Assembly (NCBI GenBank): GCA_947588905.1
Contig: CANQBB010000002.1
Coordinates: forward strand, 170-64,169
Direction: 5' to 3'
DNA length: 64,000 nucleotides
From: an uncultured Clostridia bacterium
GTDB lineage: Bacteria > Bacillota > Clostridia > TANB77 > UBA1234
Shown piece after piece: positions 1-64,000 of the stretch. Below the pieces are notes generated by a model, which had not been told where the DNA came from, ran no database searches, and saw only the letters and a list, made by a program, of their open reading frames with translations. Within the stretch, counting starts at the first letter, position 1. Every line of letters starts with the position of its first letter. The translations under genes were made by a program, and so were the position numbers.

Positions 1-38
1 GTAATCTAAGTTTATTTTTTTAGGAAGGGGAATCTAAT

Positions 39-596
39 ATGGATAATTTGGATACGATATTTTCTAATGGTCATCAAATATCTTTTGAAATTACTGAAGG
101 AGAGAATGGAAGTAAGCAAATAAATGCTATTTTAGACAGAACGGTTAAAATTATTTCTGCTGAGATTAGTAAATTAGGAGAAATACTTTATTCTAATAAA
201 AAAGGATTAAAAGGTACACGAATTCAAGAAAAAAAGATAATAGGTGGAGTAGCAACTAAAGAAACAGGACCTATAAATTCTGGAAAAGAAAAGGTTGGTA
301 TGTTTGAAAGATATCAGACAAAAAGCGGAAATGATAATGAAGTTATAAAAAATGTTTTAAGCTTTGATAATGGACTAAAAATAGAGGAGGAAAATACTTT
401 TAGGGGTGAAAACAATCAAAGCTATACCAAAAAAGTTAATGGCATTACTGCATTTTCTATGGTTAAAACAAAAGACGGAATTGTTTTAACTCGTTATGAC
501 AGAGAAGGGAATAAACTTATAGACTTCTCTTATGATAAAAATGGAAGGCCCATAGGTAATAATGCAACTAATTTTCCAGGTGTGCCACGGTTATGA
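39..596 (+). CDS. hypothetical protein (185 aa), no recognisable family
   Basis: ORF with a GGAAGGGG ribosome-binding site 8 nt upstream of the ATG. An in-frame TAG lies 6 codons upstream, so the gene is complete in the window. No motif I can place. Confidence 0.35.
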   Translation: MDNLDTIFSNGHQISFEITEGENGSKQINAILDRTVKIISAEISKLGEILYSNKKGLKGTRIQEKKIIGGVATKETGPINSGKEKVGMFERYQTKSGNDNEVIKNVLSFDNGLKIEEENTFRGENNQSYTKKVNGITAFSMVKTKDGIVLTRYDREGNKLIDFSYDKNGRPIGNNATNFPGVPRL

Positions 597-615
597 ATCA
601 TTAGATAGTATTGAT

Positions 616-825
616 ATGAATAATCCATATTTGATTGCAGATTTGATACAAAATGATTTTATTCAAGATATAGGTATACCAAGAGACATGAGAAATATTG
701 TACAAAATGCTGAAATGACTAGATATAAAGAGATGCCAACAGTTCGAGATGCAATGGATGTTATAAATGAATCTGCTATGAAGATTAAACTTTCTAGAGA
801 TTTAAATAATAATAGAAATAGATAA
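616..825 (+). CDS. small hypothetical protein (about 69 aa; internal ATG of the 562..825 ORF)
   Basis: The ORF overlaps the end of the upstream gene. Start chosen at the first ATG after the upstream stop. Weak ribosome-binding site. Confidence 0.2.
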   Translation: MNNPYLIADLIQNDFIQDIGIPRDMRNIVQNAEMTRYKEMPTVRDAMDVINESAMKIKLSRDLNNNRNR

Positions 826-875
826 AAATTCTTTGAAAATTTGATACAAAGAAAACAAACTTGTTAATGATGAAT

Positions 876-985
876 TATATGAAATAGGGGGACGGAGCAA
901 ACTTTCAATTTTGTAACATAGGACAAGAACCAAACAGGGTACGGTGAAAAATTGCAATTTTGCTCCGTCCCCTTCTTTCAAATTA
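876..985. repeat. palindromic intergenic element, copy A (GGGGACGGAGCAAACTTTCAATTTTG ... AATTGCAATTTTGCTCCGTCCCC + TTCTTTCA)
   Basis: A 26-nt arm and its near-perfect inverted copy are separated by about 35 nt. The same arm sequence recurs at 18271-18450 and 61227-61350. It lies between convergent genes. Confidence 0.75.
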
Positions 986-1636
986 TTGTTTATTACATCC
1001 GCAATCTTTTGTTTTTGGTTTATTGCAACCACAATCTTTATTAGGTTGATTTATCATATTATTCATATAGAATTTTTTATCTGCAAGTTTTTCTTCAACG
1101 GTTCTTAAAGCTTCTCCAAATCTCTGGAAGTGAACAACTTCACGTTGTCTTAAATATTTTAATACATCAATAACATCAGGGTCATCTGCTAAATCAATTA
1201 AATATTCATAAGTTGATCTAGCTTTTTGCTCTGCTGCCATATCTTCATAAAGATCAGTTCTAGGGTCTCCTTTAACTTGAATATATGCAGCTGTAAATGG
1301 ATTACCGGCAGCACTTTGAGGATATACACTAATACCATGATCAGTATAATAATCACCTAAACCGGCAGCTTTAATTTCTTCAGGAGAAACACCTTTAGTT
1401 AGCTGACTAACCAATGTGCCTACCATTTCCAAATGAGCTAACTCTTCAGTTCCTATGTCATTAAGTGTAGCTTTAGTTATTTCAGTAGGCATACTAAATT
1501 TTTGACTTAAATATCTAAGTGAAGCAGCTAATTCTCCATCAGGACCACCATATTGACTTATTATAAATTTAGCCATTTGTGGATCTGGTTTTTTAATGTT
1601 TATTGGATATTGTAATTTCTTCTCATATTCCCACAT
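983..1636 (-). CDS. cotJC: spore coat protein CotJC (manganese catalase family)
   Basis: 217 aa with the Mn-catalase/ferritin-like layout (ELAHLEMV, EVVHFQRFGEAL motifs). It sits immediately downstream of the cotJA/cotJB homologues on the same strand. Confidence 0.9.
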   Translation of the reverse strand: MWEYEKKLQYPINIKKPDPQMAKFIISQYGGPDGELAASLRYLSQKFSMPTEITKATLNDIGTEELAHLEMVGTLVSQLTKGVSPEEIKAAGLGDYYTDHGISVYPQSAAGNPFTAAYIQVKGDPRTDLYEDMAAEQKARSTYEYLIDLADDPDVIDVLKYLRQREVVHFQRFGEALRTVEEKLADKKFYMNNMINQPNKDCGCNKPKTKDCGCNKQ

Positions 1637-1638
1637 AT

Positions 1639-1917
1639 CTAATTACCTCCTTTATCCCATGGCCATGGATTTTTAATCCATTTCCATTCACAATCGCCAG
1701 CTGCACTACAAGCTGTTAGTGGACCATACTTTTCTTCATATTCATCTTTTAATTCATCTGTATCATTAACTAAATTTTGATACATACACAATGCATTTTC
1801 ATCAGATGGATGCGTGTTTAAATAAAGTTGTAAATCATATAGCTTAAAATCATGTGCCATGATATCTTTCATCAATTCATCTTTACTCATATTACTCACA
1901 ATCATCCACCTCCTCAC
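1639..1917 (-). CDS. cotJB: spore coat protein CotJB
   Basis: 92 aa with the typical CotJB size and sequence (LYDLQLYLNTHP...DELKDEYEEKYGPL). Located between the cotJA and cotJC homologues. Confidence 0.85.
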   Translation of the reverse strand: MRRWMIVSNMSKDELMKDIMAHDFKLYDLQLYLNTHPSDENALCMYQNLVNDTDELKDEYEEKYGPLTACSAAGDCEWKWIKNPWPWDKGGN

Positions 1918-2173
1918 AAGTTTTGGTTTGAGACAAATATTTGATTAAACATTGAGATTGATTTTTGGTGTAAGGACTTACTAGTTCTGGAAAAGTAGTA
2001 CCATGTGCTAATGATTCTCTTGGGCAAAATGTTTCGCCAATTTCTTGATATGGTACGTAAGCATTTGCTAATCTTGGATTTCTAGGCATTTCTTCTGGCA
2101 TTTTGCAATTAGGACATTTTGGAGCACTATTGCAACCACAATTACGTCTAGGATATCTATTTCTTCTGTACAT
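1892..2173 (-). CDS. cotJA: spore coat-associated protein CotJA
   Basis: 93 aa, Cys/Pro-rich small protein. It is the first gene of the cotJABC-type operon and overlaps cotJB, as is usual. Confidence 0.75.
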   Translation of the reverse strand: MYRRNRYPRRNCGCNSAPKCPNCKMPEEMPRNPRLANAYVPYQEIGETFCPRESLAHGTTFPELVSPYTKNQSQCLIKYLSQTKTCEEVDDCE

Positions 2174-2375
2174 AAAATAACCTCCTATTTAAGTTATTAT
2201 AGTAAATAATATGCAAATTTTTGAAATTTGGTGTCAGAATATATTATTTAATAAAATTTTTTGAAAATAGGATAAAAAACTAATTGACTGAGTATACATA
2301 AAGTAGTATAATGTAATTTGGTAAATTTTTGTGAAATATGTTTTTGTAAAGGCATGAGAATTGGAGGAAAAATGC

Positions 2376-2741
2376 ATGGAATTTGAAATGTTGCGGGTTG
2401 ATGAACTGATAAAACCAGAAACCAAGGAGTTTAATCTCAATCCAGAAGCATGGAACATGAAATGTTGTCTGCAGTTTACACAGGGAATGGATATGGCGAA
2501 GAAACTTGCAGATGAAGTAGACGGAATTTGTATGGCTACAATACCAATGTTAGAGCATAAATATGTTATTGGAGGTTTTTGTAATCAAGGTCAAACTGCA
2601 AAAATAATGCTATTTAATGCTATAGAAACCACCCCAGAAGAGGGAAAAGTACATGTATTTATTCCTAATCCTGATTCAACAAAAGAGTTTTTGATGGATA
2701 AATGGATAAAATATCAGAAAGGAGAAATATTTGATATTTGA
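2376..2741 (+). CDS. hypothetical small Cys-containing protein (about 121 aa), GC-elevated
   Basis: GGAGG lies 8 nt upstream of the ATG at 2376. GC is about 37 % against a background of about 27 %. The gene is followed by an intrinsic terminator. Confidence 0.4.
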   Translation: MEFEMLRVDELIKPETKEFNLNPEAWNMKCCLQFTQGMDMAKKLADEVDGICMATIPMLEHKYVIGGFCNQGQTAKIMLFNAIETTPEEGKVHVFIPNPDSTKEFLMDKWIKYQKGEIFDI

Positions 2742-2744
2742 AAT

Positions 2745-2792
2745 AAAGAAGGCTAGTACAAATAAAGTACAAGCCTTCTTTAAATTTTTTTG
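2745..2792 (+). terminator. rho-independent terminator (AAAGAAGGCT ... AGCCTTCTTT + T-run)
   Basis: A 10-bp perfect stem is followed by TAAATTTTTTT. Confidence 0.6.
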
Positions 2793-2874
2793 ATAAAAAA
2801 CCTCAGCATTTGAATTGAACAACTAATAGTTCACTTCATCAGCCGAGGATAATTACATTAAAATATTATATAAA

Positions 2875-4314
2875 TTAAACAGTGTAAATACCACCAATAT
2901 TTTTACTTGAAGATACTCCAAATAAATTTGTTTTACTAAAAGTATCACTTTCACCTATAACAATTGTATCTCCTTCAAAAATATAATTACATCCTTTTGC
3001 TATTTCTATTCCTTCTCTAATCATATCTGAAGCGACTTCAGATTTTTTTACTACTATTGGATAAACACCCCATGTCATACTAAGTTGTCTAGCAGTTGTT
3101 TCATCTGGTGTTATCAAATAAACAGGACATGCAGGTCTAAAACTAGATATAGCATTTAAAGTATTTCCATGTGCAGACAAAGCAAATATTGCTTTCGCGT
3201 GAGATTCCATTGCAACTTCACAAAGTGAATGACCTACAATTAAATTTGGACGACTTCCGACAAGATGTGAAGTTTCTTTTCTCGAAAACTTGTTCCAATA
3301 ATCGATTCCATTTTCTATTGTTTCTGCAATTTGTGCCATTGTTTTTACACTTTCAATTGGGAAACTACCAGCTGCAACTTCTCCAGATAACATTATTGTT
3401 GAAGCTCCATCAAATATTGCATTGGCAACATCATTTACTTCAGCACGAGTTGGTCTTGGATTTGTAATCATTGATTCTAACATTTGTGTTGCAACAATAA
3501 CTGTTTTTCCTTTTTTATTACATTTCTTTACAAATTCTTTTTGAAGTAGTGGAACTTTATCCATTGGGATTTCAACCCCCAAATCTCCACGTGCAACCAT
3601 TATTCCATCAACAACATCTAGTATTTTATCAAAGTTATCTACACCTTCTTGATTTTCTATTTTAGCAATTATTTTGATGTGAGAAGCATCATTTTCTTTT
3701 AATACTTCTTTTATTGCTAAAATGTCATCTACTTTTCTTACAAAAGATGCAGCAATTATATCAAATCCATTTTTAATTCCAAATATTATATCATCTTTAT
3801 CTTTATCAGTTAAAACAGGTAAATTTAATGATAAACCTGGTATATTTACACTTTTTCTATTTGTTAATTTACCACCATGTATAACTTCACATAGGACTTC
3901 TTTATTGACAATTTCTTTAACTTTTAATTCTATTATTCCATCATTTATAAGTATTTTTGTACCAACAGAGACATCTTCATACAAATGTGGATAGTTAACA
4001 AATACTTTTGAAAAATCACCAACACATGCTTCTTGAGAAAGTGTAAAATTTGCACCATCATGTAAAATTGCCATATCATTTTCAAAAGTACCAATTCTTA
4101 TTTCGGGTCCTTTTGTATCAAGCATCATAGGAATAGGCATATTTAATTCTTCTCTAACAGCTTTAAATAGTTCTATTCTTTTTAATTGTTGTTCATAATC
4201 TCCATGAGAAAAATTAAATCTTGCAACATTCATACCTGCCGAAAATAATTTCGTTAAAGTTTTACAATCATCGACAGCTGGACCTAAAGTACAAACTATC
4301 TTTGTTTTTCTCAT
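2875..4314 (-). CDS. pyk: pyruvate kinase
   Basis: 479 aa. The N-terminus MRKTKIVCTLGPA...NFSHG...MLDTKGPEIR matches the canonical pyruvate kinase fold along its full length. Confidence 0.95.
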   Translation of the reverse strand: MRKTKIVCTLGPAVDDCKTLTKLFSAGMNVARFNFSHGDYEQQLKRIELFKAVREELNMPIPMMLDTKGPEIRIGTFENDMAILHDGANFTLSQEACVGDFSKVFVNYPHLYEDVSVGTKILINDGIIELKVKEIVNKEVLCEVIHGGKLTNRKSVNIPGLSLNLPVLTDKDKDDIIFGIKNGFDIIAASFVRKVDDILAIKEVLKENDASHIKIIAKIENQEGVDNFDKILDVVDGIMVARGDLGVEIPMDKVPLLQKEFVKKCNKKGKTVIVATQMLESMITNPRPTRAEVNDVANAIFDGASTIMLSGEVAAGSFPIESVKTMAQIAETIENGIDYWNKFSRKETSHLVGSRPNLIVGHSLCEVAMESHAKAIFALSAHGNTLNAISSFRPACPVYLITPDETTARQLSMTWGVYPIVVKKSEVASDMIREGIEIAKGCNYIFEGDTIVIGESDTFSKTNLFGVSSSKNIGGIYTV

Positions 4315-4331
4315 TAGTTAATTCACCTCTT

Positions 4332-6935
4332 TTAATCTTGATTTGTAAGCCATTTACAAAGACCAAGATCTTGATTATTTATAAGTAATGGATTAGTAGG
4401 AGTAATTCTAAATGTATATCCATAATTTCCACCATTATTGATTATTATATTAGCTGAATATTCATATTTTGATTCATCCAATGTATTTGATAATTGCATA
4501 GGTACATACATACTATCTACCATTTTATTTGTATCATCAAATTTACCATAGAATATTTCAACAGAAACATCGTTAGGCGAGATTGATGGAAGTGTTACTG
4601 TACATTTCATTTCAATAGAATCTCCAGCATTAGCAGAAAGTTCTTCTAAGTTAGTATTAGATTCAATAATAATATTATTCCAATTTTCACGAATTCCTTT
4701 TTCCCATTCAATATAACTTTCAACATTTTCTTTAGTATAGAAATTTGAATTTGTTAATCTAATTTGTGGCATATACAATTTATTTAAATAATCAACAAGC
4801 ATTCTACCAGTATTATAAACTCCACCAACAGATTTTATTGAATTTTTCATTCTTTGTATCCACCTAGTGTTTTCTGCCATATTAGATTTTTCATAATATA
4901 ATGGAATTATTTCATTTTCAAGAATATTATATATGCTTTGAGAATCGCTATTATCTTGAATTTCATAATTATTATATTCAGTGTCATCTCCAATTGCCCA
5001 GCCATTTTGCTTATTATATCCTTCATACCACCAACCATCTAGAATGCTAAAGTTGATTACACCATTTAGTCCAGCTTTTTCTCCACTTGTTCCACTAGCC
5101 TCTAAAGGTCTTCTTGGATTGTTAAGCCAAATATCTACACCACTAACTAAATACCTAGCAATATACATATTATAATTTTCTAATATTACAACTTTACCTT
5201 TGAATTGTGGCATGTTGGAAATTTCATATATTTTCTTAACTAAATCTTGTCCTTGAACATCAGCTGGATGAGGTTTACCTGCAAAAATAATTTGAACAGG
5301 TTTAGTTGGATTATTTAAAATATTTGTAATTCTTTCTAAATCTCTAAATATTAAATCTGCACGTTTATACGTTGCAAATCTTCTTGCAAAACCTATTGTT
5401 AATGCATTAGGATCTAGTATTTTATCTATATCATTGATTTCTTCTAATGAAGCTCCATTTCTAATTTTTTGTTCTCTAATATTTTTTCTAACTAATTTAA
5501 CTAATTTCTTCTTTTGAACCATGTGTGCTTCCCATAATTTTTCATCAGGGATACTATCTATATCATTCCAAACTTCACGATCATATGCTTTTTCTTGCCA
5601 GAATGGTCTCATATATGTGTTATATAAATCTTTTAATGTTGGAGCAAGCCATGTGCATGTATGAACACCATTGGTAACATATGTTATAGGTATTTCTTCT
5701 GTTTGAATGTTTGGCCATAACTCGGCAAATAATTTTTGAGAAACACCACCATGAAGTTTACTAACACCATTTTTCTTTCCTGCAATTTTTAGAGCGAGAA
5801 CTGCCATGTTAAAACCTTGAGTATATGTGTTATCATATTTAGTTCCTAGATTTAAAAATTCTGTTCTTGTTATTCCAAGTTCATTGCAATAATTAAAGAA
5901 ATATTTATCCATTAAATCAATAGGGAAAATATCATTACCTGCTGGAACTGGAGTATGAGTTGTGAATATTGTACAAGTAGAAGCCATTTTCTTTGCTACT
6001 TCAAAAGATACATTTTTCTCTTGCATGAAATTTCTGATTACTTCTAAAGTAACAAATGAAGAATGTCCTTCATTCATGTGAAATATTGTTGGATGTATAT
6101 TAAGTTTATTTAATAAATGCATACCACCAATTCCTAAAATAATTTCTTGTGAAATACGCATTTCTTGGTTACCGCCATATAGTTTTAAAGTAAGACCTCT
6201 ATCAATATCTGTATTTAAACCTATATCGCTATCCATTAAATATAATGAAATTCTTCCTACATTGATTTTCCAAATTTTTAAATAAATAATTCTATCAGGA
6301 AATTGTAAAGGAATTACAAGCTCATTTCCATCTTCATCATAAACAGGTAGTATTGGTAAATCAGAGATGTTTGTTGGAGAATAATCAAATAATTCAGAAC
6401 CATCTTTATTTATATATTGACTAAAATATCCTTGCTTATACAGCAAACCAACTGCAACAAAAGGAATACCTAAATCGCTAGCAGATTTGCAATGGTCACC
6501 TGATAATATTCCAAGACCACCTGCATAAAGTGGTAGTATTTCATCAAGCCCATATTCTGCAGAAAAATATGCAATCATATCATTTTGATTTTCTGGGAAA
6601 TGTTCTGAATAATATGTATTCTTATTATTAAGATAACCATTAAAGTTGTCTATAACCATATTATATTCTTTCAAGAAGTCTTCATCTTCAGAAACTTCTA
6701 TTAAACGTTGTTGATTTATTTCAGAAAGAAATTTGACAGGATTTTTATTTACCTTTTCAAATAAATTAGAATCAATGTAGTCATATAATCTTAAAGCATA
6801 AGAGTTCCATGACCACCATAAATTATTAGCAAGTTTTGATAACTCCGAAATCTTTTCAGGTAATTGGGGAGTTACAGTAATTTTTCCAAATAAGTACACT
6901 AAAATTTCCTCCTTTGTATAATAATTTACATACAA
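4332..6935 (-). CDS. glgP: alpha-glucan phosphorylase (GT35 family, glycogen/maltodextrin phosphorylase type)
   Basis: 867 aa, the length and overall layout of the bacterial/archaeal alpha-glucan phosphorylase family, including the region corresponding to the pyridoxal-phosphate site. It ends 17 nt upstream of pyk on the same strand. Confidence 0.8.
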   Translation of the reverse strand: MYVNYYTKEEILVYLFGKITVTPQLPEKISELSKLANNLWWSWNSYALRLYDYIDSNLFEKVNKNPVKFLSEINQQRLIEVSEDEDFLKEYNMVIDNFNGYLNNKNTYYSEHFPENQNDMIAYFSAEYGLDEILPLYAGGLGILSGDHCKSASDLGIPFVAVGLLYKQGYFSQYINKDGSELFDYSPTNISDLPILPVYDEDGNELVIPLQFPDRIIYLKIWKINVGRISLYLMDSDIGLNTDIDRGLTLKLYGGNQEMRISQEIILGIGGMHLLNKLNIHPTIFHMNEGHSSFVTLEVIRNFMQEKNVSFEVAKKMASTCTIFTTHTPVPAGNDIFPIDLMDKYFFNYCNELGITRTEFLNLGTKYDNTYTQGFNMAVLALKIAGKKNGVSKLHGGVSQKLFAELWPNIQTEEIPITYVTNGVHTCTWLAPTLKDLYNTYMRPFWQEKAYDREVWNDIDSIPDEKLWEAHMVQKKKLVKLVRKNIREQKIRNGASLEEINDIDKILDPNALTIGFARRFATYKRADLIFRDLERITNILNNPTKPVQIIFAGKPHPADVQGQDLVKKIYEISNMPQFKGKVVILENYNMYIARYLVSGVDIWLNNPRRPLEASGTSGEKAGLNGVINFSILDGWWYEGYNKQNGWAIGDDTEYNNYEIQDNSDSQSIYNILENEIIPLYYEKSNMAENTRWIQRMKNSIKSVGGVYNTGRMLVDYLNKLYMPQIRLTNSNFYTKENVESYIEWEKGIRENWNNIIIESNTNLEELSANAGDSIEMKCTVTLPSISPNDVSVEIFYGKFDDTNKMVDSMYVPMQLSNTLDESKYEYSANIIINNGGNYGYTFRITPTNPLLINNQDLGLCKWLTNQD

Positions 6936-6995
6936 TTTAATTATCTCTTAACATAGTAAAAAAGTCAATTGATAAAAGTAAATTTTACTAATTAT

Positions 6996-7589
6996 TTAAT
7001 TTTTAAAAATACTTTTAATTATATAATTTAGATAATCTAATGAAGTTAAATTTGATAGAAATAATTGTATAATCATTTCTATGAATTCTTCTAGAAAATC
7101 ATAATAATTTTTCATTGAAAAGTTAATAAAACAATCTACTTGTATATAATTTGTTTTTCTAAAATTTTTTAATAAACATGATAAAATAATTTGTTGCCTG
7201 TATAAAAAGAATTCTTGAGAATATTCAATAGGTGAGTCCTTACTTAAAATTAAATTGATTATATTATTGATTTTATTTAAAGAACTATTTTCAAAATAAA
7301 AATAGTTATAATGCAAAATCCTTTTTACAATTGTTTTCTCATATTTTTCAATTATTAAATCAGATAAAATCAAAGACAAGCATGTATATAAATAAATGTA
7401 ATTTCCATAAAAGTTTTTACTATTTTCCATTATATTTTTATTGTAATAATTAAAGCATTTAATTACTAAAGTTTTTTCTCCATTTATTTTTCTTGAAAGA
7501 AATTTAATATTTGGATATTCATATAAACTATCAATTAAGTCATTTATAATATTTGAAGTATTAGATTTTATAATTATAGATTTTGGCAT
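6996..7589 (-). CDS. hypothetical protein (197 aa), first gene of the putative glgP-pyk transcription unit
   Basis: ORF with a plausible ribosome-binding site. Very AT-rich, Leu/Ile/Asn/Tyr-rich. No family recognised. Confidence 0.35.
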   Translation of the reverse strand: MPKSIIIKSNTSNIINDLIDSLYEYPNIKFLSRKINGEKTLVIKCFNYYNKNIMENSKNFYGNYIYLYTCLSLILSDLIIEKYEKTIVKRILHYNYFYFENSSLNKINNIINLILSKDSPIEYSQEFFLYRQQIILSCLLKNFRKTNYIQVDCFINFSMKNYYDFLEEFIEMIIQLFLSNLTSLDYLNYIIKSIFKN

Positions 7590-7748
7590 TTACAATTCAC
7601 CTCAAAGATATTGTTTTACTATTTAAAATAATTATTCTAAATATACTATTCTTTTCCAATGAAAAAAGATAATGAATTAAATAAAATCTATTGAAAAAAA
7701 AACTGGTTATTGTATAATAGAATTAAATATACTATGAGGTGAAAAAGA

Positions 7749-10700
7749 ATGAAAATCATTGAAAAGGTACTAAAGAATAAATTGTCACAATATGGATATA
7801 ACGTTGATACTATTTCAGAAAAATTGAAACAAATTGATTTTGATCTTATTGACAATCAAATTGCTTTTGAAAATGAAGCTGAAAACTTTATTACTATAAA
7901 AGAATATAATGAGCCAACAGTCGAGATTGCAAGAATGTTGGCTAATTATAATAAATATTACATACAAAATATGATTATTGAAGGAGAAATAAATTATACA
8001 ACAGCAATGTCATCAATCAACACAGTTATGCCTGTCGTTGATTATAAACTTTCTAATAGCATTTGCATTGTTGCTACAACTACAGCATTAAATGTTGAAG
8101 TAATTATTTATAGCCCAGATGCACGTGTTGCACAAATGTATGGAAATCAAACGTATGAAAATGCTTTTTCAGATGAAAGAAATAAAATAGCAAAAGAATA
8201 TTATGATGCTTTTGTTGAAAATGGTAGAGTGCCAGAAATAAAAGTAAAAGGAATCTTAGCATTGCTTTTATCTGAATATGTAATAGATGAATTAACTATA
8301 ACTGGTGCAAACCCTAAAATTAAAATGTATGATAATGTTGATGCATATGCAGAAAATATAACAGAGTATAAAATAAAATATATAAATAGAAAGACAAATA
8401 AAGTTGAACTTGCTCATAAACCAATATATATAAAAAGACTTGGCACAGGAGTTTCTGCGGGATTTATAAGCAATGATCCATATATAAAATTAGACAATCT
8501 TCCAGAAGGAGCAGATTTTCCTTTAAATGTAATTTCATATTATTGGACAAATGCTACTAGAAATAAAAAAGAAGAAATATCAATATATATAGCAACTAAG
8601 CCATATGGAAATTATAAAACATATAAAGAATATAGAGAAAATAGCAGTAATAAATATGGAGAGCTTATTAACGCATTAGTTCTACAATTCCAAAAAGAAA
8701 CTGGATTTAGTATTGATAGAGAGTATATATCAAATGTTTTAAAAAAATTAAATCCAGAACTTATATATCCATCTATGGATATTATTAGAGATTGTATGGA
8801 TAATCCTGCTGATCCTGTAGAACCTATTAGATACAAATATAAAGCTATATCTGTTCCTGAAGATTTTGAAAGCAGATTATATATCTCTATTGAAGACAAT
8901 TTAGGAAAAAGATATAAATATAAATTAACTGAAAATGTATTAGATGATTTAACTAGAGTTGGAAATAAATTAGAGTACACAGGTGAAGATGGTAATATAG
9001 TCAGAAAGCAATCAGTAGCTGACTTCAACGTTAATGCTTGTACAGCTATCATAAGAAGAGAAACTCTAATTGATTCTACTCAGATTCCAGGACTTTTGGG
9101 ATACATTTATGAGGATGTTGAATATATTGGAACAGATATGCTTCCAGTTCCAAGTATAGAAGTTGATTTCTATTTTCCATTATTAGCTAAAAGTGAAATT
9201 TCAATGTTTAATGGAACTAACTTTGAATCAGATATGGCTAGCTTTGAAAACGCAAATAAATTTAATGCTACAGATGGAAATACTGTTATAGATACTATTC
9301 CAGGAACTACATATGCAGTTGTTAGATATGTTAATTCTAAAGGAGAAGTACTTAAAGAAAATAAAATAACAAATCTTTTCCCTGGAACACCATATGTTCC
9401 TGAAATTATACCTATAATAAATGATATAAATGGATTGGAATGGGTTTGCTCAAATTCTCAATATCCTTCTACCGTTATTAACATGATACCAGAATACAAT
9501 GTCATAGAAATAAAATATGTTGAAAAATTTTCAAAAGTAACTATTGTATATTTAAATAGAGAAGGTAAAAAAATATGTGATGATGTAATAGAAACTTTGC
9601 AAGCTGGTACAACATATGATTTATCTAAGAAAATGCAATATACTGATGAACAAAATAATGATTGGCGATTAGTTACAGCCAGACCTCAAAAACTTCTTGT
9701 AAAAGATGATGAAAGTAAAAACAATATAATTCTAATATATGATTTAGAAAAAGAACCTGTTAAGGTTAGATTCTTAAAACCTGATGGAGAAGAAGTAAAA
9801 GAAGCATTAGTAAAAGATTTTCAAGTTGGAAAACAATATACTTTACAAGTTGATAGGATAATTATTGATAAAGAGGGACTTGGCTGGGTATATAACGGAA
9901 AGAATCCTGTATCATGTATGGTTGAAGAAGATAAAGAAAATCTAATAGAAGTTACATATGAAGAATATAAACTTCCAGTCGTTGTAAAATATCAAACTGA
10001 AGATGGAGTTGTTATTTTAAACGATTATGTTGAATATTTACAGGTTGGTAAAGAATTTATTCCAAAATATGAAAATGATGTAACAGATTTTAAATTAAAG
10101 AGATGGAAATTTAAATCTTTAAATAAAAAAGAGTTGATAGTTTCAAAAAATAAAGATGAAAACGAAATAAAAGTTATTTATGAACCTTTACTTGCAAATG
10201 TATTTATACAGCTATTTGATGAAATGGGTAAGAAGATAATAAGCCCTATACAAAAAGAAGCTCAAATAGGTGGAGAATTTTCATCTGGCTTTTTAGATGA
10301 TATTACAGATAACTATGGAAAAATGTGGACAAAAGCAGATGAACCAAAAACATTGATAGTTAGTGATATTGAAGCCGAAAATAATATAACAATAAAATAT
10401 AAACCTCTTATAGTTAAAGTTGTTGTTAAGTTTTTTGATGATGAAAGAAATGAACTAATTCCAAGCAAAAATTATGAAAGACAAGCTGGTACAAAATTTA
10501 TACCAGAAATCATAAAAAAATTAGAATCATCTGACGGAAGAAAATGGATTTATAATGATGAAAAGAATTCTGAAGTTACGGTAAGAAAGAATGAAGAAGA
10601 AAACATTGTTTCTATTTTTTATGATAAGGAACTAACAGATGTAAGATTAGAATTTATGGATGCATATAACAATGTGATAAGAGATAGTACAGTAGTACAA

Positions 10701-13700
10701 GCACAAATAGGTAGTGTGTTTAACGAAAGACTTTTTGAAAAGGTAGAAGATAGAGAAGGTTGCAAATGGATGCTAGAATCTTCTGAACCAAAGAAGATGG
10801 TTGTTAAAGTTGATAATAATAACTTTAAGTTATTCTATGGTGAAATGAAAGCAATAGTTATTGTTAAACATATTAACGTAAATACAAATAAAAGTATTAT
10901 TGATGACATAGTGGCAAAAGTAAAACTTGGAGGAGTGTTTGTTCCAAATATTCCAGAAAAAATATTTGATTCTAACAAGCTACAATGGAGTTTCATAGGA
11001 GATAAGAATTTTTCTATTGTTGTAAAAGAAAACGAACAAGAAAATATAGTAATGCTTCAATATGATGAAACATTGGCAAAAGTAAATGTAAAATACCAAG
11101 ATACATATAATAATAAATTGCGTGATGATATAGATTATGATTATCAGATTGGTAAAGATGTAGACTTAAAGAATATGGAAAAATTTATCGACAACAATGG
11201 AATAGGCTGGAAACTACAATCTTCAAAAACTAAAAATAATAAAGTACAAGAATCTGGTAACGAAGTTGTAAATACTTATGAGCCTTGGTATTCAGAAGTT
11301 AAGGTTAGATATTTAAATGATAAAGATGAAGAAATTGCTGATCCTTTCGTTAAAAAGATACAAGTTGGTAGAGGATTTAAACCAACTTATGAAAATAGAA
11401 TAGAAGATGGAATAGGCTTATTATGGACATATTCTTCTATATCAGAAGAAGAAATTAAATTATCGGAAAACGGCAATACAATTGATGTTAAGTATGAACC
11501 AGTATATTCAAATGTTACAGAAAGATTATTTAATAAGGCTGAAGAAAAAATCGGTGATGAAATTGTAAATAAATATCAAGTTGGAAGTAATATAAAATTT
11601 ACTCCAGAAGAAATATATGTTGATAGTGAAACTAAAAAGTGGAACTTTATCAAAGTTGATAGACCTTCAATACGTGTTAAAGAAAGTGAAGAACAAAATA
11701 TTGTTAATAGAGTTTATGAACCAAGAATGACAGATTTAATAGTAAAAATGCTTGATGATAATAGTAATGAAATTGCCGACCAAAAGAAATATTCTGTACA
11801 AGTTGGAAGTATTTACAAAGCTAATGTTCCAAAAACACATATTGATAAGAAGACAGGATTAGGATGGGCACTTCCTGAAAATCCTGAAGATACTATGAAA
11901 GTAGATGAAGATAAATCTAAAAATATTCTTTCTGTAAAATATATTAAATATATGGTAAAAGTTACAGATAGAATTGTAGATTTAGATAAGAATATTATAA
12001 TTCCTGATACAGAAAAAATGTTGCAAGTTGGTACTACATATGCACCTCATATAGAACAAGTTTTGAATGACCAAGAAGGAAAAGAATGGTTGTATAATGA
12101 AAAACGTAAAAAAGATTTATTGTTTGATAGTGCTGAACAAGCAAAAGCATTTAAAGGTGAAAAACTTGAAATAACAGTATCAGAAGATGAAGAGAAAAAT
12201 ATTGTATTTCTTAAATATAAGCCATCTCTTGAAAAAGTTACTATTAAGTATCAAAATGATTTAGGAGAAATAATTGCTCCTGAAGAAGAAGTTGATGCTC
12301 AAATAGGTAGTGTATTTACACCTAACATAAAAGAAATGGTTGTAGATAGTAAGAAAAATAAATGGGCATATAACCCTAATAGTAAATCTACTATTACAGT
12401 AAGCAGAGATAAGACAAAGAATCTTATAGTTCTTTCTTATGAAGAAGAAAAGGCACCAATAATTTATCTTTATTGCGATGAATATGATAATGAACTTAGA
12501 GAGCCAAAGAAAAAATTGGCACAAATAGGTAGCATATGTACTCCTGAGATAGATAGTATTGTTTCTGATAATGAAGGAAAAGTATGGGAATATAAATCTG
12601 CTAATGTAGATAAAATAACTGTAAAAGATTCAGAGAAAGATAATATAGTTAAAGTTACATATGTTCCATTACTTATGGATGTAAAAGTGTACTTTAAAAG
12701 TAGAAAAGGAGAACTAATAGGAAGCGAGACACAGAAGGCTCAATTAGGAAGTACATTTAAACCTGCAACGAATGAAACTATAAATGATAAAGATTCTAAG
12801 ATGTATCGAATAATTGGTTGTGAACCTGAAGAGTTAGTTATTAAAGAAAATCCTATTGGTGTTGAAGAAGAAATAAATAAATTTAATGTTTCTTATGATC
12901 CTGTATTTAGCGATATTACAACGGTATATCAAGATGTAGATGGTAACAAACTAAAAGATGATGAAGTTATTCAATTACAAGTTGGTACAAAATATACTCC
13001 AAAGTTAATTCAATTTGTTAAAGATAGAAAAGGTATTCAATGGCAAAATATATCTGAAACAGTTGATGCTATTAGAGTTATGGAAGATCCAAAATCTAAT
13101 ATAATTAAAATGACATTTGAATTAGCTAAAGCAGAAGTTCTAGTTAGATATAAAGATATAGATGGAAATATTATTAGAGAATCTGAACGATTTGATTCTA
13201 AGATTGGTGAAGAATTTGTACCTAAGATAGAAGATATAATAGAAGATGCTAAAAGTAGAAAATGGGTATTTTCTATGGCTGACCCAGTTAAATTAACTGT
13301 TGGAAGTATAAATAATATTATAAATTTGATATATCAAGAAAAGAAAGTACCTGTTGTAATAAAGTATGAGACAATAGATGGTAAAAAACTAAAAGAAGAT
13401 ACAAAAGTAAATGTACAGGAAGGTTCACAATATACACCTAAAAAGAATTATCCTATTATATATGATGAAAATAATGAGATGTGGAGATACTTAGAGTTTA
13501 GACCATCGTCACTACTAGTAACAGATAAAGATTCTGAAAATATTATTATTCAAGTTTATGACAATAAAGAAGAAAGTGAAAGAAAGCCTGTACTAGAAAA
13601 TCCATTTGCCAATACACTTACTGAAGAAGAAATGAAGATTGTTGAAGAGCAAACTGCAAAAATTGAAATGCAGAAGAAAGAAGAAGAAATGGCAAAAGAA

Positions 13701-14531
13701 AGAGCAGCTGCTAATAATACTGAAGAAGAAATATTTAAGGATAAAAATTTAATAGATTTATCAAGAAGTGTTGTATTAGAAAACAATGAAAAACAAGCAA
13801 TTGTTAAATTAAATGAACTTAATAAAAAGATAATTGGTGAACTAAATACTATGAAGACATCATTTGACTTAAATATGAAAGATTCAGTTCTTAGAAATAT
13901 TAGTCAATACATGCAAGAAGAAAAAGATATTATCGAAAAAGAATTAAGTGACATGATTACAAATGATAAATCTGGAAAGAAGTTTATGAAAGTATTAGAA
14001 GCAATTGTACAAGATGATTTTGAATATTCAAAAATGCAACAGAGAAAAAATGTTTTATTAACAGATTATTTTGTAAATTCAAAAATTTCAGCAAATGAGC
14101 AAGCTAACTATATATGTGAGCGTGGAAAGAATGAAAAAGGATTATTAGTATTGCAAGAAAAAATAAAAAATGAAAAGAAGAATATAGCTGAATTACAAAA
14201 ATTATTTATTGAGATGATATATGAAAGAGCAATGTTAGATAATTATTACAAGACTAGAACCAAGGCAAAAGATGATTACTTTATAAATGAAGCAGATAGA
14301 AATTCTATGGGTTCAGAAATTGTTATTCTTGTAACCAATATATTACCACGACAAGCTTATAGTATATTACAAAAAGATACTAATATATCTTTAGCACAAG
14401 AAAATGAATTAGATGCAATAATAAATCTATTAACACCACAACAAAGGACAACGTTGGAAAAGATGGTAGATGATACAAAAGATAATAGATTAAAGAAATC
14501 AATGCAAAAGAGATTGAAAAATATTACATAA
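7749..14531 (+). CDS. giant repetitive protein (2260 aa): N-terminal about 520-aa unique domain, about 19 tandem 74-aa MucBP-like beta modules, C-terminal about 350-aa coiled-coil-like region; no signal peptide
   Basis: Single uninterrupted ORF with the ribosome-binding site GAGGTGAAAAAGAATG. The modules repeat the pattern V.V.Y.D..G..I......Q[VI]G..[FY].P.......D..G..W........ENI[IV].V.YEP. The N-terminus is not hydrophobic. The C-terminus is rich in E/K heptad-like stretches. Confidence 0.8.
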   Translation: MKIIEKVLKNKLSQYGYNVDTISEKLKQIDFDLIDNQIAFENEAENFITIKEYNEPTVEIARMLANYNKYYIQNMIIEGEINYTTAMSSINTVMPVVDYKLSNSICIVATTTALNVEVIIYSPDARVAQMYGNQTYENAFSDERNKIAKEYYDAFVENGRVPEIKVKGILALLLSEYVIDELTITGANPKIKMYDNVDAYAENITEYKIKYINRKTNKVELAHKPIYIKRLGTGVSAGFISNDPYIKLDNLPEGADFPLNVISYYWTNATRNKKEEISIYIATKPYGNYKTYKEYRENSSNKYGELINALVLQFQKETGFSIDREYISNVLKKLNPELIYPSMDIIRDCMDNPADPVEPIRYKYKAISVPEDFESRLYISIEDNLGKRYKYKLTENVLDDLTRVGNKLEYTGEDGNIVRKQSVADFNVNACTAIIRRETLIDSTQIPGLLGYIYEDVEYIGTDMLPVPSIEVDFYFPLLAKSEISMFNGTNFESDMASFENANKFNATDGNTVIDTIPGTTYAVVRYVNSKGEVLKENKITNLFPGTPYVPEIIPIINDINGLEWVCSNSQYPSTVINMIPEYNVIEIKYVEKFSKVTIVYLNREGKKICDDVIETLQAGTTYDLSKKMQYTDEQNNDWRLVTARPQKLLVKDDESKNNIILIYDLEKEPVKVRFLKPDGEEVKEALVKDFQVGKQYTLQVDRIIIDKEGLGWVYNGKNPVSCMVEEDKENLIEVTYEEYKLPVVVKYQTEDGVVILNDYVEYLQVGKEFIPKYENDVTDFKLKRWKFKSLNKKELIVSKNKDENEIKVIYEPLLANVFIQLFDEMGKKIISPIQKEAQIGGEFSSGFLDDITDNYGKMWTKADEPKTLIVSDIEAENNITIKYKPLIVKVVVKFFDDERNELIPSKNYERQAGTKFIPEIIKKLESSDGRKWIYNDEKNSEVTVRKNEEENIVSIFYDKELTDVRLEFMDAYNNVIRDSTVVQAQIGSVFNERLFEKVEDREGCKWMLESSEPKKMVVKVDNNNFKLFYGEMKAIVIVKHINVNTNKSIIDDIVAKVKLGGVFVPNIPEKIFDSNKLQWSFIGDKNFSIVVKENEQENIVMLQYDETLAKVNVKYQDTYNNKLRDDIDYDYQIGKDVDLKNMEKFIDNNGIGWKLQSSKTKNNKVQESGNEVVNTYEPWYSEVKVRYLNDKDEEIADPFVKKIQVGRGFKPTYENRIEDGIGLLWTYSSISEEEIKLSENGNTIDVKYEPVYSNVTERLFNKAEEKIGDEIVNKYQVGSNIKFTPEEIYVDSETKKWNFIKVDRPSIRVKESEEQNIVNRVYEPRMTDLIVKMLDDNSNEIADQKKYSVQVGSIYKANVPKTHIDKKTGLGWALPENPEDTMKVDEDKSKNILSVKYIKYMVKVTDRIVDLDKNIIIPDTEKMLQVGTTYAPHIEQVLNDQEGKEWLYNEKRKKDLLFDSAEQAKAFKGEKLEITVSEDEEKNIVFLKYKPSLEKVTIKYQNDLGEIIAPEEEVDAQIGSVFTPNIKEMVVDSKKNKWAYNPNSKSTITVSRDKTKNLIVLSYEEEKAPIIYLYCDEYDNELREPKKKLAQIGSICTPEIDSIVSDNEGKVWEYKSANVDKITVKDSEKDNIVKVTYVPLLMDVKVYFKSRKGELIGSETQKAQLGSTFKPATNETINDKDSKMYRIIGCEPEELVIKENPIGVEEEINKFNVSYDPVFSDITTVYQDVDGNKLKDDEVIQLQVGTKYTPKLIQFVKDRKGIQWQNISETVDAIRVMEDPKSNIIKMTFELAKAEVLVRYKDIDGNIIRESERFDSKIGEEFVPKIEDIIEDAKSRKWVFSMADPVKLTVGSINNIINLIYQEKKVPVVIKYETIDGKKLKEDTKVNVQEGSQYTPKKNYPIIYDENNEMWRYLEFRPSSLLVTDKDSENIIIQVYDNKEESERKPVLENPFANTLTEEEMKIVEEQTAKIEMQKKEEEMAKERAAANNTEEEIFKDKNLIDLSRSVVLENNEKQAIVKLNELNKKIIGELNTMKTSFDLNMKDSVLRNISQYMQEEKDIIEKELSDMITNDKSGKKFMKVLEAIVQDDFEYSKMQQRKNVLLTDYFVNSKISANEQANYICERGKNEKGLLVLQEKIKNEKKNIAELQKLFIEMIYERAMLDNYYKTRTKAKDDYFINEADRNSMGSEIVILVTNILPRQAYSILQKDTNISLAQENELDAIINLLTPQQRTTLEKMVDDTKDNRLKKSMQKRLKNIT

Positions 14532-14543
14532 TAAAAAATAAAA

Positions 14544-14586
14544 AAGAAGAGGTTGTATAAAATTTAACAGCCTCTTCTTTTTATTG
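14544..14586. terminator. bidirectional intrinsic terminator (AAGAAGAGG-TTGTATAAAATTTAACAG-CCTCTTCTT)
   Basis: A 9-bp stem with A-run and T-run on either side. It lies between the giant gene and the convergent GH57 gene. Confidence 0.65.
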
Positions 14587-14604
14587 TTTAAATTAGTGAC
14601 AAAA

Positions 14605-16185
14605 TTATTTATAAAGTGTGTAATCTATATCCGGAAATATCAAATCTTTATATTCAATGTCTTCTAAATATTCTTCATTTATTTCATTCTTATCTATCAT
14701 ATCAGCAAGTGCATTAAATCTTCCAATATGATCTTTAACACGTTTATGAGCATATTCAACCATAGTATTTGCAGTTATTATAAAAGGCCAGTCACTACTT
14801 TGAGCAAGAAGCAATTCTCTTGCACATTGTTTCAATGCTCTTTCTTGCAATGGATATGGTTTTTGATATGTTTGAGCTAAATATTGCATTCTTTCAGCTG
14901 CATTGTGTAAATGTCTATATATATAATCGTTCGCAGGATTTAACCATACCTCATTAAAACCATGTGCTCCCCATGTAGATATAGATGGATTTGATTCTTG
15001 TATATTTGGAAATTTATTAAGATATTCGGTAGGAGTTATTAGTTCAATGGTATCCTGATTATAATGAATTTTTTTAAATAAAACATATAACCAATAAGGA
15101 CCTTCATACCACCAATGTCCATATAGTTCTGCATCATATGGACAAGTTATTATTGGAGGTATTTTCATATCATTACAAACAGAATTAACTTGCTCAATTC
15201 TAGAACTAATAAAATGGTCTGCCTGAAGTTCAGCAACTCCCATAGCATTATCTTTATTGTATAATTCTTTTTGATTTGTTTTTCCTGTAATTTTATAATA
15301 TTTTAATCCAGTATCAACTCTATGACCACTACGTGATACATATCTTTTTATATATTCCCATTCTGATTCATAACCAATATCTTTATAAAATTCTCTATAA
15401 TTTGGATCACCTGGGTAACCACAAATTGAACTCCAAACTTGTTTAGAACTTTCATTATCTCTTCCAAAAGCAACTAAACCATTTGAAGATATAATTGGAG
15501 CTAAGGTACCATATAAAGGTTTTGGATTGGCATTTAATATTCCATGAGTTTCTAAGAACACATATTTTATTCCGTATTTTAATAATGTTGATTCTAGTTC
15601 TGGTATATATGCACATTCAGAAAGCCACATTCCATTTGGATTTCTACCAAATGCTTTTTTATATGTATCTACACCTGTTGCAATTTGTACTTCAACTGCA
15701 GATGGATTAACGTTTAACAAAGGCAAAAATCCATGTGTTGCGGGACAAGCTATTATCTCTAAAACTCCTATATCTTGAAAATGCTTAAAAGCTTCTACTA
15801 AATCAGAATTATATTTTCGTTTATAAAAAATATAATATTCTTTAAAATTCCAAAAATACATTTTTGCTAAATCATTTAATTGCTTGTTGTCTTTTGTTCT
15901 TTTAATTTCTTTACCAGCTAATCTAATTCTTTCAATAAGATACATTCTATATCTTGCTTGAAGTAAAGGATCTTTTAGCATAGTGATTAGTGGAGGACTT
16001 ATATTCATAGTTATTCTAAATTTAATATTTTCATCTACGAGTTTTTGAAAATAAATTAAAAGAGGAATATAAGTTTCAGAAATGGCTTCGAACAGCCATC
16101 TTTCTTCTATATATTCCTCAGTTTCCGGATGCCTTACATACGGTAAATGTGCATGCAAAACAATATTTAAATATCCTTTTGGCAT
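14605..16185 (-). CDS. 1,4-alpha-glucan branching enzyme, glycoside hydrolase family 57
   Basis: 526 aa. The N-terminal LNIVLHAHLPYVRHPE is the GH57 signature. The size fits a GH57 branching enzyme. Confidence 0.85.
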   Translation of the reverse strand: MPKGYLNIVLHAHLPYVRHPETEEYIEERWLFEAISETYIPLLIYFQKLVDENIKFRITMNISPPLITMLKDPLLQARYRMYLIERIRLAGKEIKRTKDNKQLNDLAKMYFWNFKEYYIFYKRKYNSDLVEAFKHFQDIGVLEIIACPATHGFLPLLNVNPSAVEVQIATGVDTYKKAFGRNPNGMWLSECAYIPELESTLLKYGIKYVFLETHGILNANPKPLYGTLAPIISSNGLVAFGRDNESSKQVWSSICGYPGDPNYREFYKDIGYESEWEYIKRYVSRSGHRVDTGLKYYKITGKTNQKELYNKDNAMGVAELQADHFISSRIEQVNSVCNDMKIPPIITCPYDAELYGHWWYEGPYWLYVLFKKIHYNQDTIELITPTEYLNKFPNIQESNPSISTWGAHGFNEVWLNPANDYIYRHLHNAAERMQYLAQTYQKPYPLQERALKQCARELLLAQSSDWPFIITANTMVEYAHKRVKDHIGRFNALADMIDKNEINEEYLEDIEYKDLIFPDIDYTLYK

Positions 16186-16201
16186 TTAATTATACCTCCG
16201 T

Positions 16202-16726
16202 TTATTTTTGTAAATTATTCATTGAACTATATGTATCATCATAATCACCAAATGATAATTCAGTGTATTTCTTAAGAGTTTTTCTATTTTGAGTGTATAT
16301 TTTAAATTTATCTGTAATTGAAAGACAGATACAATTTCTAAATATAATATCTTCATTAAATTCACATGGAGAACTTCTTGGAATATGAGTTTGATTTGAA
16401 GATGAAATTAAAAAAGTTTTATCTTGATATTTTCTTAACAATTCAATTTTATAATCACAATCTGAATCTTTAACTTCGATATAGTAATTATTTGAAAATG
16501 GACTAATTTGTATTTCATAAGAGTAGTTCATCGTCAAATTGGTTATTCTTAAAAAAGGAGTGCAATTTTCGTATTTTTCATTTTGCTTAGAAAATGTTTG
16601 TATATCTTTGTCAGAAATATCCCAATAGGCAAACATTCTAGTTGGAGACTGCACTAGTAATTTTACACTAGTTTTGTCATATTTAGTTGGTAAATCATAA
16701 TATTCTGACTTAAAACTGCGTACCAA
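16202..16726 (-). CDS. DUF4912-like protein commonly paired with GH57 branching enzymes
   Basis: 174 aa, immediately upstream of and co-directional with the GH57 gene. Sequence-level assignment to DUF4912 is from memory only. Confidence 0.55.
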   Translation of the reverse strand: MVRSFKSEYYDLPTKYDKTSVKLLVQSPTRMFAYWDISDKDIQTFSKQNEKYENCTPFLRITNLTMNYSYEIQISPFSNNYYIEVKDSDCDYKIELLRKYQDKTFLISSSNQTHIPRSSPCEFNEDIIFRNCICLSITDKFKIYTQNRKTLKKYTELSFGDYDDTYSSMNNLQK

Positions 16727-16926
16727 AATATTACCTCCCTAATTTATCATCTGTACATCTATTAAAATATTTTATATTAAAAGTTATTTAAATTCAACAT
16801 TTTTAAAATATTTTTAAAAAAAATTTGTATTATCTTTACAAATAAAGTCAAGTTAGATAAAATTATAGTATAAATACACAAGAAAATTAAGATACAGCAG
16901 ATTAAATTTTGAGGGGAGTAATTTTT

Positions 16927-18267
16927 ATGAGAATAATGATGCTTTCTTGGGAATATCCACCAAGGATTGTAGGTGGTATTGCTAGGGTTGTACATGATTT
17001 ATCACATAACTTTGCTAAACAAGGACATGAAGTTCATGTAATAACTTATCAAGAAGGAGACACAAAAGAATTTGAAAAAGATGGAGATGTTTTTGTACAT
17101 AGAGTTTCAAATTATCCAATAAATGCAAACAATTTAATTGATTGGGTAATGCAACTTAATTTTTGTATGTTAGAGAAAGCATCGGCAGTTATAAAAGAGT
17201 ATGGAAAATTTGATGTAGTGCATGCTCATGATTGGTTAGTTGCTTATGCGGCTAGAGCAATAAAGAAATCGTATAAATTACCATTAGTTGCAACAATTCA
17301 TGCAACTGAAAGTGGAAGAAATAAAGGAATACATAATAAATCTCAAGGATATGTAAATGATGTTGAATGGTTACTTACATACGAAGCTAGTCATGTTATT
17401 TGTAATAGCTATTATATGAAAAATGAAATAAAAAATTTATTTGGTAAACCTGAAGATGATATTTTTGTTGTTCCAAATGGAATAAATGTAAATAAATTTG
17501 ATAATGAAGAAAGAGATTGGGAGTTTAGAAGAAATTATGCAGCTGATTATGAAAAAATAATTTTCTTTGCTGGTAGAATAGTAAATGAAAAAGGAATACA
17601 AATTTTATTACAAGCTGCTCCAAAAATTCTGGCTAATTATCCAAACGTTAAATTTGTAATAGCAGGAAGAGGACCATGCTTAGATGAATTAAAAGGTTTA
17701 GCAGATTATCTTGGAATATCAAATAAAGTTTACTTTACAGGTTATTTAAATGATGCACAAATTACTAAGATGTATAAAGCAATAGATATTGCAACATTTC
17801 CAAGCTTATATGAACCATTTGGAATAGTTGCATTAGAAGGAATGCTTGCAGGTGCAGCTACAGTTGTTTCTGATGCTGGTGGATTAAATGAAATTGTTTC
17901 TCATGGAATTGATGGAATGAAATCATATGCTGGAAATGCTAATTCACTTGCAGATTCTATACTTGAAGTTTTATTTAATGAGAATTTATGTAAGAGTATG
18001 GCGAGAAACGCAAGAGAAAAAGTTATTAGAGAATTTAATTGGGGTGTAATTGGAAAGAAAACGTTGGATGTTTATAAACTAGCAATTAAAGCTAATAAAG
18101 CTACTTTGAAATCAGATGTAAGCATAGAAAAATTAGCAGAAAAAGAAAGCTATGGAACTGCTACATGTGTTGATGGAAAAGATACAACAATTACCACAGA
18201 CACTACAGATACAGAAATAAAAGCATTGCATAATCCACTTAAGAAAAAAGTTTTAGGAAGAGCATAA
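16927..18267 (+). CDS. glycosyltransferase family 4 (glycogen/alpha-glucan synthase-like, GlgA-type)
   Basis: MRIMMLSWEYPPRIVGGIARVVHDL is the GT4 N-terminal motif. The C-terminal half is GT-B-like. Start taken at the ATG after the ribosome-binding site GAGGGGAG. Confidence 0.8.
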   Translation: MRIMMLSWEYPPRIVGGIARVVHDLSHNFAKQGHEVHVITYQEGDTKEFEKDGDVFVHRVSNYPINANNLIDWVMQLNFCMLEKASAVIKEYGKFDVVHAHDWLVAYAARAIKKSYKLPLVATIHATESGRNKGIHNKSQGYVNDVEWLLTYEASHVICNSYYMKNEIKNLFGKPEDDIFVVPNGINVNKFDNEERDWEFRRNYAADYEKIIFFAGRIVNEKGIQILLQAAPKILANYPNVKFVIAGRGPCLDELKGLADYLGISNKVYFTGYLNDAQITKMYKAIDIATFPSLYEPFGIVALEGMLAGAATVVSDAGGLNEIVSHGIDGMKSYAGNANSLADSILEVLFNENLCKSMARNAREKVIREFNWGVIGKKTLDVYKLAIKANKATLKSDVSIEKLAEKESYGTATCVDGKDTTITTDTTDTEIKALHNPLKKKVLGRA

Positions 18268-18270
18268 ATT

Positions 18271-18450
18271 ATGAAACATGGGGACGGAGCAAACTTTCAA
18301 TTTTGCCCCGTCCCATTGTTTGTTTCACATCTGTTTTGCTCTGTCCCATTGTTTGTTTCATCTCTATTTTGCTTCTGTCCATGTTTCAAAATTGAAAGTT
18401 TGCTCCGTCCCCATGTTTCAAATTGAAAGTTTGCTCCGTCCCCATGTTTC
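18271..18450. repeat. palindromic intergenic element, copy B: one inverted arm followed by a tandem array of about 32-nt direct units (ATGTTTCAAATTGAAAGTTTGCTCCGTCCCC), with two degenerate and two perfect units
   Basis: Read directly from the sequence. The 5' arm is ATGAAACATGGGGACGGAGCAAACTTTCAATTTTG. It is followed by 4-5 direct units, of which the last two are perfect reverse complements of the 5' arm, and ends in a T-run. Confidence 0.8.
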
Positions 18451-18471
18451 ATTTTTATTTGAAAAATTATG

Positions 18472-18497
18472 CATATTTTGAAAAACTTCTCATATAG
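18472..18497 (+). promoter_or_regulatory. candidate sigma-E-type promoter upstream of spoIVA (ATATT - 13 nt - CATATAGA)
   Basis: Matches the B. subtilis SigE consensus (ATATT -35, CATACA-T -10). Positioned 55 nt upstream of the spoIVA ATG. spoIVA is SigE-dependent in Bacillus. Confidence 0.35.
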
Positions 18498-18549
18498 ATT
18501 AACTAAAGTGATGTGTACAAACACAAAAACATAAGGAGGAGGATTTGTA

Positions 18550-20025
18550 ATGGAGAATTACAATATATATCAAAATATTGCAACAAGAACAAATGGAGAT
18601 ATATACATAGGTGTTGTTGGTCCGGTTAGAACAGGTAAATCAACTTTTATAAAACATTTTATGGAATTAGCAGTTCTTCCCAATATAAAAGATGATGTTA
18701 AAAGACAGAGGGCTCAAGATGAATTACCTCAAAGCTCTAATGGAAGAACTATAATGACAACTGAACCAAAGTTTATTCCGAACGAAGCTATACAAATTAC
18801 TGTAGATAATGTTAAGTTTAATACAAGAATGATTGATTGTGTAGGATATTTAATCAATAATAGCATTGGACATATGGAAGGAGATGTACCGAGAATGGTA
18901 AGAACTCCTTGGTCTGATGAGGAAATTCCATTTGAAGAAGCAGCTGAAATTGGAACTAAAAAAGTTATTGATGAACATTCTACTATAGGAATTTTAGTAA
19001 CAACAGATGGAAGTGTAACTGGAATTGACAGAAGTGATTATTTAAATGCAGAAGATAGAGTTGTAAAAGAATTGAAAAAGCAAAATAAACCATTTATAAT
19101 TATTTTAAACACAATAAATCCAGATGATGAAAATGCTAAAAAGATGTGTATTGATTTAGAAAATACATATGATGCTCCTGTAGTTCCAATGAATTGTGAA
19201 CATTTAAGTAATGATAATATAAATGATATTTTAGAAAAAATTTTATATGAATTTCCAATCAATGAAATTGATATGAACTTTCCTAAATGGATTGATTCTT
19301 TGGATAATTCACATTGGCTAAAAAAGAATATTTTAGATATAATAAAAGACAATTTATCAGATATGAAAAATTTAAGACAAATAAAATTACTAATGAATAC
19401 ACTTGGTGATGGAAACATTATTAAAAAAATGGATGCCGATGAAATCTTTTTAAACAATGGAGTTGTTAATGTAAAAGTTGAAATTGATAAAAATTTATTT
19501 TATAAAGTATTAACGGAAATGTCTGGAATAGATGTAAAAGAAGAGGGGGACTTATTTAGTATTGTTACATCAATGGCTAAAAGTAAAAAAGCATATGACA
19601 AGATTGAGCAAGCATTAAATGAAGTAAAAAGAAAGGGCTATGGAATAGTTAATCCTGATATTGATGATTTAACTTTGGAAGAACCAGAAATAGTAAAACA
19701 AGGTTCAAAGTTTGGAGTTAAATTAAGAGCAAAGGCACCTAGTCTACATATAATAAGAGCTGAAATTGAAACTGAAATTTCTCCTATAGTAGGAAGTGAA
19801 AAGCAATCAGAAGAGTTGGTGAACTATTTACTAAAGGAATTTGAAGATGATCCAAAACAGATTTGGCAATCTAATATATTTGGAAAGTCATTACATGAAC
19901 TTGTAAATGAAGGACTTCAGAATAAGTTATATAAAATGCCAGAGGATGCTCAAATGAAATTCCAAGAGACATTAGAAAAAATTATTAACGAAGGTAGTGG
20001 TGGCTTAATTTGTATTATACTTTAA
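18550..20025 (+). CDS. spoIVA: stage IV sporulation protein A (spore coat morphogenetic ATPase)
   Basis: 491 aa. The N-terminus YIGVVGPVRTGKSTFIKHFMELAVLPNI carries the SpoIVA Walker A. Full-length similarity to SpoIVA. Confidence 0.93.
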   Translation: MENYNIYQNIATRTNGDIYIGVVGPVRTGKSTFIKHFMELAVLPNIKDDVKRQRAQDELPQSSNGRTIMTTEPKFIPNEAIQITVDNVKFNTRMIDCVGYLINNSIGHMEGDVPRMVRTPWSDEEIPFEEAAEIGTKKVIDEHSTIGILVTTDGSVTGIDRSDYLNAEDRVVKELKKQNKPFIIILNTINPDDENAKKMCIDLENTYDAPVVPMNCEHLSNDNINDILEKILYEFPINEIDMNFPKWIDSLDNSHWLKKNILDIIKDNLSDMKNLRQIKLLMNTLGDGNIIKKMDADEIFLNNGVVNVKVEIDKNLFYKVLTEMSGIDVKEEGDLFSIVTSMAKSKKAYDKIEQALNEVKRKGYGIVNPDIDDLTLEEPEIVKQGSKFGVKLRAKAPSLHIIRAEIETEISPIVGSEKQSEELVNYLLKEFEDDPKQIWQSNIFGKSLHELVNEGLQNKLYKMPEDAQMKFQETLEKIINEGSGGLICIIL

Positions 20026-20037
20026 AAAATATTAAAA

Positions 20038-20076
20038 AATGAGGTTGTAATATTTATTTTACGACCTCATTTTTAT
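20038..20076 (+). terminator. intrinsic terminator (AATGAGGTTGTAA ... TTACGACCTCATT + T-run)
   Basis: A 12-bp stem with one G-U pair, followed by a T-run. Confidence 0.6.
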
Positions 20077-20091
20077 ATAGCTTATGCATTA

Positions 20092-20328
20092 CTAATCTTG
20101 TTCAGTTTCATTAAACATATCATCATCAAAAAATTCTCTTATTGTTATACCTAAACCTTCACATATATGATGTAAAGTATGAAGCTTAGGTAAAAGAGTT
20201 GTTTCACTCATAAGAGCACATAATGTTGAGTTTGGAACACCAGAAGATTTATACAAATCCCATATACTCATGTTATTTTTTTCTAAATAATAATTGATTC
20301 TTATTCTTATTGCATCAGATAATAACGT
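20092..20328 (-). pseudogene. XRE-family HTH regulator paralogue lacking a start codon (ATG changed to ACG); probable pseudogene
   Basis: It translates to ...LLSDAIRIRINYYLEKNNMSIWDLYKSSGVPNSTLCALMSE...REFFDDDMFNETEQD, about 75 % identical to the 20476..20727 product. The position equivalent to ATG reads ACG, and a TAA stop sits 5 codons upstream in frame. The ribosome-binding site AAGGAGGGGG is retained. Confidence 0.5.
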
Positions 20329-20475
20329 AGTACCCCCTCCTTATACATACTTTCATCTCGTGAAAGAGTATAGCAATAAAATAAATTCAAATACTCTATT
20401 TAGCTGGAGTAAATGGATAAAAAAATATAATATTCATTAAAAATACTAAGAATATTATTTGTAAATTTTAAATAT

Positions 20476-20727
20476 TTAATCTTGTTCGGTTTCATCAAAC
20501 ATTGGGTCATTAAAAAATTCTCTAATAGATATATTAAAACCTTCTGATATATGATGAAGTGTATCTAATTTTGGAAGAGAAGTATTATTCATAAGAGCAC
20601 ATAAAGTAGATTTTGGAACACCAGAAGCTTTATATAATTTCCAAATAGTCATATTTTTCTTTTTGAGATAATAATTGATTCTTATTCTTATTGCATCAGA
20701 CAATAACATATTATTCCTCCTTTCCAT
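20476..20727 (-). CDS. XRE-family helix-turn-helix transcriptional regulator (83 aa)
   Basis: HTH_3-type motif (LSDAIRIRINYYLKKKNMTIWKLYKASGVPKSTLCALMNN). Ribosome-binding site GGAGGAATAATATG. Confidence 0.7.
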   Translation of the reverse strand: MERRNNMLLSDAIRIRINYYLKKKNMTIWKLYKASGVPKSTLCALMNNTSLPKLDTLHHISEGFNISIREFFNDPMFDETEQD

Positions 20728-20846
20728 GTACTTTCATCACATGAAAAGTATAGCAAGAAAAATAAATAATATAGTCTATCTGACTGGACTATGTCATTTA
20801 AAGATGATATAATATGGAAAATTACTATTTAAAGAAAGGAATTAAA

Positions 20847-21224
20847 ATGAAAATTACTGATGAAATTGAAGATTTAATATTAAAAATAAATATAGCTACA
20901 GATTTAAATATTCTTTTAATAGATAATAAACAAATTGTATATTTTATTGGTGAAACAGATCTTTGTGCAAAATATCTATATGAACATATTTCAAATGAAT
21001 TAAAAGATATACAAAAAGTTATAAAAGAAATTAAATTTTTTAAAGATTTAGATACTTTAAAAATAATTGCAAATGATAGAGCTAAATATAAATGTCAAGC
21101 TATTGGAAAATTAAAAAATGAAAATCAATATATCATGTTTTATAAATTAGATGATGATTTTACTGAAAAAGAAAAGAAGATAATAGAATCTACATATCTA
21201 TTATTGAATAAGTATGTAGATTAA
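20847..21224 (+). CDS. hypothetical protein (about 125 aa), divergent from the XRE regulator
   Basis: ORF with an internal ATG at 20847 preceded by AAAGGAATTAAA. No family recognised. Confidence 0.35.
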   Translation: MKITDEIEDLILKINIATDLNILLIDNKQIVYFIGETDLCAKYLYEHISNELKDIQKVIKEIKFFKDLDTLKIIANDRAKYKCQAIGKLKNENQYIMFYKLDDDFTEKEKKIIESTYLLLNKYVD

Positions 21225-21317
21225 AAATTCAAATAAAAATTATTTTATATTCACTTCTAATTCACAATTGAAAAGTAAAATATTTATATATTTAATAATA
21301 AGGAGGATATATAAATA

Positions 21318-22880
21318 ATGTTAAGGAAGACATTTTATGTATTGACAATTATAATGGTTTTATTACTTTGTAATATAACTTTTGCTGTCGATATAAAATT
21401 GAATGATGATGATATAGAAGTTAATTCTGTAAAATTATCAGGTGAAAATATTGAAGGTGTGTTTCTATCTAAAAATATGAATAATGGTGGGAGCGATGAT
21501 GAAGCATTAAAATCAAATATTGAAGTGAATAATGTTATAACAATTAGTAAGGCAGGAGAATACATATTTACTGGTAATTTATCTGATGGACAGATTGCTA
21601 TTGATGCTAATCAAATAGTTGGAGATGTTAAAATAATTTTAGATAATGCGAATATAGAGTGTAAAAATGCTCCAGCAATATTTGTATATTGCAAAGATAT
21701 TAACAATGATAAGTGTAATGTAATTATTTCACCTAAAGAAGGAACTGAAAATGAAATAAAGGGTGGAAAAATAAAAGTAGATGCAATGAATTTTAAAAAT
21801 CAAGATGAAATATTATATTATATAGAAAAGGATACAGATGAAACTGGAGAATATTATGAGAAATATAAATATGATGGTGCAATAAGTTCAGATATTTCTA
21901 TAACATTTGACGGAAAAGGAAAGTTAAAAATAATATCAACCGCAAAAGAAGGCATTGAATCTAAAATGAATATTACAATTAATGATGGAGAATATGTAAT
22001 AAATTCTTTAGATGATGCTATCAATGCTGCAGCAGATAAAAAGAGTGTTATAACAATAAATGGTGGTAAAGTAGTTGCATATTTATTACATGAAGCAGAA
22101 GAAGGAGATGGTATTGATTCAAATGGATACATCTATATAAATGGAGGAACAGTATATTGTTTTTCATGTCCGGGAGCAGACAATGGATTAGACTCTGAAT
22201 TAGGGACTTATATAAATGGTGGAGAAGTTTTTTCAATTGGAAGTATGAATGATAATTTTATTATTTCTAATTCTATAAATTCAGTTAGAGCAACATTTAG
22301 ACCAGAAATAAATACTGATGAATATATTTGTGTGGCAGATGAAAATGAAAATATAGTTTTCGGAATTAAAGCAGATAGAAAGATAGGTAATTTTTTCTAT
22401 ACATCTGAAAAATTAGAAAAAGGAAAAAGTTATAATGTTTATACGAATATTACTTTGAATGGTGAAACAAATGAATATAATATGTATAATAGTTATATTT
22501 CAGGAGATTTTTCTAATGCTGTAAAAAATGAATTCACTGATATAAGACCAAATTTTATAGGAGAATTCAATGAAGAAAAAAACATTTTTATTCCAATTAT
22601 AGCTTTAATATTTGCAAGTGTTTTATTTATAATTATGCTTATTGTTGATATGAGAGATGATAAGACATCGGCCAAATTGAAGGTTGTTAATTTAGTTATG
22701 GGAATAATTATAGGATGCTTATTAGTTATAGGAATATATATGCTTAATCCAGTTAATAGTAGAACGGTTAATAGAATAAATGTTAAGTATGAAAATAATA
22801 TTAAAAGACCAGATGAATTTAATAGAAATGAAAATATGAATAGGCCTCAAGAATCAATACCTAATAATGATGTTATATAA
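21318..22880 (+). CDS. secreted, C-terminally membrane-anchored protein (520 aa)
   Basis: N-terminal signal peptide (MLRKTFYVLTIIMVLLLCNITFA), a Gly/Asn-rich beta-type central region, two C-terminal transmembrane helices and a charged tail. Ribosome-binding site AGGAGGATATATAAATAATG. Confidence 0.6.
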   Translation: MLRKTFYVLTIIMVLLLCNITFAVDIKLNDDDIEVNSVKLSGENIEGVFLSKNMNNGGSDDEALKSNIEVNNVITISKAGEYIFTGNLSDGQIAIDANQIVGDVKIILDNANIECKNAPAIFVYCKDINNDKCNVIISPKEGTENEIKGGKIKVDAMNFKNQDEILYYIEKDTDETGEYYEKYKYDGAISSDISITFDGKGKLKIISTAKEGIESKMNITINDGEYVINSLDDAINAAADKKSVITINGGKVVAYLLHEAEEGDGIDSNGYIYINGGTVYCFSCPGADNGLDSELGTYINGGEVFSIGSMNDNFIISNSINSVRATFRPEINTDEYICVADENENIVFGIKADRKIGNFFYTSEKLEKGKSYNVYTNITLNGETNEYNMYNSYISGDFSNAVKNEFTDIRPNFIGEFNEEKNIFIPIIALIFASVLFIIMLIVDMRDDKTSAKLKVVNLVMGIIIGCLLVIGIYMLNPVNSRTVNRINVKYENNIKRPDEFNRNENMNRPQESIPNNDVI

Positions 22881-22892
22881 ATAAAAGTTTCA

Positions 22893-22928
22893 AAAATGGC
22901 TGTAAAAATTTTTTACAGCCATTTTATA
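22893..22928. terminator. bidirectional intrinsic terminator (AAAATGGCTGTAAAA ... TTTTACAGCCATTTT)
   Basis: A perfect 15-bp stem between convergent genes. Confidence 0.65.
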
Positions 22929-23019
22929 TTGCTTATATAATAGGAAAGTTACCGACAATTTTTGATTGTAACTTGCGAGTAGCAAGCGTAACAAACAAAA
23001 ATTTTACTTAAATTTTTGC

Positions 23020-24636
23020 TTATTTTATATCTATGCAATAAATTCTTTTTCCTCTTGTACCAATAACAATGTGATTATTGTATATTGCAGGGGAACCTTC
23101 AAAGTTTCCACCACCAGTTTGTAAAGTATATAAAGTATCTCCAGTTTTGCCATCAATTAGATGAACCTGACCATTTGAGTCACAAAAAATAATATATGCT
23201 TTGCCTTCTGGTGTATATGTAGCAACTGGCGAACTCCAAGAGTAATAGTTTAAATCTTTTTCCCACACAACATTTCCATTTGATTTATCAAGAGCAACCA
23301 TTTTACCTGTTCTAAGTGTTGTTGTTTTTGAAAAATTATATATTACTAAATTTGAAATTTCATTCTTACCTATAATAGGAGAAGATAAAAGACCACCATT
23401 TACATTAGCATCATATTGGCAAACACAAGAATATTCCCACAATACTTCTCCCGTGCGCCCATCAATTTTTTTTGCATAAGCAGGAGATGCTTGATATCTT
23501 TTATCAACTTCACAACCTGCATATAGCATTATTGAATTATTTTCTTCTTCTAAACCTATTGTTGCATCACAATCATCTTCCATATCGTATGTCCATATAG
23601 GTGTTAAAGTATTTAAATCTAAGCATTGCATTATGCCATTGTTATTTGTAAAAAATGCATAGTTTTTATAAACTGTAATTGCATTTTCAATTCCATTTGC
23701 ATATCCATATTTTGAAAATCTATATCTAGTTATATCTGGTGCGATTGAAATAGTACCAGATAATTTATCATAAACTGTATTTAATTTTACAATATATACA
23801 AGTCCGTTTTCTCCAGGTAATATTAACAAGTCATTTTCTTTATCTATTACAGGATTACCATCAAATGCACCCCATCCTGAATAAGCAAACTTATCTCTTC
23901 CATTTATGAATAATAATTCTTTACCATCAATTAAGCTAAATATATGATAACCAAATCTAACAGATTCTCCACTTACAGCATTTATTCCTTGACCAACATA
24001 TAACAAAGGATATCCTCTTGGATCAACAGTAACACTACCTTTAATAGAACTTTCAACATGAATTGTTGGTCTAGTTTCTTTTCCGGTTTCTAAATCATAA
24101 AAATGAACAGTACTATCTAGCGCACCATAGATAACTTCTATGAAATCATCTTTTTGTTTAAACTCATCATATAAATTCATTTGTTTTCTTACTGTGGAAT
24201 CCCATTTTATTATTGCAGGTTGACCATTCCAACCAACACCAGTCCATGAATCTGTTTGCCCAACTATATTTGTCCACATTTTTTCTAACTTATTTTCATT
24301 AACATTTACTGTACCAAAAGAGGCACTATCTCTGTAATTATTACCTCTAAATGTTGTTATTCCTTCAACTAAATTATATTTTGAAGATGAAAGAAAATTT
24401 ATATCTTGTGTATATTCGCTATCATTAGTAGTTTTAATTTGATATTTAAAATTTCTTAATTTTTCTGAAATTTGACTAAACTCTACAAATTCAGAAGAAT
24501 CTTGAGAATTAGTTTCCACTTCATCACCTGACAATAATTTTTCAATTTCAGAAGAATAATCAAATTTATCTACATAATTAGAGAATAATAATGTTGATAC
24601 AATAAGAAATATTATAAAAGCATATTCTATTTTCAT
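23020..24636 (-). CDS. secreted PQQ-like beta-propeller repeat protein (538 aa)
   Basis: N-terminal signal/transmembrane segment, then repeated W/Y-G-containing beta-propeller blades (...VVWEKDLNYYSWSSPVA..., ...VLWEYSCV...). Family call is from general resemblance. Confidence 0.6.
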   Translation of the reverse strand: MKIEYAFIIFLIVSTLLFSNYVDKFDYSSEIEKLLSGDEVETNSQDSSEFVEFSQISEKLRNFKYQIKTTNDSEYTQDINFLSSSKYNLVEGITTFRGNNYRDSASFGTVNVNENKLEKMWTNIVGQTDSWTGVGWNGQPAIIKWDSTVRKQMNLYDEFKQKDDFIEVIYGALDSTVHFYDLETGKETRPTIHVESSIKGSVTVDPRGYPLLYVGQGINAVSGESVRFGYHIFSLIDGKELLFINGRDKFAYSGWGAFDGNPVIDKENDLLILPGENGLVYIVKLNTVYDKLSGTISIAPDITRYRFSKYGYANGIENAITVYKNYAFFTNNNGIMQCLDLNTLTPIWTYDMEDDCDATIGLEEENNSIMLYAGCEVDKRYQASPAYAKKIDGRTGEVLWEYSCVCQYDANVNGGLLSSPIIGKNEISNLVIYNFSKTTTLRTGKMVALDKSNGNVVWEKDLNYYSWSSPVATYTPEGKAYIIFCDSNGQVHLIDGKTGDTLYTLQTGGGNFEGSPAIYNNHIVIGTRGKRIYCIDIK

Positions 24637-24789
24637 AACATTACCCTTTCTAATTTTTACTAATATATAATACTATTTACAAAAAAATATTGCAATATTT
24701 GACAATAAATTTCTTATAATAGTTACTTTTATAAAATAATTTGATATAATACATTTATTAGACAAATAATATATTAAGGAGGAAAATTT

Positions 24790-25032
24790 ATGGAATATAC
24801 TTATAAAACTAAAGGAACTTGTTCTACTTTAATTGAATTTGAAATAGTAGATGGACTAGTAAGAAATGTTAGATTTACAGGAGGATGTAATGGTAATCTT
24901 AAAGCTATTTCAGCTTTGGTAGAGGGACAACCTAAGGAAAAAGTTATTGAAATATTAAAAGGTATTAAATGTGGATTTAAAGACACCTCATGTGGAGATC
25001 AATTAGCTAGAGCTTTAGAAGAAGCTAAATAG
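24790..25032 (+). CDS. TIGR03905-type TSCPD-domain small protein (80 aa)
   Basis: Conserved [11 protein letters not shown]...GGCNGNL...[16 protein letters not shown] pattern of the 4-Cys TSCPD small proteins. Ribosome-binding site AGGAGG. Confidence 0.6.
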
Positions 25033-25043
25033 GGGGTAATACT

Positions 25044-25877
25044 ATGCTAAGAATTGGATGCCATTTGTCTGCTTCTAAAGGCTATACTAATATGATAAAG
25101 GAAGCCATAAATATAGGAGGAAATACATTTCAGTTTTTTACAAGAAATCCTCGTGGTGGAAAGGCAAAAGACGTTGATGTTGAAGATGTAAAGAAATTTC
25201 TAGAATTAAGTAAAGAAAATAATTTTACAGTTATATTGGCTCATGCACCATACACAATAAATGTTTGCTCTGCGGATGAAGGTATAAGAAAATTTGGAAT
25301 AGATACAATGAAAGATGACTTAGAAAAATTAGAATTTGTTCCTGGAAATATGTATAATTTTCATCCTGGAAGTCATGTCGGACAAGGAGTAGATAGAGGA
25401 ATAGAACTAATTATAGAAGCTTTAAATCAAGTTTTAGATGAAAAGCAGTCTACTACTGTTTTACTTGAAACTATGGCTGGAAAAGGAAGCGAAATTGGTA
25501 GAACTTTTGAAGAAATAAAAATGATAATAGATGGAGTAAAATTAAAAAACAAATTAGGAGTTTGCATGGATACATGTCATGTGTATGATGCAGGCTATGA
25601 TATTGTAAATGATTTAGATGGAGTGCTAGAAAAATTTGATAATATTATTGGCTTAGACAAATTAAAAGCTATGCATTTAAATGATAGTAAAAATCCTTTT
25701 GAAAGTCATAAAGATAGACATGAGAAAATTGGAGAAGGTAGCATAGGAGTATCTACTTTTGAAAAAATTATCAATCATCCATCACTTAAAAAATTACCAT
25801 TTTATTTGGAAACTCCAAATGAACTTGATGGATATGAAAAAGAAATAAAACTTTTAAAATCACTTTATAAAGAATAA
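25044..25877 (+). CDS. nfo: deoxyribonuclease IV (endonuclease IV, AP endonuclease)
   Basis: 277 aa. MLRIGCHLS...[11 protein letters not shown]...HAPYTINV...HLNDSK are hallmark Nfo/xylose-isomerase-like TIM-barrel motifs. Confidence 0.9.
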
Positions 25878-25928
25878 ATAGTTAAGCAAACAAATTAAAC
25901 ACTTTAAACACTGAAAGGAAAATTTGAA

Positions 25929-27209
25929 ATGAATTATATAAATGTAATTGGCGGAGGTTTAGCTGGTTCAGAGGCTGCTTATCAAATTGCTAAAAGAGGA
26001 ATAAAAGTTAAACTTTATGAAATGAAACCAGTTAAATTTTCACCAGCACATTCAAATGAAGACTTGGCAGAAATTGTATGCAGTAATTCTTTTAAATCTA
26101 ATAGTATTACAAATGCATGTGGATTATTAAAAGAAGAACTTAGAAGATTGGATTCTCTACTAATTAAATGTGCAGATATGACAAAAGTTCCAGCGGGACA
26201 AGCTTTAGCTGTAGATAGAGAAAAGTTTTCTAAACTTGTCACAAAATATATAGAAGAAAATGAAAATATAGAAATCATAAAAGAAGAAGTTACTGAAATA
26301 CCATCTGGTATAACAATTATTGCAACTGGACCTTTAACTTCTGAAAAATTATCATTAAAAATACAAGAGTTAATGGGTACTGAAAAATTATTTTTTTATG
26401 ATGCTGCAGCACCAATTGTTACTAAAGAATCAATAGATATGAATAATGCTTTTACTGCAGACAGATATGGAAAAGGCGATAGCGATTATATAAATTGCCC
26501 AATGACTAAAGAAGAATATGAAATCTTTTATAATGAACTAATAAATGCAGAAGTTGTGGAAAAGCATAGTTTTGAAAATGGAGGACTATTTGAAGGATGT
26601 ATGCCTATTGAAGAAATGGCAAGACGAGGAGAAAAAACACTTACTTATGGACCTTTAAAACCAGTTGGTTTTGACAAAAAATATTATGCTGTAGTTCAGT
26701 TAAGGCAAGATAATATTGAAGGCACATTATATAATATGGTAGGTTTTCAAACAAATTTAAAATTTGGAGAACAAAAAAGAGTATTTAGTCTAATACCTGC
26801 TTTAAAAAATGCAGAATTTGTTAAATATGGTGTTATGCATAGAAACACATATATAAACTCAACTAAATTATTAGATGAAACATATAATTTAAAAAGTAAT
26901 ACTAATATTTATTTTGCTGGACAAATTTCTTGAGTAGAGGGATATGTTGAATCTATTGCATCTGGATTGGTTGCGGGTTTAAACAGTGTTAATAAATTGT
27001 TAGGAAAAGATAAAATAATATTTAGTGAAGAAACAATTATAGGAGCTTTAGCAAAATATATTTCTACAGAAAATAAAAATTTTCAACCTATGAATGCTAA
27101 TTTTGGAATATTAAATATTGAAGAAAAATTTAAAGACAAAAAGAAAAAATATGAAGTTCTAGCAGAAAGAAGTTTAAAACATTTTGAAAATAGGAGTGAA
27201 GAAAATTGA
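25929..27209 (+). pseudogene. trmFO: methylenetetrahydrofolate--tRNA-(uracil54-C5)-methyltransferase TrmFO, interrupted by an in-frame TGA at 26931-26933
   Basis: The ORF tracks 25929..26933 (334 aa, [24 protein letters not shown]...) and 26967..27209 lie in the same frame. Translation reads ...[31 protein letters not shown], where intact TrmFO has G/T-G at the stop position. A single GGA-to-TGA change explains it. Confidence 0.8.
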
Positions 27210-28447
27210 AAAAAATAATTTGTTTATTTGTTATACTTTTATCATTAACATCTTCTGCTTATGCGGCAGATGTTAATGTACAAATCAATGGTAAAATAAT
27301 AGATTTTACAGATAGTCAAGGAAATAAAGTTAATGCACAAATTATAAATGAAAGAACAATGGTTCCATTTAGAAAAATATTTAATGAATTAGGAGTTGTT
27401 GACGAAAACATTACTTATACTTCTAGCGAAGAACCAATAACTGCTAAAAAAGATAATGTTGAAATAATAATTCAAATTGGTAGCACAACTGCAAAAAAAA
27501 TTGAAAATGGTGTAGAAAAAACAATTACTCTTGATTCGGCACCAGTTATTATTGAAGGAAGAACTTTGGTACCACTTAGATTTATTGCTGAAAGCCTTGG
27601 TAATACAGTTGGCTGGGATTCGGCAAATGCAACAGCAGTAATTATTGATTATAATTATTTCATAAATAATTTAAAAAATAAATCTGTAAGCTTATATAAT
27701 TTCTTAACAAAAGATGCAGCAGAGACTAATTTTTCAATCACAAGAAATTATTTTGATGATGAAGATTCAACTAAAAATGATTCTGCAATAGTTAGTGGCC
27801 AAATTATAGAAAGTAGATCTGGAAATAATGTAACTCAAAATGTTACGATGAATTTTGATGGAACAAATGAAGTTATAAAGGAAATTATTTCTGAAGGCTG
27901 GGCTAATATACAGTTTGAAAATACATATACAGAAAAATCAATTGTTTCAAAAGCTTTAAATGATGGATTAAAGAAAATATATGGTATTGAGCAACTTACA
28001 TTTGATTATAGTGAATTAGAATGTAGTGGTAGCTATGATGCATCTTTATATGAACTATTTAAAACACTTTGTAATGTTGAAGAAAGCTCTATAAACATTT
28101 CAACTTTTGACACATTAAACAATGAGTTTAATAATTTATTAAAATTATTTAATGGAACTGATACAAAATTATATACAGGAAATAAAAATAGCAATGATAT
28201 AGAATTAAATTATTTTGATTTTACTAAGTTTGATAATATCATATGGGATGATTCAGTTAGTAGAGTATACTCTTTTATAAATAGTCAAATTTTTAAATAT
28301 GATATAACACTTGAAGAATTAAGTTATGATTATCCGACAATCAATATTGAAATAAATTTAAATAATTCTGAATTAAATATTGATTTAAAACTATCAAACG
28401 AATATAATGAAAGAATAGAGTACATAGTAAAAATAAATAAAATTTAA
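27206..28447 (+). CDS. secreted protein with copper-amine-oxidase N-terminal-like (stalk) domain (413 aa)
   Basis: Signal peptide, then a segment ([32 protein letters not shown]...[27 protein letters not shown]) typical of the Cu_amine_oxidN1 domain. Start overlaps the trmFO stop (ATGA). Confidence 0.6.
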
Positions 28448-28461
28448 GAGGAGAGTGTAGT

Positions 28462-29844
28462 ATGAAAAAGTTTTTAGTTTTATTATTATCATTTATAATG
28501 ATATTTTCAACTTTATGCGTTTCAAGTGCAGTAGAAATTGATGATGATTTGCTATCAGGATATGTTCAAGGAGATATTATGCTTCTTGATGGACTTATAT
28601 CACCAAATCCAAATTCTACAATAAGAGTTAAATTAGATGATAAATATATTGATTTCACAGATGCAAACGGAAATGTTGTTGAACCTCAAATTATAAATGA
28701 CAGAACAATGGTACCATTTAGAAAAATATTTAATGAGTTAGGAGTTACTGACGAAAATATTACTTATACTTCTAGTGAAGAACCAATAATAGCAAGTGGA
28801 GACGATGCAGTAATTAAACTTCAAATTGGTAGCACATCAGCATCAAAAACAGTTAATGGAGTTACTACAAATATTACATTAGATTCTGCTCCTGTTATTG
28901 TTGATGGAAGAACTTTAGTACCAGTTAGATTTATTGCTGAAAGCCTTGAGAAAAAAGTTGGCTGGGATGCATATAACAGAACAGTTATAATTATTGATGA
29001 AGAAAAACTTCAATCAGAATTAGAAACAGCTGCTCCAAAATACTTTGAATTATTGAAGTTACAAACTGTAAAACCTAATACTTATGATGTTAGCATGAAT
29101 TTAAACGGTACTCTAAAATATACAGACTCAAGTGATAAATCAAATAATACAAATATTACTCTTGATGGAAAAATAGATATGGTAAAAGCTGCAGATGCTG
29201 TTTCTATGGATATAAACGCAAAACTATCAGGAAAAGGAGTAATGTTTGATGCTGTAAAATCAGCTGGATTACAAAACATTGATTTATCAATTATTATAAC
29301 AAAAGATGCTATGTATTTAAAGAGTTCATTAGTAGAAGAAACAAATGGAAAATGGGTAATGGAAAAAGATGATTCTTTAAATGAATTATTTGAAACACTA
29401 AATCAAAAAAATGATGCAGAACTTCTAAATATTGATGAAGACAGTTTGACTATATATACTTATGACTCATATAAGATGGTAATTGATATGTTCAAAGAGC
29501 TTCTTGGAGATGATAAGTTAACTATTACTGAAGGAAAAACAACAAAGTTTGAATGGAATATGAATCTTGATGATTTATTAGCATTTATGAAGAAGAGTGA
29601 TAGCAGTGTTGATACAACAACTGTAACTGATGTAATCAAAGCTTTTGATGTTTCTCTAGATGGAACAATAAAAGATGGACTTAATGATGAAGCAAAAGTT
29701 GGAATGAACTTAAAAGCAGAGCAAGATACTGAATCAATAGAATTAGAAATTAAAGTAGATGCTAAATATAATAGTTATAATAAAACATATACTATTAAAG
29801 TTCCTACAGGAAATGATGTAATGGATGTTTCAACAATATATTAA
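28462..29844 (+). CDS. paralogous secreted protein with copper-amine-oxidase N-terminal-like domain (460 aa)
   Basis: Signal peptide. The domain segment is about 70 % identical to the upstream paralogue. C-terminal regions differ. Confidence 0.6.
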   Translation: MKKFLVLLLSFIMIFSTLCVSSAVEIDDDLLSGYVQGDIMLLDGLISPNPNSTIRVKLDDKYIDFTDANGNVVEPQIINDRTMVPFRKIFNELGVTDENITYTSSEEPIIASGDDAVIKLQIGSTSASKTVNGVTTNITLDSAPVIVDGRTLVPVRFIAESLEKKVGWDAYNRTVIIIDEEKLQSELETAAPKYFELLKLQTVKPNTYDVSMNLNGTLKYTDSSDKSNNTNITLDGKIDMVKAADAVSMDINAKLSGKGVMFDAVKSAGLQNIDLSIIITKDAMYLKSSLVEETNGKWVMEKDDSLNELFETLNQKNDAELLNIDEDSLTIYTYDSYKMVIDMFKELLGDDKLTITEGKTTKFEWNMNLDDLLAFMKKSDSSVDTTTVTDVIKAFDVSLDGTIKDGLNDEAKVGMNLKAEQDTESIELEIKVDAKYNSYNKTYTIKVPTGNDVMDVSTIY

Positions 29845-29848
29845 AAAT

Positions 29849-29887
29849 AAGAAGGGGTTGTAATTTTTACAGCCCCTTCTTATTTTA
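29849..29887. terminator. bidirectional intrinsic terminator (AAGAAGGGG-TTGTAATTTTTACAG-CCCCTTCTT)
   Basis: A 9-bp G-rich stem plus a T-run, between convergent genes. Confidence 0.7.
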
Positions 29888-29916
29888 TATAATATAAAAA
29901 GTATATTTTCATTTTT

Positions 29917-30936
29917 CTATTGTACTTTTTCTGCAAAGGTATTATTTACAATTATACTATAAGGTGCAGTTTTTTCTAATTCTCCAGCTTCAGTCATAAC
30001 TTTTTGTAATCTCATGAATGCGTCTTCTGACATTTTTGGAGTATCGCTCCATGCGTCAATTTTTTTATATCTTTCTATTACTGTGGTAAGTACATTTATA
30101 TCTGTTTCTGGAAATGAACTCATAACTGCTTCGGCAATCTCTGATGCAGAATGTTCTTTAACCCAGGTTTGACCTTTAGAAAGTGCATTAACAAATTTTT
30201 GAATTATTTCTGGATTATTTTCAATATAACTTTTTCTTGCAAAATAAGCAGTAAATGGGATTTCTTCGGTAGCTTCTCCAACAGATGCAACAATATGACC
30301 TTTGCCTTCTAATTCAAGAGTTGTAGCAGTTGGCTCAAATACTGTGACATAGTCTCCTGTACCAGAAACAAATGCAGTTGTCATAGCATCAAAACTAATG
30401 CTATTATCAAAATTTAAATCTGTATCAGTATTTATTCCATGTTGTCTAAGTACATATTGTAAAGTCATATAAGGAACTCCACCTTTTCTACCAGGAAGAA
30501 TATGAGACCCTTTTAGATTTTCCCAACTAAAATCTCCTGACTCTCTGGCAACTAAAAAAGAACCATCTCTTTTTGTAACTTGAGCAAATACTTCTGCATA
30601 GTCACTACTTCCCTCATTATAAATATAGATAGATGCTTCTGGACCTGCAAAACCTATTTGAACATCATTAGATAGTACAGCAGTCATAACTTTATCTGCT
30701 CCAGCACTATTTATTAGTTCAATATCTAATCCTTCATCTTTAAAAAATCCAAGATTTATAGCAACGTATTGAGGTGCATAAAATACAGAGTGTGTTACTT
30801 CACTTACAGTAATCTTTTGTAATTCATCTCCAGATGTTTCGAGAGTGGTAATGTTAGCATTTTTGCTAATTACTGCAATAACAATTACTATAATAATAAC
30901 TAATATTGCAATCAACGTATAAATTAGTCTTTTCAT
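29917..30936 (-). CDS. ABC-transporter substrate-binding protein, NMT1/THI5-like (SsuA/TauA family), orphan
   Basis: 339 aa with an N-terminal transmembrane/signal anchor and a periplasmic-binding-protein type 2 fold. No adjacent permease or ATPase genes. Confidence 0.65.
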   Translation of the reverse strand: MKRLIYTLIAILVIIIVIVIAVISKNANITTLETSGDELQKITVSEVTHSVFYAPQYVAINLGFFKDEGLDIELINSAGADKVMTAVLSNDVQIGFAGPEASIYIYNEGSSDYAEVFAQVTKRDGSFLVARESGDFSWENLKGSHILPGRKGGVPYMTLQYVLRQHGINTDTDLNFDNSISFDAMTTAFVSGTGDYVTVFEPTATTLELEGKGHIVASVGEATEEIPFTAYFARKSYIENNPEIIQKFVNALSKGQTWVKEHSASEIAEAVMSSFPETDINVLTTVIERYKKIDAWSDTPKMSEDAFMRLQKVMTEAGELEKTAPYSIIVNNTFAEKVQ

Positions 30937-31056
30937 TTAAACCCTCCTATAATTAAATTCTATTTAATTCTTATGCTGAAACATTAAGTTTTGTGCATAA
31001 ATATTTATATTTTAAATCGAATAATATAAGAGAAGACTGCATAATAATCAAAAGAG

Positions 31057-32247
31057 GTGATTGTCTTGAAAAAAGTAATTTATATATTGATTTTGATATT
31101 TTTTATAATTGGAAATGTTTATGCATTTTATGAAGAAGCAAGTAGTGAAGAAGACTATATTGTTGAAACCACAGGAAGTTTGGATGTTCCAAACTTGAAT
31201 GCGAAATCAGCTATACTTTACGATATGACGTATGATAGGATATTATATGAAAAAAATTCAAAACAAAGAAGAGCTAATGCCTCAACTACAAAGATGATAA
31301 CAGCTTTAGTTGCTTATGAAAAAGGTAATTTAAACGATATAGTTACTATTAGTCAAAAGGTAGGCAATACAGGAGGCTCAACAATAAATTTAAGAACTGG
31401 AGATAAAATATCTTTAGACAACCTTATAAAAGGGTTATTAGTTCACTCGGGAAATGATGCAGCAGTTGCAATTGCAGAACATATATCGGGAAGTATAGAA
31501 GAATTTGCAATATTGATGAATGAAAAAGCTGAAGAAATAGGTGCTAAAGACAGCCATTTTGTAAATCCACATGGCTTAGATGCAGAAAATCACTATTCTA
31601 CAGCTTTTGATTTAATGTTAATAGCGAAGGAAGTGCTAAATACACCATATTTAGCGAATATAGTTTCAAAAAGAACTATAGAAATAGAAATAAATGGCAA
31701 CACTAGAACTATCGGAACAACAAATGAAGTTTTAAGTGCATATCCAGGAGCAAATGGAGTAAAAACAGGATTTACTGGTGATGCTGGAAGATGTATAGTT
31801 ACCTCAGCCAAAAAAGACAATAGACAAATTATAAGTATTGTATTGGGTTGTGATACAAAAAAGAATAGAACTATTGATTCCGTAGGCCTTTTAAATTATG
31901 GTTTTAACACGTTTAAAAGTGTTAATTTGGGAGATTATATTAGAAAAACTATTTGTATAAATGTAGATAAAAGCGAAGGTGTTTTATATACCTTAAAGAG
32001 AGATGCAGATATATATTATCCGTTGAAAGAGGAGGAAATTAAAGAAATTAGAGTCAATTATAATGTGGTTAATAATTTGGTTGCACCATTAAATAAAGGC
32101 TATAAAGTTGCTAGTGCTAGTATTTTTCTAAATAATAGTAAGATTTGTGAAGTCGAATATCTTTTACCTCAAAAAATAGAAAGGAAAGATTGGAAAGAGT
32201 TTTTTAAAGAATTACTTTTTAATAATATTGAAAATATGCATATTTAG
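31057..32247 (+). CDS. D-alanyl-D-alanine carboxypeptidase (low-molecular-weight PBP, PBP5/DacB-like)
   Basis: 396 aa with a signal peptide, SxxK (ASTTKM), SGN (HSGND) and KTG motifs, and a C-terminal PBP5-type domain. Confidence 0.85.
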   Translation: MIVLKKVIYILILIFFIIGNVYAFYEEASSEEDYIVETTGSLDVPNLNAKSAILYDMTYDRILYEKNSKQRRANASTTKMITALVAYEKGNLNDIVTISQKVGNTGGSTINLRTGDKISLDNLIKGLLVHSGNDAAVAIAEHISGSIEEFAILMNEKAEEIGAKDSHFVNPHGLDAENHYSTAFDLMLIAKEVLNTPYLANIVSKRTIEIEINGNTRTIGTTNEVLSAYPGANGVKTGFTGDAGRCIVTSAKKDNRQIISIVLGCDTKKNRTIDSVGLLNYGFNTFKSVNLGDYIRKTICINVDKSEGVLYTLKRDADIYYPLKEEEIKEIRVNYNVVNNLVAPLNKGYKVASASIFLNNSKICEVEYLLPQKIERKDWKEFFKELLFNNIENMHI

Positions 32248-32357
32248 TAATAAATATTTGAAAAAATAGATAAAAACATAAAATAAGGTTGAAAAAAATT
32301 GAAAAATATAGTAATATATGTATGGAGATTTATGCAATTAAATCGGAGGGAAAAGTA

Positions 32358-32813
32358 ATGAAAAAAGTAATATTAGCAATAATAATTAGTATGTTTCTTG
32401 TATGTAGCACTTTGTCTTGTGTTTCAAATGCTGAAACAAGTAGTGCACATAGTGATGCTAACATTGAGCAAGGAACTATAACTGAAGATAATACAGAAGA
32501 AAAGGTAACACAATCTTCTGAAAAAATATTAGATAACCTATCACAAAAAGAGAAGAAAATAGCTGAATATACAGATAAGTATAATAATGAAACATATGCT
32601 TATACTGCATATTACCTAGATATGGCACAATTATATAGCATTCCAATTTTTATTATAATAATGACAATTGGTGCATTTAATTACTATATTATAGGAGAAA
32701 AGAAATTAGACAAGAAGGAACAAGGTTTTGGACTTATAATGGCTTCTTTGAGTGGACTAGTTTTATTTCAAGTTTTACCATTGATATTTGCATTGCTAGT
32801 TGCAGGAAAATAG
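32358..32813 (+). CDS. hypothetical exported/membrane protein (about 151 aa)
   Basis: Signal peptide (MKKVILAIIISMFLVCSTLSCVSNA), an acidic segment, then two C-terminal transmembrane helices. Start taken at the ATG preceded by GGAGGGAAAAGTAATG. Confidence 0.4.
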   Translation: MKKVILAIIISMFLVCSTLSCVSNAETSSAHSDANIEQGTITEDNTEEKVTQSSEKILDNLSQKEKKIAEYTDKYNNETYAYTAYYLDMAQLYSIPIFIIIMTIGAFNYYIIGEKKLDKKEQGFGLIMASLSGLVLFQVLPLIFALLVAGK

Positions 32814-32901
32814 ATAAAAAGAAATTTTAAAATTAAAAATTTTTATTTGTTATATTTGTTTAAAGTAAAAAATGCTAAATTTAGCAGGAAGGTGATTATA
32901 G

Positions 32902-35373
32902 ATGAAGGTACTATTTGCAATAGGAAGTGAACAAACTTCTAAAAGAGTTGCCGAAAAATATTATGAAAAATTTGGAGAAGAATTAGAATATAAAAATGTT
33001 TTTTATTTTCAAGCTCTCTTGAATGAAGTTAAAGCTGATAAAACTTATGACAGAATTGTTATAAGCGAAGAATTAGAAGAATTTGTAATAAAAAATAATG
33101 TAGAAGCTTTTGATAGACTTATATTTAATAAAATTGATAGTATAACAGATGAAATTGAGGATTCAGAAATCATTGTTATATGCTCTGATAGAAGAAGCAA
33201 AAATCAAGATAGATTTGTTGAAAGACTTTTTAGTATTGGTGTATATAACATATTGATTGGTGATGAAAGAAATGTTGAATCACTATGTAACTGCATAAAT
33301 AAACCACTAAATAAAAAAGAAGCAAAAAGACATTTAAACATTAATCCTGTAGTTAGTAATAGCGAACTTTCTACTAGAGATGATGAAGTAGAAGAAGTTC
33401 AAATGCTAAATATATTAAAATATTATGATGGAATTAAAGGAAAAGTAGATGAATATGTTCCTGCATTTGACAGAATAGCTGAACAATATAGCCAAGTACA
33501 ATTAAAAGTAATTGCAAGTCAACTTCCTGCTGATGTAAAAAGAGAATTACTTAAATCTGAAAGATATATATTCTTATCTGATGTTTTAATGCCTAGAGGA
33601 AGTGAAACACCTCAAAAGAATAATGTAATAAAACAACAGGTTAGTAAACCTTCTAAGATGGGATTATTTGGATTCTTGAAAAAGAATTCAAATTCGAATT
33701 CAAATCCAATTAGTGAAAATACTAGAAGAACTGATAGACCAGGTGCAATTGATAGAGAACCAACTAACATTGAACAAGAAAGAAGAAATAGTGCTGAAAT
33801 GGATGCCATTGCTTTACAGGAAGCTAAAGATAGAGAACAAGCCGAATTGAGAGCAAAAGCAGAACGTGAGGCTATGGAAAGAGAACAAGCTGAATTAAGG
33901 GCTAAAGCAGAACAAGAAGCTAGAGACAGAGAACAAGCTGAATTAAAAGCAAAAGCTGAGCAAGAAGCTAGAGACAGAGAACAAGCTGAATTAAAGGCAA
34001 AAGCAGAACAAGAAGCTAGAGATAGAGAACAAGCTGAACTAAGAGCAAAGGCCGAACAAGAGGCTAGGGATAGAGAGCAAGCTGAAAAGACTAGAGTAGA
34101 ACAAGAAACTATGGCTAGACAACAAGCTGAATTGAAAGCTAGAGCAGAGCAAGAAACTAGAGAAAGAGAACAAGCTGAACTAAGAGCTAGAGCAGAACAA
34201 GAAGCTAGGGACAGAGAGCAAGCTGAGCTAAGAGCTAGAGCAGAACAAGAAGCTAGAGATAGACAACAGGCTGAATTGAAAGCTAGAGCAGAACAAGAAG
34301 CTAGAGACAGAGAACAAGCTGAGTTAAGGGCTAGAGCAGAACAGGAAGCTATGGCTAGACAGCAAGCAGAATTAAAATCTAAAGAAGAACAAGGAGTTCA
34401 AAGAAAAATGGAACAAGATTCATTAGAAGAAGAAAGAAGAAAATTAGAGCAAGAAAAACTTGCATTAGAAGAGGAAAGAAAAAAATTAAGAGAACAAACA
34501 GAACAGCTTAGCAAATCTGCAGGAATGAGTTCGACTCCTAGACCTACAATTGATACTAATTATGATAGCAAAAAAATGGATTATAAAAAGATGGTAATTT
34601 TTGTCGGTGCAAATAAAAGTGGAACAACATTTATGGTTAATGCTATTTCACATCATTTGGCTGATAATAGAGTTGGTGTCGGTGTATTAGATATGACAAG
34701 AGATAGAAGTCTTTATTATATATATAATCAAGATAGCAAAGAATTAAGAGATGTTGCACTTGGTTGTATGCAAAAATTATCTGAAGGTGTTGATTCATAT
34801 ATTCAAGGTAAGAGAAACTTAAAAATATATACATCAGTACCAGGCACTAATGTTGATAATAGAAGAGGCTTTAGAAATAAATCTATTATAGATACTTTGA
34901 CAAATAATAATAATCTTGTTATAGTAGATGCTGATTTCTCAGCTCCATTAGAATATTTTGAAAAAGCTGATGAAATATATATAGTACAAGACTTAGATAT
35001 TATGAAGATGCAAGAAACAACATTATTTTTACGTGAGCTAAAAAATAGAAGTGTAAATATGAATAAAATTAGAATTATAATAAATAAGTATGTTAAATGT
35101 CAATTAACACCTAAGAAAATAATAGAAGGTTTATCATATTATAATGATCCACAAATGTCATTTGTAGATGAAATATTAGATAATAAAACAGCTTATTATT
35201 TAGTTCCAATTAGTATTGAAAATTATACTAATTATATTGAAAGTATGTATAAAAATAATATAGATTATAAAAAATATACACCAGATTTCTTAAATGCTAT
35301 TAAAGATATTGCTTCTGTTGTTTATAAAAGAGGAGGAGCAACTCAAACAAAGAGAAGAGGAATCTTTGGATAG
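32902..35373 (+). CDS. three-part protein (823 aa): receiver-like N-domain, 11 tandem 16-aa repeats (DREQAELRAKAEQEAR), degenerate ParA/MinD/CpaE-like P-loop C-domain
   Basis: Ribosome-binding site GGAAGGTGATTATAGATG. The N-domain (MKVLFAIGSEQTSKRVAEKY...IVICSD) is flavodoxin/REC-like. The centre is a perfect-period charged repeat. The C-domain (MVIFVGANKSGTTFMVNAISHHLADNRVGVGVLDMT...LVIVDADFSAP) aligns to the deviant Walker A and Walker B of the MinD/ParA/CpaE family with substitutions. Confidence 0.75.
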   Translation: MKVLFAIGSEQTSKRVAEKYYEKFGEELEYKNVFYFQALLNEVKADKTYDRIVISEELEEFVIKNNVEAFDRLIFNKIDSITDEIEDSEIIVICSDRRSKNQDRFVERLFSIGVYNILIGDERNVESLCNCINKPLNKKEAKRHLNINPVVSNSELSTRDDEVEEVQMLNILKYYDGIKGKVDEYVPAFDRIAEQYSQVQLKVIASQLPADVKRELLKSERYIFLSDVLMPRGSETPQKNNVIKQQVSKPSKMGLFGFLKKNSNSNSNPISENTRRTDRPGAIDREPTNIEQERRNSAEMDAIALQEAKDREQAELRAKAEREAMEREQAELRAKAEQEARDREQAELKAKAEQEARDREQAELKAKAEQEARDREQAELRAKAEQEARDREQAEKTRVEQETMARQQAELKARAEQETREREQAELRARAEQEARDREQAELRARAEQEARDRQQAELKARAEQEARDREQAELRARAEQEAMARQQAELKSKEEQGVQRKMEQDSLEEERRKLEQEKLALEEERKKLREQTEQLSKSAGMSSTPRPTIDTNYDSKKMDYKKMVIFVGANKSGTTFMVNAISHHLADNRVGVGVLDMTRDRSLYYIYNQDSKELRDVALGCMQKLSEGVDSYIQGKRNLKIYTSVPGTNVDNRRGFRNKSIIDTLTNNNNLVIVDADFSAPLEYFEKADEIYIVQDLDIMKMQETTLFLRELKNRSVNMNKIRIIINKYVKCQLTPKKIIEGLSYYNDPQMSFVDEILDNKTAYYLVPISIENYTNYIESMYKNNIDYKKYTPDFLNAIKDIASVVYKRGGATQTKRRGIFG
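33826..34380 (+). repeat. intragenic tandem repeat, 48 bp repeated about 11 times (encodes [D/M]REQAEL[R/K]AKAEQEA[R/M])
   Basis: Direct reading shows gatagagaacaagctgaattaagagc(a/t)a(a/g)agcagaacaagaagctaga units with synonymous or conservative variation. Confidence 0.85.
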
Positions 35374-35379
35374 GAGGAA

Positions 35380-35640
35380 ATGAAAATGGATAATGAAAAT
35401 ACAATCTTTTTTAAGGTGGAAAAAGAGAAAAAGGCAAATTCAAAACAAATATTAAGACAAGTTTATGAAGCACTTGTTGAAAAAGGATATAATCCTGTTA
35501 ATCAAATTGTTGGATATATCTTATCTGGAGATCCAACATATATCACAAGTTACAAAGATTCTAGGACTTTAATAAGACAATTAGAAAGAGATGAATTATT
35601 AGAAGATTTAGTTAAAGAATATATTGGAGTTAATGAGTAA
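35380..35640 (+). CDS. ireB: IreB-family regulatory phosphoprotein (UPF0297)
   Basis: 86 aa. The motif ...[36 protein letters not shown] is characteristic of the UPF0297/IreB family. Located immediately upstream of ruvX, as in the conserved Firmicute cluster. Confidence 0.7.
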
Positions 35641-36056
35641 TGAAAATTCTTGGATTAGATTATGGAGATGTAAGAACAGGTGTAGCAATTTCTGATGAAT
35701 TAGGAATGATTGCACATGGACTTGAAACAATAGAACATAATGGTAGTGATAAGAAATTACTTGAGAGAATAAAAGAAATTATAAAACAAAATAATATTGA
35801 AAAGATTGTTATTGGTTATCCATTAAATATGAATGCTACTAAAGGACCAAGAGCTGAAAAGACAGATGCATTTATTAAAAAACTAAAATTAGCAACTAAT
35901 ATGGAAGTAATAAAAGTTGATGAAAGATTAACAACTGTTGCATCTCATAGAACTATGACGGAACTAAACGTTGGCAAAGACAAAAAGAAAAAAATTGTAG
36001 ATACTATATCTGCTGAATATATTTTACAGATGTATCTAGATAAAAAAGTTAATTAG
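35640..36056 (+). CDS. ruvX: Holliday-junction resolvase-like protein RuvX (YqgF)
   Basis: 138 aa. [19 protein letters not shown] is the RNase-H-like YqgF N-terminus. Start overlaps the ireB stop. Confidence 0.9.
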   Translation: MKILGLDYGDVRTGVAISDELGMIAHGLETIEHNGSDKKLLERIKEIIKQNNIEKIVIGYPLNMNATKGPRAEKTDAFIKKLKLATNMEVIKVDERLTTVASHRTMTELNVGKDKKKKIVDTISAEYILQMYLDKKVN

Positions 36057-36069
36057 AAGGGAGAAAAAA

Positions 36070-36375
36070 ATGGACGAAAACAAAGATTTAAATGAAGTTG
36101 AAGAATTTGATGATTTAGACAATATAATAACTCTAACAGATGAAGAAGGTAATGAAATTGAATTTGAATATCTTGATGCAGTTGAAATGGATGGTAAAGA
36201 ATATATAGTTTTATTACCAGTTGAAGAACAAGAAAAAGGAGAAGTTGTTATCTTTAGAGTTGAAGGCGAAGAAGATAATGAAACTTATGTTGGACTTGAA
36301 GATGAGGAAGAGGCAGAAAAAGTTTTTAATTTGTTTAAAGAAAAAGCTAGAGACGATTTTGATTTTGCAGACTAA
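36070..36375 (+). CDS. DUF1292-family small acidic protein
   Basis: 101 aa, very acidic. ITLTDEEGNEIEFEYLDAVEMDGKEYIVLLP is the DUF1292 core. It occupies the conserved position after ruvX. Confidence 0.75.
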   Translation: MDENKDLNEVEEFDDLDNIITLTDEEGNEIEFEYLDAVEMDGKEYIVLLPVEEQEKGEVVIFRVEGEEDNETYVGLEDEEEAEKVFNLFKEKARDDFDFAD

Positions 36376-36476
36376 TTAAAAAAATATATGCCATTTTAAA
36401 TGAGGCTTAGAAATACAATTTGTATTTTGTACTTCATTTAAAATGGCATTATTAAATTTTAATAAAAGAGGTAATT

Positions 36477-37703
36477 ATGGAAAAGTTAATTGATAAAGTA
36501 GAAAAAGAAATAAAAAATCAATTTAATATAGAAGAAGAAATAGAATATTATAATTCTAAAAAAGTTTTAGAAGCTTTTAAAAAATATAATATCAGTGAAG
36601 CACATTTAAAGGGAACAACTGGATATGGATATGGCGACTTAGGAAGAGATACAATAGAACAAGTCTATTCAGATATTTTTAAAGCAGAAGATGCTTTAGT
36701 TAGAAATCAATTTATATCTGGGACTCATACTATATCTTGTTCATTATTTGGAATATTGAGACCCAATGATATACTTTTAAGTATCAATGGAAAACCATAT
36801 GATACTTTAGATGAAGTAATTGGAATTAGAGAAAATCCTAGTTCATTAAAAGCATTTGGAGTTAAATATGAACAGATAGAATTAAAAGATAATAAGTTTG
36901 ATATAGAACAAATCAAAGAACGTGCTAAAAAACATGATATTAAGCTAATAATAATTCAACGTTCAAGAGGATATTCTTATAGAAATGCTTTTTTAATTGA
37001 TGAGATTGAAGAAGTAATAAGAAATATAAGAGAAGTTAACAAAGATGTATATATAATGGTAGATAATTGTTATGGAGAATTTACTGAAATAAAAGAACCT
37101 ATAGAAGTAGGAGCTGATATTGCAGTTGGTTCTCTTATAAAAAATATTGGTGGTTCAATAGCACAAACAGGTGGATATGTTGTAGGGAAAAAAGAATTGA
37201 TTGATTTGATTAGCGATAGATATTCTGCTCCAGGTTTAGGAAAAGAAGGAGGAGCTTCTTTTGAACATAATAGAAAAATAATGCAAGGATTATTTATGGC
37301 TCCGCACATAGTTTGTGAAGCAAAGAAAATAGGAATATTTGCTTCTAAATTATTAGAAGAATTAGGTTTTGAAACTGAACCTAAATATAATGCAAAACGT
37401 TCAGATATAGTTCAGATGATTAAATTTGGTAATGCAGAAAAGCTTATTAAGTTTTGCCAAGCAATTCAGTCTTTTTCTCCGATTGATTCACATGTTAAAC
37501 CAATGCCTTGGGATATGCCTGGATATGAAAATCAAATTATTATGGCAGCAGGTGCTTTCACTTCGGGTTCTTCAATAGAGTTAAGTTGCGATGGACCATT
37601 AAGAGAGCCATATGTTGCATATTTGCAAGGTGGAATAACATATGCTTATGGAAAAATTGCTGTTACAGAAGCAGTGCGTACAATTATGGATTCTAAGTTT
37701 TAA
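36477..37703 (+). CDS. methionine gamma-lyase-family protein (aluminium-resistance / YnbB family, PLP-dependent)
   Basis: 408 aa. Family-typical segments GTTGYGYGDLGRDTIEQVYSDIFKAEDALVR and IIQRSRGYSYRNAFLIDEIEEVI. Ribosome-binding site AGAGGTAATTATG. Confidence 0.8.
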   Translation: MEKLIDKVEKEIKNQFNIEEEIEYYNSKKVLEAFKKYNISEAHLKGTTGYGYGDLGRDTIEQVYSDIFKAEDALVRNQFISGTHTISCSLFGILRPNDILLSINGKPYDTLDEVIGIRENPSSLKAFGVKYEQIELKDNKFDIEQIKERAKKHDIKLIIIQRSRGYSYRNAFLIDEIEEVIRNIREVNKDVYIMVDNCYGEFTEIKEPIEVGADIAVGSLIKNIGGSIAQTGGYVVGKKELIDLISDRYSAPGLGKEGGASFEHNRKIMQGLFMAPHIVCEAKKIGIFASKLLEELGFETEPKYNAKRSDIVQMIKFGNAEKLIKFCQAIQSFSPIDSHVKPMPWDMPGYENQIIMAAGAFTSGSSIELSCDGPLREPYVAYLQGGITYAYGKIAVTEAVRTIMDSKF

Positions 37704-37750
37704 TTTATTATAGTTCTTAGTTTATAATTATAAGTATGGAGGAATAAATT

Positions 37751-38977
37751 TTGAAGGTTATAGTTATTGGCGGAGGACCTGCCGGAATGATAGCTGCAAT
37801 TACTGCAAGTAAAAATGGAAATGAAGTAACTCTTTTAGAAAAAATGAGAAGTGTTGGAAGGAAATTATCTATTACAGGCAAGGGAAGATGCAATATTACA
37901 AATGCAATAAATATAAATGAATTTATGAATAATATTCCTGGTAATCCTAAATTTTTATATAGTGCTTTTAATGAATTTAATAATGAAGAAACAATTAAAT
38001 TTTTTAACAGCATTGGTGTAAAAACAAAAGTTGAAAGGGGAGATAGAATATTCCCTGAATCAGATAATGCGTTGGAAGTAGTAGATAAATTAAAAAAAGA
38101 AATGGATAAATGTAAAGTAAAAGTTGTTGTTAATTGCAAGGTAAATGAGATAGTTACTGAAAATGGAAAAGTAAAAGGAGTAATGGCAGATAAATTTTAT
38201 GAGGCAGATAAGATTATATTAGCAACTGGTGGTAAAAGCTATTCTACCACAGGGTCAACAGGAGACGGATATAATTTAGCTAAATCATTAGGACATACAA
38301 TAACTGATTTAATGCCTTCACTTGTACCAATTGAAACATATGAAAGCAAAGAACTTCAAGGTTTGTCTCTAAAGAATGTAAAAATTAGTATTAAAGATAA
38401 TGGAAAAGAAATATATGATGATTTTGGAGAAATGCTTTTTACACATTTTGGTGTTTCAGGTCCAATAATATTAAGCGCAAGCTCACATATATTACATATA
38501 AAAAATGTAATACAAAAAATGAAAGATAAAAATATCAAATTATATATCGATTTAAAACCTGCTTTATCAGAAGAAAAATTAGAACAACGTTTAATTAGAG
38601 ATTTTGAAAAAAATAGTAGAAAACAATTTAAAAATTGTTTAGATGACTTATTACCAAATAAAATGATACCATATATCGTAAAACTATCTAATATAAATCC
38701 ACAAAAACAAATTGATCAAATAACAAAAGCAGAAAGAAAGACATTAGTTAATTTACTAAAAAATTTAGAATTTACATTAAAAAATTTTAGACCTATTGAA
38801 GAGGCAATTATTACATCAGGTGGAGTTAATATAAAAGAGATAAATTCGAAAACAATGGAATCAAAATTAGTTAAAGGTTTATACTTTGCTGGAGAAATAA
38901 TTGATGTTGATGCATATACAGGAGGATTTAATTTACAAATTGCATGGAGTACTGGTTATGTTGCACGGAACAAATAA
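37751..38977 (+). CDS. FAD-dependent flavoprotein, HI0933/BaiN (aminoacetone-oxidase-like) family
   Basis: 408 aa. The N-terminus MKVIVIGGGPAGMIAAITA...GRKLSITGKGRCNITN is the family hallmark. Ribosome-binding site GGAGGAATAAATTTTG; start by the track is TTG. Confidence 0.8.
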   Translation: MKVIVIGGGPAGMIAAITASKNGNEVTLLEKMRSVGRKLSITGKGRCNITNAININEFMNNIPGNPKFLYSAFNEFNNEETIKFFNSIGVKTKVERGDRIFPESDNALEVVDKLKKEMDKCKVKVVVNCKVNEIVTENGKVKGVMADKFYEADKIILATGGKSYSTTGSTGDGYNLAKSLGHTITDLMPSLVPIETYESKELQGLSLKNVKISIKDNGKEIYDDFGEMLFTHFGVSGPIILSASSHILHIKNVIQKMKDKNIKLYIDLKPALSEEKLEQRLIRDFEKNSRKQFKNCLDDLLPNKMIPYIVKLSNINPQKQIDQITKAERKTLVNLLKNLEFTLKNFRPIEEAIITSGGVNIKEINSKTMESKLVKGLYFAGEIIDVDAYTGGFNLQIAWSTGYVARNK

Positions 38978-39083
38978 TTAGTCTTTGTCGAATTTTGGCA
39001 TATATGGTAGATGAAAAATGTTTGATTTTGAGGTATAAACAAGAATATAATAAAAGAGTGTTAGCTCAGAAAGTGAGGAAATA

Positions 39084-39701
39084 GTGCAGGAATCATATAT
39101 AACAATAAAAGAAAATGCTACTGCCGAATTAACTGAAAAAAAATCACGATTTATAGCAAGTATTTTTCATATAAAAAATGAAGAAGATGCTAACGAAAAA
39201 ATAAATGAGATAAAGAAACTGTATAGAGATGTAAAACATAACGTGTATGCATATAGATTGGAAGATGGAACAGAAAAATATAGTGAAGATGGAGAACCTA
39301 GTGGAACTGCAGGTGTACCAATCTTGGATATTTTGCGTGGAGAAAAATTGATAAATGTTTTGGTTGTCGTTACTAGGTATTTTGGTGGAATATTATTAGG
39401 CACGGGTGGGCTAGTAAGATGCTATGGAGGAGTGACGAAACTAGCTTTAAAAAATGCAACAAAAACTGAAATGAAATTATGCGTGGAATTTAAAATTATC
39501 GTAGAATATGATAACTATAATACACTACAATATTATTGTCAAAATAATGATATAAAAATTTTAAATACACAATTTTTAGATAAAGTTGAATTGGATGTTT
39601 TAGTAGTTGACTCCTATACAGATAAATTTTTACACTATTTGAGTGAATTCACAAATGGAAAAACATATTGTAAGCAAACAGCAAAATACTATCATGAATA
39701 A
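39084..39701 (+). CDS. yigZ: YigZ / IMPACT-family protein
   Basis: 205 aa. Motifs KSRFIASIFHI...HNVYAYRL...GEPSGTAGVPILDIL...NVLVVVTRYFGGILLGTGGLVRCYG are diagnostic of YigZ. Confidence 0.8.
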   Translation: MQESYITIKENATAELTEKKSRFIASIFHIKNEEDANEKINEIKKLYRDVKHNVYAYRLEDGTEKYSEDGEPSGTAGVPILDILRGEKLINVLVVVTRYFGGILLGTGGLVRCYGGVTKLALKNATKTEMKLCVEFKIIVEYDNYNTLQYYCQNNDIKILNTQFLDKVELDVLVVDSYTDKFLHYLSEFTNGKTYCKQTAKYYHE

Positions 39702-39726
39702 AATGGAAAAATTTTACATTTTATTA

Positions 39727-39755
39727 TTGCAATTTCCATTTTTTGGTAGTATAAT
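39727..39755 (+). promoter_or_regulatory. sigma-A-type promoter for spo0A (TTGCAA - 17 nt - TATAAT)
   Basis: Perfect -10 hexamer with a 5/6 -35 at ideal spacing, about 45 nt upstream of the spo0A ribosome-binding site AGGAGGAGATTGAATG. Confidence 0.5.
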
Positions 39756-39798
39756 CTTAAATGTAGTAAAAATTAGAAGAATGATAGGAGGAGATTGA

Positions 39799-40602
39799 AT
39801 GCAAAAGGAGACCACAATTACAATAGCTGACGATAATGTAGATTTTGCACAAGTTTTAAACAAATTTTTAAGTAGTCAAGAAGGTATTAAAGTTATAGGA
39901 ATGGCACATAATGGTGAAGATGCAATTGATATGATTGAGAAATTAAATCCAGACATAGCATTATTAGATGTTATAATGCCACAATTAGATGGCTTAGGAG
40001 TATTAGAAAAATTAGATTTAATTAACAAACCAAGAAAGACAAAGTTTATGATGCTTTCTGCAGTTGGACAAGATGCGATTACTCAAAGAACTCTAGCTTT
40101 AGGAGCACAATATTATATGATTAAACCATTTGATTTAGATACATTGATTCAACGTATTAGAGAAATAAACGAAGGCTTAATTGAAAATATACCAACTCAA
40201 GAAAACATTATTAAATCTGCACATATTTCTATAATGAAAAAAGAAGATGAATCAATAGAAAGCATGGTAACTAAAATAATGCATGAAGTTGGAGTACCTG
40301 CTCACATAAAAGGATATCAATATATAAGAGAAGCAATTATTTTAGCTGTAAATGATATTGAGACAATAAATTCTATTACAAAACTTTTATATCCAACACT
40401 TGCTAAAAAATTTAAAACAACTCCATCAAGGGTAGAAAGAGCTATACGTCATGCAATAGAAGTTGCTTGGTCTAGAGGAGAAATGAATGTAAATAATGAA
40501 ATGTTCGGAAATACAATTTCTGCAACTAAAGGCAAACCAACTAATAGTGAGTTTATTGCAATGATTGCAGATAAATTAAGACTTGAAACTAAATCAGCAT
40601 AA
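39799..40602 (+). CDS. spo0A: sporulation master regulator Spo0A (response regulator)
   Basis: 267 aa. REC domain ([12 protein letters not shown]...[14 protein letters not shown]). The Spo0A-specific C-terminus ([18 protein letters not shown]...[31 protein letters not shown]) is unmistakable. Confidence 0.95.
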
Positions 40603-40612
40603 AAATTAAAAT

Positions 40613-40642
40613 GGAAAAGGCACCAAATGTGGTGCCTTTTCG
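40613..40642. terminator. bidirectional intrinsic terminator (AAAAGGCACCA-AATG-TGGTGCCTTTT)
   Basis: An 11-bp perfect stem with a T-run, between spo0A and the convergent MBL-fold gene. Confidence 0.7.
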
Positions 40643-40657
40643 AGATTCCTCCTCTCG

Positions 40658-41662
40658 TCATTTTTCGGTTTGAACCTGAACTGAAGTGCCGTCAGAAATA
40701 ATAACTACGTTTCCACTTTTATTGTTATATACTTTGGCTGTTAAGCCAAGGGCACTGATGGTATTGTTTGTGGGTTTCGAACTGTTTGCTGGAACTAGTA
40801 TAATTTGCGGGTTCACCGCTTGTAAAACTTTGTTGCTGGCATATAACCTCCCTTCAATTTTCAATCCGTGGTGAGGCATTTGGAATACATCTACATCACG
40901 AATGATGTCATAATCCAAAACCTGGTCATGAGTATAGTCACCCGTCATGAAGAAGGTCGTTTCTCCAAATTTCATGACGAAGTTTAGGGAGTTGCAATTT
41001 TCAAGACCAGAAAGCTTGTACGGGCCGACACAAGTAAATTCAATGGGACCAATCGAGAACTGCTGTCCAGGGAGCATTTGCTGGTAGGTGCCTTTTCCAG
41101 ATGGCATATACTCAGACGGAGCAGAAGCAGAGTTACCAAAAACCAAAGTTTCAGGATTACCAAACTGTTCCAGAATCGCTCTCATATTTCCTACATGATC
41201 ACCATGCCAGTGCGTGGCAATATATGCAGAAAGATGAGTTACCCCATGATTCTGCAAATAGGAAATGACCTTTTCTCTAGAATCTTTGAGTCCACCATCA
41301 ATCATGATAGCAGTATCACCAGAAATAACGAGATGTGCGTTGGCACACCCAACATTTATCTGGTGAAGCTCAAAACTCTTAGGAATTTCGGTTGGCTGAG
41401 GGGTCGGTTCTGGGGTAGGCTGAGCAGTAGGTTCAGTAGTTGTCTGGATGTTGGGTTCAGTCGTCGGTTGGATAGTTGCTTCGACCGTTGGTTCAGACGT
41501 TGATTCTGGTGTTGGCTTAGTCGACAGTTGTGTGATTGTCGTAGTGACGATGGATAATTTCTGAGAAATTATCCCGGGTTGAACCACCTCGAGAACAATG
41601 GCAGTCATCAGAACAATGACTACTACAATCTCGAGAGCAATGATGAAAGTACTTAACCGCAT
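40658..41662 (-). CDS. membrane-anchored MBL-fold metallo-hydrolase with Pro/Thr-rich linker, encoded in a GC-rich (40-55 %) segment
   Basis: Start at the ATG preceded by AAGGAGGGAGATTTTTCC (M R L S T F I I A...). One transmembrane helix, then a PT-rich low-complexity linker (TEPTVEATIQPTTEPNIQTTTEPTAQPTPEPTPQPTEIP), then a metallo-beta-lactamase domain (HWHGDHVGN, ...DVFQMPHHG). Confidence 0.75.
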   Translation of the reverse strand: MRLSTFIIALEIVVVIVLMTAIVLEVVQPGIISQKLSIVTTTITQLSTKPTPESTSEPTVEATIQPTTEPNIQTTTEPTAQPTPEPTPQPTEIPKSFELHQINVGCANAHLVISGDTAIMIDGGLKDSREKVISYLQNHGVTHLSAYIATHWHGDHVGNMRAILEQFGNPETLVFGNSASAPSEYMPSGKGTYQQMLPGQQFSIGPIEFTCVGPYKLSGLENCNSLNFVMKFGETTFFMTGDYTHDQVLDYDIIRDVDVFQMPHHGLKIEGRLYASNKVLQAVNPQIILVPANSSKPTNNTISALGLTAKVYNNKSGNVVIISDGTSVQVQTEK

Positions 41663-41934
41663 GGAAAAATCTCCCTCCTTTAGTAAAAGGTTATAATTAT
41701 ATTTTACCACATGTTTACATAAAAATCAAACTTATACAACATATTAACAATACTTAAAAATTATATTGTAAAAAAATAAATATTTAAAGCTTTATAGTAT
41801 GGTATAAAATATAATTTTAAAAATTTACATAAAATGTTGAAAAATATTAAGAAAAGTTATATAATGCAAATGATGTCAATGAAGACATTGTTTCTTTTCC
41901 ACACTTGCGACTTTTAATAAAGGAGGAAGTAAAA

Positions 41935-42132
41935 ATGTCTGACAAGATGCATGCCGATTCTTATGCTCTTAGTTACCTCGAAAAGAAAGCAGAAAAAGTA
42001 GGATATGATTATAGTAGCACTGATGAACGTCAGAAGGGCATTGATGATTATATGGATGAATTGAATCAGTATGATCTTACAGCACAACAGAAAGAATCAC
42101 TTATATATACTGCAAATGGTCATGGACGCTAA
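41935..42132 (+). CDS. small hypothetical protein (65 aa), GC-elevated
   Basis: Ribosome-binding site AAAGGAGGAAGTAAAAATG. Followed by a strong terminator. No family recognised. Confidence 0.35.
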   Translation: MSDKMHADSYALSYLEKKAEKVGYDYSSTDERQKGIDDYMDELNQYDLTAQQKESLIYTANGHGR

Positions 42133-42150
42133 TTGAATTTGGAAAAGATA

Positions 42151-42181
42151 AGGAACAGGCTAAAAAGCCTGTTCTTTTTTA
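42151..42181 (+). terminator. intrinsic terminator (AGGAACAGGCT-AAAA-AGCCTGTTCT + TTTTTT)
   Basis: A 10-bp stem plus a T-run. Confidence 0.7.
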
Positions 42182-42367
42182 TCTAAAAAACCAGTTATGT
42201 AATGAGGATATTTATATAAAAAATAAACTTAAAAGAATATATATTTTTAAAAATATAAAACTATTACTATATTGAAAAAATTATATATAATAATTGAAAA
42301 TTTATATTTGTAATGCTATGATTAAATATGAAGAAATATAGTTTTTTACAAATGAGGAGGTAATAGT

Positions 42368-44977
42368 TTGGATACTAATCGTGAATTGATTGACAATGTA
42401 GATAAATTAAAAAGAGCTATAGATAGAGTAAAAAACGCACAAAAAGAATTTTCAAAATATACTCAAGAACAAGTAGATAAAATATTTTTTGAGGCAGCTA
42501 TTGCAGCAAATAAGGCTAGAATTCCACTTGCAAAAATGGCAGTTGAAGAAACTAATATGGGAGTTATTGAAGATAAGGTTATAAAAAATCATTATGCTTC
42601 TGAGTATATTTATAATGCATATAAAAATACAAAAACATGTGGACTAATTGAAGAAAATGGATCTTATGGAATAAAAAAATACGCAGAGCCTATTGGAGTT
42701 ATTGCAGCTGTTATTCCAACAACAAATCCAACTTCGACAGTTATATTTAAAACTTTACTTGCTTTAAAAACAAGGAATGGAATAATAATTAGTCCACATC
42801 CTAGAGCTAAAAAATCTTCTATTGAAGCAGCAAGAATTGTATTAGATGCTGCTGTAAAAGCTGGAGCACCGGAAGGCATAATTGATTGGATTGATGTTCC
42901 GTCATTAGAACTTACAAATACTGTTATGAGAGAATCAGATTTGATACTTGCAACAGGTGGACCAAGTATGGTTAAGGCTGCTTATTCTAGTGGAAAGCCT
43001 GCACTTGGAGTTGGAGCAGGAAACACGCCAGCTATTATAGATGATTCGGCAGATATTATATTAGCAGTAAATTCTATAATTCATTCAAAAACTTTTGATA
43101 ATGGTATGATTTGTGCTTCAGAACAGTCTGTAATTGTTTTAGATGGAATATATGAAAAAGTAAAAGAAGAATTTAGTAAAAGAGGTTGTTACTTTTTAAA
43201 TGATGAAGAAAAAGATAAAGTTAGGAAGACTATGATTATAAATGGTGCAGTAAATGCAAAAATAGTGGGACAAACTGCTTGCAAAATTGCAGAACTATCT
43301 GGAATAAATGTTCCAAGTAACACAAAAATTTTAATTGGAGAAGTTGAAGACACATCAATTTCAGAAGAATTTGCTCATGAAAAATTATCTCCAGTTTTAG
43401 CTATGTATAGAGCTGAAAACTTTAATGACGCAATTGAAAAGGCCCATGAACTTGTTAATGATGGTGGACATGGACATACATCATCAATATATATCAATAC
43501 TATTACCGAAAAAGAAAAATTAAAATTATTTGAAACAAAAATGGAAACGTATAGAGTGCTTGTAAATACGCCGTCTTCTCAAGGTGGAATTGGAGATATA
43601 TATAATTTTAAATTGGCACCATCTCTTACTTTAGGTTGTGGAAGCTGGGGAGGTAATTCAGTATCAGAGAATGTAGGAGTTAAGCATTTATTAAATATAA
43701 AAACAGTTGCAGAAAGGAGAAATAATATGCTTTGGTTCAGAACACCTGAAAAGATATATTTGAAAAGAGGTTCAATACCTGTAGCACTCCAAGAGTTGAA
43801 AGATGTTTATGACAAAAAAAGAGTTTTTATTGTAACAGATTCATATCTATATAAAACTGGTTTTACAAGATGTGTAACAGATAAGTTAAATGAATTAGGT
43901 ATCGAACATACAGTATTTTCAAATGTTGAATCTGATCCATCTCTTGCGTCTGCAATTGAAGGTACAAAAATAATGACAGAATTTCAACCTGATTGTATTA
44001 TAGCATTAGGTGGTGGAAGTCCTATAGATGCTGCAAAAATAATGTGGGTAATGTATGAGCATCCAGAAGTAGATTTTATGGATATGGCAATGAGGTTCAT
44101 GGATATAAGAAAACGTGTATATACATTTCCTAAAATGGGAGAAAAAGCATATTTTATAGCTATACCAACATCTGCTGGAACTGGTTCAGAAGTCACTCCT
44201 TTTGCAGTCATTACAGATGAAAAAACTGGAATTAAATATCCTCTTGCAGATTATGAATTGATGCCTAAAATGGCAATAGTTGATGCAGATATGATGGCAA
44301 ACTCTCCAAAAGGATTAACAGCTGCTTCTGGAATTGATGCATTGATTCATGGTCTAGAAGCTTATGCATCAATGATGGCAACAGATTTCACAGATGGATT
44401 AGCATTAAAAGCAATAAAAAATATTTTTGAGTATTTGCCTAGGGCATATCAAAATGGTGGAAATGATATGGAAGCAAGAGAAAAAATGGCTGATGCTGCA
44501 ACAATGGCTGGAATGGCATTTGCTAATGCATTTTTAGGAGTATGCCATTCTATGGCTCATAAACTTGGAGCATATCATCATATACCTCATGGAATTGCAA
44601 ATGCACTTTTAATATCGGAAGTATTAAGATTTAACAGTGCAGAAATTCCAAATAAGATGGGAACTTTTCCACAATATGACCATCCACATACATTAAGAAG
44701 ATATGCTGAAATTGCAGAATATCTTGGACTTGGTGGTTCTAATGATAATGAAAAATTAGAAAATCTAATTAGTAAAGTTGAAGAATTAAAAGATAAAATA
44801 GAAATTAAAAAGACTATTAGAGATTACGGAGTAGATGAAAAATATTTCTTAGATACGTTAGATGAAATGACAGAAAATGCTTTTGATGATCAATGCACAG
44901 GAAGTAATCCAAGATATCCACTTCTAAGTGAAATAAAAGATATGTATTTAAAAGCATATTATGGAGGTGAAAGATAA
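42368..44977 (+). CDS. adhE: bifunctional acetaldehyde-CoA / alcohol dehydrogenase
   Basis: 869 aa. N-terminal aldehyde dehydrogenase domain and C-terminal Fe-ADH domain (GGGSPIDAAK, ...HSMAHKLGAYHHIPHG). It apparently starts at TTG after GAGGAGGTAATAG, because the only upstream ATG is followed immediately by TAA. Confidence 0.9.
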   Translation: MDTNRELIDNVDKLKRAIDRVKNAQKEFSKYTQEQVDKIFFEAAIAANKARIPLAKMAVEETNMGVIEDKVIKNHYASEYIYNAYKNTKTCGLIEENGSYGIKKYAEPIGVIAAVIPTTNPTSTVIFKTLLALKTRNGIIISPHPRAKKSSIEAARIVLDAAVKAGAPEGIIDWIDVPSLELTNTVMRESDLILATGGPSMVKAAYSSGKPALGVGAGNTPAIIDDSADIILAVNSIIHSKTFDNGMICASEQSVIVLDGIYEKVKEEFSKRGCYFLNDEEKDKVRKTMIINGAVNAKIVGQTACKIAELSGINVPSNTKILIGEVEDTSISEEFAHEKLSPVLAMYRAENFNDAIEKAHELVNDGGHGHTSSIYINTITEKEKLKLFETKMETYRVLVNTPSSQGGIGDIYNFKLAPSLTLGCGSWGGNSVSENVGVKHLLNIKTVAERRNNMLWFRTPEKIYLKRGSIPVALQELKDVYDKKRVFIVTDSYLYKTGFTRCVTDKLNELGIEHTVFSNVESDPSLASAIEGTKIMTEFQPDCIIALGGGSPIDAAKIMWVMYEHPEVDFMDMAMRFMDIRKRVYTFPKMGEKAYFIAIPTSAGTGSEVTPFAVITDEKTGIKYPLADYELMPKMAIVDADMMANSPKGLTAASGIDALIHGLEAYASMMATDFTDGLALKAIKNIFEYLPRAYQNGGNDMEAREKMADAATMAGMAFANAFLGVCHSMAHKLGAYHHIPHGIANALLISEVLRFNSAEIPNKMGTFPQYDHPHTLRRYAEIAEYLGLGGSNDNEKLENLISKVEELKDKIEIKKTIRDYGVDEKYFLDTLDEMTENAFDDQCTGSNPRYPLLSEIKDMYLKAYYGGER

Positions 44978-45729
44978 TGAATTTTGAAGAGATTATAACA
45001 GAAAGACCAACTAAGACAGTTTATAAAGATCATGGTAGAACTATAAAATTATTTGTAGAAAATTATTCAAAATCGGATATATTAAATGAAGCTGTAAATC
45101 AGGCAAGAGTAGAGGAAACAGGATTAAATGTTCCAGAATTAATTGAGGTTAGTAAGATAGAAAATAGATGGGCATTGATTTCAGAACATATAGAAGGAAA
45201 AACTTTAGATTCTTTATTAAAAGAAAATCCTGATAAAGAAGACTACTATCTAAATATTTTTGTAGACAATCAATTAAGTATTTTGCATAAAAGGTCTCCA
45301 CTTCTTGGTAGAATAAAAGATAAAATGAAAAGAAAAATTACAAATGCACAAAATATTGACGAAAACGTAAAATATGATTTATTACAAAGATTAGAAGGAA
45401 TGCCTGTAGAAGATTCTGTTTGTCATGGAGATTATAATCCTTCAAATGTAATTATAAAAGATGATGGAACGATTTATACAATAGACTGGTCACATGTTAC
45501 ACAAGGCAGTCCGGTATTTGATTCAGCAAGAACGTATTTATTATTTAATATGGATAATAAAGTTGAACTTGCAGATAAATATTTGAATTTATTTTTAGAA
45601 AAATCTGGAGTATCAAAAAGAGAAATTTTAAGATGTGTTCCAATAGTTGCTGCAACACAAAAAACAAAAGGAAAAGAAGAAGAACAAGAATTTCTTGGTA
45701 AATGGATTGATGTAGTAGACTATGAATAA
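44977..45729 (+). CDS. phosphotransferase-family protein (aminoglycoside/choline-kinase-like, APH fold)
   Basis: 250 aa. HGDYNPSNVII...IDWSHV matches the APH/ChoK catalytic loop and DxS motif. Its start overlaps the adhE stop (ATGA). Confidence 0.65.
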   Translation: MNFEEIITERPTKTVYKDHGRTIKLFVENYSKSDILNEAVNQARVEETGLNVPELIEVSKIENRWALISEHIEGKTLDSLLKENPDKEDYYLNIFVDNQLSILHKRSPLLGRIKDKMKRKITNAQNIDENVKYDLLQRLEGMPVEDSVCHGDYNPSNVIIKDDGTIYTIDWSHVTQGSPVFDSARTYLLFNMDNKVELADKYLNLFLEKSGVSKREILRCVPIVAATQKTKGKEEEQEFLGKWIDVVDYE

Positions 45730-45882
45730 AAATTAAACGAAAAGGGGTTGTAATAGCTTTTACAACTCTTTTATTTTAGCAAAATTTAAAAATGAATTTA
45801 AATTCACTATTGACATATTATAGAAATGGGTGTAATATACTTAATAGTGAATTCAAGTTCATTTTTGAATGGAGGTATTTAA

Positions 45883-46482
45883 ATGCAAAAATTAAAGGAA
45901 GATATTAAACAGAAGATAATTGATGTTGGAAAGAAAAAATTTAAAAAAGATGGATATGAAAATACTTCTATGAAAGATATTGCTAGTGAAGTTGGAATTA
46001 GTACTGGAAATATTTATAGATATTTTTTAACTAAAAAACATTTATTAAATGAAATATTAGATGAAATGGAAACAGAAATAGAAGAATTCTTTAATGAAAT
46101 TCCATCTAATTACGAAGATATCAATCTTCATAATTTGTTTGATTTAATTATTTCTTTCACATTAAAAATTGCAAAAGAAAATAATGATACCTTAAAAGTA
46201 ATGTTTAATTCTCAAAATGAAAGTCAATTTATAGATTTTAAAGAAAGAATATTAAACTTATTTACGCAAAAAATGATTACAATTTTGAAAAGTACGAATA
46301 TTAAAAATAAAGAATATATAATTTTGTGTGGAGCAGTTGCTAGAGCTCAATTTGAAGGTTTTACGTATATTGTAAAAAATAATTTAGATAATATTAACTC
46401 TATGAAGAAGAATTTAGAGATATATGAGAAACTAATGATAGAAGATTTAGGAAAGAAAGTTATGGAAGTGATAAAGAAATGA
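45883..46482 (+). CDS. TetR/AcrR-family transcriptional regulator
   Basis: 199 aa. N-terminal HTH (GYENTSMKDIASEVGISTGNIYRYF). Confidence 0.8.
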   Translation: MQKLKEDIKQKIIDVGKKKFKKDGYENTSMKDIASEVGISTGNIYRYFLTKKHLLNEILDEMETEIEEFFNEIPSNYEDINLHNLFDLIISFTLKIAKENNDTLKVMFNSQNESQFIDFKERILNLFTQKMITILKSTNIKNKEYIILCGAVARAQFEGFTYIVKNNLDNINSMKKNLEIYEKLMIEDLGKKVMEVIKK

Positions 46483-48554
46483 TAGAAAAATTAGCTAGAT
46501 TCATCGTACAAAAGAGAAATAAAATCGGAATTATATTCATTATCTTAATCTTAATTAGTTTAATACTAATGCCAATGGTAAATATAAATTATGATTTATC
46601 AGAATATGTGCCAGATACGGAAAAATCAAAGCAAGGAATGAATATAGTAAAAGATGAATTTGCTATGCAAGGTTTTGCAAGAGTAATGATTAACAATGTT
46701 ACTTTAGTTCAAGCTAAAGAGTATAAAGACAAGATTCAAGCTGTTGATGGTGTAGACATGGTTTTATGGCTTGACGATAGTGTGGATATTTATAGACCAG
46801 AAGAATTCATTTCAGAAGATTTATTAAAAGATTATTATAAAGATGGTTCTGCTATTTTTGAAATAATGTTTGATGAAGATGAATATTCATTAAAAACAGA
46901 TAAAGCGATTGAAGATATTCAAAAAATAATTCCTGAAGATAGTAATATGATTGGTTCTGCGATTGATACAAAATCTTCAAGAGAAAAAGTTAAGACAGAA
47001 ATAGGTAGAATAATGATTATACTTATTCCAGTTGTAATTATTATCTTGATTTTAACAACTAATTCATATTTATCACCACTATTGTTTATAGTGATTATAG
47101 GAACTTCAATACTTCTTAACATGGGAACAAATATAATTTTTAAGCATGTATCTTTTCTTACATATAGTATAGTTGCTGCTCTGCAACTTGCAGTTTCCAT
47201 GGACTATTCGGTTTTTGTTTTACATGAATTTGAAGATGAAGATAAAAAAGATATAGAAGAAGCAATGGTTAGAACTATAGTAAAATCTTGTTCATCAATT
47301 TGTTCTAGTGCTCTTACAACAGTTGCGGGATTTGTTGCATTAGTGTTTATGGGATTTACTATTGGAAAAGACATGGGATTAGTTTTTGCAAAAGGAATTA
47401 TATTTAGTTTAATTAGTGTAATATTCTTTATGCCATGTTTAATATTAAAGTTTTATCCTATTGTAGAAAAATTTAATCATAAATCATTTTTACCAGATTT
47501 TAATAAATTTGCAAAATATACAAGAAAGATTTCATATTTGTTAATAGCAATAGTTATTTTAATCGTAGTGCCTTCATATGTTGCACAAAAGCAAAATGAA
47601 TTCTTATATGGAGCATCTTCTTTTGGAGGTGGCGAAGGTACAAAAGTATATGAAGATGAAAAACTTATTGTAGAAAAGTTTGGTAGAAGTAATCCAATAA
47701 TTATACTTGTGCCAGTAGGTGACTATGTGAATGAAAAAAATTTAGCAAATGAATTTGAAAATTTAGAATATGTGAAAAAAGTTCAGTCACTTGCAAATCT
47801 TGTTGGAGAAGGAATTCCAGATTCTTTTATTCCAATAGATAATTATCAAAAGTTTAAAACAGATAAATACTCAAGATTTGTCATATATGTAAAAACATCA
47901 TCAGAAAGTGATGCTGCTTTTGAAGCTGTAAATGAAATAGAAGAAATAACTCAAAAATATTATGGAAATAATTATGAAATAACAGGAACAATACCAGTTA
48001 CGATGGATATTAAAAATGTTGTAAACAAAGATTATAACATTGTAAATTGGATTTCAATTGGAATGGTAATGGTAATATTATTATTCACATTTAAATCTTT
48101 AATATTGCCAATATTACTTATAGTTGTAATTGAAGGTGGAATATTTATAAACATGGCTATACCATATTATACAGGTCAGAGCATGATGTTTTTGGGGTAT
48201 TTAATAGTTAGTTCAATAGAACTTGGAGCAACAATAGATTATGCAATTTTAATGACTAATAATTATTTAGAGTTTAGAAAAGACAATGATAAAAAAGAAG
48301 CATCAGATTTAGCTGTATCAAAAAGTGTACCATCTATAATTACATCTGGAGGAATATTAGTATCAGCTGCTTATTTAATAAAGTTTGGTTCAACAATGAG
48401 TGCTGTATCTGAAATGGGAGAACTTATTGGTAGAGGAACAATTTTAAGTATGTTTTTAGTTATATTTTTCTTACCACATGTGTTAGTTATATTTGATAAA
48501 TTGATAGAAAAAACAAAGTTTGAAAATTTTAAGAAGGGAAGTAAGGTTAAATGA
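46479..48554 (+). CDS. MMPL-family membrane transporter (RND-like)
   Basis: 691 aa. Two clusters of 5-6 transmembrane helices, each preceded by an extracytoplasmic domain. Start overlaps the TetR stop. Confidence 0.75.
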   Translation: MIEKLARFIVQKRNKIGIIFIILILISLILMPMVNINYDLSEYVPDTEKSKQGMNIVKDEFAMQGFARVMINNVTLVQAKEYKDKIQAVDGVDMVLWLDDSVDIYRPEEFISEDLLKDYYKDGSAIFEIMFDEDEYSLKTDKAIEDIQKIIPEDSNMIGSAIDTKSSREKVKTEIGRIMIILIPVVIIILILTTNSYLSPLLFIVIIGTSILLNMGTNIIFKHVSFLTYSIVAALQLAVSMDYSVFVLHEFEDEDKKDIEEAMVRTIVKSCSSICSSALTTVAGFVALVFMGFTIGKDMGLVFAKGIIFSLISVIFFMPCLILKFYPIVEKFNHKSFLPDFNKFAKYTRKISYLLIAIVILIVVPSYVAQKQNEFLYGASSFGGGEGTKVYEDEKLIVEKFGRSNPIIILVPVGDYVNEKNLANEFENLEYVKKVQSLANLVGEGIPDSFIPIDNYQKFKTDKYSRFVIYVKTSSESDAAFEAVNEIEEITQKYYGNNYEITGTIPVTMDIKNVVNKDYNIVNWISIGMVMVILLFTFKSLILPILLIVVIEGGIFINMAIPYYTGQSMMFLGYLIVSSIELGATIDYAILMTNNYLEFRKDNDKKEASDLAVSKSVPSIITSGGILVSAAYLIKFGSTMSAVSEMGELIGRGTILSMFLVIFFLPHVLVIFDKLIEKTKFENFKKGSKVK

Positions 48555-50611
48555 AAAAATGTGCTGTTTTAATACTTGTGCTTGCAATATTATTAAATAA
48601 TTTTGCACTTGCTGCACCTATACAAATGAAAAATGAAACAGTATACATTAACTTGGGAGGATATGGAGAAGTAGAAGAAATCAACATATACAATAAATGT
48701 ATTTTGAATGGAACTACACAAATAAATGATTATACAAAATATAGTGAGGTAACGAATCTTACTAACAAAGAAAACTATGAGAAAATTGAAAATGGAATTA
48801 GTTTTAACGTTAGTGGAGAAAACAATTTTTCTTATACTGGGAAAGTTGGAGAAGAATATTATAATTTAATACCATGGAATTTTGAAATATCATATAAATT
48901 AAATGGAGTAGAAGTATCTCCTGATAAATTACTTGGTAGTAGTGGATTAGTTGAAATAAATATGAATATAAATGCAAATGAAAAAACTAATGAGTATTAT
49001 AAAAATAACTATATACTTGAAATTACAGGTAGTTATGATATGAGTAAATATTTAAGTGTATCATCTGATAGTGCAATGATTACTGATAATGGAAATAGCA
49101 AGACGGTTATGTTTATAGTTCTACCAGGACAATCAACAGATTTTGATATTGAAATTGGTACAGACAATTTTGAAATGGATGGTATTACTATGGCTATGGT
49201 ACCATTGACAGGAGATTTATTAAATGAAGTTGTTGAATTAGCGGATGATAAAAAGGATATGGAAAATGCAATAAATTCAATGAATAGTAGTACAGATGTT
49301 GTATTAGATTCATTATATGGAATGAATAATGGACTTAATGGAATTTCTAATGGTGTGACGGAAATAAAAAATGGTTTAAATGAATTACATGGACTTAATT
49401 CTTTAAGAGATGAAGATATTGAAAATTTAAAAATTATTTTAAATGATATACTTCCAATAATTCAAAATGTGCAAACAGATTTAGATAATTTAAGTTCTAC
49501 ATATAGTAAAGTTATCGATTTAACAGATGAATTAACAACAGAAACAAAAAAATTATCAGAAAATTTATCGAATTTAGATAAAAACTTAAAAACATTAGAA
49601 AGCTTATCTAAAGATTTACCAGATGATGTAGATGAACTTTCAAAGTTAATGAAAGATACATCAAAAGTAACAAAAGATATGAATTCACTTTTAAGTAGTT
49701 TAACAGGTGTAAGTAGTGCAACCCAAGAAGAGCTTGAAAAAAATTTATTGTTAATAGCAAGTGAAACAGAGCAAATAGGTGCTAATGTTGAAAACACGTT
49801 ACCATTAGTTGCCGATAATGCTACTGCAAAAGAAGCATTATTGAAAATTGGAGCTTCTGCAAATAAAATTGGAGAAAATTTAGGAAATGTCAAATCAATC
49901 TTAAATGATATGTCTGGCAGTATGGGTAATAATGATAAATTATCAAGTGACTTAAAAGAGTTAAGTTCTCAACTAAATAAAGTATCTAATATTTTAGATG
50001 GCGAAGATGCAGAAATTGTTGAAAGTACTATTAAAAATATTCGAAAAGTAACTACGTCTTTAAAAAACATGCTAGATATTGCAACAAAATATAGTGATGA
50101 TTTATTAAAAAATAAAGATGATTTTTATAAAACTATAGATAACGCAAAACAATTAGTTAACGAACTAAATGAAATGGATACATTAAGTTTGAGTATGATT
50201 ACTAATATTCAATCAATGTTAAATATTTTAAGTAGTGATATATATAGCGGTTCAGATAAAACGACAGATGCTTTATTAAATGTTAATAGACAGTTAATAG
50301 GAATGGCGAGTGAATCTATATCAATAAAAAATTCTAAAAATGAATTGAAAGGCATAATAGATGATAAATTTGATGAAGTAGAAGATAACACTACAATTTT
50401 TAATGTAAATAAAGATGCTAAAGTTGTTTCATTTGGAAATGAAAATAATGAAAATGTAAATAGTGTTCAATTTATTTTAAAAACTCCTGATATTAAAAAA
50501 GTAAAAGTTGAAAATGATGATATGGAATCTTCAAAAGAAAATATTTCTTTTTGGGATAGATTATTAGTAATATTAGATAAATTATTTGGATGGATAACAA
50601 AAATATTCTAA
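48551..50611 (+). CDS. exported protein with C-terminal transmembrane anchor, YhgE/Pip-like (phage-infection-protein-like) architecture
   Basis: 686 aa. Signal peptide, a long central alpha-helical region with LNGISNGVTEIKNGLNELHG-type repeats, and a C-terminal hydrophobic helix. Start overlaps the MMPL stop. Family call is by architecture only. Confidence 0.5.
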   Translation: MKKCAVLILVLAILLNNFALAAPIQMKNETVYINLGGYGEVEEINIYNKCILNGTTQINDYTKYSEVTNLTNKENYEKIENGISFNVSGENNFSYTGKVGEEYYNLIPWNFEISYKLNGVEVSPDKLLGSSGLVEINMNINANEKTNEYYKNNYILEITGSYDMSKYLSVSSDSAMITDNGNSKTVMFIVLPGQSTDFDIEIGTDNFEMDGITMAMVPLTGDLLNEVVELADDKKDMENAINSMNSSTDVVLDSLYGMNNGLNGISNGVTEIKNGLNELHGLNSLRDEDIENLKIILNDILPIIQNVQTDLDNLSSTYSKVIDLTDELTTETKKLSENLSNLDKNLKTLESLSKDLPDDVDELSKLMKDTSKVTKDMNSLLSSLTGVSSATQEELEKNLLLIASETEQIGANVENTLPLVADNATAKEALLKIGASANKIGENLGNVKSILNDMSGSMGNNDKLSSDLKELSSQLNKVSNILDGEDAEIVESTIKNIRKVTTSLKNMLDIATKYSDDLLKNKDDFYKTIDNAKQLVNELNEMDTLSLSMITNIQSMLNILSSDIYSGSDKTTDALLNVNRQLIGMASESISIKNSKNELKGIIDDKFDEVEDNTTIFNVNKDAKVVSFGNENNENVNSVQFILKTPDIKKVKVENDDMESSKENISFWDRLLVILDKLFGWITKIF

Positions 50612-50644
50612 TTATTTATTTCATATATATAAATATATGTATTA

Positions 50645-50672
50645 AAAACGTCTAGAAATAGACGTTTTTTCT
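50645..50672 (+). terminator. intrinsic terminator (AAAACGTCTA-GAAA-TAGACGTTTTTT)
   Basis: A 10-bp stem plus a T-run. Confidence 0.7.
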
Positions 50673-50768
50673 TGACTAAAGGTCAAATACATGATATTAT
50701 ATCAACCGTGGCTGTATATTTTTATATCGAAGCGATAATTTGATTCGTGCAGAAGGAGGAGATTCTAC

Positions 50769-51383
50769 TTGGAATACAATGGAAGGTTTAATGGTTATCC
50801 ACCGAAGTGTGTTCTTGATGGTGTCAATGAATTATGTGTTATTCGTCGGGGAAATGAAAAGCATTATAAGCTTAGATTAGTAGATGAAGAAGAACTTTTC
50901 TCACTTAGAACATCTGGCAAACCGGGATTTGTTTTGAAAAGAGATGGAAAACTTTACTATGCTGAAATTGACCCAAACATCAATATCAATCTGGACATAG
51001 ATGGCCAAATTGATCATAAATGTGGTATGTGCACAAGGTGCAGTGCATTATCCGATGAAAAGGGTGGATGCGCAAAAGTACGAGATCATTCAGCAGAAGA
51101 CTATACTAGGCATTCAAGTAATAGAGTATTGATTGAACTTAGTAAAGAAAAAGCTGATTTAGTTACTAAAATTTGGACGATTGCAAAACGTATTGAAAAA
51201 TATCCATTTGTAGTAGCGGGTTATGAGACTTTTAATATGAATGTTGGGGATTCTGTGCTTAATATAAGTCTTTGCAAAAATTTTATGGGATTTGATAGAA
51301 GACCGAAAACAAATTCACAAGATGCTATGAAATTGAAAAAATCTATTGCAGAATTTTATGAATTGTTTATAGCGGAGGCATAA
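50769..51383 (+). CDS. hypothetical protein (204 aa) with a CGMCTRC Cys cluster; GC-elevated
   Basis: ORF between two strong terminators. Ribosome-binding site AGGAGGAGATTCTACTTGG; start by the track is TTG. No family recognised. Confidence 0.4.
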   Translation: MEYNGRFNGYPPKCVLDGVNELCVIRRGNEKHYKLRLVDEEELFSLRTSGKPGFVLKRDGKLYYAEIDPNININLDIDGQIDHKCGMCTRCSALSDEKGGCAKVRDHSAEDYTRHSSNRVLIELSKEKADLVTKIWTIAKRIEKYPFVVAGYETFNMNVGDSVLNISLCKNFMGFDRRPKTNSQDAMKLKKSIAEFYELFIAEA

Positions 51384-51589
51384 TGATGGAGAAAGACACT
51401 CACAACATGATTATATTTGGAATAAGAACTAGAGATAATGAGCGAAATTCTTCATTTAAAGCTTTCTGTATGACAAGAGAAATTGCGGAAAGAGAATTGC
51501 CTAAATATCCAGAATGGGATGGGGCAAGAGATGTTGCGCCAACTCCAGATGAATCTCATATTGTCCCATTAACATTGATAATGGATTAA
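51383..51589 (+). CDS. small hypothetical protein (68 aa), translationally coupled to the upstream ORF (ATGA overlap)
   Basis: Overlapping start and stop, same GC-elevated segment. No family recognised. Confidence 0.3.
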   Translation: MMEKDTHNMIIFGIRTRDNERNSSFKAFCMTREIAERELPKYPEWDGARDVAPTPDESHIVPLTLIMD

Positions 51590-51595
51590 CATAGA

Positions 51596-51626
51596 AAATC
51601 ACCAGTTAAACTGGTGATTTTTCTTG
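51596..51626. terminator. bidirectional intrinsic terminator (ATCACCAG-TTAAA-CTGGTGAT + T-run)
   Basis: A strong GC stem between convergent genes. Confidence 0.7.
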
Positions 51627-51643
51627 TATAATCGAAAAATTTT

Positions 51644-52138
51644 TTATTCTTCAAGTTTATATTTTATTTGACTATATGCCTCTTTCAGTTTTTCTTCAAT
51701 CCCTTTAGGACAGTTTGCTGGAGAAGTGCTAGGCAAATATATTGCTTCTATTTTAGTATCTGGATAGCAATATTTCATGTATAATTCATAAGATTTTTTT
51801 CCTGTTGTAAAAATTGTCTTTATATCTGTTTGATTTAATATTGCGGATATATCATTTGGAACAGCATTTTTTATAGAACTATCGCTTGATGAGTTTATTT
51901 CACAACTTTTAATTACATCGAATAATGCAATTTTATACTTCTTTAAAAATTTAATTTTTTCAGTTTTTGTTTCTCCTATTTTTTCATTAAAAACACTTTC
52001 TAAAGTTTTCCAAAATCTATTTTGTGGATGTGCATAGTAAAAACCAAGTTCTCTTGATTTAACAGAAGGAATACTTCCTAAAATTAAAACTTTTGAATTT
52101 TTAAAATATACTGGTTTAATTGTATGTTCTACAATCAT
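51644..52138 (-). CDS. DNA-deoxyinosine / uracil-DNA glycosylase superfamily protein (small family-6-like)
   Basis: 164 aa. The LILGSIPSVKS...FW motif and overall size are typical of small UDG-superfamily glycosylases. Confidence 0.65.
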   Translation of the reverse strand: MIVEHTIKPVYFKNSKVLILGSIPSVKSRELGFYYAHPQNRFWKTLESVFNEKIGETKTEKIKFLKKYKIALFDVIKSCEINSSSDSSIKNAVPNDISAILNQTDIKTIFTTGKKSYELYMKYCYPDTKIEAIYLPSTSPANCPKGIEEKLKEAYSQIKYKLEE

Positions 52139-52312
52139 TTTAAACTTCCTTTCATTATGACTATAATATAATTATAATACACTGAGAAATAGTAAAGTGC
52201 AATATTTATATTTAAATAGAAAATATCTTGACTTTAAACTGAAGAGATGCTATATTCTAATTGTTAAATCTTGAGATTATACCTAGAATATTTTTTAGGG
52301 AGGGAAATATCT

Positions 52313-52783
52313 ATGCTTACTGCAGATATTATCATGAATAGGATAAAACCGTGGGAAACGGAAGAACAATATGAGAAAGCAGTTGAACTTATTGAAGATC
52401 GACATAGAGAACAATGGAAAGACGGTAAAATAGCTAATTCAATAGGACGGTTTTATGCCATTCGAGGACGCTGTTTTCAAGTTTCTAAAGGTACACATGA
52501 ATTACCTGAAGAAGCAAAAAAAATTTCTAAAAAATATCCTCTTCCATATATTCCACAATTTTTTGCAAACCAAAAAGATTGGGAATCTTTTATGAAAATA
52601 ATTCAGAAACAAATTGAATTGCAACAAGATGAGGCTTTAAAAATTATTTATCCTGATATAGCAGATTCAAAAATTAGATTTAAAAAGTATAGAATTCGTA
52701 TGAAATTAATTTTTACTTTATATTTTTTGCTTACAGCAATAGTTATAGCTGGTTTAATTGGAATAGTAACATATTTATTATAA
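52313..52783 (+). CDS. hypothetical protein with C-terminal transmembrane helix (about 156 aa)
   Basis: Ribosome-binding site AGGGAGGGAAATATCTATG. C-terminal hydrophobic helix (LIFTLYFLLTAIVIAGLIGIVTYLL). Confidence 0.4.
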   Translation: MLTADIIMNRIKPWETEEQYEKAVELIEDRHREQWKDGKIANSIGRFYAIRGRCFQVSKGTHELPEEAKKISKKYPLPYIPQFFANQKDWESFMKIIQKQIELQQDEALKIIYPDIADSKIRFKKYRIRMKLIFTLYFLLTAIVIAGLIGIVTYLL

Positions 52784-52812
52784 AAAGGGCTAATTGCAGC
52801 CCTTTTTTTTTC
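52783..52812 (+). terminator. intrinsic terminator (AAAGGGCT-AATTGC-AGCCCTTT + T9)
   Basis: An 8-bp stem with a long T-run. Confidence 0.7.
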
Positions 52813-52899
52813 ATTGCAAATTAAGTTAAAAATATTTTTATCATATAGCTTTTTTTTATATAGTGTGATATTATATTCCTAGTGAGAAGGAGGATGTAT

Positions 52900-53628
52900 A
52901 TGAAAAAGTTTTTATGGGTAATTATTGCTATAATTTTGATTTTAATTGTAGCTATGGGAGTGATTTTATGGAATAGGGGAAAAACTGAAAATACAAATGT
53001 TTCTGGCGACTTGGGTTTTGAAATAAGAAAAATTTCCGAAGAAATAAGTGGAGATAATGATGTTAAGTTATTAAATATAAATTATGAATATATAGAATTC
53101 ACTGCTGATAATGAGTATTTAAAAACATTAAATGATGAAATAAAAGATAGAGCAGAAGAAAATGTAAATAATTTCAAAAATTATAAAAGTGATGCTGAAA
53201 ATGCAGTAGGAACAGATATAGGAATACAATTACCATATGTTTATGATAATAAATCATATATATTTTATAATGACAATAATATAATAGTAATTGCAGATAC
53301 ATGGTATGAAGAAGCTGGTGGACCACATCCTAATATTGGAACAAAGTATTATAATTATGATATTGCACAGGAAAAAGAGTTAACATTAAAAGATTTATAT
53401 GCAGATAAAACAGATGAAGAAATTGCTAATATTATAATGGAAAAAGTAAAAGATGCATATAAAGATGATTATGAAGAAATCGAATCTGGCTTTGAAATGT
53501 TACCTTTAAAAGATAATCTAAATTTATTAGGCTTTGCAGTTCAGAAAGATGGAGTTTTGATTGACTTAACAGAATTTGTTCCTTATGCTTTCGGAGAATG
53601 TGCAGTAAAAATTGAATATAATAAATAA
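52900..53628 (+). CDS. membrane-anchored extracytoplasmic protein (about 242 aa), possibly RsiV-like DUF3298/DUF4163 type
   Basis: Ribosome-binding site GAAGGAGGATGTATATG. N-terminal transmembrane helix, then a soluble domain. Adjacent to an ECF sigma factor gene. Domain call is tentative. Confidence 0.45.
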   Translation: MKKFLWVIIAIILILIVAMGVILWNRGKTENTNVSGDLGFEIRKISEEISGDNDVKLLNINYEYIEFTADNEYLKTLNDEIKDRAEENVNNFKNYKSDAENAVGTDIGIQLPYVYDNKSYIFYNDNNIIVIADTWYEEAGGPHPNIGTKYYNYDIAQEKELTLKDLYADKTDEEIANIIMEKVKDAYKDDYEEIESGFEMLPLKDNLNLLGFAVQKDGVLIDLTEFVPYAFGECAVKIEYNK

Positions 53629-53740
53629 ACATATAAAATCTTCTTAATGTAAAAACATTAAGAAGATTTTTTTAAAGTGTAACCTTTTTGCATAAATTGG
53701 TAATATATAAGTGAAATGCCTTAAAGGAGATTTAGCTAAA

Positions 53741-54283
53741 TTGAATAAGTTAATTAAAGATTATATAATCGAAAGTGAGTTAGATATTGAAAAAATAATA
53801 AATGAATATAGTAATTATTTAAAAGTAGTAGTTACTAATATTTGTGGTAATTATTTAAGTCAAGAAGACATTGAAGAAATAATACTAGATGTTTTTTTAG
53901 TATTATGGAAAAATAAAAATAAATTAGATACAAATAAAAGTATTAAATCATATATTGCTAGTATTGCACATAATTTAACTAAGAAAAAGATGACGTCATC
54001 TAGTAAAAATTATAATAATATTGAACTTGATGAAAATATATTAGCAGATATAAATATAGAAAATTCATTTGATAAGAAACTAAAGTATAAAGAATTAGAA
54101 AATGTAATCCACGAATTATCCAATCAAGATTATACAATATTTACTTTGTTTTATTATAACTCGTATAAAACAAAACAAATTGCAGAAAGACTAGGCATTT
54201 CAAATATGAAGGTAAAAACAAAATTACATAGAATAAGGTTAAAAATAAAAAAGAAATTAGAAGAAAGAGGGTATAGTATATGA
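53741..54283 (+). CDS. RNA polymerase sigma factor, sigma-70 ECF-like
   Basis: Region-2-like (...EDIEEIILDVFLVLWKN...) and region-4 HTH (...YKTKQIAERLGISNMKVKTKLHRIRLKIKK). Start placed at TTG 53741, which lies 10 nt after AAAGGAG. The track's longer ORF from 53711 is also possible. Confidence 0.65.
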   Translation: MNKLIKDYIIESELDIEKIINEYSNYLKVVVTNICGNYLSQEDIEEIILDVFLVLWKNKNKLDTNKSIKSYIASIAHNLTKKKMTSSSKNYNNIELDENILADINIENSFDKKLKYKELENVIHELSNQDYTIFTLFYYNSYKTKQIAERLGISNMKVKTKLHRIRLKIKKKLEERGYSI

Positions 54284-54699
54284 GTAAATTAAATGAAAGG
54301 ATTTTAAAAAGATATAAAGATAACATTGCTATATCCAATTTGAAGGAGGAATGTGTAATGAAAAAAAATACAATTAAAAAAATCACAACTTTTTCTTTAA
54401 TGGGAATTGTATTAGTTTTTGGTAGTTTCTTTACTGTTAATGCAGCAACTGGAGGAGAATTAGTTGATAATTTTAAAACTGGAATTTTAAAAATAATAAA
54501 AATAAGATATGTTGATGCTGATGATTATTTTGATGTTAATACTGATATTAGTGGCGATGTAATGGTAGATGAAGATAATTTTACTAAAATTGAATATAAA
54601 GTTGCAGGAAGTGGCGAAGTATCAACAGGAGTCGTTACTTATAAATTTGAAGGTGGATTAGATGGAGGAGAAGCCACAGCTTATATTATAGAAGATTAA
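54280..54699 (+). CDS. putative anti-sigma factor / membrane protein (139 aa)
   Basis: Start overlaps the sigma gene stop. Short cytoplasmic N-terminus, one transmembrane helix, and a small extracytoplasmic domain. This is the classic position and topology of an ECF anti-sigma factor. Confidence 0.45.
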   Translation: MSKLNERILKRYKDNIAISNLKEECVMKKNTIKKITTFSLMGIVLVFGSFFTVNAATGGELVDNFKTGILKIIKIRYVDADDYFDVNTDISGDVMVDEDNFTKIEYKVAGSGEVSTGVVTYKFEGGLDGGEATAYIIED

Positions 54700-54708
54700 A
54701 TATAAATA

Positions 54709-54742
54709 GAGCAGATTGTTTTAGAAACAATCTGCTTTTTAT
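54709..54742 (+). terminator. intrinsic terminator (AGCAGATTGTTT-TAGA-AAACAATCTGCT + T-run)
   Basis: A 12-bp perfect stem. Confidence 0.7.
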
Positions 54743-54753
54743 TAAAAAATTCC

Positions 54754-54782
54754 TTGACTTATGTAATCTTATATGATAATAT
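54754..54782 (+). promoter_or_regulatory. sigma-A promoter (TTGACT - 17 nt - TAATAT with TG extension) driving the cysS leader
   Basis: Consensus -35 with an extended -10 TGaTAATAT. Sits immediately after the upstream terminator. Confidence 0.45.
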
Positions 54783-54789
54783 ATGAGGT

Positions 54790-54960
54790 AATTAAGTGGG
54801 GGTGGACTAAATGAAAAATATTAGCAAATTTAATAAAATATGTTGGTGTAGATACTAAACGCTAGTGCGAGGCACTAGTGCATTTTTCGTATGCGTTGTG
54901 TCTGCACTATTATTATATAATAATCAAAAGACACAAAAGAAAAATTTGTGTCTTTTTTGT
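54790..54960 (+). promoter_or_regulatory. structured 5' leader with terminator/antiterminator alternative upstream of cysS (candidate T-box-like or other attenuator)
   Basis: About 170-nt leader ending in the terminator GACACAAA-AGAAAAAT-TTGTGTC + T6. An upstream segment TTGTGTCT can pair with AGACACAA as a competing helix. There is also a perfect 7-bp hairpin CTAGTGC-GAG-GCACTAG. A canonical T-box motif was not confidently found. Confidence 0.35.
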
Positions 54961-55094
54961 TTGTTATTTTTGTAACTTTGTATGGATAAAAATAGCATTG
55001 ATAAAAATAATCAAATTATTTCAAAAAGGACTAGCAGTTAATTGATATTTATCAGTAATTATAATATAATTTAATAGAATTGGAGGTTAATTTT

Positions 55095-56519
55095 ATGGGA
55101 CTAAAAATTTATAATACTTTTACTAGAAACAAGGAAGATTTTAAACCTATTTCAGAGGGAAATGTTGGTATGTATGTTTGTGGACCAACTGTTTATGGAC
55201 CACCACATGTTGGCCATGCAAGAAGTTATGTGGTATTTGATCTATGGTATAGATATTTTTTATATAAAGGATATAAAGTAAAATATGTTCAAAATATTAC
55301 TGATGTTGGACACCTAGTTGGAGATAGAGACGAAGGAAAAGATAAAATTCAAACAAAAGCTATTGCAGAACAACTAGACCCAGTTGCAGTAGCATATAAA
55401 TATGAAAATATGTATTTTGATTGCATGAGAAAACTAAACGTTTTAAAACCAACAATAAGTTGTCGTGCAACAGGTCATATAATTGAAATTATTATGGCTG
55501 TTCAAACATTGATAGATAAAGGTTATGCATATGTGACTGATCAAGGAAATGTTTATTATGATGTTAGAAAATTCAAAGACTATGGAAAACTTTCTGGAAG
55601 AACTTTAGATGATAATGTCTCAGGAGAAAGAATAGAAATTGCTGATGATAAAAGAAATCCAGAGGATTTTGCGTTATGGAAAAAAGCAGATGAAGACCAT
55701 CTAATGAAATGGCCATCACCTTGGGGAGAAGGATATCCAGGATGGCATATTGAATGTAGTGTAATGTCTAGAAAATATTTAGGCGATACATTTGATATTC
55801 ATGGTGGGGGTGTTGATAATATTTTTCCACATCATGAATGTGAAATTGCCCAATCAGAAGCTATTACAGGAAAACCATTTGTAAATTATTTTGTACATAA
55901 TAATTTAGTTACAACCAATGGACAAAAAATGGGTAAATCATTAGGTAACGTAGTAAATCTAGATGACTTGTTTGAAAAATATGGACCAATGTTTGTTAGA
56001 CTATATATTGTAAAGAATCATTATAGAAGTGTACTTGATTTTTCTGAAGATCGATTAGCAGAAACAAATATAACTTATGAAAAATTTGCTTCTTTAGTAG
56101 AAGAAACTGAAAAATATAAAGAAATCAATTTAGATGGTGTAACATATCCAGATATAGATGATATGAAAACAAGATTTTTAGAAGCTTTAGATGATGATTT
56201 AAATACAGCTGTTGGAATAGCAATATTGCTTGAAATGGTTAAAGAGGCTAATAAAGCAAAAGATAATGATACAAAAAAATTAGCATATATTAGAAAAATA
56301 TTTGATGAATTAGCAGGAAATATATTAGGTCTTAATTTTGAAATTAAAGAAGAAAGCTCTAATGAGAATTTAGATAAACTTGTAAATGGTATAATAGAAA
56401 TTAGAAACGAGTTTAAGAAAAATAAACAATATGAATATGCTGATTTAATCAGAGATAGATTAAAAGAAAATGGTGTTAATATAATTGATACTAAAGAGGG
56501 AGCAAAGATAGAATTTTAA
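55095..56519 (+). CDS. cysS: cysteine--tRNA ligase
   Basis: Class I HIGH (PPHVGHARSY) and KMSKS (KMGKSLGN) motifs and the zinc ligand pattern. Start at the ATG 7 nt after GGAGG; the track's 55080 start is less likely. Confidence 0.95.
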   Translation: MGLKIYNTFTRNKEDFKPISEGNVGMYVCGPTVYGPPHVGHARSYVVFDLWYRYFLYKGYKVKYVQNITDVGHLVGDRDEGKDKIQTKAIAEQLDPVAVAYKYENMYFDCMRKLNVLKPTISCRATGHIIEIIMAVQTLIDKGYAYVTDQGNVYYDVRKFKDYGKLSGRTLDDNVSGERIEIADDKRNPEDFALWKKADEDHLMKWPSPWGEGYPGWHIECSVMSRKYLGDTFDIHGGGVDNIFPHHECEIAQSEAITGKPFVNYFVHNNLVTTNGQKMGKSLGNVVNLDDLFEKYGPMFVRLYIVKNHYRSVLDFSEDRLAETNITYEKFASLVEETEKYKEINLDGVTYPDIDDMKTRFLEALDDDLNTAVGIAILLEMVKEANKAKDNDTKKLAYIRKIFDELAGNILGLNFEIKEESSNENLDKLVNGIIEIRNEFKKNKQYEYADLIRDRLKENGVNIIDTKEGAKIEF

Positions 56520-56520
56520 T

Positions 56521-58065
56521 ATGTATAGATTGAAAGATGTAAAAATTAGAAAAAATATTTCTGATGAAGAAGTATTAGATGTGGCTCTTAAAAAATCTGG
56601 TATTTCTAAAAATGAAGTTACATTTTGGAAAATATATAAAAAATCAATAGATGCAAGAAATAAAGATGATGTACATTTTGTATATACTATAGATGTTGAA
56701 TTAAAAGATAAACAATTGTGTAACGGATTATTAGAAGTTAAAGAATTTAGTTTTCCAGAAATAAAAAATAATAGAAAAAGTAATTTAAGACCTGTAATTG
56801 TTGGGGCCGGTCCTGCTGGATTGTTTGCAGGGTTGATATTAGCTAGATATGGAGCAAATCCAATTATTATTGAACAAGGGAAAACAGTTACAGAAAGAAA
56901 AAAAGATGTTGAAGAATTTAAGAAAACAGGCAAATTAAATATAAATTCAAATGTGCAATTTGGTGAAGGTGGTGCAGGCACTTTTTCTGATGGAAAATTA
57001 AACACAGGGATTAGTAGTCCATATTGCAAATTTGTATTAGAAGAGTTTGTAAAATTTGGAGCACCAAAGCAAATTTTATATGTTAATAAACCTCATGTTG
57101 GAACAGATAATTTAATAAATGTTATACAAAATATGAGAAATGAAATTATAAAACTTGGTGGAACATTTTTATTTAATGAGAAAGTTACAGATTTTGAATT
57201 TGAAAATAATGCATTAAAAGCAATAATATGTAGTAAAAGAATAGAAACAGATACAGCCATTCTTGCAATAGGACATAGTTCAAGAGATACATTTGAAAAA
57301 CTATATAATATTGGAATAAATATGGAGGCAAAAAGTTTTTCGGTGGGAGCGAGAATAGAGCATAAGCAAGAACTAATAAATAAAAGTCAATATGGAGATA
57401 AAACAAAACTTGATTTACCACCTGCAGAATATAAACTCGTTTATCATGCAAAGGATAGAACATTATATACATTTTGCATGTGTCCGGGAGGAGAAGTTGT
57501 TGCATCTTCAAGTGAAGAGGGCACAATAGTTACTAATGGAATGAGTAATTTTGCAAGGGATGGTAAAAATGCAAATAGTGCAATTTTAGTTGGAGTAAAT
57601 CCAGAAGATTTTGATGGAGAATCTCCACTTAGAGGAATGTACTTTCAAAAGGAGATAGAAGAAAAAGCTTTTGAGGTTGGTGGAGGAGATTATAAAGCTC
57701 CAGTACAACGTGTTGAAGATTTCTTAAATAAAAAAATTACTACTAAATTTGGAAATGTTAAACCAACATATTTACCAGGAGTAAAGATGGCAGACTTACA
57801 TGAAATATTACCTAAATATATTACTGATACAATGGAAGAAGGATTAAAATATTTTGATAGTAAGCTTAAAGGATTTGCTGATAAAGATGCTATTTTGACT
57901 GGAGTAGAAACTAGAAGTTCTTCACCAGTTAGAATTCTTAGAGATGATAATCTAATGTCAAATATTAAAGGAATTTATCCTTGTGGAGAAGGTGCCGGAT
58001 ATGCCGGAGGCATAATGAGTGCAGCAGTTGATGGTATAAAATGTGCTTTAAAAATTTTAGAATAA
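56521..58065 (+). CDS. FAD-dependent protein (COG2509-type uncharacterised flavoprotein / NAD(FAD)-utilising dehydrogenase)
   Basis: 514 aa. Rossmann motif VIVGAGPAGLFAG and the domain layout typical of this family. Starts 1 nt after the cysS stop. Confidence 0.75.
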   Translation: MYRLKDVKIRKNISDEEVLDVALKKSGISKNEVTFWKIYKKSIDARNKDDVHFVYTIDVELKDKQLCNGLLEVKEFSFPEIKNNRKSNLRPVIVGAGPAGLFAGLILARYGANPIIIEQGKTVTERKKDVEEFKKTGKLNINSNVQFGEGGAGTFSDGKLNTGISSPYCKFVLEEFVKFGAPKQILYVNKPHVGTDNLINVIQNMRNEIIKLGGTFLFNEKVTDFEFENNALKAIICSKRIETDTAILAIGHSSRDTFEKLYNIGINMEAKSFSVGARIEHKQELINKSQYGDKTKLDLPPAEYKLVYHAKDRTLYTFCMCPGGEVVASSSEEGTIVTNGMSNFARDGKNANSAILVGVNPEDFDGESPLRGMYFQKEIEEKAFEVGGGDYKAPVQRVEDFLNKKITTKFGNVKPTYLPGVKMADLHEILPKYITDTMEEGLKYFDSKLKGFADKDAILTGVETRSSSPVRILRDDNLMSNIKGIYPCGEGAGYAGGIMSAAVDGIKCALKILE

Positions 58066-58121
58066 TTGATTTATTACTTCTGAAAAAGTATTGATATAAT
58101 AATAAAGAAAGGAATAAAATT

Positions 58122-59108
58122 ATGGATAAAAAAAGAGTATTAACAGGACTACAACCAACTGGTGTTATAACATTAGGAAATTATATTGGTGCTATAAAGC
58201 AAATGATAGAGTGTCAAGAAAAATATGATTCCATTTTATTTATAGCAGATATGCATGCGATAACAGTTCCGATAGATGCAGATACTTTAGCTAAGAACAT
58301 TAGACAGCTTATCGCACTTTATATTGCTTGTGGAATTGACCCAAAAAAGAATACAATATTTTTACAATCAGAAAATGAGTATCATGCTAATATATCTTGG
58401 ATGTTAGAGTGTAATACATATTATGGTGAATTAAGTAGAATGACACAATTTAAAGATAAAAGCAAAAAGAGTGCCAATTTTACTGCTGGTTTATTAACAT
58501 ATCCAGTTTTAATGGCAGCAGATATATTGACTTATGACACGGATTTTGTGCCAGTTGGAATTGACCAAAAACAGCATGTTGAGATAGCAAGAGACATTGC
58601 AATAAGATTCAATAAAAAATATGGTGATACATTTAAAATACCTGAACCTCTTATTAGAGAAGAGGGAGTAAAAATAACAGATTTACAAGATCCAACTAAA
58701 AAAATGAGCAAATCTTCTGAAAATCAAAAAGGTGTTATTAGACTTTTAGATGATGTAGATGTTATTAGAAAAAAAATAATGTCTGCAACAACAGATTCTG
58801 TTGGAAAGATAAATTTTGATGTTGATAATCAACCAGGTATTTCAAATTTAATAAATATTTATATTAGTTTAAAAAATAAAACTAAAGAGGAGGCTTTAGA
58901 GGAATTTTCAAATAGTAATTATGGCAATTTTAAAACTGCAGTTGCAGATGTTGCTGTAAATGAGCTTAAGAAAATTCAAGATAGGTTTAATGAACTAATA
59001 GATAATAAAGAATTAGATGATATTTTAGATGCTGGCAGAGAAAAAACAAGGATGATTGCAAAAGAAAAGTATGATATAATGAAACAAAAGATTGGACTTA
59101 GAAGATAA
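58122..59108 (+). CDS. trpS: tryptophan--tRNA ligase
   Basis: 328 aa. LTGLQPTG...GNYIG (HIGH-like) and KMSKS (KMSKS at about aa 195) motifs. Confidence 0.92.
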   Translation: MDKKRVLTGLQPTGVITLGNYIGAIKQMIECQEKYDSILFIADMHAITVPIDADTLAKNIRQLIALYIACGIDPKKNTIFLQSENEYHANISWMLECNTYYGELSRMTQFKDKSKKSANFTAGLLTYPVLMAADILTYDTDFVPVGIDQKQHVEIARDIAIRFNKKYGDTFKIPEPLIREEGVKITDLQDPTKKMSKSSENQKGVIRLLDDVDVIRKKIMSATTDSVGKINFDVDNQPGISNLINIYISLKNKTKEEALEEFSNSNYGNFKTAVADVAVNELKKIQDRFNELIDNKELDDILDAGREKTRMIAKEKYDIMKQKIGLRR

Positions 59109-59207
59109 AAAATTAAAGAATTTTTACAGATATATTGACATATTATTTAAAAGATATTATACTGTACTAGTACAGATAGTACAAATATAGAAAAGGAAGA
59201 TAAAAAT

Positions 59208-60452
59208 ATGAAAACTCTACAAATACTGGATGGTATCCAAAACATATTATCATTTTTTCTAATGTTCTTTGCAATTTATCAATTAGTCATATGGCTATTT
59301 GCGTATGCAAAACCAATTAAAAAGAATAAATTTACTAGAAAAAAGCATAGGTTTATGGCTGTAATATCTGCTAGAAATGAAGAAAAGGTTATAGCTGGGC
59401 TAATCCAAAGTATAAAGGCTCAGAAATATCCTAAAAATAAAATCGATATATATGTTATAGCAGATAACTGTACTGATAATACTGCTCAAATAGCCAAAGC
59501 AGAAGGTGCTATTGTATATGAAAGATTTAACCAAATAAAGAAGAGCAAAGGATATGCATTGGAATGGTTTTTTGATATCGTTCTAGATGAATTTCCAGAT
59601 AAGTATGATGCTTTTTGTGTATTTGATGCAGATAATGTTGTTTCACCAAACTTTTTCGAAAAAATGAATGATAAGCTTTGTGAAGGCGAAGTAATTGTTC
59701 AAGGTTATAGAGATATTAAAAATGTAGGTGATAACTGGATTACAGCAAATTATGCGATTTTCTACTGGACAATGAATAGATTTTATCATCTTGCAAGATA
59801 TAATTTAGGATTATCTCCTTTAATAAATGGTACTGGATTTATGGTTGCAATGTCGGTTATTAAAGAAAATAATGGCTGGCATACTAACACATTAACAGAA
59901 GACATAGAGTTTTCATTAAAATCAATTGCACGTGGTCATAAAATTGGTTGGGCAAAAGATGCGGTTGTATATGATGAGCAACCAGTTGGCTTTGGGCAGT
60001 CATGTAATCAACGTATGCGTTGGTCAGTTGGACATATACAATGTTTAAAAGCATGTATGCCTGAACTTTTAAATACAAAAAGACTAACAGCAGTAATTTT
60101 AGATACAATTATATATACTATGTGTATGCCAATTGTAATATTATCTTTAATCATTAGCTGTATTGATTTTATAAAATATTTTGCTATGCCTATAAGGCAA
60201 GGTGCAATGTTTTTAACAGGTAAATTTGAATTTGGAGTATTATTTATAATTACTACTATTTTACAAGCAATATTAGTTGTAGTGCTAGAAAAGAAAGACT
60301 TTAAAAAAGCATGGAAAGGAATTATTACATATCCAATATTTTTAAGTACATGGTTTATTATAAATGTTGGAGCATTCTTTAATACAAAAATGGCATGGAA
60401 ACAAATTGAACATGTTAGAGATGTGAAAATAGATGAAATTATACAAAAATAA
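59208..60452 (+). CDS. glycosyltransferase family 2 membrane protein (processive beta-glycan synthase-like, IcaA/PgaC/cellulose-synthase-like)
   Basis: 414 aa. N-terminal transmembrane helix, GT-A domain with D, DxD (FDADN) and QxxRW (QRMRWSVG) motifs, and C-terminal transmembrane helices. Confidence 0.75.
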   Translation: MKTLQILDGIQNILSFFLMFFAIYQLVIWLFAYAKPIKKNKFTRKKHRFMAVISARNEEKVIAGLIQSIKAQKYPKNKIDIYVIADNCTDNTAQIAKAEGAIVYERFNQIKKSKGYALEWFFDIVLDEFPDKYDAFCVFDADNVVSPNFFEKMNDKLCEGEVIVQGYRDIKNVGDNWITANYAIFYWTMNRFYHLARYNLGLSPLINGTGFMVAMSVIKENNGWHTNTLTEDIEFSLKSIARGHKIGWAKDAVVYDEQPVGFGQSCNQRMRWSVGHIQCLKACMPELLNTKRLTAVILDTIIYTMCMPIVILSLIISCIDFIKYFAMPIRQGAMFLTGKFEFGVLFIITTILQAILVVVLEKKDFKKAWKGIITYPIFLSTWFIINVGAFFNTKMAWKQIEHVRDVKIDEIIQK

Positions 60453-60456
60453 AATG

Positions 60457-60487
60457 AAAGAGCCATGCTAAGCATGGCTTTTTTAAA
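60457..60487 (+). terminator. intrinsic terminator (AGCCATGC-TAA-GCATGGCT + T-run)
   Basis: An 8-bp perfect stem plus TTTTTT. Confidence 0.7.
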
Positions 60488-60496
60488 TACTTTTAA

Positions 60497-61231
60497 TTGG
60501 ATGAGGATACTATGAGTAGAAAAGAAAAAATAAAAATATTTAAAATTTCATTGATGGCTATTGTTATTTTAATTGCAATAATATTAGTTATATTTTTGGC
60601 TCCTGTTATGAAGAATTTAAGTACACTTGAAGGACAGCTTGCTTTTAAAAATAAAGTTTCAAGAATGGGAATATGGGGAGTATTGTTATTGTTTGGATTG
60701 CAACTTGCTCAAATATTTTTAATTGTACTTCCTGGAGAACCTATGGAATTATTAGCTGGAATGTGTTATGGAGGTTTATGGGGAACTGTATTTATAACGG
60801 TTACAGTTGCATTAACAACAACATTGATTTTCTTTTTAGTTAGAAAACTTGGAAGAAAATTTGTAAATGATTTTTGTGAAGAAGGAAAAGTAAACAAAAT
60901 TATGAATAGTAAATTATTTAAGAATCCTAAAAAAGTTGAACTAATAATGATTATATTATTTTCAGTACCTGGCACACCAAAGGATTTATTAGTTTATTTA
61001 GGTGGGTTGTTACCAGTAAAACCTCTTAAATTTATTTGTATATCTACCTTTGTTAGATTTCCTTCTGTAATTTCCTCAACACTTGCGGGAGCATATTTGG
61101 TAGTGGGTAATTGGAAATTAAGTTTAATGACATATGCTATTGTTTTACTTATAGTTTTGATACTATTATTTGTAATAAATTTATTTGATAAAAATAAAAC
61201 AACAGAAGAAGTTATAAAAACAATGAAATGA
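60497..61231 (+). CDS. TVP38/TMEM64-family (DedA-related) membrane protein
   Basis: 244 aa, multi-pass membrane protein with the characteristic ...LPGEPMELLAGMCYG... segment. Confidence 0.7.
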   Translation: MDEDTMSRKEKIKIFKISLMAIVILIAIILVIFLAPVMKNLSTLEGQLAFKNKVSRMGIWGVLLLFGLQLAQIFLIVLPGEPMELLAGMCYGGLWGTVFITVTVALTTTLIFFLVRKLGRKFVNDFCEEGKVNKIMNSKLFKNPKKVELIMIILFSVPGTPKDLLVYLGGLLPVKPLKFICISTFVRFPSVISSTLAGAYLVVGNWKLSLMTYAIVLLIVLILLFVINLFDKNKTTEEVIKTMK

Positions 61232-61350
61232 AACAAGGGGACGGAGCAAACTTTCAATTTTGTTGCAATAATGAATTTGTAACGAAGGAAAAAGAAAAAA
61301 ATTGAAAGTTTGCTCCGTCCCCTTGTTTCAACTCCCGTCCCCTTGTTTCA
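61227..61350. repeat. palindromic intergenic element, copy C (ATGAAACAAGGGGACGGAGCAAACTTTCAATTTTG ... AATTGAAAGTTTGCTCCGTCCCCTTGTTTCA + extra CTCCCGTCCCCTTGTTTCA + T-run)
   Basis: Same arms as copies A and B. It overlaps the stop codons of two convergent genes (61231 and 61348). Confidence 0.8.
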
Positions 61351-61983
61351 TTTTTTGGAAACTTTAATAATTGCAATTTTTTTCTTAAATAGTTTTTTAT
61401 ATATTATAAATAGTATGAATAATATTCCTAAAATTATATAAATAATATTAGAATATTCTTTGAAATATAATAAAATATTTTGCCAAGATTCTCCTGCAAA
61501 TGCTCCTAAAGAAACAAGAATAATATTCCATATTGCAGATCCTAGTATAGTAAAAATCATAAAAAAAGAAAAGTCCATGTCACTCATACCTGCTGGTATA
61601 GAAATTAAACTTCTAATTATTGGAATAAATCTACAAAAGAAAACAGAATATTTTCCTTTTTCTAAAAACCATTTTTCTGACTTTTCAATATTATCTATTT
61701 TGAAATGTAATAAATGTCCTAATTTTCCATTAACTAATTTATATAAATTATTTCTATTTAATAATTTTCCTATGTAATATAAAATTATTGCTCCAACAAC
61801 ACTACCAATAGTTGAAAAAACTGTGACACCCCAAATAGTTAGTTGTGTATGAGTTGTGAGAAATCCACTAAATGTTAATATAACTTCGGATGGAATTGGT
61901 GGAAACAAATTTTCTATTGCAATTAGTATAGCTATACCAATATATCCAAAACGATTCATAATTGCTACAATTAAATTAAGCAA
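61348..61983 (-). CDS. DedA-family membrane protein
   Basis: 211 aa. The N-terminus GYIGIAILIAIENLFPPIPSEVIL is the DedA signature. Multi-pass. Confidence 0.8.
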   Translation of the reverse strand: MLNLIVAIMNRFGYIGIAILIAIENLFPPIPSEVILTFSGFLTTHTQLTIWGVTVFSTIGSVVGAIILYYIGKLLNRNNLYKLVNGKLGHLLHFKIDNIEKSEKWFLEKGKYSVFFCRFIPIIRSLISIPAGMSDMDFSFFMIFTILGSAIWNIILVSLGAFAGESWQNILLYFKEYSNIIYIILGILFILFIIYKKLFKKKIAIIKVSKK

Positions 61984-62048
61984 AAAAAATCACTCCTTTA
62001 GCTATATAATTTTATGCTAAATAGAGTGATTATTATTACTAAAACGGT

Positions 62049-62705
62049 TTATATTACATAGAAAAATATTGAAAAAAATTGTAATATGCTTCCGGCTAAA
62101 ACAAAGAAATGAAATACGGAATGCATATATTTTTTCTTTTTACCAAGTGCATAGAAGATAGCACCAACAGTGTATGCTATACCACCTAGTACTAAGAATA
62201 TTAAGCCGGGTGTGCTCAAACTATTTACTAATGGTTTAATTGCAAATATAACACCCCATCCCATTGCAATATAAGCAAACAATGAAACTTTTCTATATTT
62301 TTTCAAATCAATTGCGTTAAATATAATTCCAATAATTGCTGCTATCCATATTATACCAAATATTGTCCAGCCTAGTGCTCCTCTTAAAGTTACTAAAACA
62401 TAAGGAGTATAAGAACCAGCAATCAACAAGAAAATACTACAATGATCAATAATATTAAATACACGTTTAGCATTATTTACTTTTAATGAATGATATAAAG
62501 TAGACATTGTATATAAAATAATTAGTGTAGTACCATATATAGAGCTAGATACTATTGCATAAGGGTTTCTGTGAATGCTACTAAATACAACACATAAAAC
62601 AAGAGCAGCAATACTTAATAATATACCAATTCCGTGAGATATAGCACTTATCAATTCCTCTCCTAATGTATAATTAGGAATTACAACTTTTTCTTTCAAA
62701 GACAT
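62049..62705 (-). CDS. hemolysin-III / PAQR-family membrane protein
   Basis: 218 aa, 7 transmembrane helices with conserved His motifs (...HCSIFLLIAGSYTPY..., ...HSVFHFFVLAGS...). Confidence 0.85.
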   Translation of the reverse strand: MSLKEKVVIPNYTLGEELISAISHGIGILLSIAALVLCVVFSSIHRNPYAIVSSSIYGTTLIILYTMSTLYHSLKVNNAKRVFNIIDHCSIFLLIAGSYTPYVLVTLRGALGWTIFGIIWIAAIIGIIFNAIDLKKYRKVSLFAYIAMGWGVIFAIKPLVNSLSTPGLIFLVLGGIAYTVGAIFYALGKKKKYMHSVFHFFVLAGSILQFFSIFFYVI

Positions 62706-62707
62706 AT

Positions 62708-64000
62708 TTAATTTGAACCTCCTAATATTTTTTTGATTTCTTCATTTCTCTTAATTTTAGCAGTAGTCGTTTTTATCATAGGTTCTTCAGAAATAATTAA
62801 ATTTTTTATATGTTTATATTTTGGTAAATTCTTATTTATATTTTTAACATCTTCCCATATTTTATTTTTAATATCTGTTTCAGAGAGATTATTTCCAAAA
62901 TCCTTTTTATTATACACTATTTTAATAGAATTAGTCAAATCATTATCTTTTGGCATACCAAAAACCATACATTCTTCTACATAAGGTAAATTAGTGAATA
63001 GTAGCTCTAATTCTTCTGGAAAAATCTTTTTTCCATTTTTTAAAACAATAACATTTTTTTGCCTACCAGTGATATGAAGAAAATCTTTTTTATCTAGATA
63101 TCCTAAATCTCCAGTATAAAACCAACCATCTTTTATTACTTCTTTAGTTGCTTCTTCATCCTCATAGTATCCAAGCATAACATTTGGTCCTTTAGCAATA
63201 ATTTCTCCAATTCCATTTTTATCTGGATTGTTAATTTTAACAGTAACACCTGGAATAGATGTTCCACAAGAACCAATGACATCCATATTTAATGTTGGAG
63301 CAGTAAGAACAGGAGAGGTTTCGGTTAATCCATATCCTGAACTTGTGCGAATTCCAAAATCATTGAAAGCTTTTTGAACTTTTGCATCCAATGCAGATGC
63401 ACCGCTTATAGCCATTCTAAGGCCACCAAGATTATCTATAATTTCTTTAAATAATTTTCTTCTAATATCTATTCCAAAGAATAAAAGAAATTTACTTAAG
63501 GTTAACCCAAATTTTACAGTTTTAGTTTTACCAGTTTTCTCAATATGAGACATTATTTTTTTATACATAGATTCAAGTAAAAGGGGAACGCAAATAAAAG
63601 CAGTTACATGATACTCTTTTAAATTATCTTGAACATGTCGAAGCCCATCACAAAATACATTACAAGAACCACCAGCCAAAAAGTACATTAAACTTAATGC
63701 ACCAAAAGTATGATGAAAAGGTAATAAAGCAAGATTTACATCATCTGGAGTTACATGAATAATTTTTGAAACATCATTAGCAGAAACCAAAATATTAGTT
63801 TGACTAAGCATAACAGCTTTTGCAAGAGATGTTGTTCCAGAAGTAAATAGTATCAAAGACATTTTATTAGGGTCAATTTCTGCATTGATATAATCGATAT
63901 TTCCTTTATTTAATTCTTCTTTTCCTTGAGATAACAAATCTTCAAAGTTTAAAAAATTATTATTAGTTTTTTTCATGCAGATAAAAGTTTTTACACAAGT
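62708..64000 (-). CDS. AMP-dependent synthetase/ligase (long-chain acyl-CoA synthetase-like), N-terminus runs off the window edge
   Basis: AMP-binding motif ILFTSGTTSLAKAVMLS and core motifs (SGYGLTET, TGDLGYLDKKDFLHITGRQKNVI). Full-length members carry about 150 more N-terminal residues, and the frame stays open to position 64000. Confidence 0.8.
   Translation of the reverse strand, partial: TCVKTFICMKKTNNNFLNFEDLLSQGKEELNKGNIDYINAEIDPNKMSLILFTSGTTSLAKAVMLSQTNILVSANDVSKIIHVTPDDVNLALLPFHHTFGALSLMYFLAGGSCNVFCDGLRHVQDNLKEYHVTAFICVPLLLESMYKKIMSHIEKTGKTKTVKFGLTLSKFLLFFGIDIRRKLFKEIIDNLGGLRMAISGASALDAKVQKAFNDFGIRTSSGYGLTETSPVLTAPTLNMDVIGSCGTSIPGVTVKINNPDKNGIGEIIAKGPNVMLGYYEDEEATKEVIKDGWFYTGDLGYLDKKDFLHITGRQKNVIVLKNGKKIFPEELELLFTNLPYVEECMVFGMPKDNDLTNSIKIVYNKKDFGNNLSETDIKNKIWEDVKNINKNLPKYKHIKNLIISEEPMIKTTTAKIKRNEEIKKILGGSN

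Follow-up and report, generated by a model that had tools for sequence, protein, structure and literature searches.

Between two convergent chromosomal genes in the window, the term used here for the whole 64,000-nt stretch of uncultured Clostridia DNA that was analyzed, lies a pair of small genes, ORF A and ORF B. The locus raises the question of whether the two form a toxin–antitoxin, abortive-infection, or other defense module, as the original prediction proposed, or an accessory unit of another kind. A related question is what the larger protein, with its cluster of cysteines, may do.

Organization of the Cassette

The unit consists of a promoter, a leader, ORF A, ORF B, and a terminator, and both ORFs are found where the original prediction had placed them. 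ORF A (50769–51383, plus strand) encodes 204 aa from a TTG start, and direct reading of the sequence locates a Shine–Dalgarno element, AAGGAGG (50753–50759, plus strand), nine bases 5′ of this codon. ORF B (51383–51589, plus strand) encodes 68 aa, or 67 aa if it is started at the ATG at 51386. Its Shine–Dalgarno element GGAGG (51374–51378, plus strand), likewise read directly, is located within the last codons of ORF A, 4 nt before the ATG at 51383 and 7 nt before the ATG at 51386. The latter is the better spaced of the two starts, and the gene callers report the 67-aa product. Translational coupling had been ascribed to an ATGA four-base overlap; the tight coupling is real, but the junction reads TAATG and the overlap is a single base. 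Co-transcription of ORF A and ORF B is probable, because no terminator is predicted between them.

The upstream 686-aa gene ends in a terminator hairpin (50644–50669, plus strand) that forms the left boundary of the cassette, reads AAAAACGTCTA gaaa TAGACGTTTTT, and is followed by a T run. This hairpin is an inverted repeat with 11-nt arms of 100% complementarity, and its stability of −11.8 kcal/mol (z = −4.0) is equaled by 0 of 200 shuffles. The 3′ terminator of the cassette (51594–51626, plus strand) is built on a 13-bp perfect stem, AAAATCACCAGTT a AACTGGTGATTTT, with a T run behind it. Its hairpin (51594–51622), also scored as an inverted repeat, folds with −16.6 kcal/mol (z = −6.1, again with 0 of 200 shuffles equally stable). 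Both flanking hairpins are overlooked by a simple terminator scan and were detected by folding against 200 shuffled controls, in agreement with the earlier call of strong hairpin terminators on both sides. The 3′ terminator probably acts in both directions, since it is only 18 nt from the stop of a convergent gene of the UDG superfamily (51644–52138, minus strand). The right flank of the cassette toward the UDG gene reads ...TTTTTCTTGTATAATCG.

A sigma-A-type promoter-like site is predicted at 50672–50700 (plus strand), harboring a −35 element TTGACT, a 17-nt spacer, and a TG-extended −10 element TATTAT. It has 10 of 12 matches in addition to the upstream TG motif, and its −35 element falls inside the palindrome TTGACtaaagGTCAA (50672–50686). 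Transcription would begin near 50707. With its own predicted promoter, ribosome-binding sites, and terminators on both sides, the cassette is indeed a compact, insulated unit, as had been suggested.

A 9-nt direct repeat, TTTTTCTTG, is present in two copies, 952 nt apart (left, 50666–50674; right, 51618–51626). Each copy is directly 3′ of a terminator stem and is made of terminator T-run sequence. In AT-rich DNA, short repeats of two copies frequently match by chance, and this pair may be either a target-site duplication or a coincidence. No terminal inverted repeats are found at the cassette.

The ORF A Family

ORF A has no match in Pfam, NCBIfam, PHROGs, or PADLOC. A word-seeded search retrieves 47 relatives, none of them named, the best non-self match having 40% identity (5.7e-22). 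No Pfam domain is present in any of these 47 members, and a Pfam scan of 10 longer members returns nothing consistent. An exhaustive profile search extends the family to 694 cluster representatives at 50% identity, 311 of which have E ≤ 1e-30; the best 150 of the 694 are 150–336 aa in length. ORF A is the seed query behind the family profile, against which other members score up to 7.9e-71, and it carries all family hallmarks, namely the four invariant cysteines and the conserved motifs. A literature search with the motifs GGCAKVR and GYETFN found no paper.

ORF A is a real protein-coding gene, as judged from dN/dS values of 0.04–0.36 in family pairs. The N-terminal part (omega 0.2–0.5) is under weaker constraint than the core (0.08–0.3); every value is below 1, and no site-level positive selection is demonstrated. 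When each GTDB species is represented by one genome, a scan yields 28 loci, all in MAGs of uncultured gut Clostridia with 23–33% GC and with one to three family genes per genome, and no relatives are found in IMG/VR. As far as sampled, the family is thus confined to very AT-rich uncultured gut Clostridia. A 121-aa ORF elsewhere in the window (2376–2741) was tested against the ORF A profile as a divergent member and is not one.

The ORF A protein comprises a short beta region at the N terminus, a core that is conserved, and a helix at the C terminus; it also has a helical insertion of ~35 aa (residues ~106–140) that it shares with part of the family. The core motifs are KPGFVLK, HxC..C, GGCAKVR, IEKYP, and GYETFN. 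On the basis of family conservation, the main part of a metal site is predicted at H83-x-C85-x2-C88 ... D96-x2-G99-G100-C101 (51015–51071, plus strand), with C169 (codon 51273–51275, plus strand) as the fourth predicted ligand. C85, C88, C101, and C169 are cysteine in all 173 family members compared, and H83 is retained in 170 of them; H83, K57, K103, R105, E143, and E153 are each kept in at least 169 of the 173. The cysteine spacing in the family is C-x2-6-C-x12-C-x67-C. The cluster originally noted as HKCGMCTRCS...GGC is therefore present, and its C85, C88, and C101, together with the distant C169, are invariant, but C91 is not conserved. The metal binding that had been suggested gains strength from this conservation, and the cluster almost certainly binds a metal.

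The pI of ORF A is 8.1 and the family median is 8.8. ORF A has no hydrophobic segment (maximum 19-residue Kyte–Doolittle mean 0.64), and no signal peptide is found in the family. Three family members are internal duplications in which the first repeat is devoid of the cysteine cluster and retains the beta-core motifs; the loss of the cluster from one repeat suggests that the working unit of the ORF A protein may be a dimer.

AlphaFold gives confident models, for ORF A with a pLDDT of 83 and a pTM of 0.75, and for the typical member P0021 with a pLDDT of 91 and a pTM of 0.77. In the P0021 model, three beta-strands of 17–20 residues each make up the N-terminal 70 residues, an arm characteristic of typical members. 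Foldseek at E ≤ 0.001 returns no PDB match for either model and no BFVD match for the ORF A model. No nuclease or NTPase motif is recognized in the family by PDB profile search or by Pfam (47 members). The PDB profile search yields only three weak matches, to E2 acyltransferases (E = 0.013), which cover a short helix-strand segment and are taken as chance.

ORF B

The ORF B protein is acidic (pI 5.0) and soluble. Among 5.8 billion proteins it retrieves only itself, and a tblastn search against 41 loci gives no match. There is no Pfam, NCBIfam, PHROGs, or PADLOC match; at E ≤ 1 in Pfam, NCBIfam, and PADLOC, the only hit is a sub-threshold one to RseA_N (E = 0.14). In the comparison with PADLOC-DB v2, neither ORF A nor ORF B hits a single family at E ≤ 1. 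ORF B was also considered as a divergent member of the ORF A family, to whose profile it is unrelated, and its region as a structured RNA, for which the fold z-score is −1.66 with no Rfam match. The relatives of ORF A stand alone at 27 loci, so A–B is not a conserved unit; ORF B is a lineage-specific add-on or passenger and not a conserved partner of ORF A.

Base Composition and Codon Use

The GC content is 34.0% for ORF A and 35.7% for ORF B versus a window mean of 28.0%. The elevation that had been reported is confirmed, but its values (37–40% against 27%) are not, as only the 300-nt stretch 50800–51099 reaches 38%. The excess of the cassette sits at synonymous sites. GC3 is 0.224 in ORF A and 0.261 in ORF B, compared with 0.135 ± 0.015 (maximum 0.161) in 11 neighboring ORFs, and the resulting z of 6 bears out the description of the cassette as compositionally foreign.

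The excess extends across the family, with a median z of 4.8 and with 75% of copies above every neighboring ORF; examples are 0.43 versus 0.14 and 0.49 versus 0.21 for copy and neighbors, respectively. A-ending codons are depleted in family genes, and those ending in G, C, or T are all more frequent. T-ending fourfold and C-ending twofold codons are enriched, and the G-ending codons CAG, AAG, CGG, and CTG rise likewise, which argues for a compositional shift rather than a choice of optimal codons. The codon bias of highly expressed host genes is ruled out as the source of the high GC3, since ribosomal genes (0.147), ssb (0.115), pfk (0.05), and the AdhE gene of the window (0.128) are unshifted. 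No GC-richer donor was found, and selection on synonymous sites could be an alternative source of the excess.

Genomic Context and Mobility

The gene order in the window is Spo0A, AdhE, TetR, MMPL, the 686-aa coiled-coil protein, A–B, the convergent UDG-superfamily gene, PdaC/DUF3298, an ECF sigma factor, and CysS. The A–B–UDG order is repeated in four other metagenome contigs of the same species at 99.1–99.9% identity. All five contigs carry the cassette, and no presence/absence polymorphism is seen among them. The ORF A relatives at 27 non-redundant loci are solo genes with their own promoter and terminator; the contexts of homologs are unrelated to one another, with neighbors that include spoIIIA, rpsF-ssb-rpsR, and murC. 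The 147 neighbor proteins at these loci are mostly housekeeping, with no family above 4 hits. Clear defense genes occur near homologs in a few loci only (e.g., a set for CRISPR–Cas I-B at one and DpdF at another), other PADLOC matches among the 147 neighbors are generic ATPases, and no recurrent defense-island location emerges. Defense neighbors and variable presence between strains, for which the original prediction suggested looking, are limited to a few of the 27 loci in the first case and not observed in the five contigs in the second.

The family genes sit at synteny breakpoints. At one locus, L014, the TetR, MMPL, and 686-aa proteins are 72%, 85%, and 65% identical to those of the window, respectively, and the ORF A homolog that occupies this position has just 36% identity; ORF B is missing and downstream synteny is gone. 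At L015, L020, and L022, the downstream flanks are 80–82% identical, the N-terminal halves of the proteins are barely alignable, and the upstream flanks differ. A tRNA gene is located 250–800 nt upstream at five family loci, one of which additionally carries an integrase and a duplication of the tRNA 3′ end. From the composition, the patchy location, and the synteny breaks, we infer that the cassette is horizontally mobile.

Conserved Cis Elements

The family promoter, TTGACAnnnTTwACATAAnnTGnTAtAAT, is nearly invariant (27 of 32 copies), and a strong terminator is present at every family copy. Conservation of the leader exceeds that of synonymous sites, for which dS ranges from 0.7 to more than 2. 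One subfamily adds a 5′ hairpin, in which compensatory changes are seen in two of five pairs; its leader carries this hairpin and then CCAATAAT ahead of the ribosome-binding site, and its 3′ end carries ATTATTGG and then a terminator whose apex sequence is conserved. The window copy has a diverged version of the family promoter and does not harbor the 5′ and 3′ elements of the subfamily. The leader RNA of a typical member such as P0021 has a hairpin plus CCAAUAAU, and the apex of its 3′ hairpin reads UUCACAAAUGUGAA. An Rfam scan of the window and 10 loci identifies tRNAs and SRP RNA only, with no match for the leaders.

Two functional readings of these elements were rejected. The complementarity between CCAATAAT and ATTATTGG exceeds shuffled controls; pairing of the 5′ and 3′ UTRs scores 7.44 for own pairs versus 7.26 for cross-gene pairs, hence no covariation is shown. 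A dedicated regulon or autoregulation via the family promoter is contradicted by the occurrence of the 29-nt pattern, whose “ACATAA” part is imposed by the search pattern itself, ahead of many unrelated metagenome genes, the family accounting for 5 of 125. In AT-rich contigs, two thirds of the genes behind this pattern are GC3 outliers as well, and the 29-nt promoter looks like a general strong promoter type.

Proposed Function and Alternative Explanations

The cassette is interpreted, with slightly better than even confidence, as an autonomous, moron-like, horizontally mobile accessory transcription unit that encodes a metal-stabilized and probably dimeric protein. It shows neither homology to a housekeeping enzyme in Pfam, NCBIfam, PHROGs, or PADLOC nor universal conservation with native codon usage. 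ORF A would be the functional core of the cassette, with ORF B translated in tandem. The four invariant cysteines and the histidine are proposed to hold a metal, either zinc or an Fe–S cluster, and the protein would act in the cytoplasm as a dimer. The conserved charged surface of the metal-stabilized core, comprising R47, K57, K103, R105, D96, E143, and E153, may bind or process a ligand, for which the mildly basic pI and the conserved charged residues make nucleic acid the most plausible candidate. The fast-evolving, variable N-terminal beta-sheet arm would then set specificity.

The tight coupling of the ORFs, the pairing of a mildly basic ORF A protein (pI 8.1) with a small acidic one (pI 5.0), and the foreign composition are also consistent with a two-gene toxin–antitoxin or abortive-infection module, in which A and B are a conserved pair and one neutralizes the other. 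However, ORF B is an orphan, all other family members examined are solo with a terminator directly after them, the positional counterpart at L014 has no ORF B, and searches of PADLOC, Pfam, PHROGs, and NCBIfam find no match for either protein. The defense reading of the original prediction is not upheld by these observations, and a module of this type is very improbable. ORF A might instead be a single-gene conflict or defense effector, its hypervariable N-terminal arm sensing an invader and its metal core acting on nucleic acid. Its accessory, multi-copy occurrence at synteny breakpoints would fit such a role, as would a divergence far faster than that of its neighbors (36% versus 65–85% identity at L014), the less constrained N-terminal part (omega 0.2–0.5 versus 0.08–0.3), the strong, near-consensus family promoter, and the homologs that adjoin CRISPR–Cas I-B genes in one case and DpdF in another. 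This explanation is unlikely but retains a real chance, given that there is no PADLOC match, that defense genes are not enriched among the 147 neighbors, that every omega is below 1 with no positive selection at the level of sites, and that no nuclease or NTPase motif is recognized.

Alternatively, the gene may be inherited vertically, specific to its lineage, and expressed at very high levels, encoding, for instance, a regulator or a protein linked to structure or sporulation; selection for expression and mRNA stability, rather than mobility, would then account for both the high GC3 and the conserved flanks. The near-consensus family promoter with its extended −10 element, the perfect Shine–Dalgarno element, the 5′ hairpins, the long terminators, and a leader conserved beyond synonymous sites are all in keeping with high expression; T-ending fourfold and C-ending twofold codons are enriched, and the hosts have Spo0A and SpoIIIA. 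But the unshifted GC3 of the ribosomal genes, ssb, pfk, and AdhE, the concurrent rise of CAG, AAG, CGG, and CTG, and a genomic location that is not conserved render this explanation distinctly unlikely. The variable location, multiple copies, and tRNA proximity of the family could also indicate a selfish mobile gene that propagates its cassette, for instance an element resembling a free-standing homing endonuclease, and the window cassette is flanked by the 9-nt repeat TTTTTCTTG; the hairpin motif GFVLK..GKLYY is loosely similar to the GIY...YIG hairpin. Yet GIY-YIG, HNH, and LAGLIDADG are unmatched in Pfam (47 members), neither profile search nor Foldseek yields a nuclease in the PDB, there are no terminal inverted repeats, and the repeat itself is terminator T-run sequence that may be a chance match, making a selfish element extremely improbable.

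If the moron-like accessory reading is true, ORF A represents an undescribed family of ~700 clusters with an invariant four-cysteine site and no Foldseek relative among solved or viral structures, and a class of small, autonomously expressed compositional-outlier genes exists in uncultured AT-rich gut Clostridia. The GC3 of this class would be two- to fourfold that of the host, which standard amelioration should forbid, barring continual transfer or selection at synonymous sites. A bolder extension holds that the family and its conserved cis elements, among them a promoter whose spacer is fixed, constitute a new kind of self-contained mobile expression cassette in these bacteria, in which a Cys4 protein of new fold functions either in genetic conflict or on RNA or DNA of its own, the GC-rich synonymous sites are kept by selection and not by recent transfer, and the wider collection of small, GC3-rich genes that the 29-nt promoter precedes is cargo of the same system; this is decidedly speculative and would be surprising if correct. 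The practical value is modest for now, although the family lends itself well to structural genomics and to screens for defense or regulatory activity.

Comparison with Known Systems

Type II toxin–antitoxin operons share with the cassette two small overlapping ORFs, one basic and one acidic, that are predicted to be co-transcribed. In contrast to these operons, the pair is not conserved, neither protein has a match among toxin or antitoxin families, and everywhere else the larger one occurs by itself.

The arm of P0021 aligns to G5 domains (e.g., PDB 4fzq and 5tu8), which are elongated three-stranded beta-sheets, with a probability of 0.93 and a target-normalized TM of 0.52 over 75 columns, at an E-value of 0.42 and 15% identity. 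Surface proteins contain G5 domains as extracellular repeats. The ORF A family differs in having no signal peptide, and ORF A itself has a short version of the arm.

The zinc-binding MZB domain harbors four closely spaced cysteines in a coil between two helices (PMC7797055). Like the MZB/DUF1998 of MrfA (PDB 6znp), the ORF A core combines a four-cysteine site with a small domain that has no other fold relatives, and 6znp is the best, though not significant, Foldseek match of the P0021 model (E = 0.013, probability 0.35, TM 0.14, rmsd 11 Å). Unlike MZB/DUF1998, the family has the spacing C-x2-6-C-x12-C-x67-C, no PF09369 match, and no helicase partner.

Morons, described for the phages HK97 and HK022, are independent accessory transcription units with their own promoter, their own terminator, and a deviating GC content (PMC3594210). 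The cassette differs from them in that it is not located in a prophage, its neighbors being TetR, MMPL, UDG, ECF sigma factor, and CysS genes; it has no PHROGs match, the family is absent from IMG/VR, and even the sequences of promoter and terminator are conserved throughout the ORF A family. In common with phage morons, it has its own predicted promoter and terminator, its composition deviates from that of its surroundings (34–36% versus 28% GC), and it is inserted between unrelated genes with a cargo that is unrelated to them or of unknown function. If these parallels reflect a true correspondence, the ORF A family provides a test case for the spread of moron-like units outside phages.

Variation and Repeats at the Cassette

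Comparison of the A–B unit, formed by ORF A (50769-51383) and ORF B (51383-51589), with contig L042 places all nine differences in or just 5′ of ORF A codons 1–36 (50768-50875), with the subsequent 1.48 kb being identical. Seven codons of ORF A are changed, three non-synonymously and four synonymously. These differences may mark the point where a recombination tract ends, or the N-terminus may be locally hypervariable.

The cassette is bordered by a 9-nt direct repeat, TTTTTCTTG (50666-50674 and 51618-51626), both copies of which are located directly 3′ of a terminator stem. If the cassette were excised together with one copy of this repeat, the convergent 686-aa and UDG genes would be separated by just one terminator, acting in both directions.

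Elements and Breakpoints at Homologous Loci

One subfamily of ORF A homologs (L015, L017, L020, L022, L025, L026, L028, L029, L035-L038, and L040) is flanked by specific cis elements on both sides. The 5′ side harbors a hairpin of the form GAGAY-loop-RTCTC, in which compensatory changes are present, followed by CCAATAATAAGGAGG. At the 3′ flank, ATTATTGG(A)A precedes a long terminator with a conserved apex, TTCACAAATGTGAA, and a covarying lower stem. Complementarity between the 5′ and 3′ motifs extends over 7–10 nt, but covariation between them was not demonstrated. The element CCAATAAT occurs in just 1 of 100 other leaders situated behind the same promoter type.

Loci L010 and L017 are 97% identical. 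L017 has the last codons of the gene, the terminator, and ~1.3 kb beyond the gene, all of which are missing from L010. Their upstream flanks are unrelated from ~160 nt 5′ of the ATG. At another locus, L167, a tyrosine recombinase lies next to the ORF A homolog, together with a GC3-rich ORF of 69 aa and a duplication of a tRNA 3′ end.

Three family members (P0059, P0109, and P0173; 311–336 aa) contain an internal duplication. In their N-terminal repeat, the motifs PxFILK..YY and GFETFN are retained, but the Cys cluster has been lost, as has the KVR motif.

The Promoter in Front of Unrelated Genes

In gut metagenomes, the 29-nt pattern TTGACnnnnTwwACATAAnnTGnTATAAT is found upstream of numerous unrelated small genes (loci L046-L165; e.g., L049, L094, L098, and L132). 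On AT-rich contigs, 68% of the genes behind this promoter exceed all of their neighbours in GC3, with values such as 0.58 versus 0.17 and 0.61 versus 0.115. The promoter can also be arranged in tandem arrays (L093, L105, and L109), each copy being followed by an ORF of 54–75 aa.

Other Outlying Genes in the Window

The top compositional outlier of the window (40658-41710, minus strand) encodes a metallo-beta-lactamase-fold protein containing a Thr/Pro/Glu-rich linker; the gene has a GC content of 0.43 and a GC3 of 0.40 versus ~0.14. It is immediately preceded by spo0A, is predicted to possess a TG-extended promoter and a terminator of its own, and is probably foreign DNA.

Another autonomous mini-cassette occupies positions 2284-2780 of the plus strand. 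It comprises a family-type promoter, TTGACTGAGTATACATAAAGTAGTATAAT (2284-2312; pattern match with a chance expectation of 0), an orphan ORF of 121 aa (2376-2741; GC3 of 0.26–0.28) for which neither a homolog nor a Pfam match was found, and a separate terminator. In L020, the syntenic position is taken by a tandem pair of ORF A family genes, so that one hot spot carries different cargo in related genomes.
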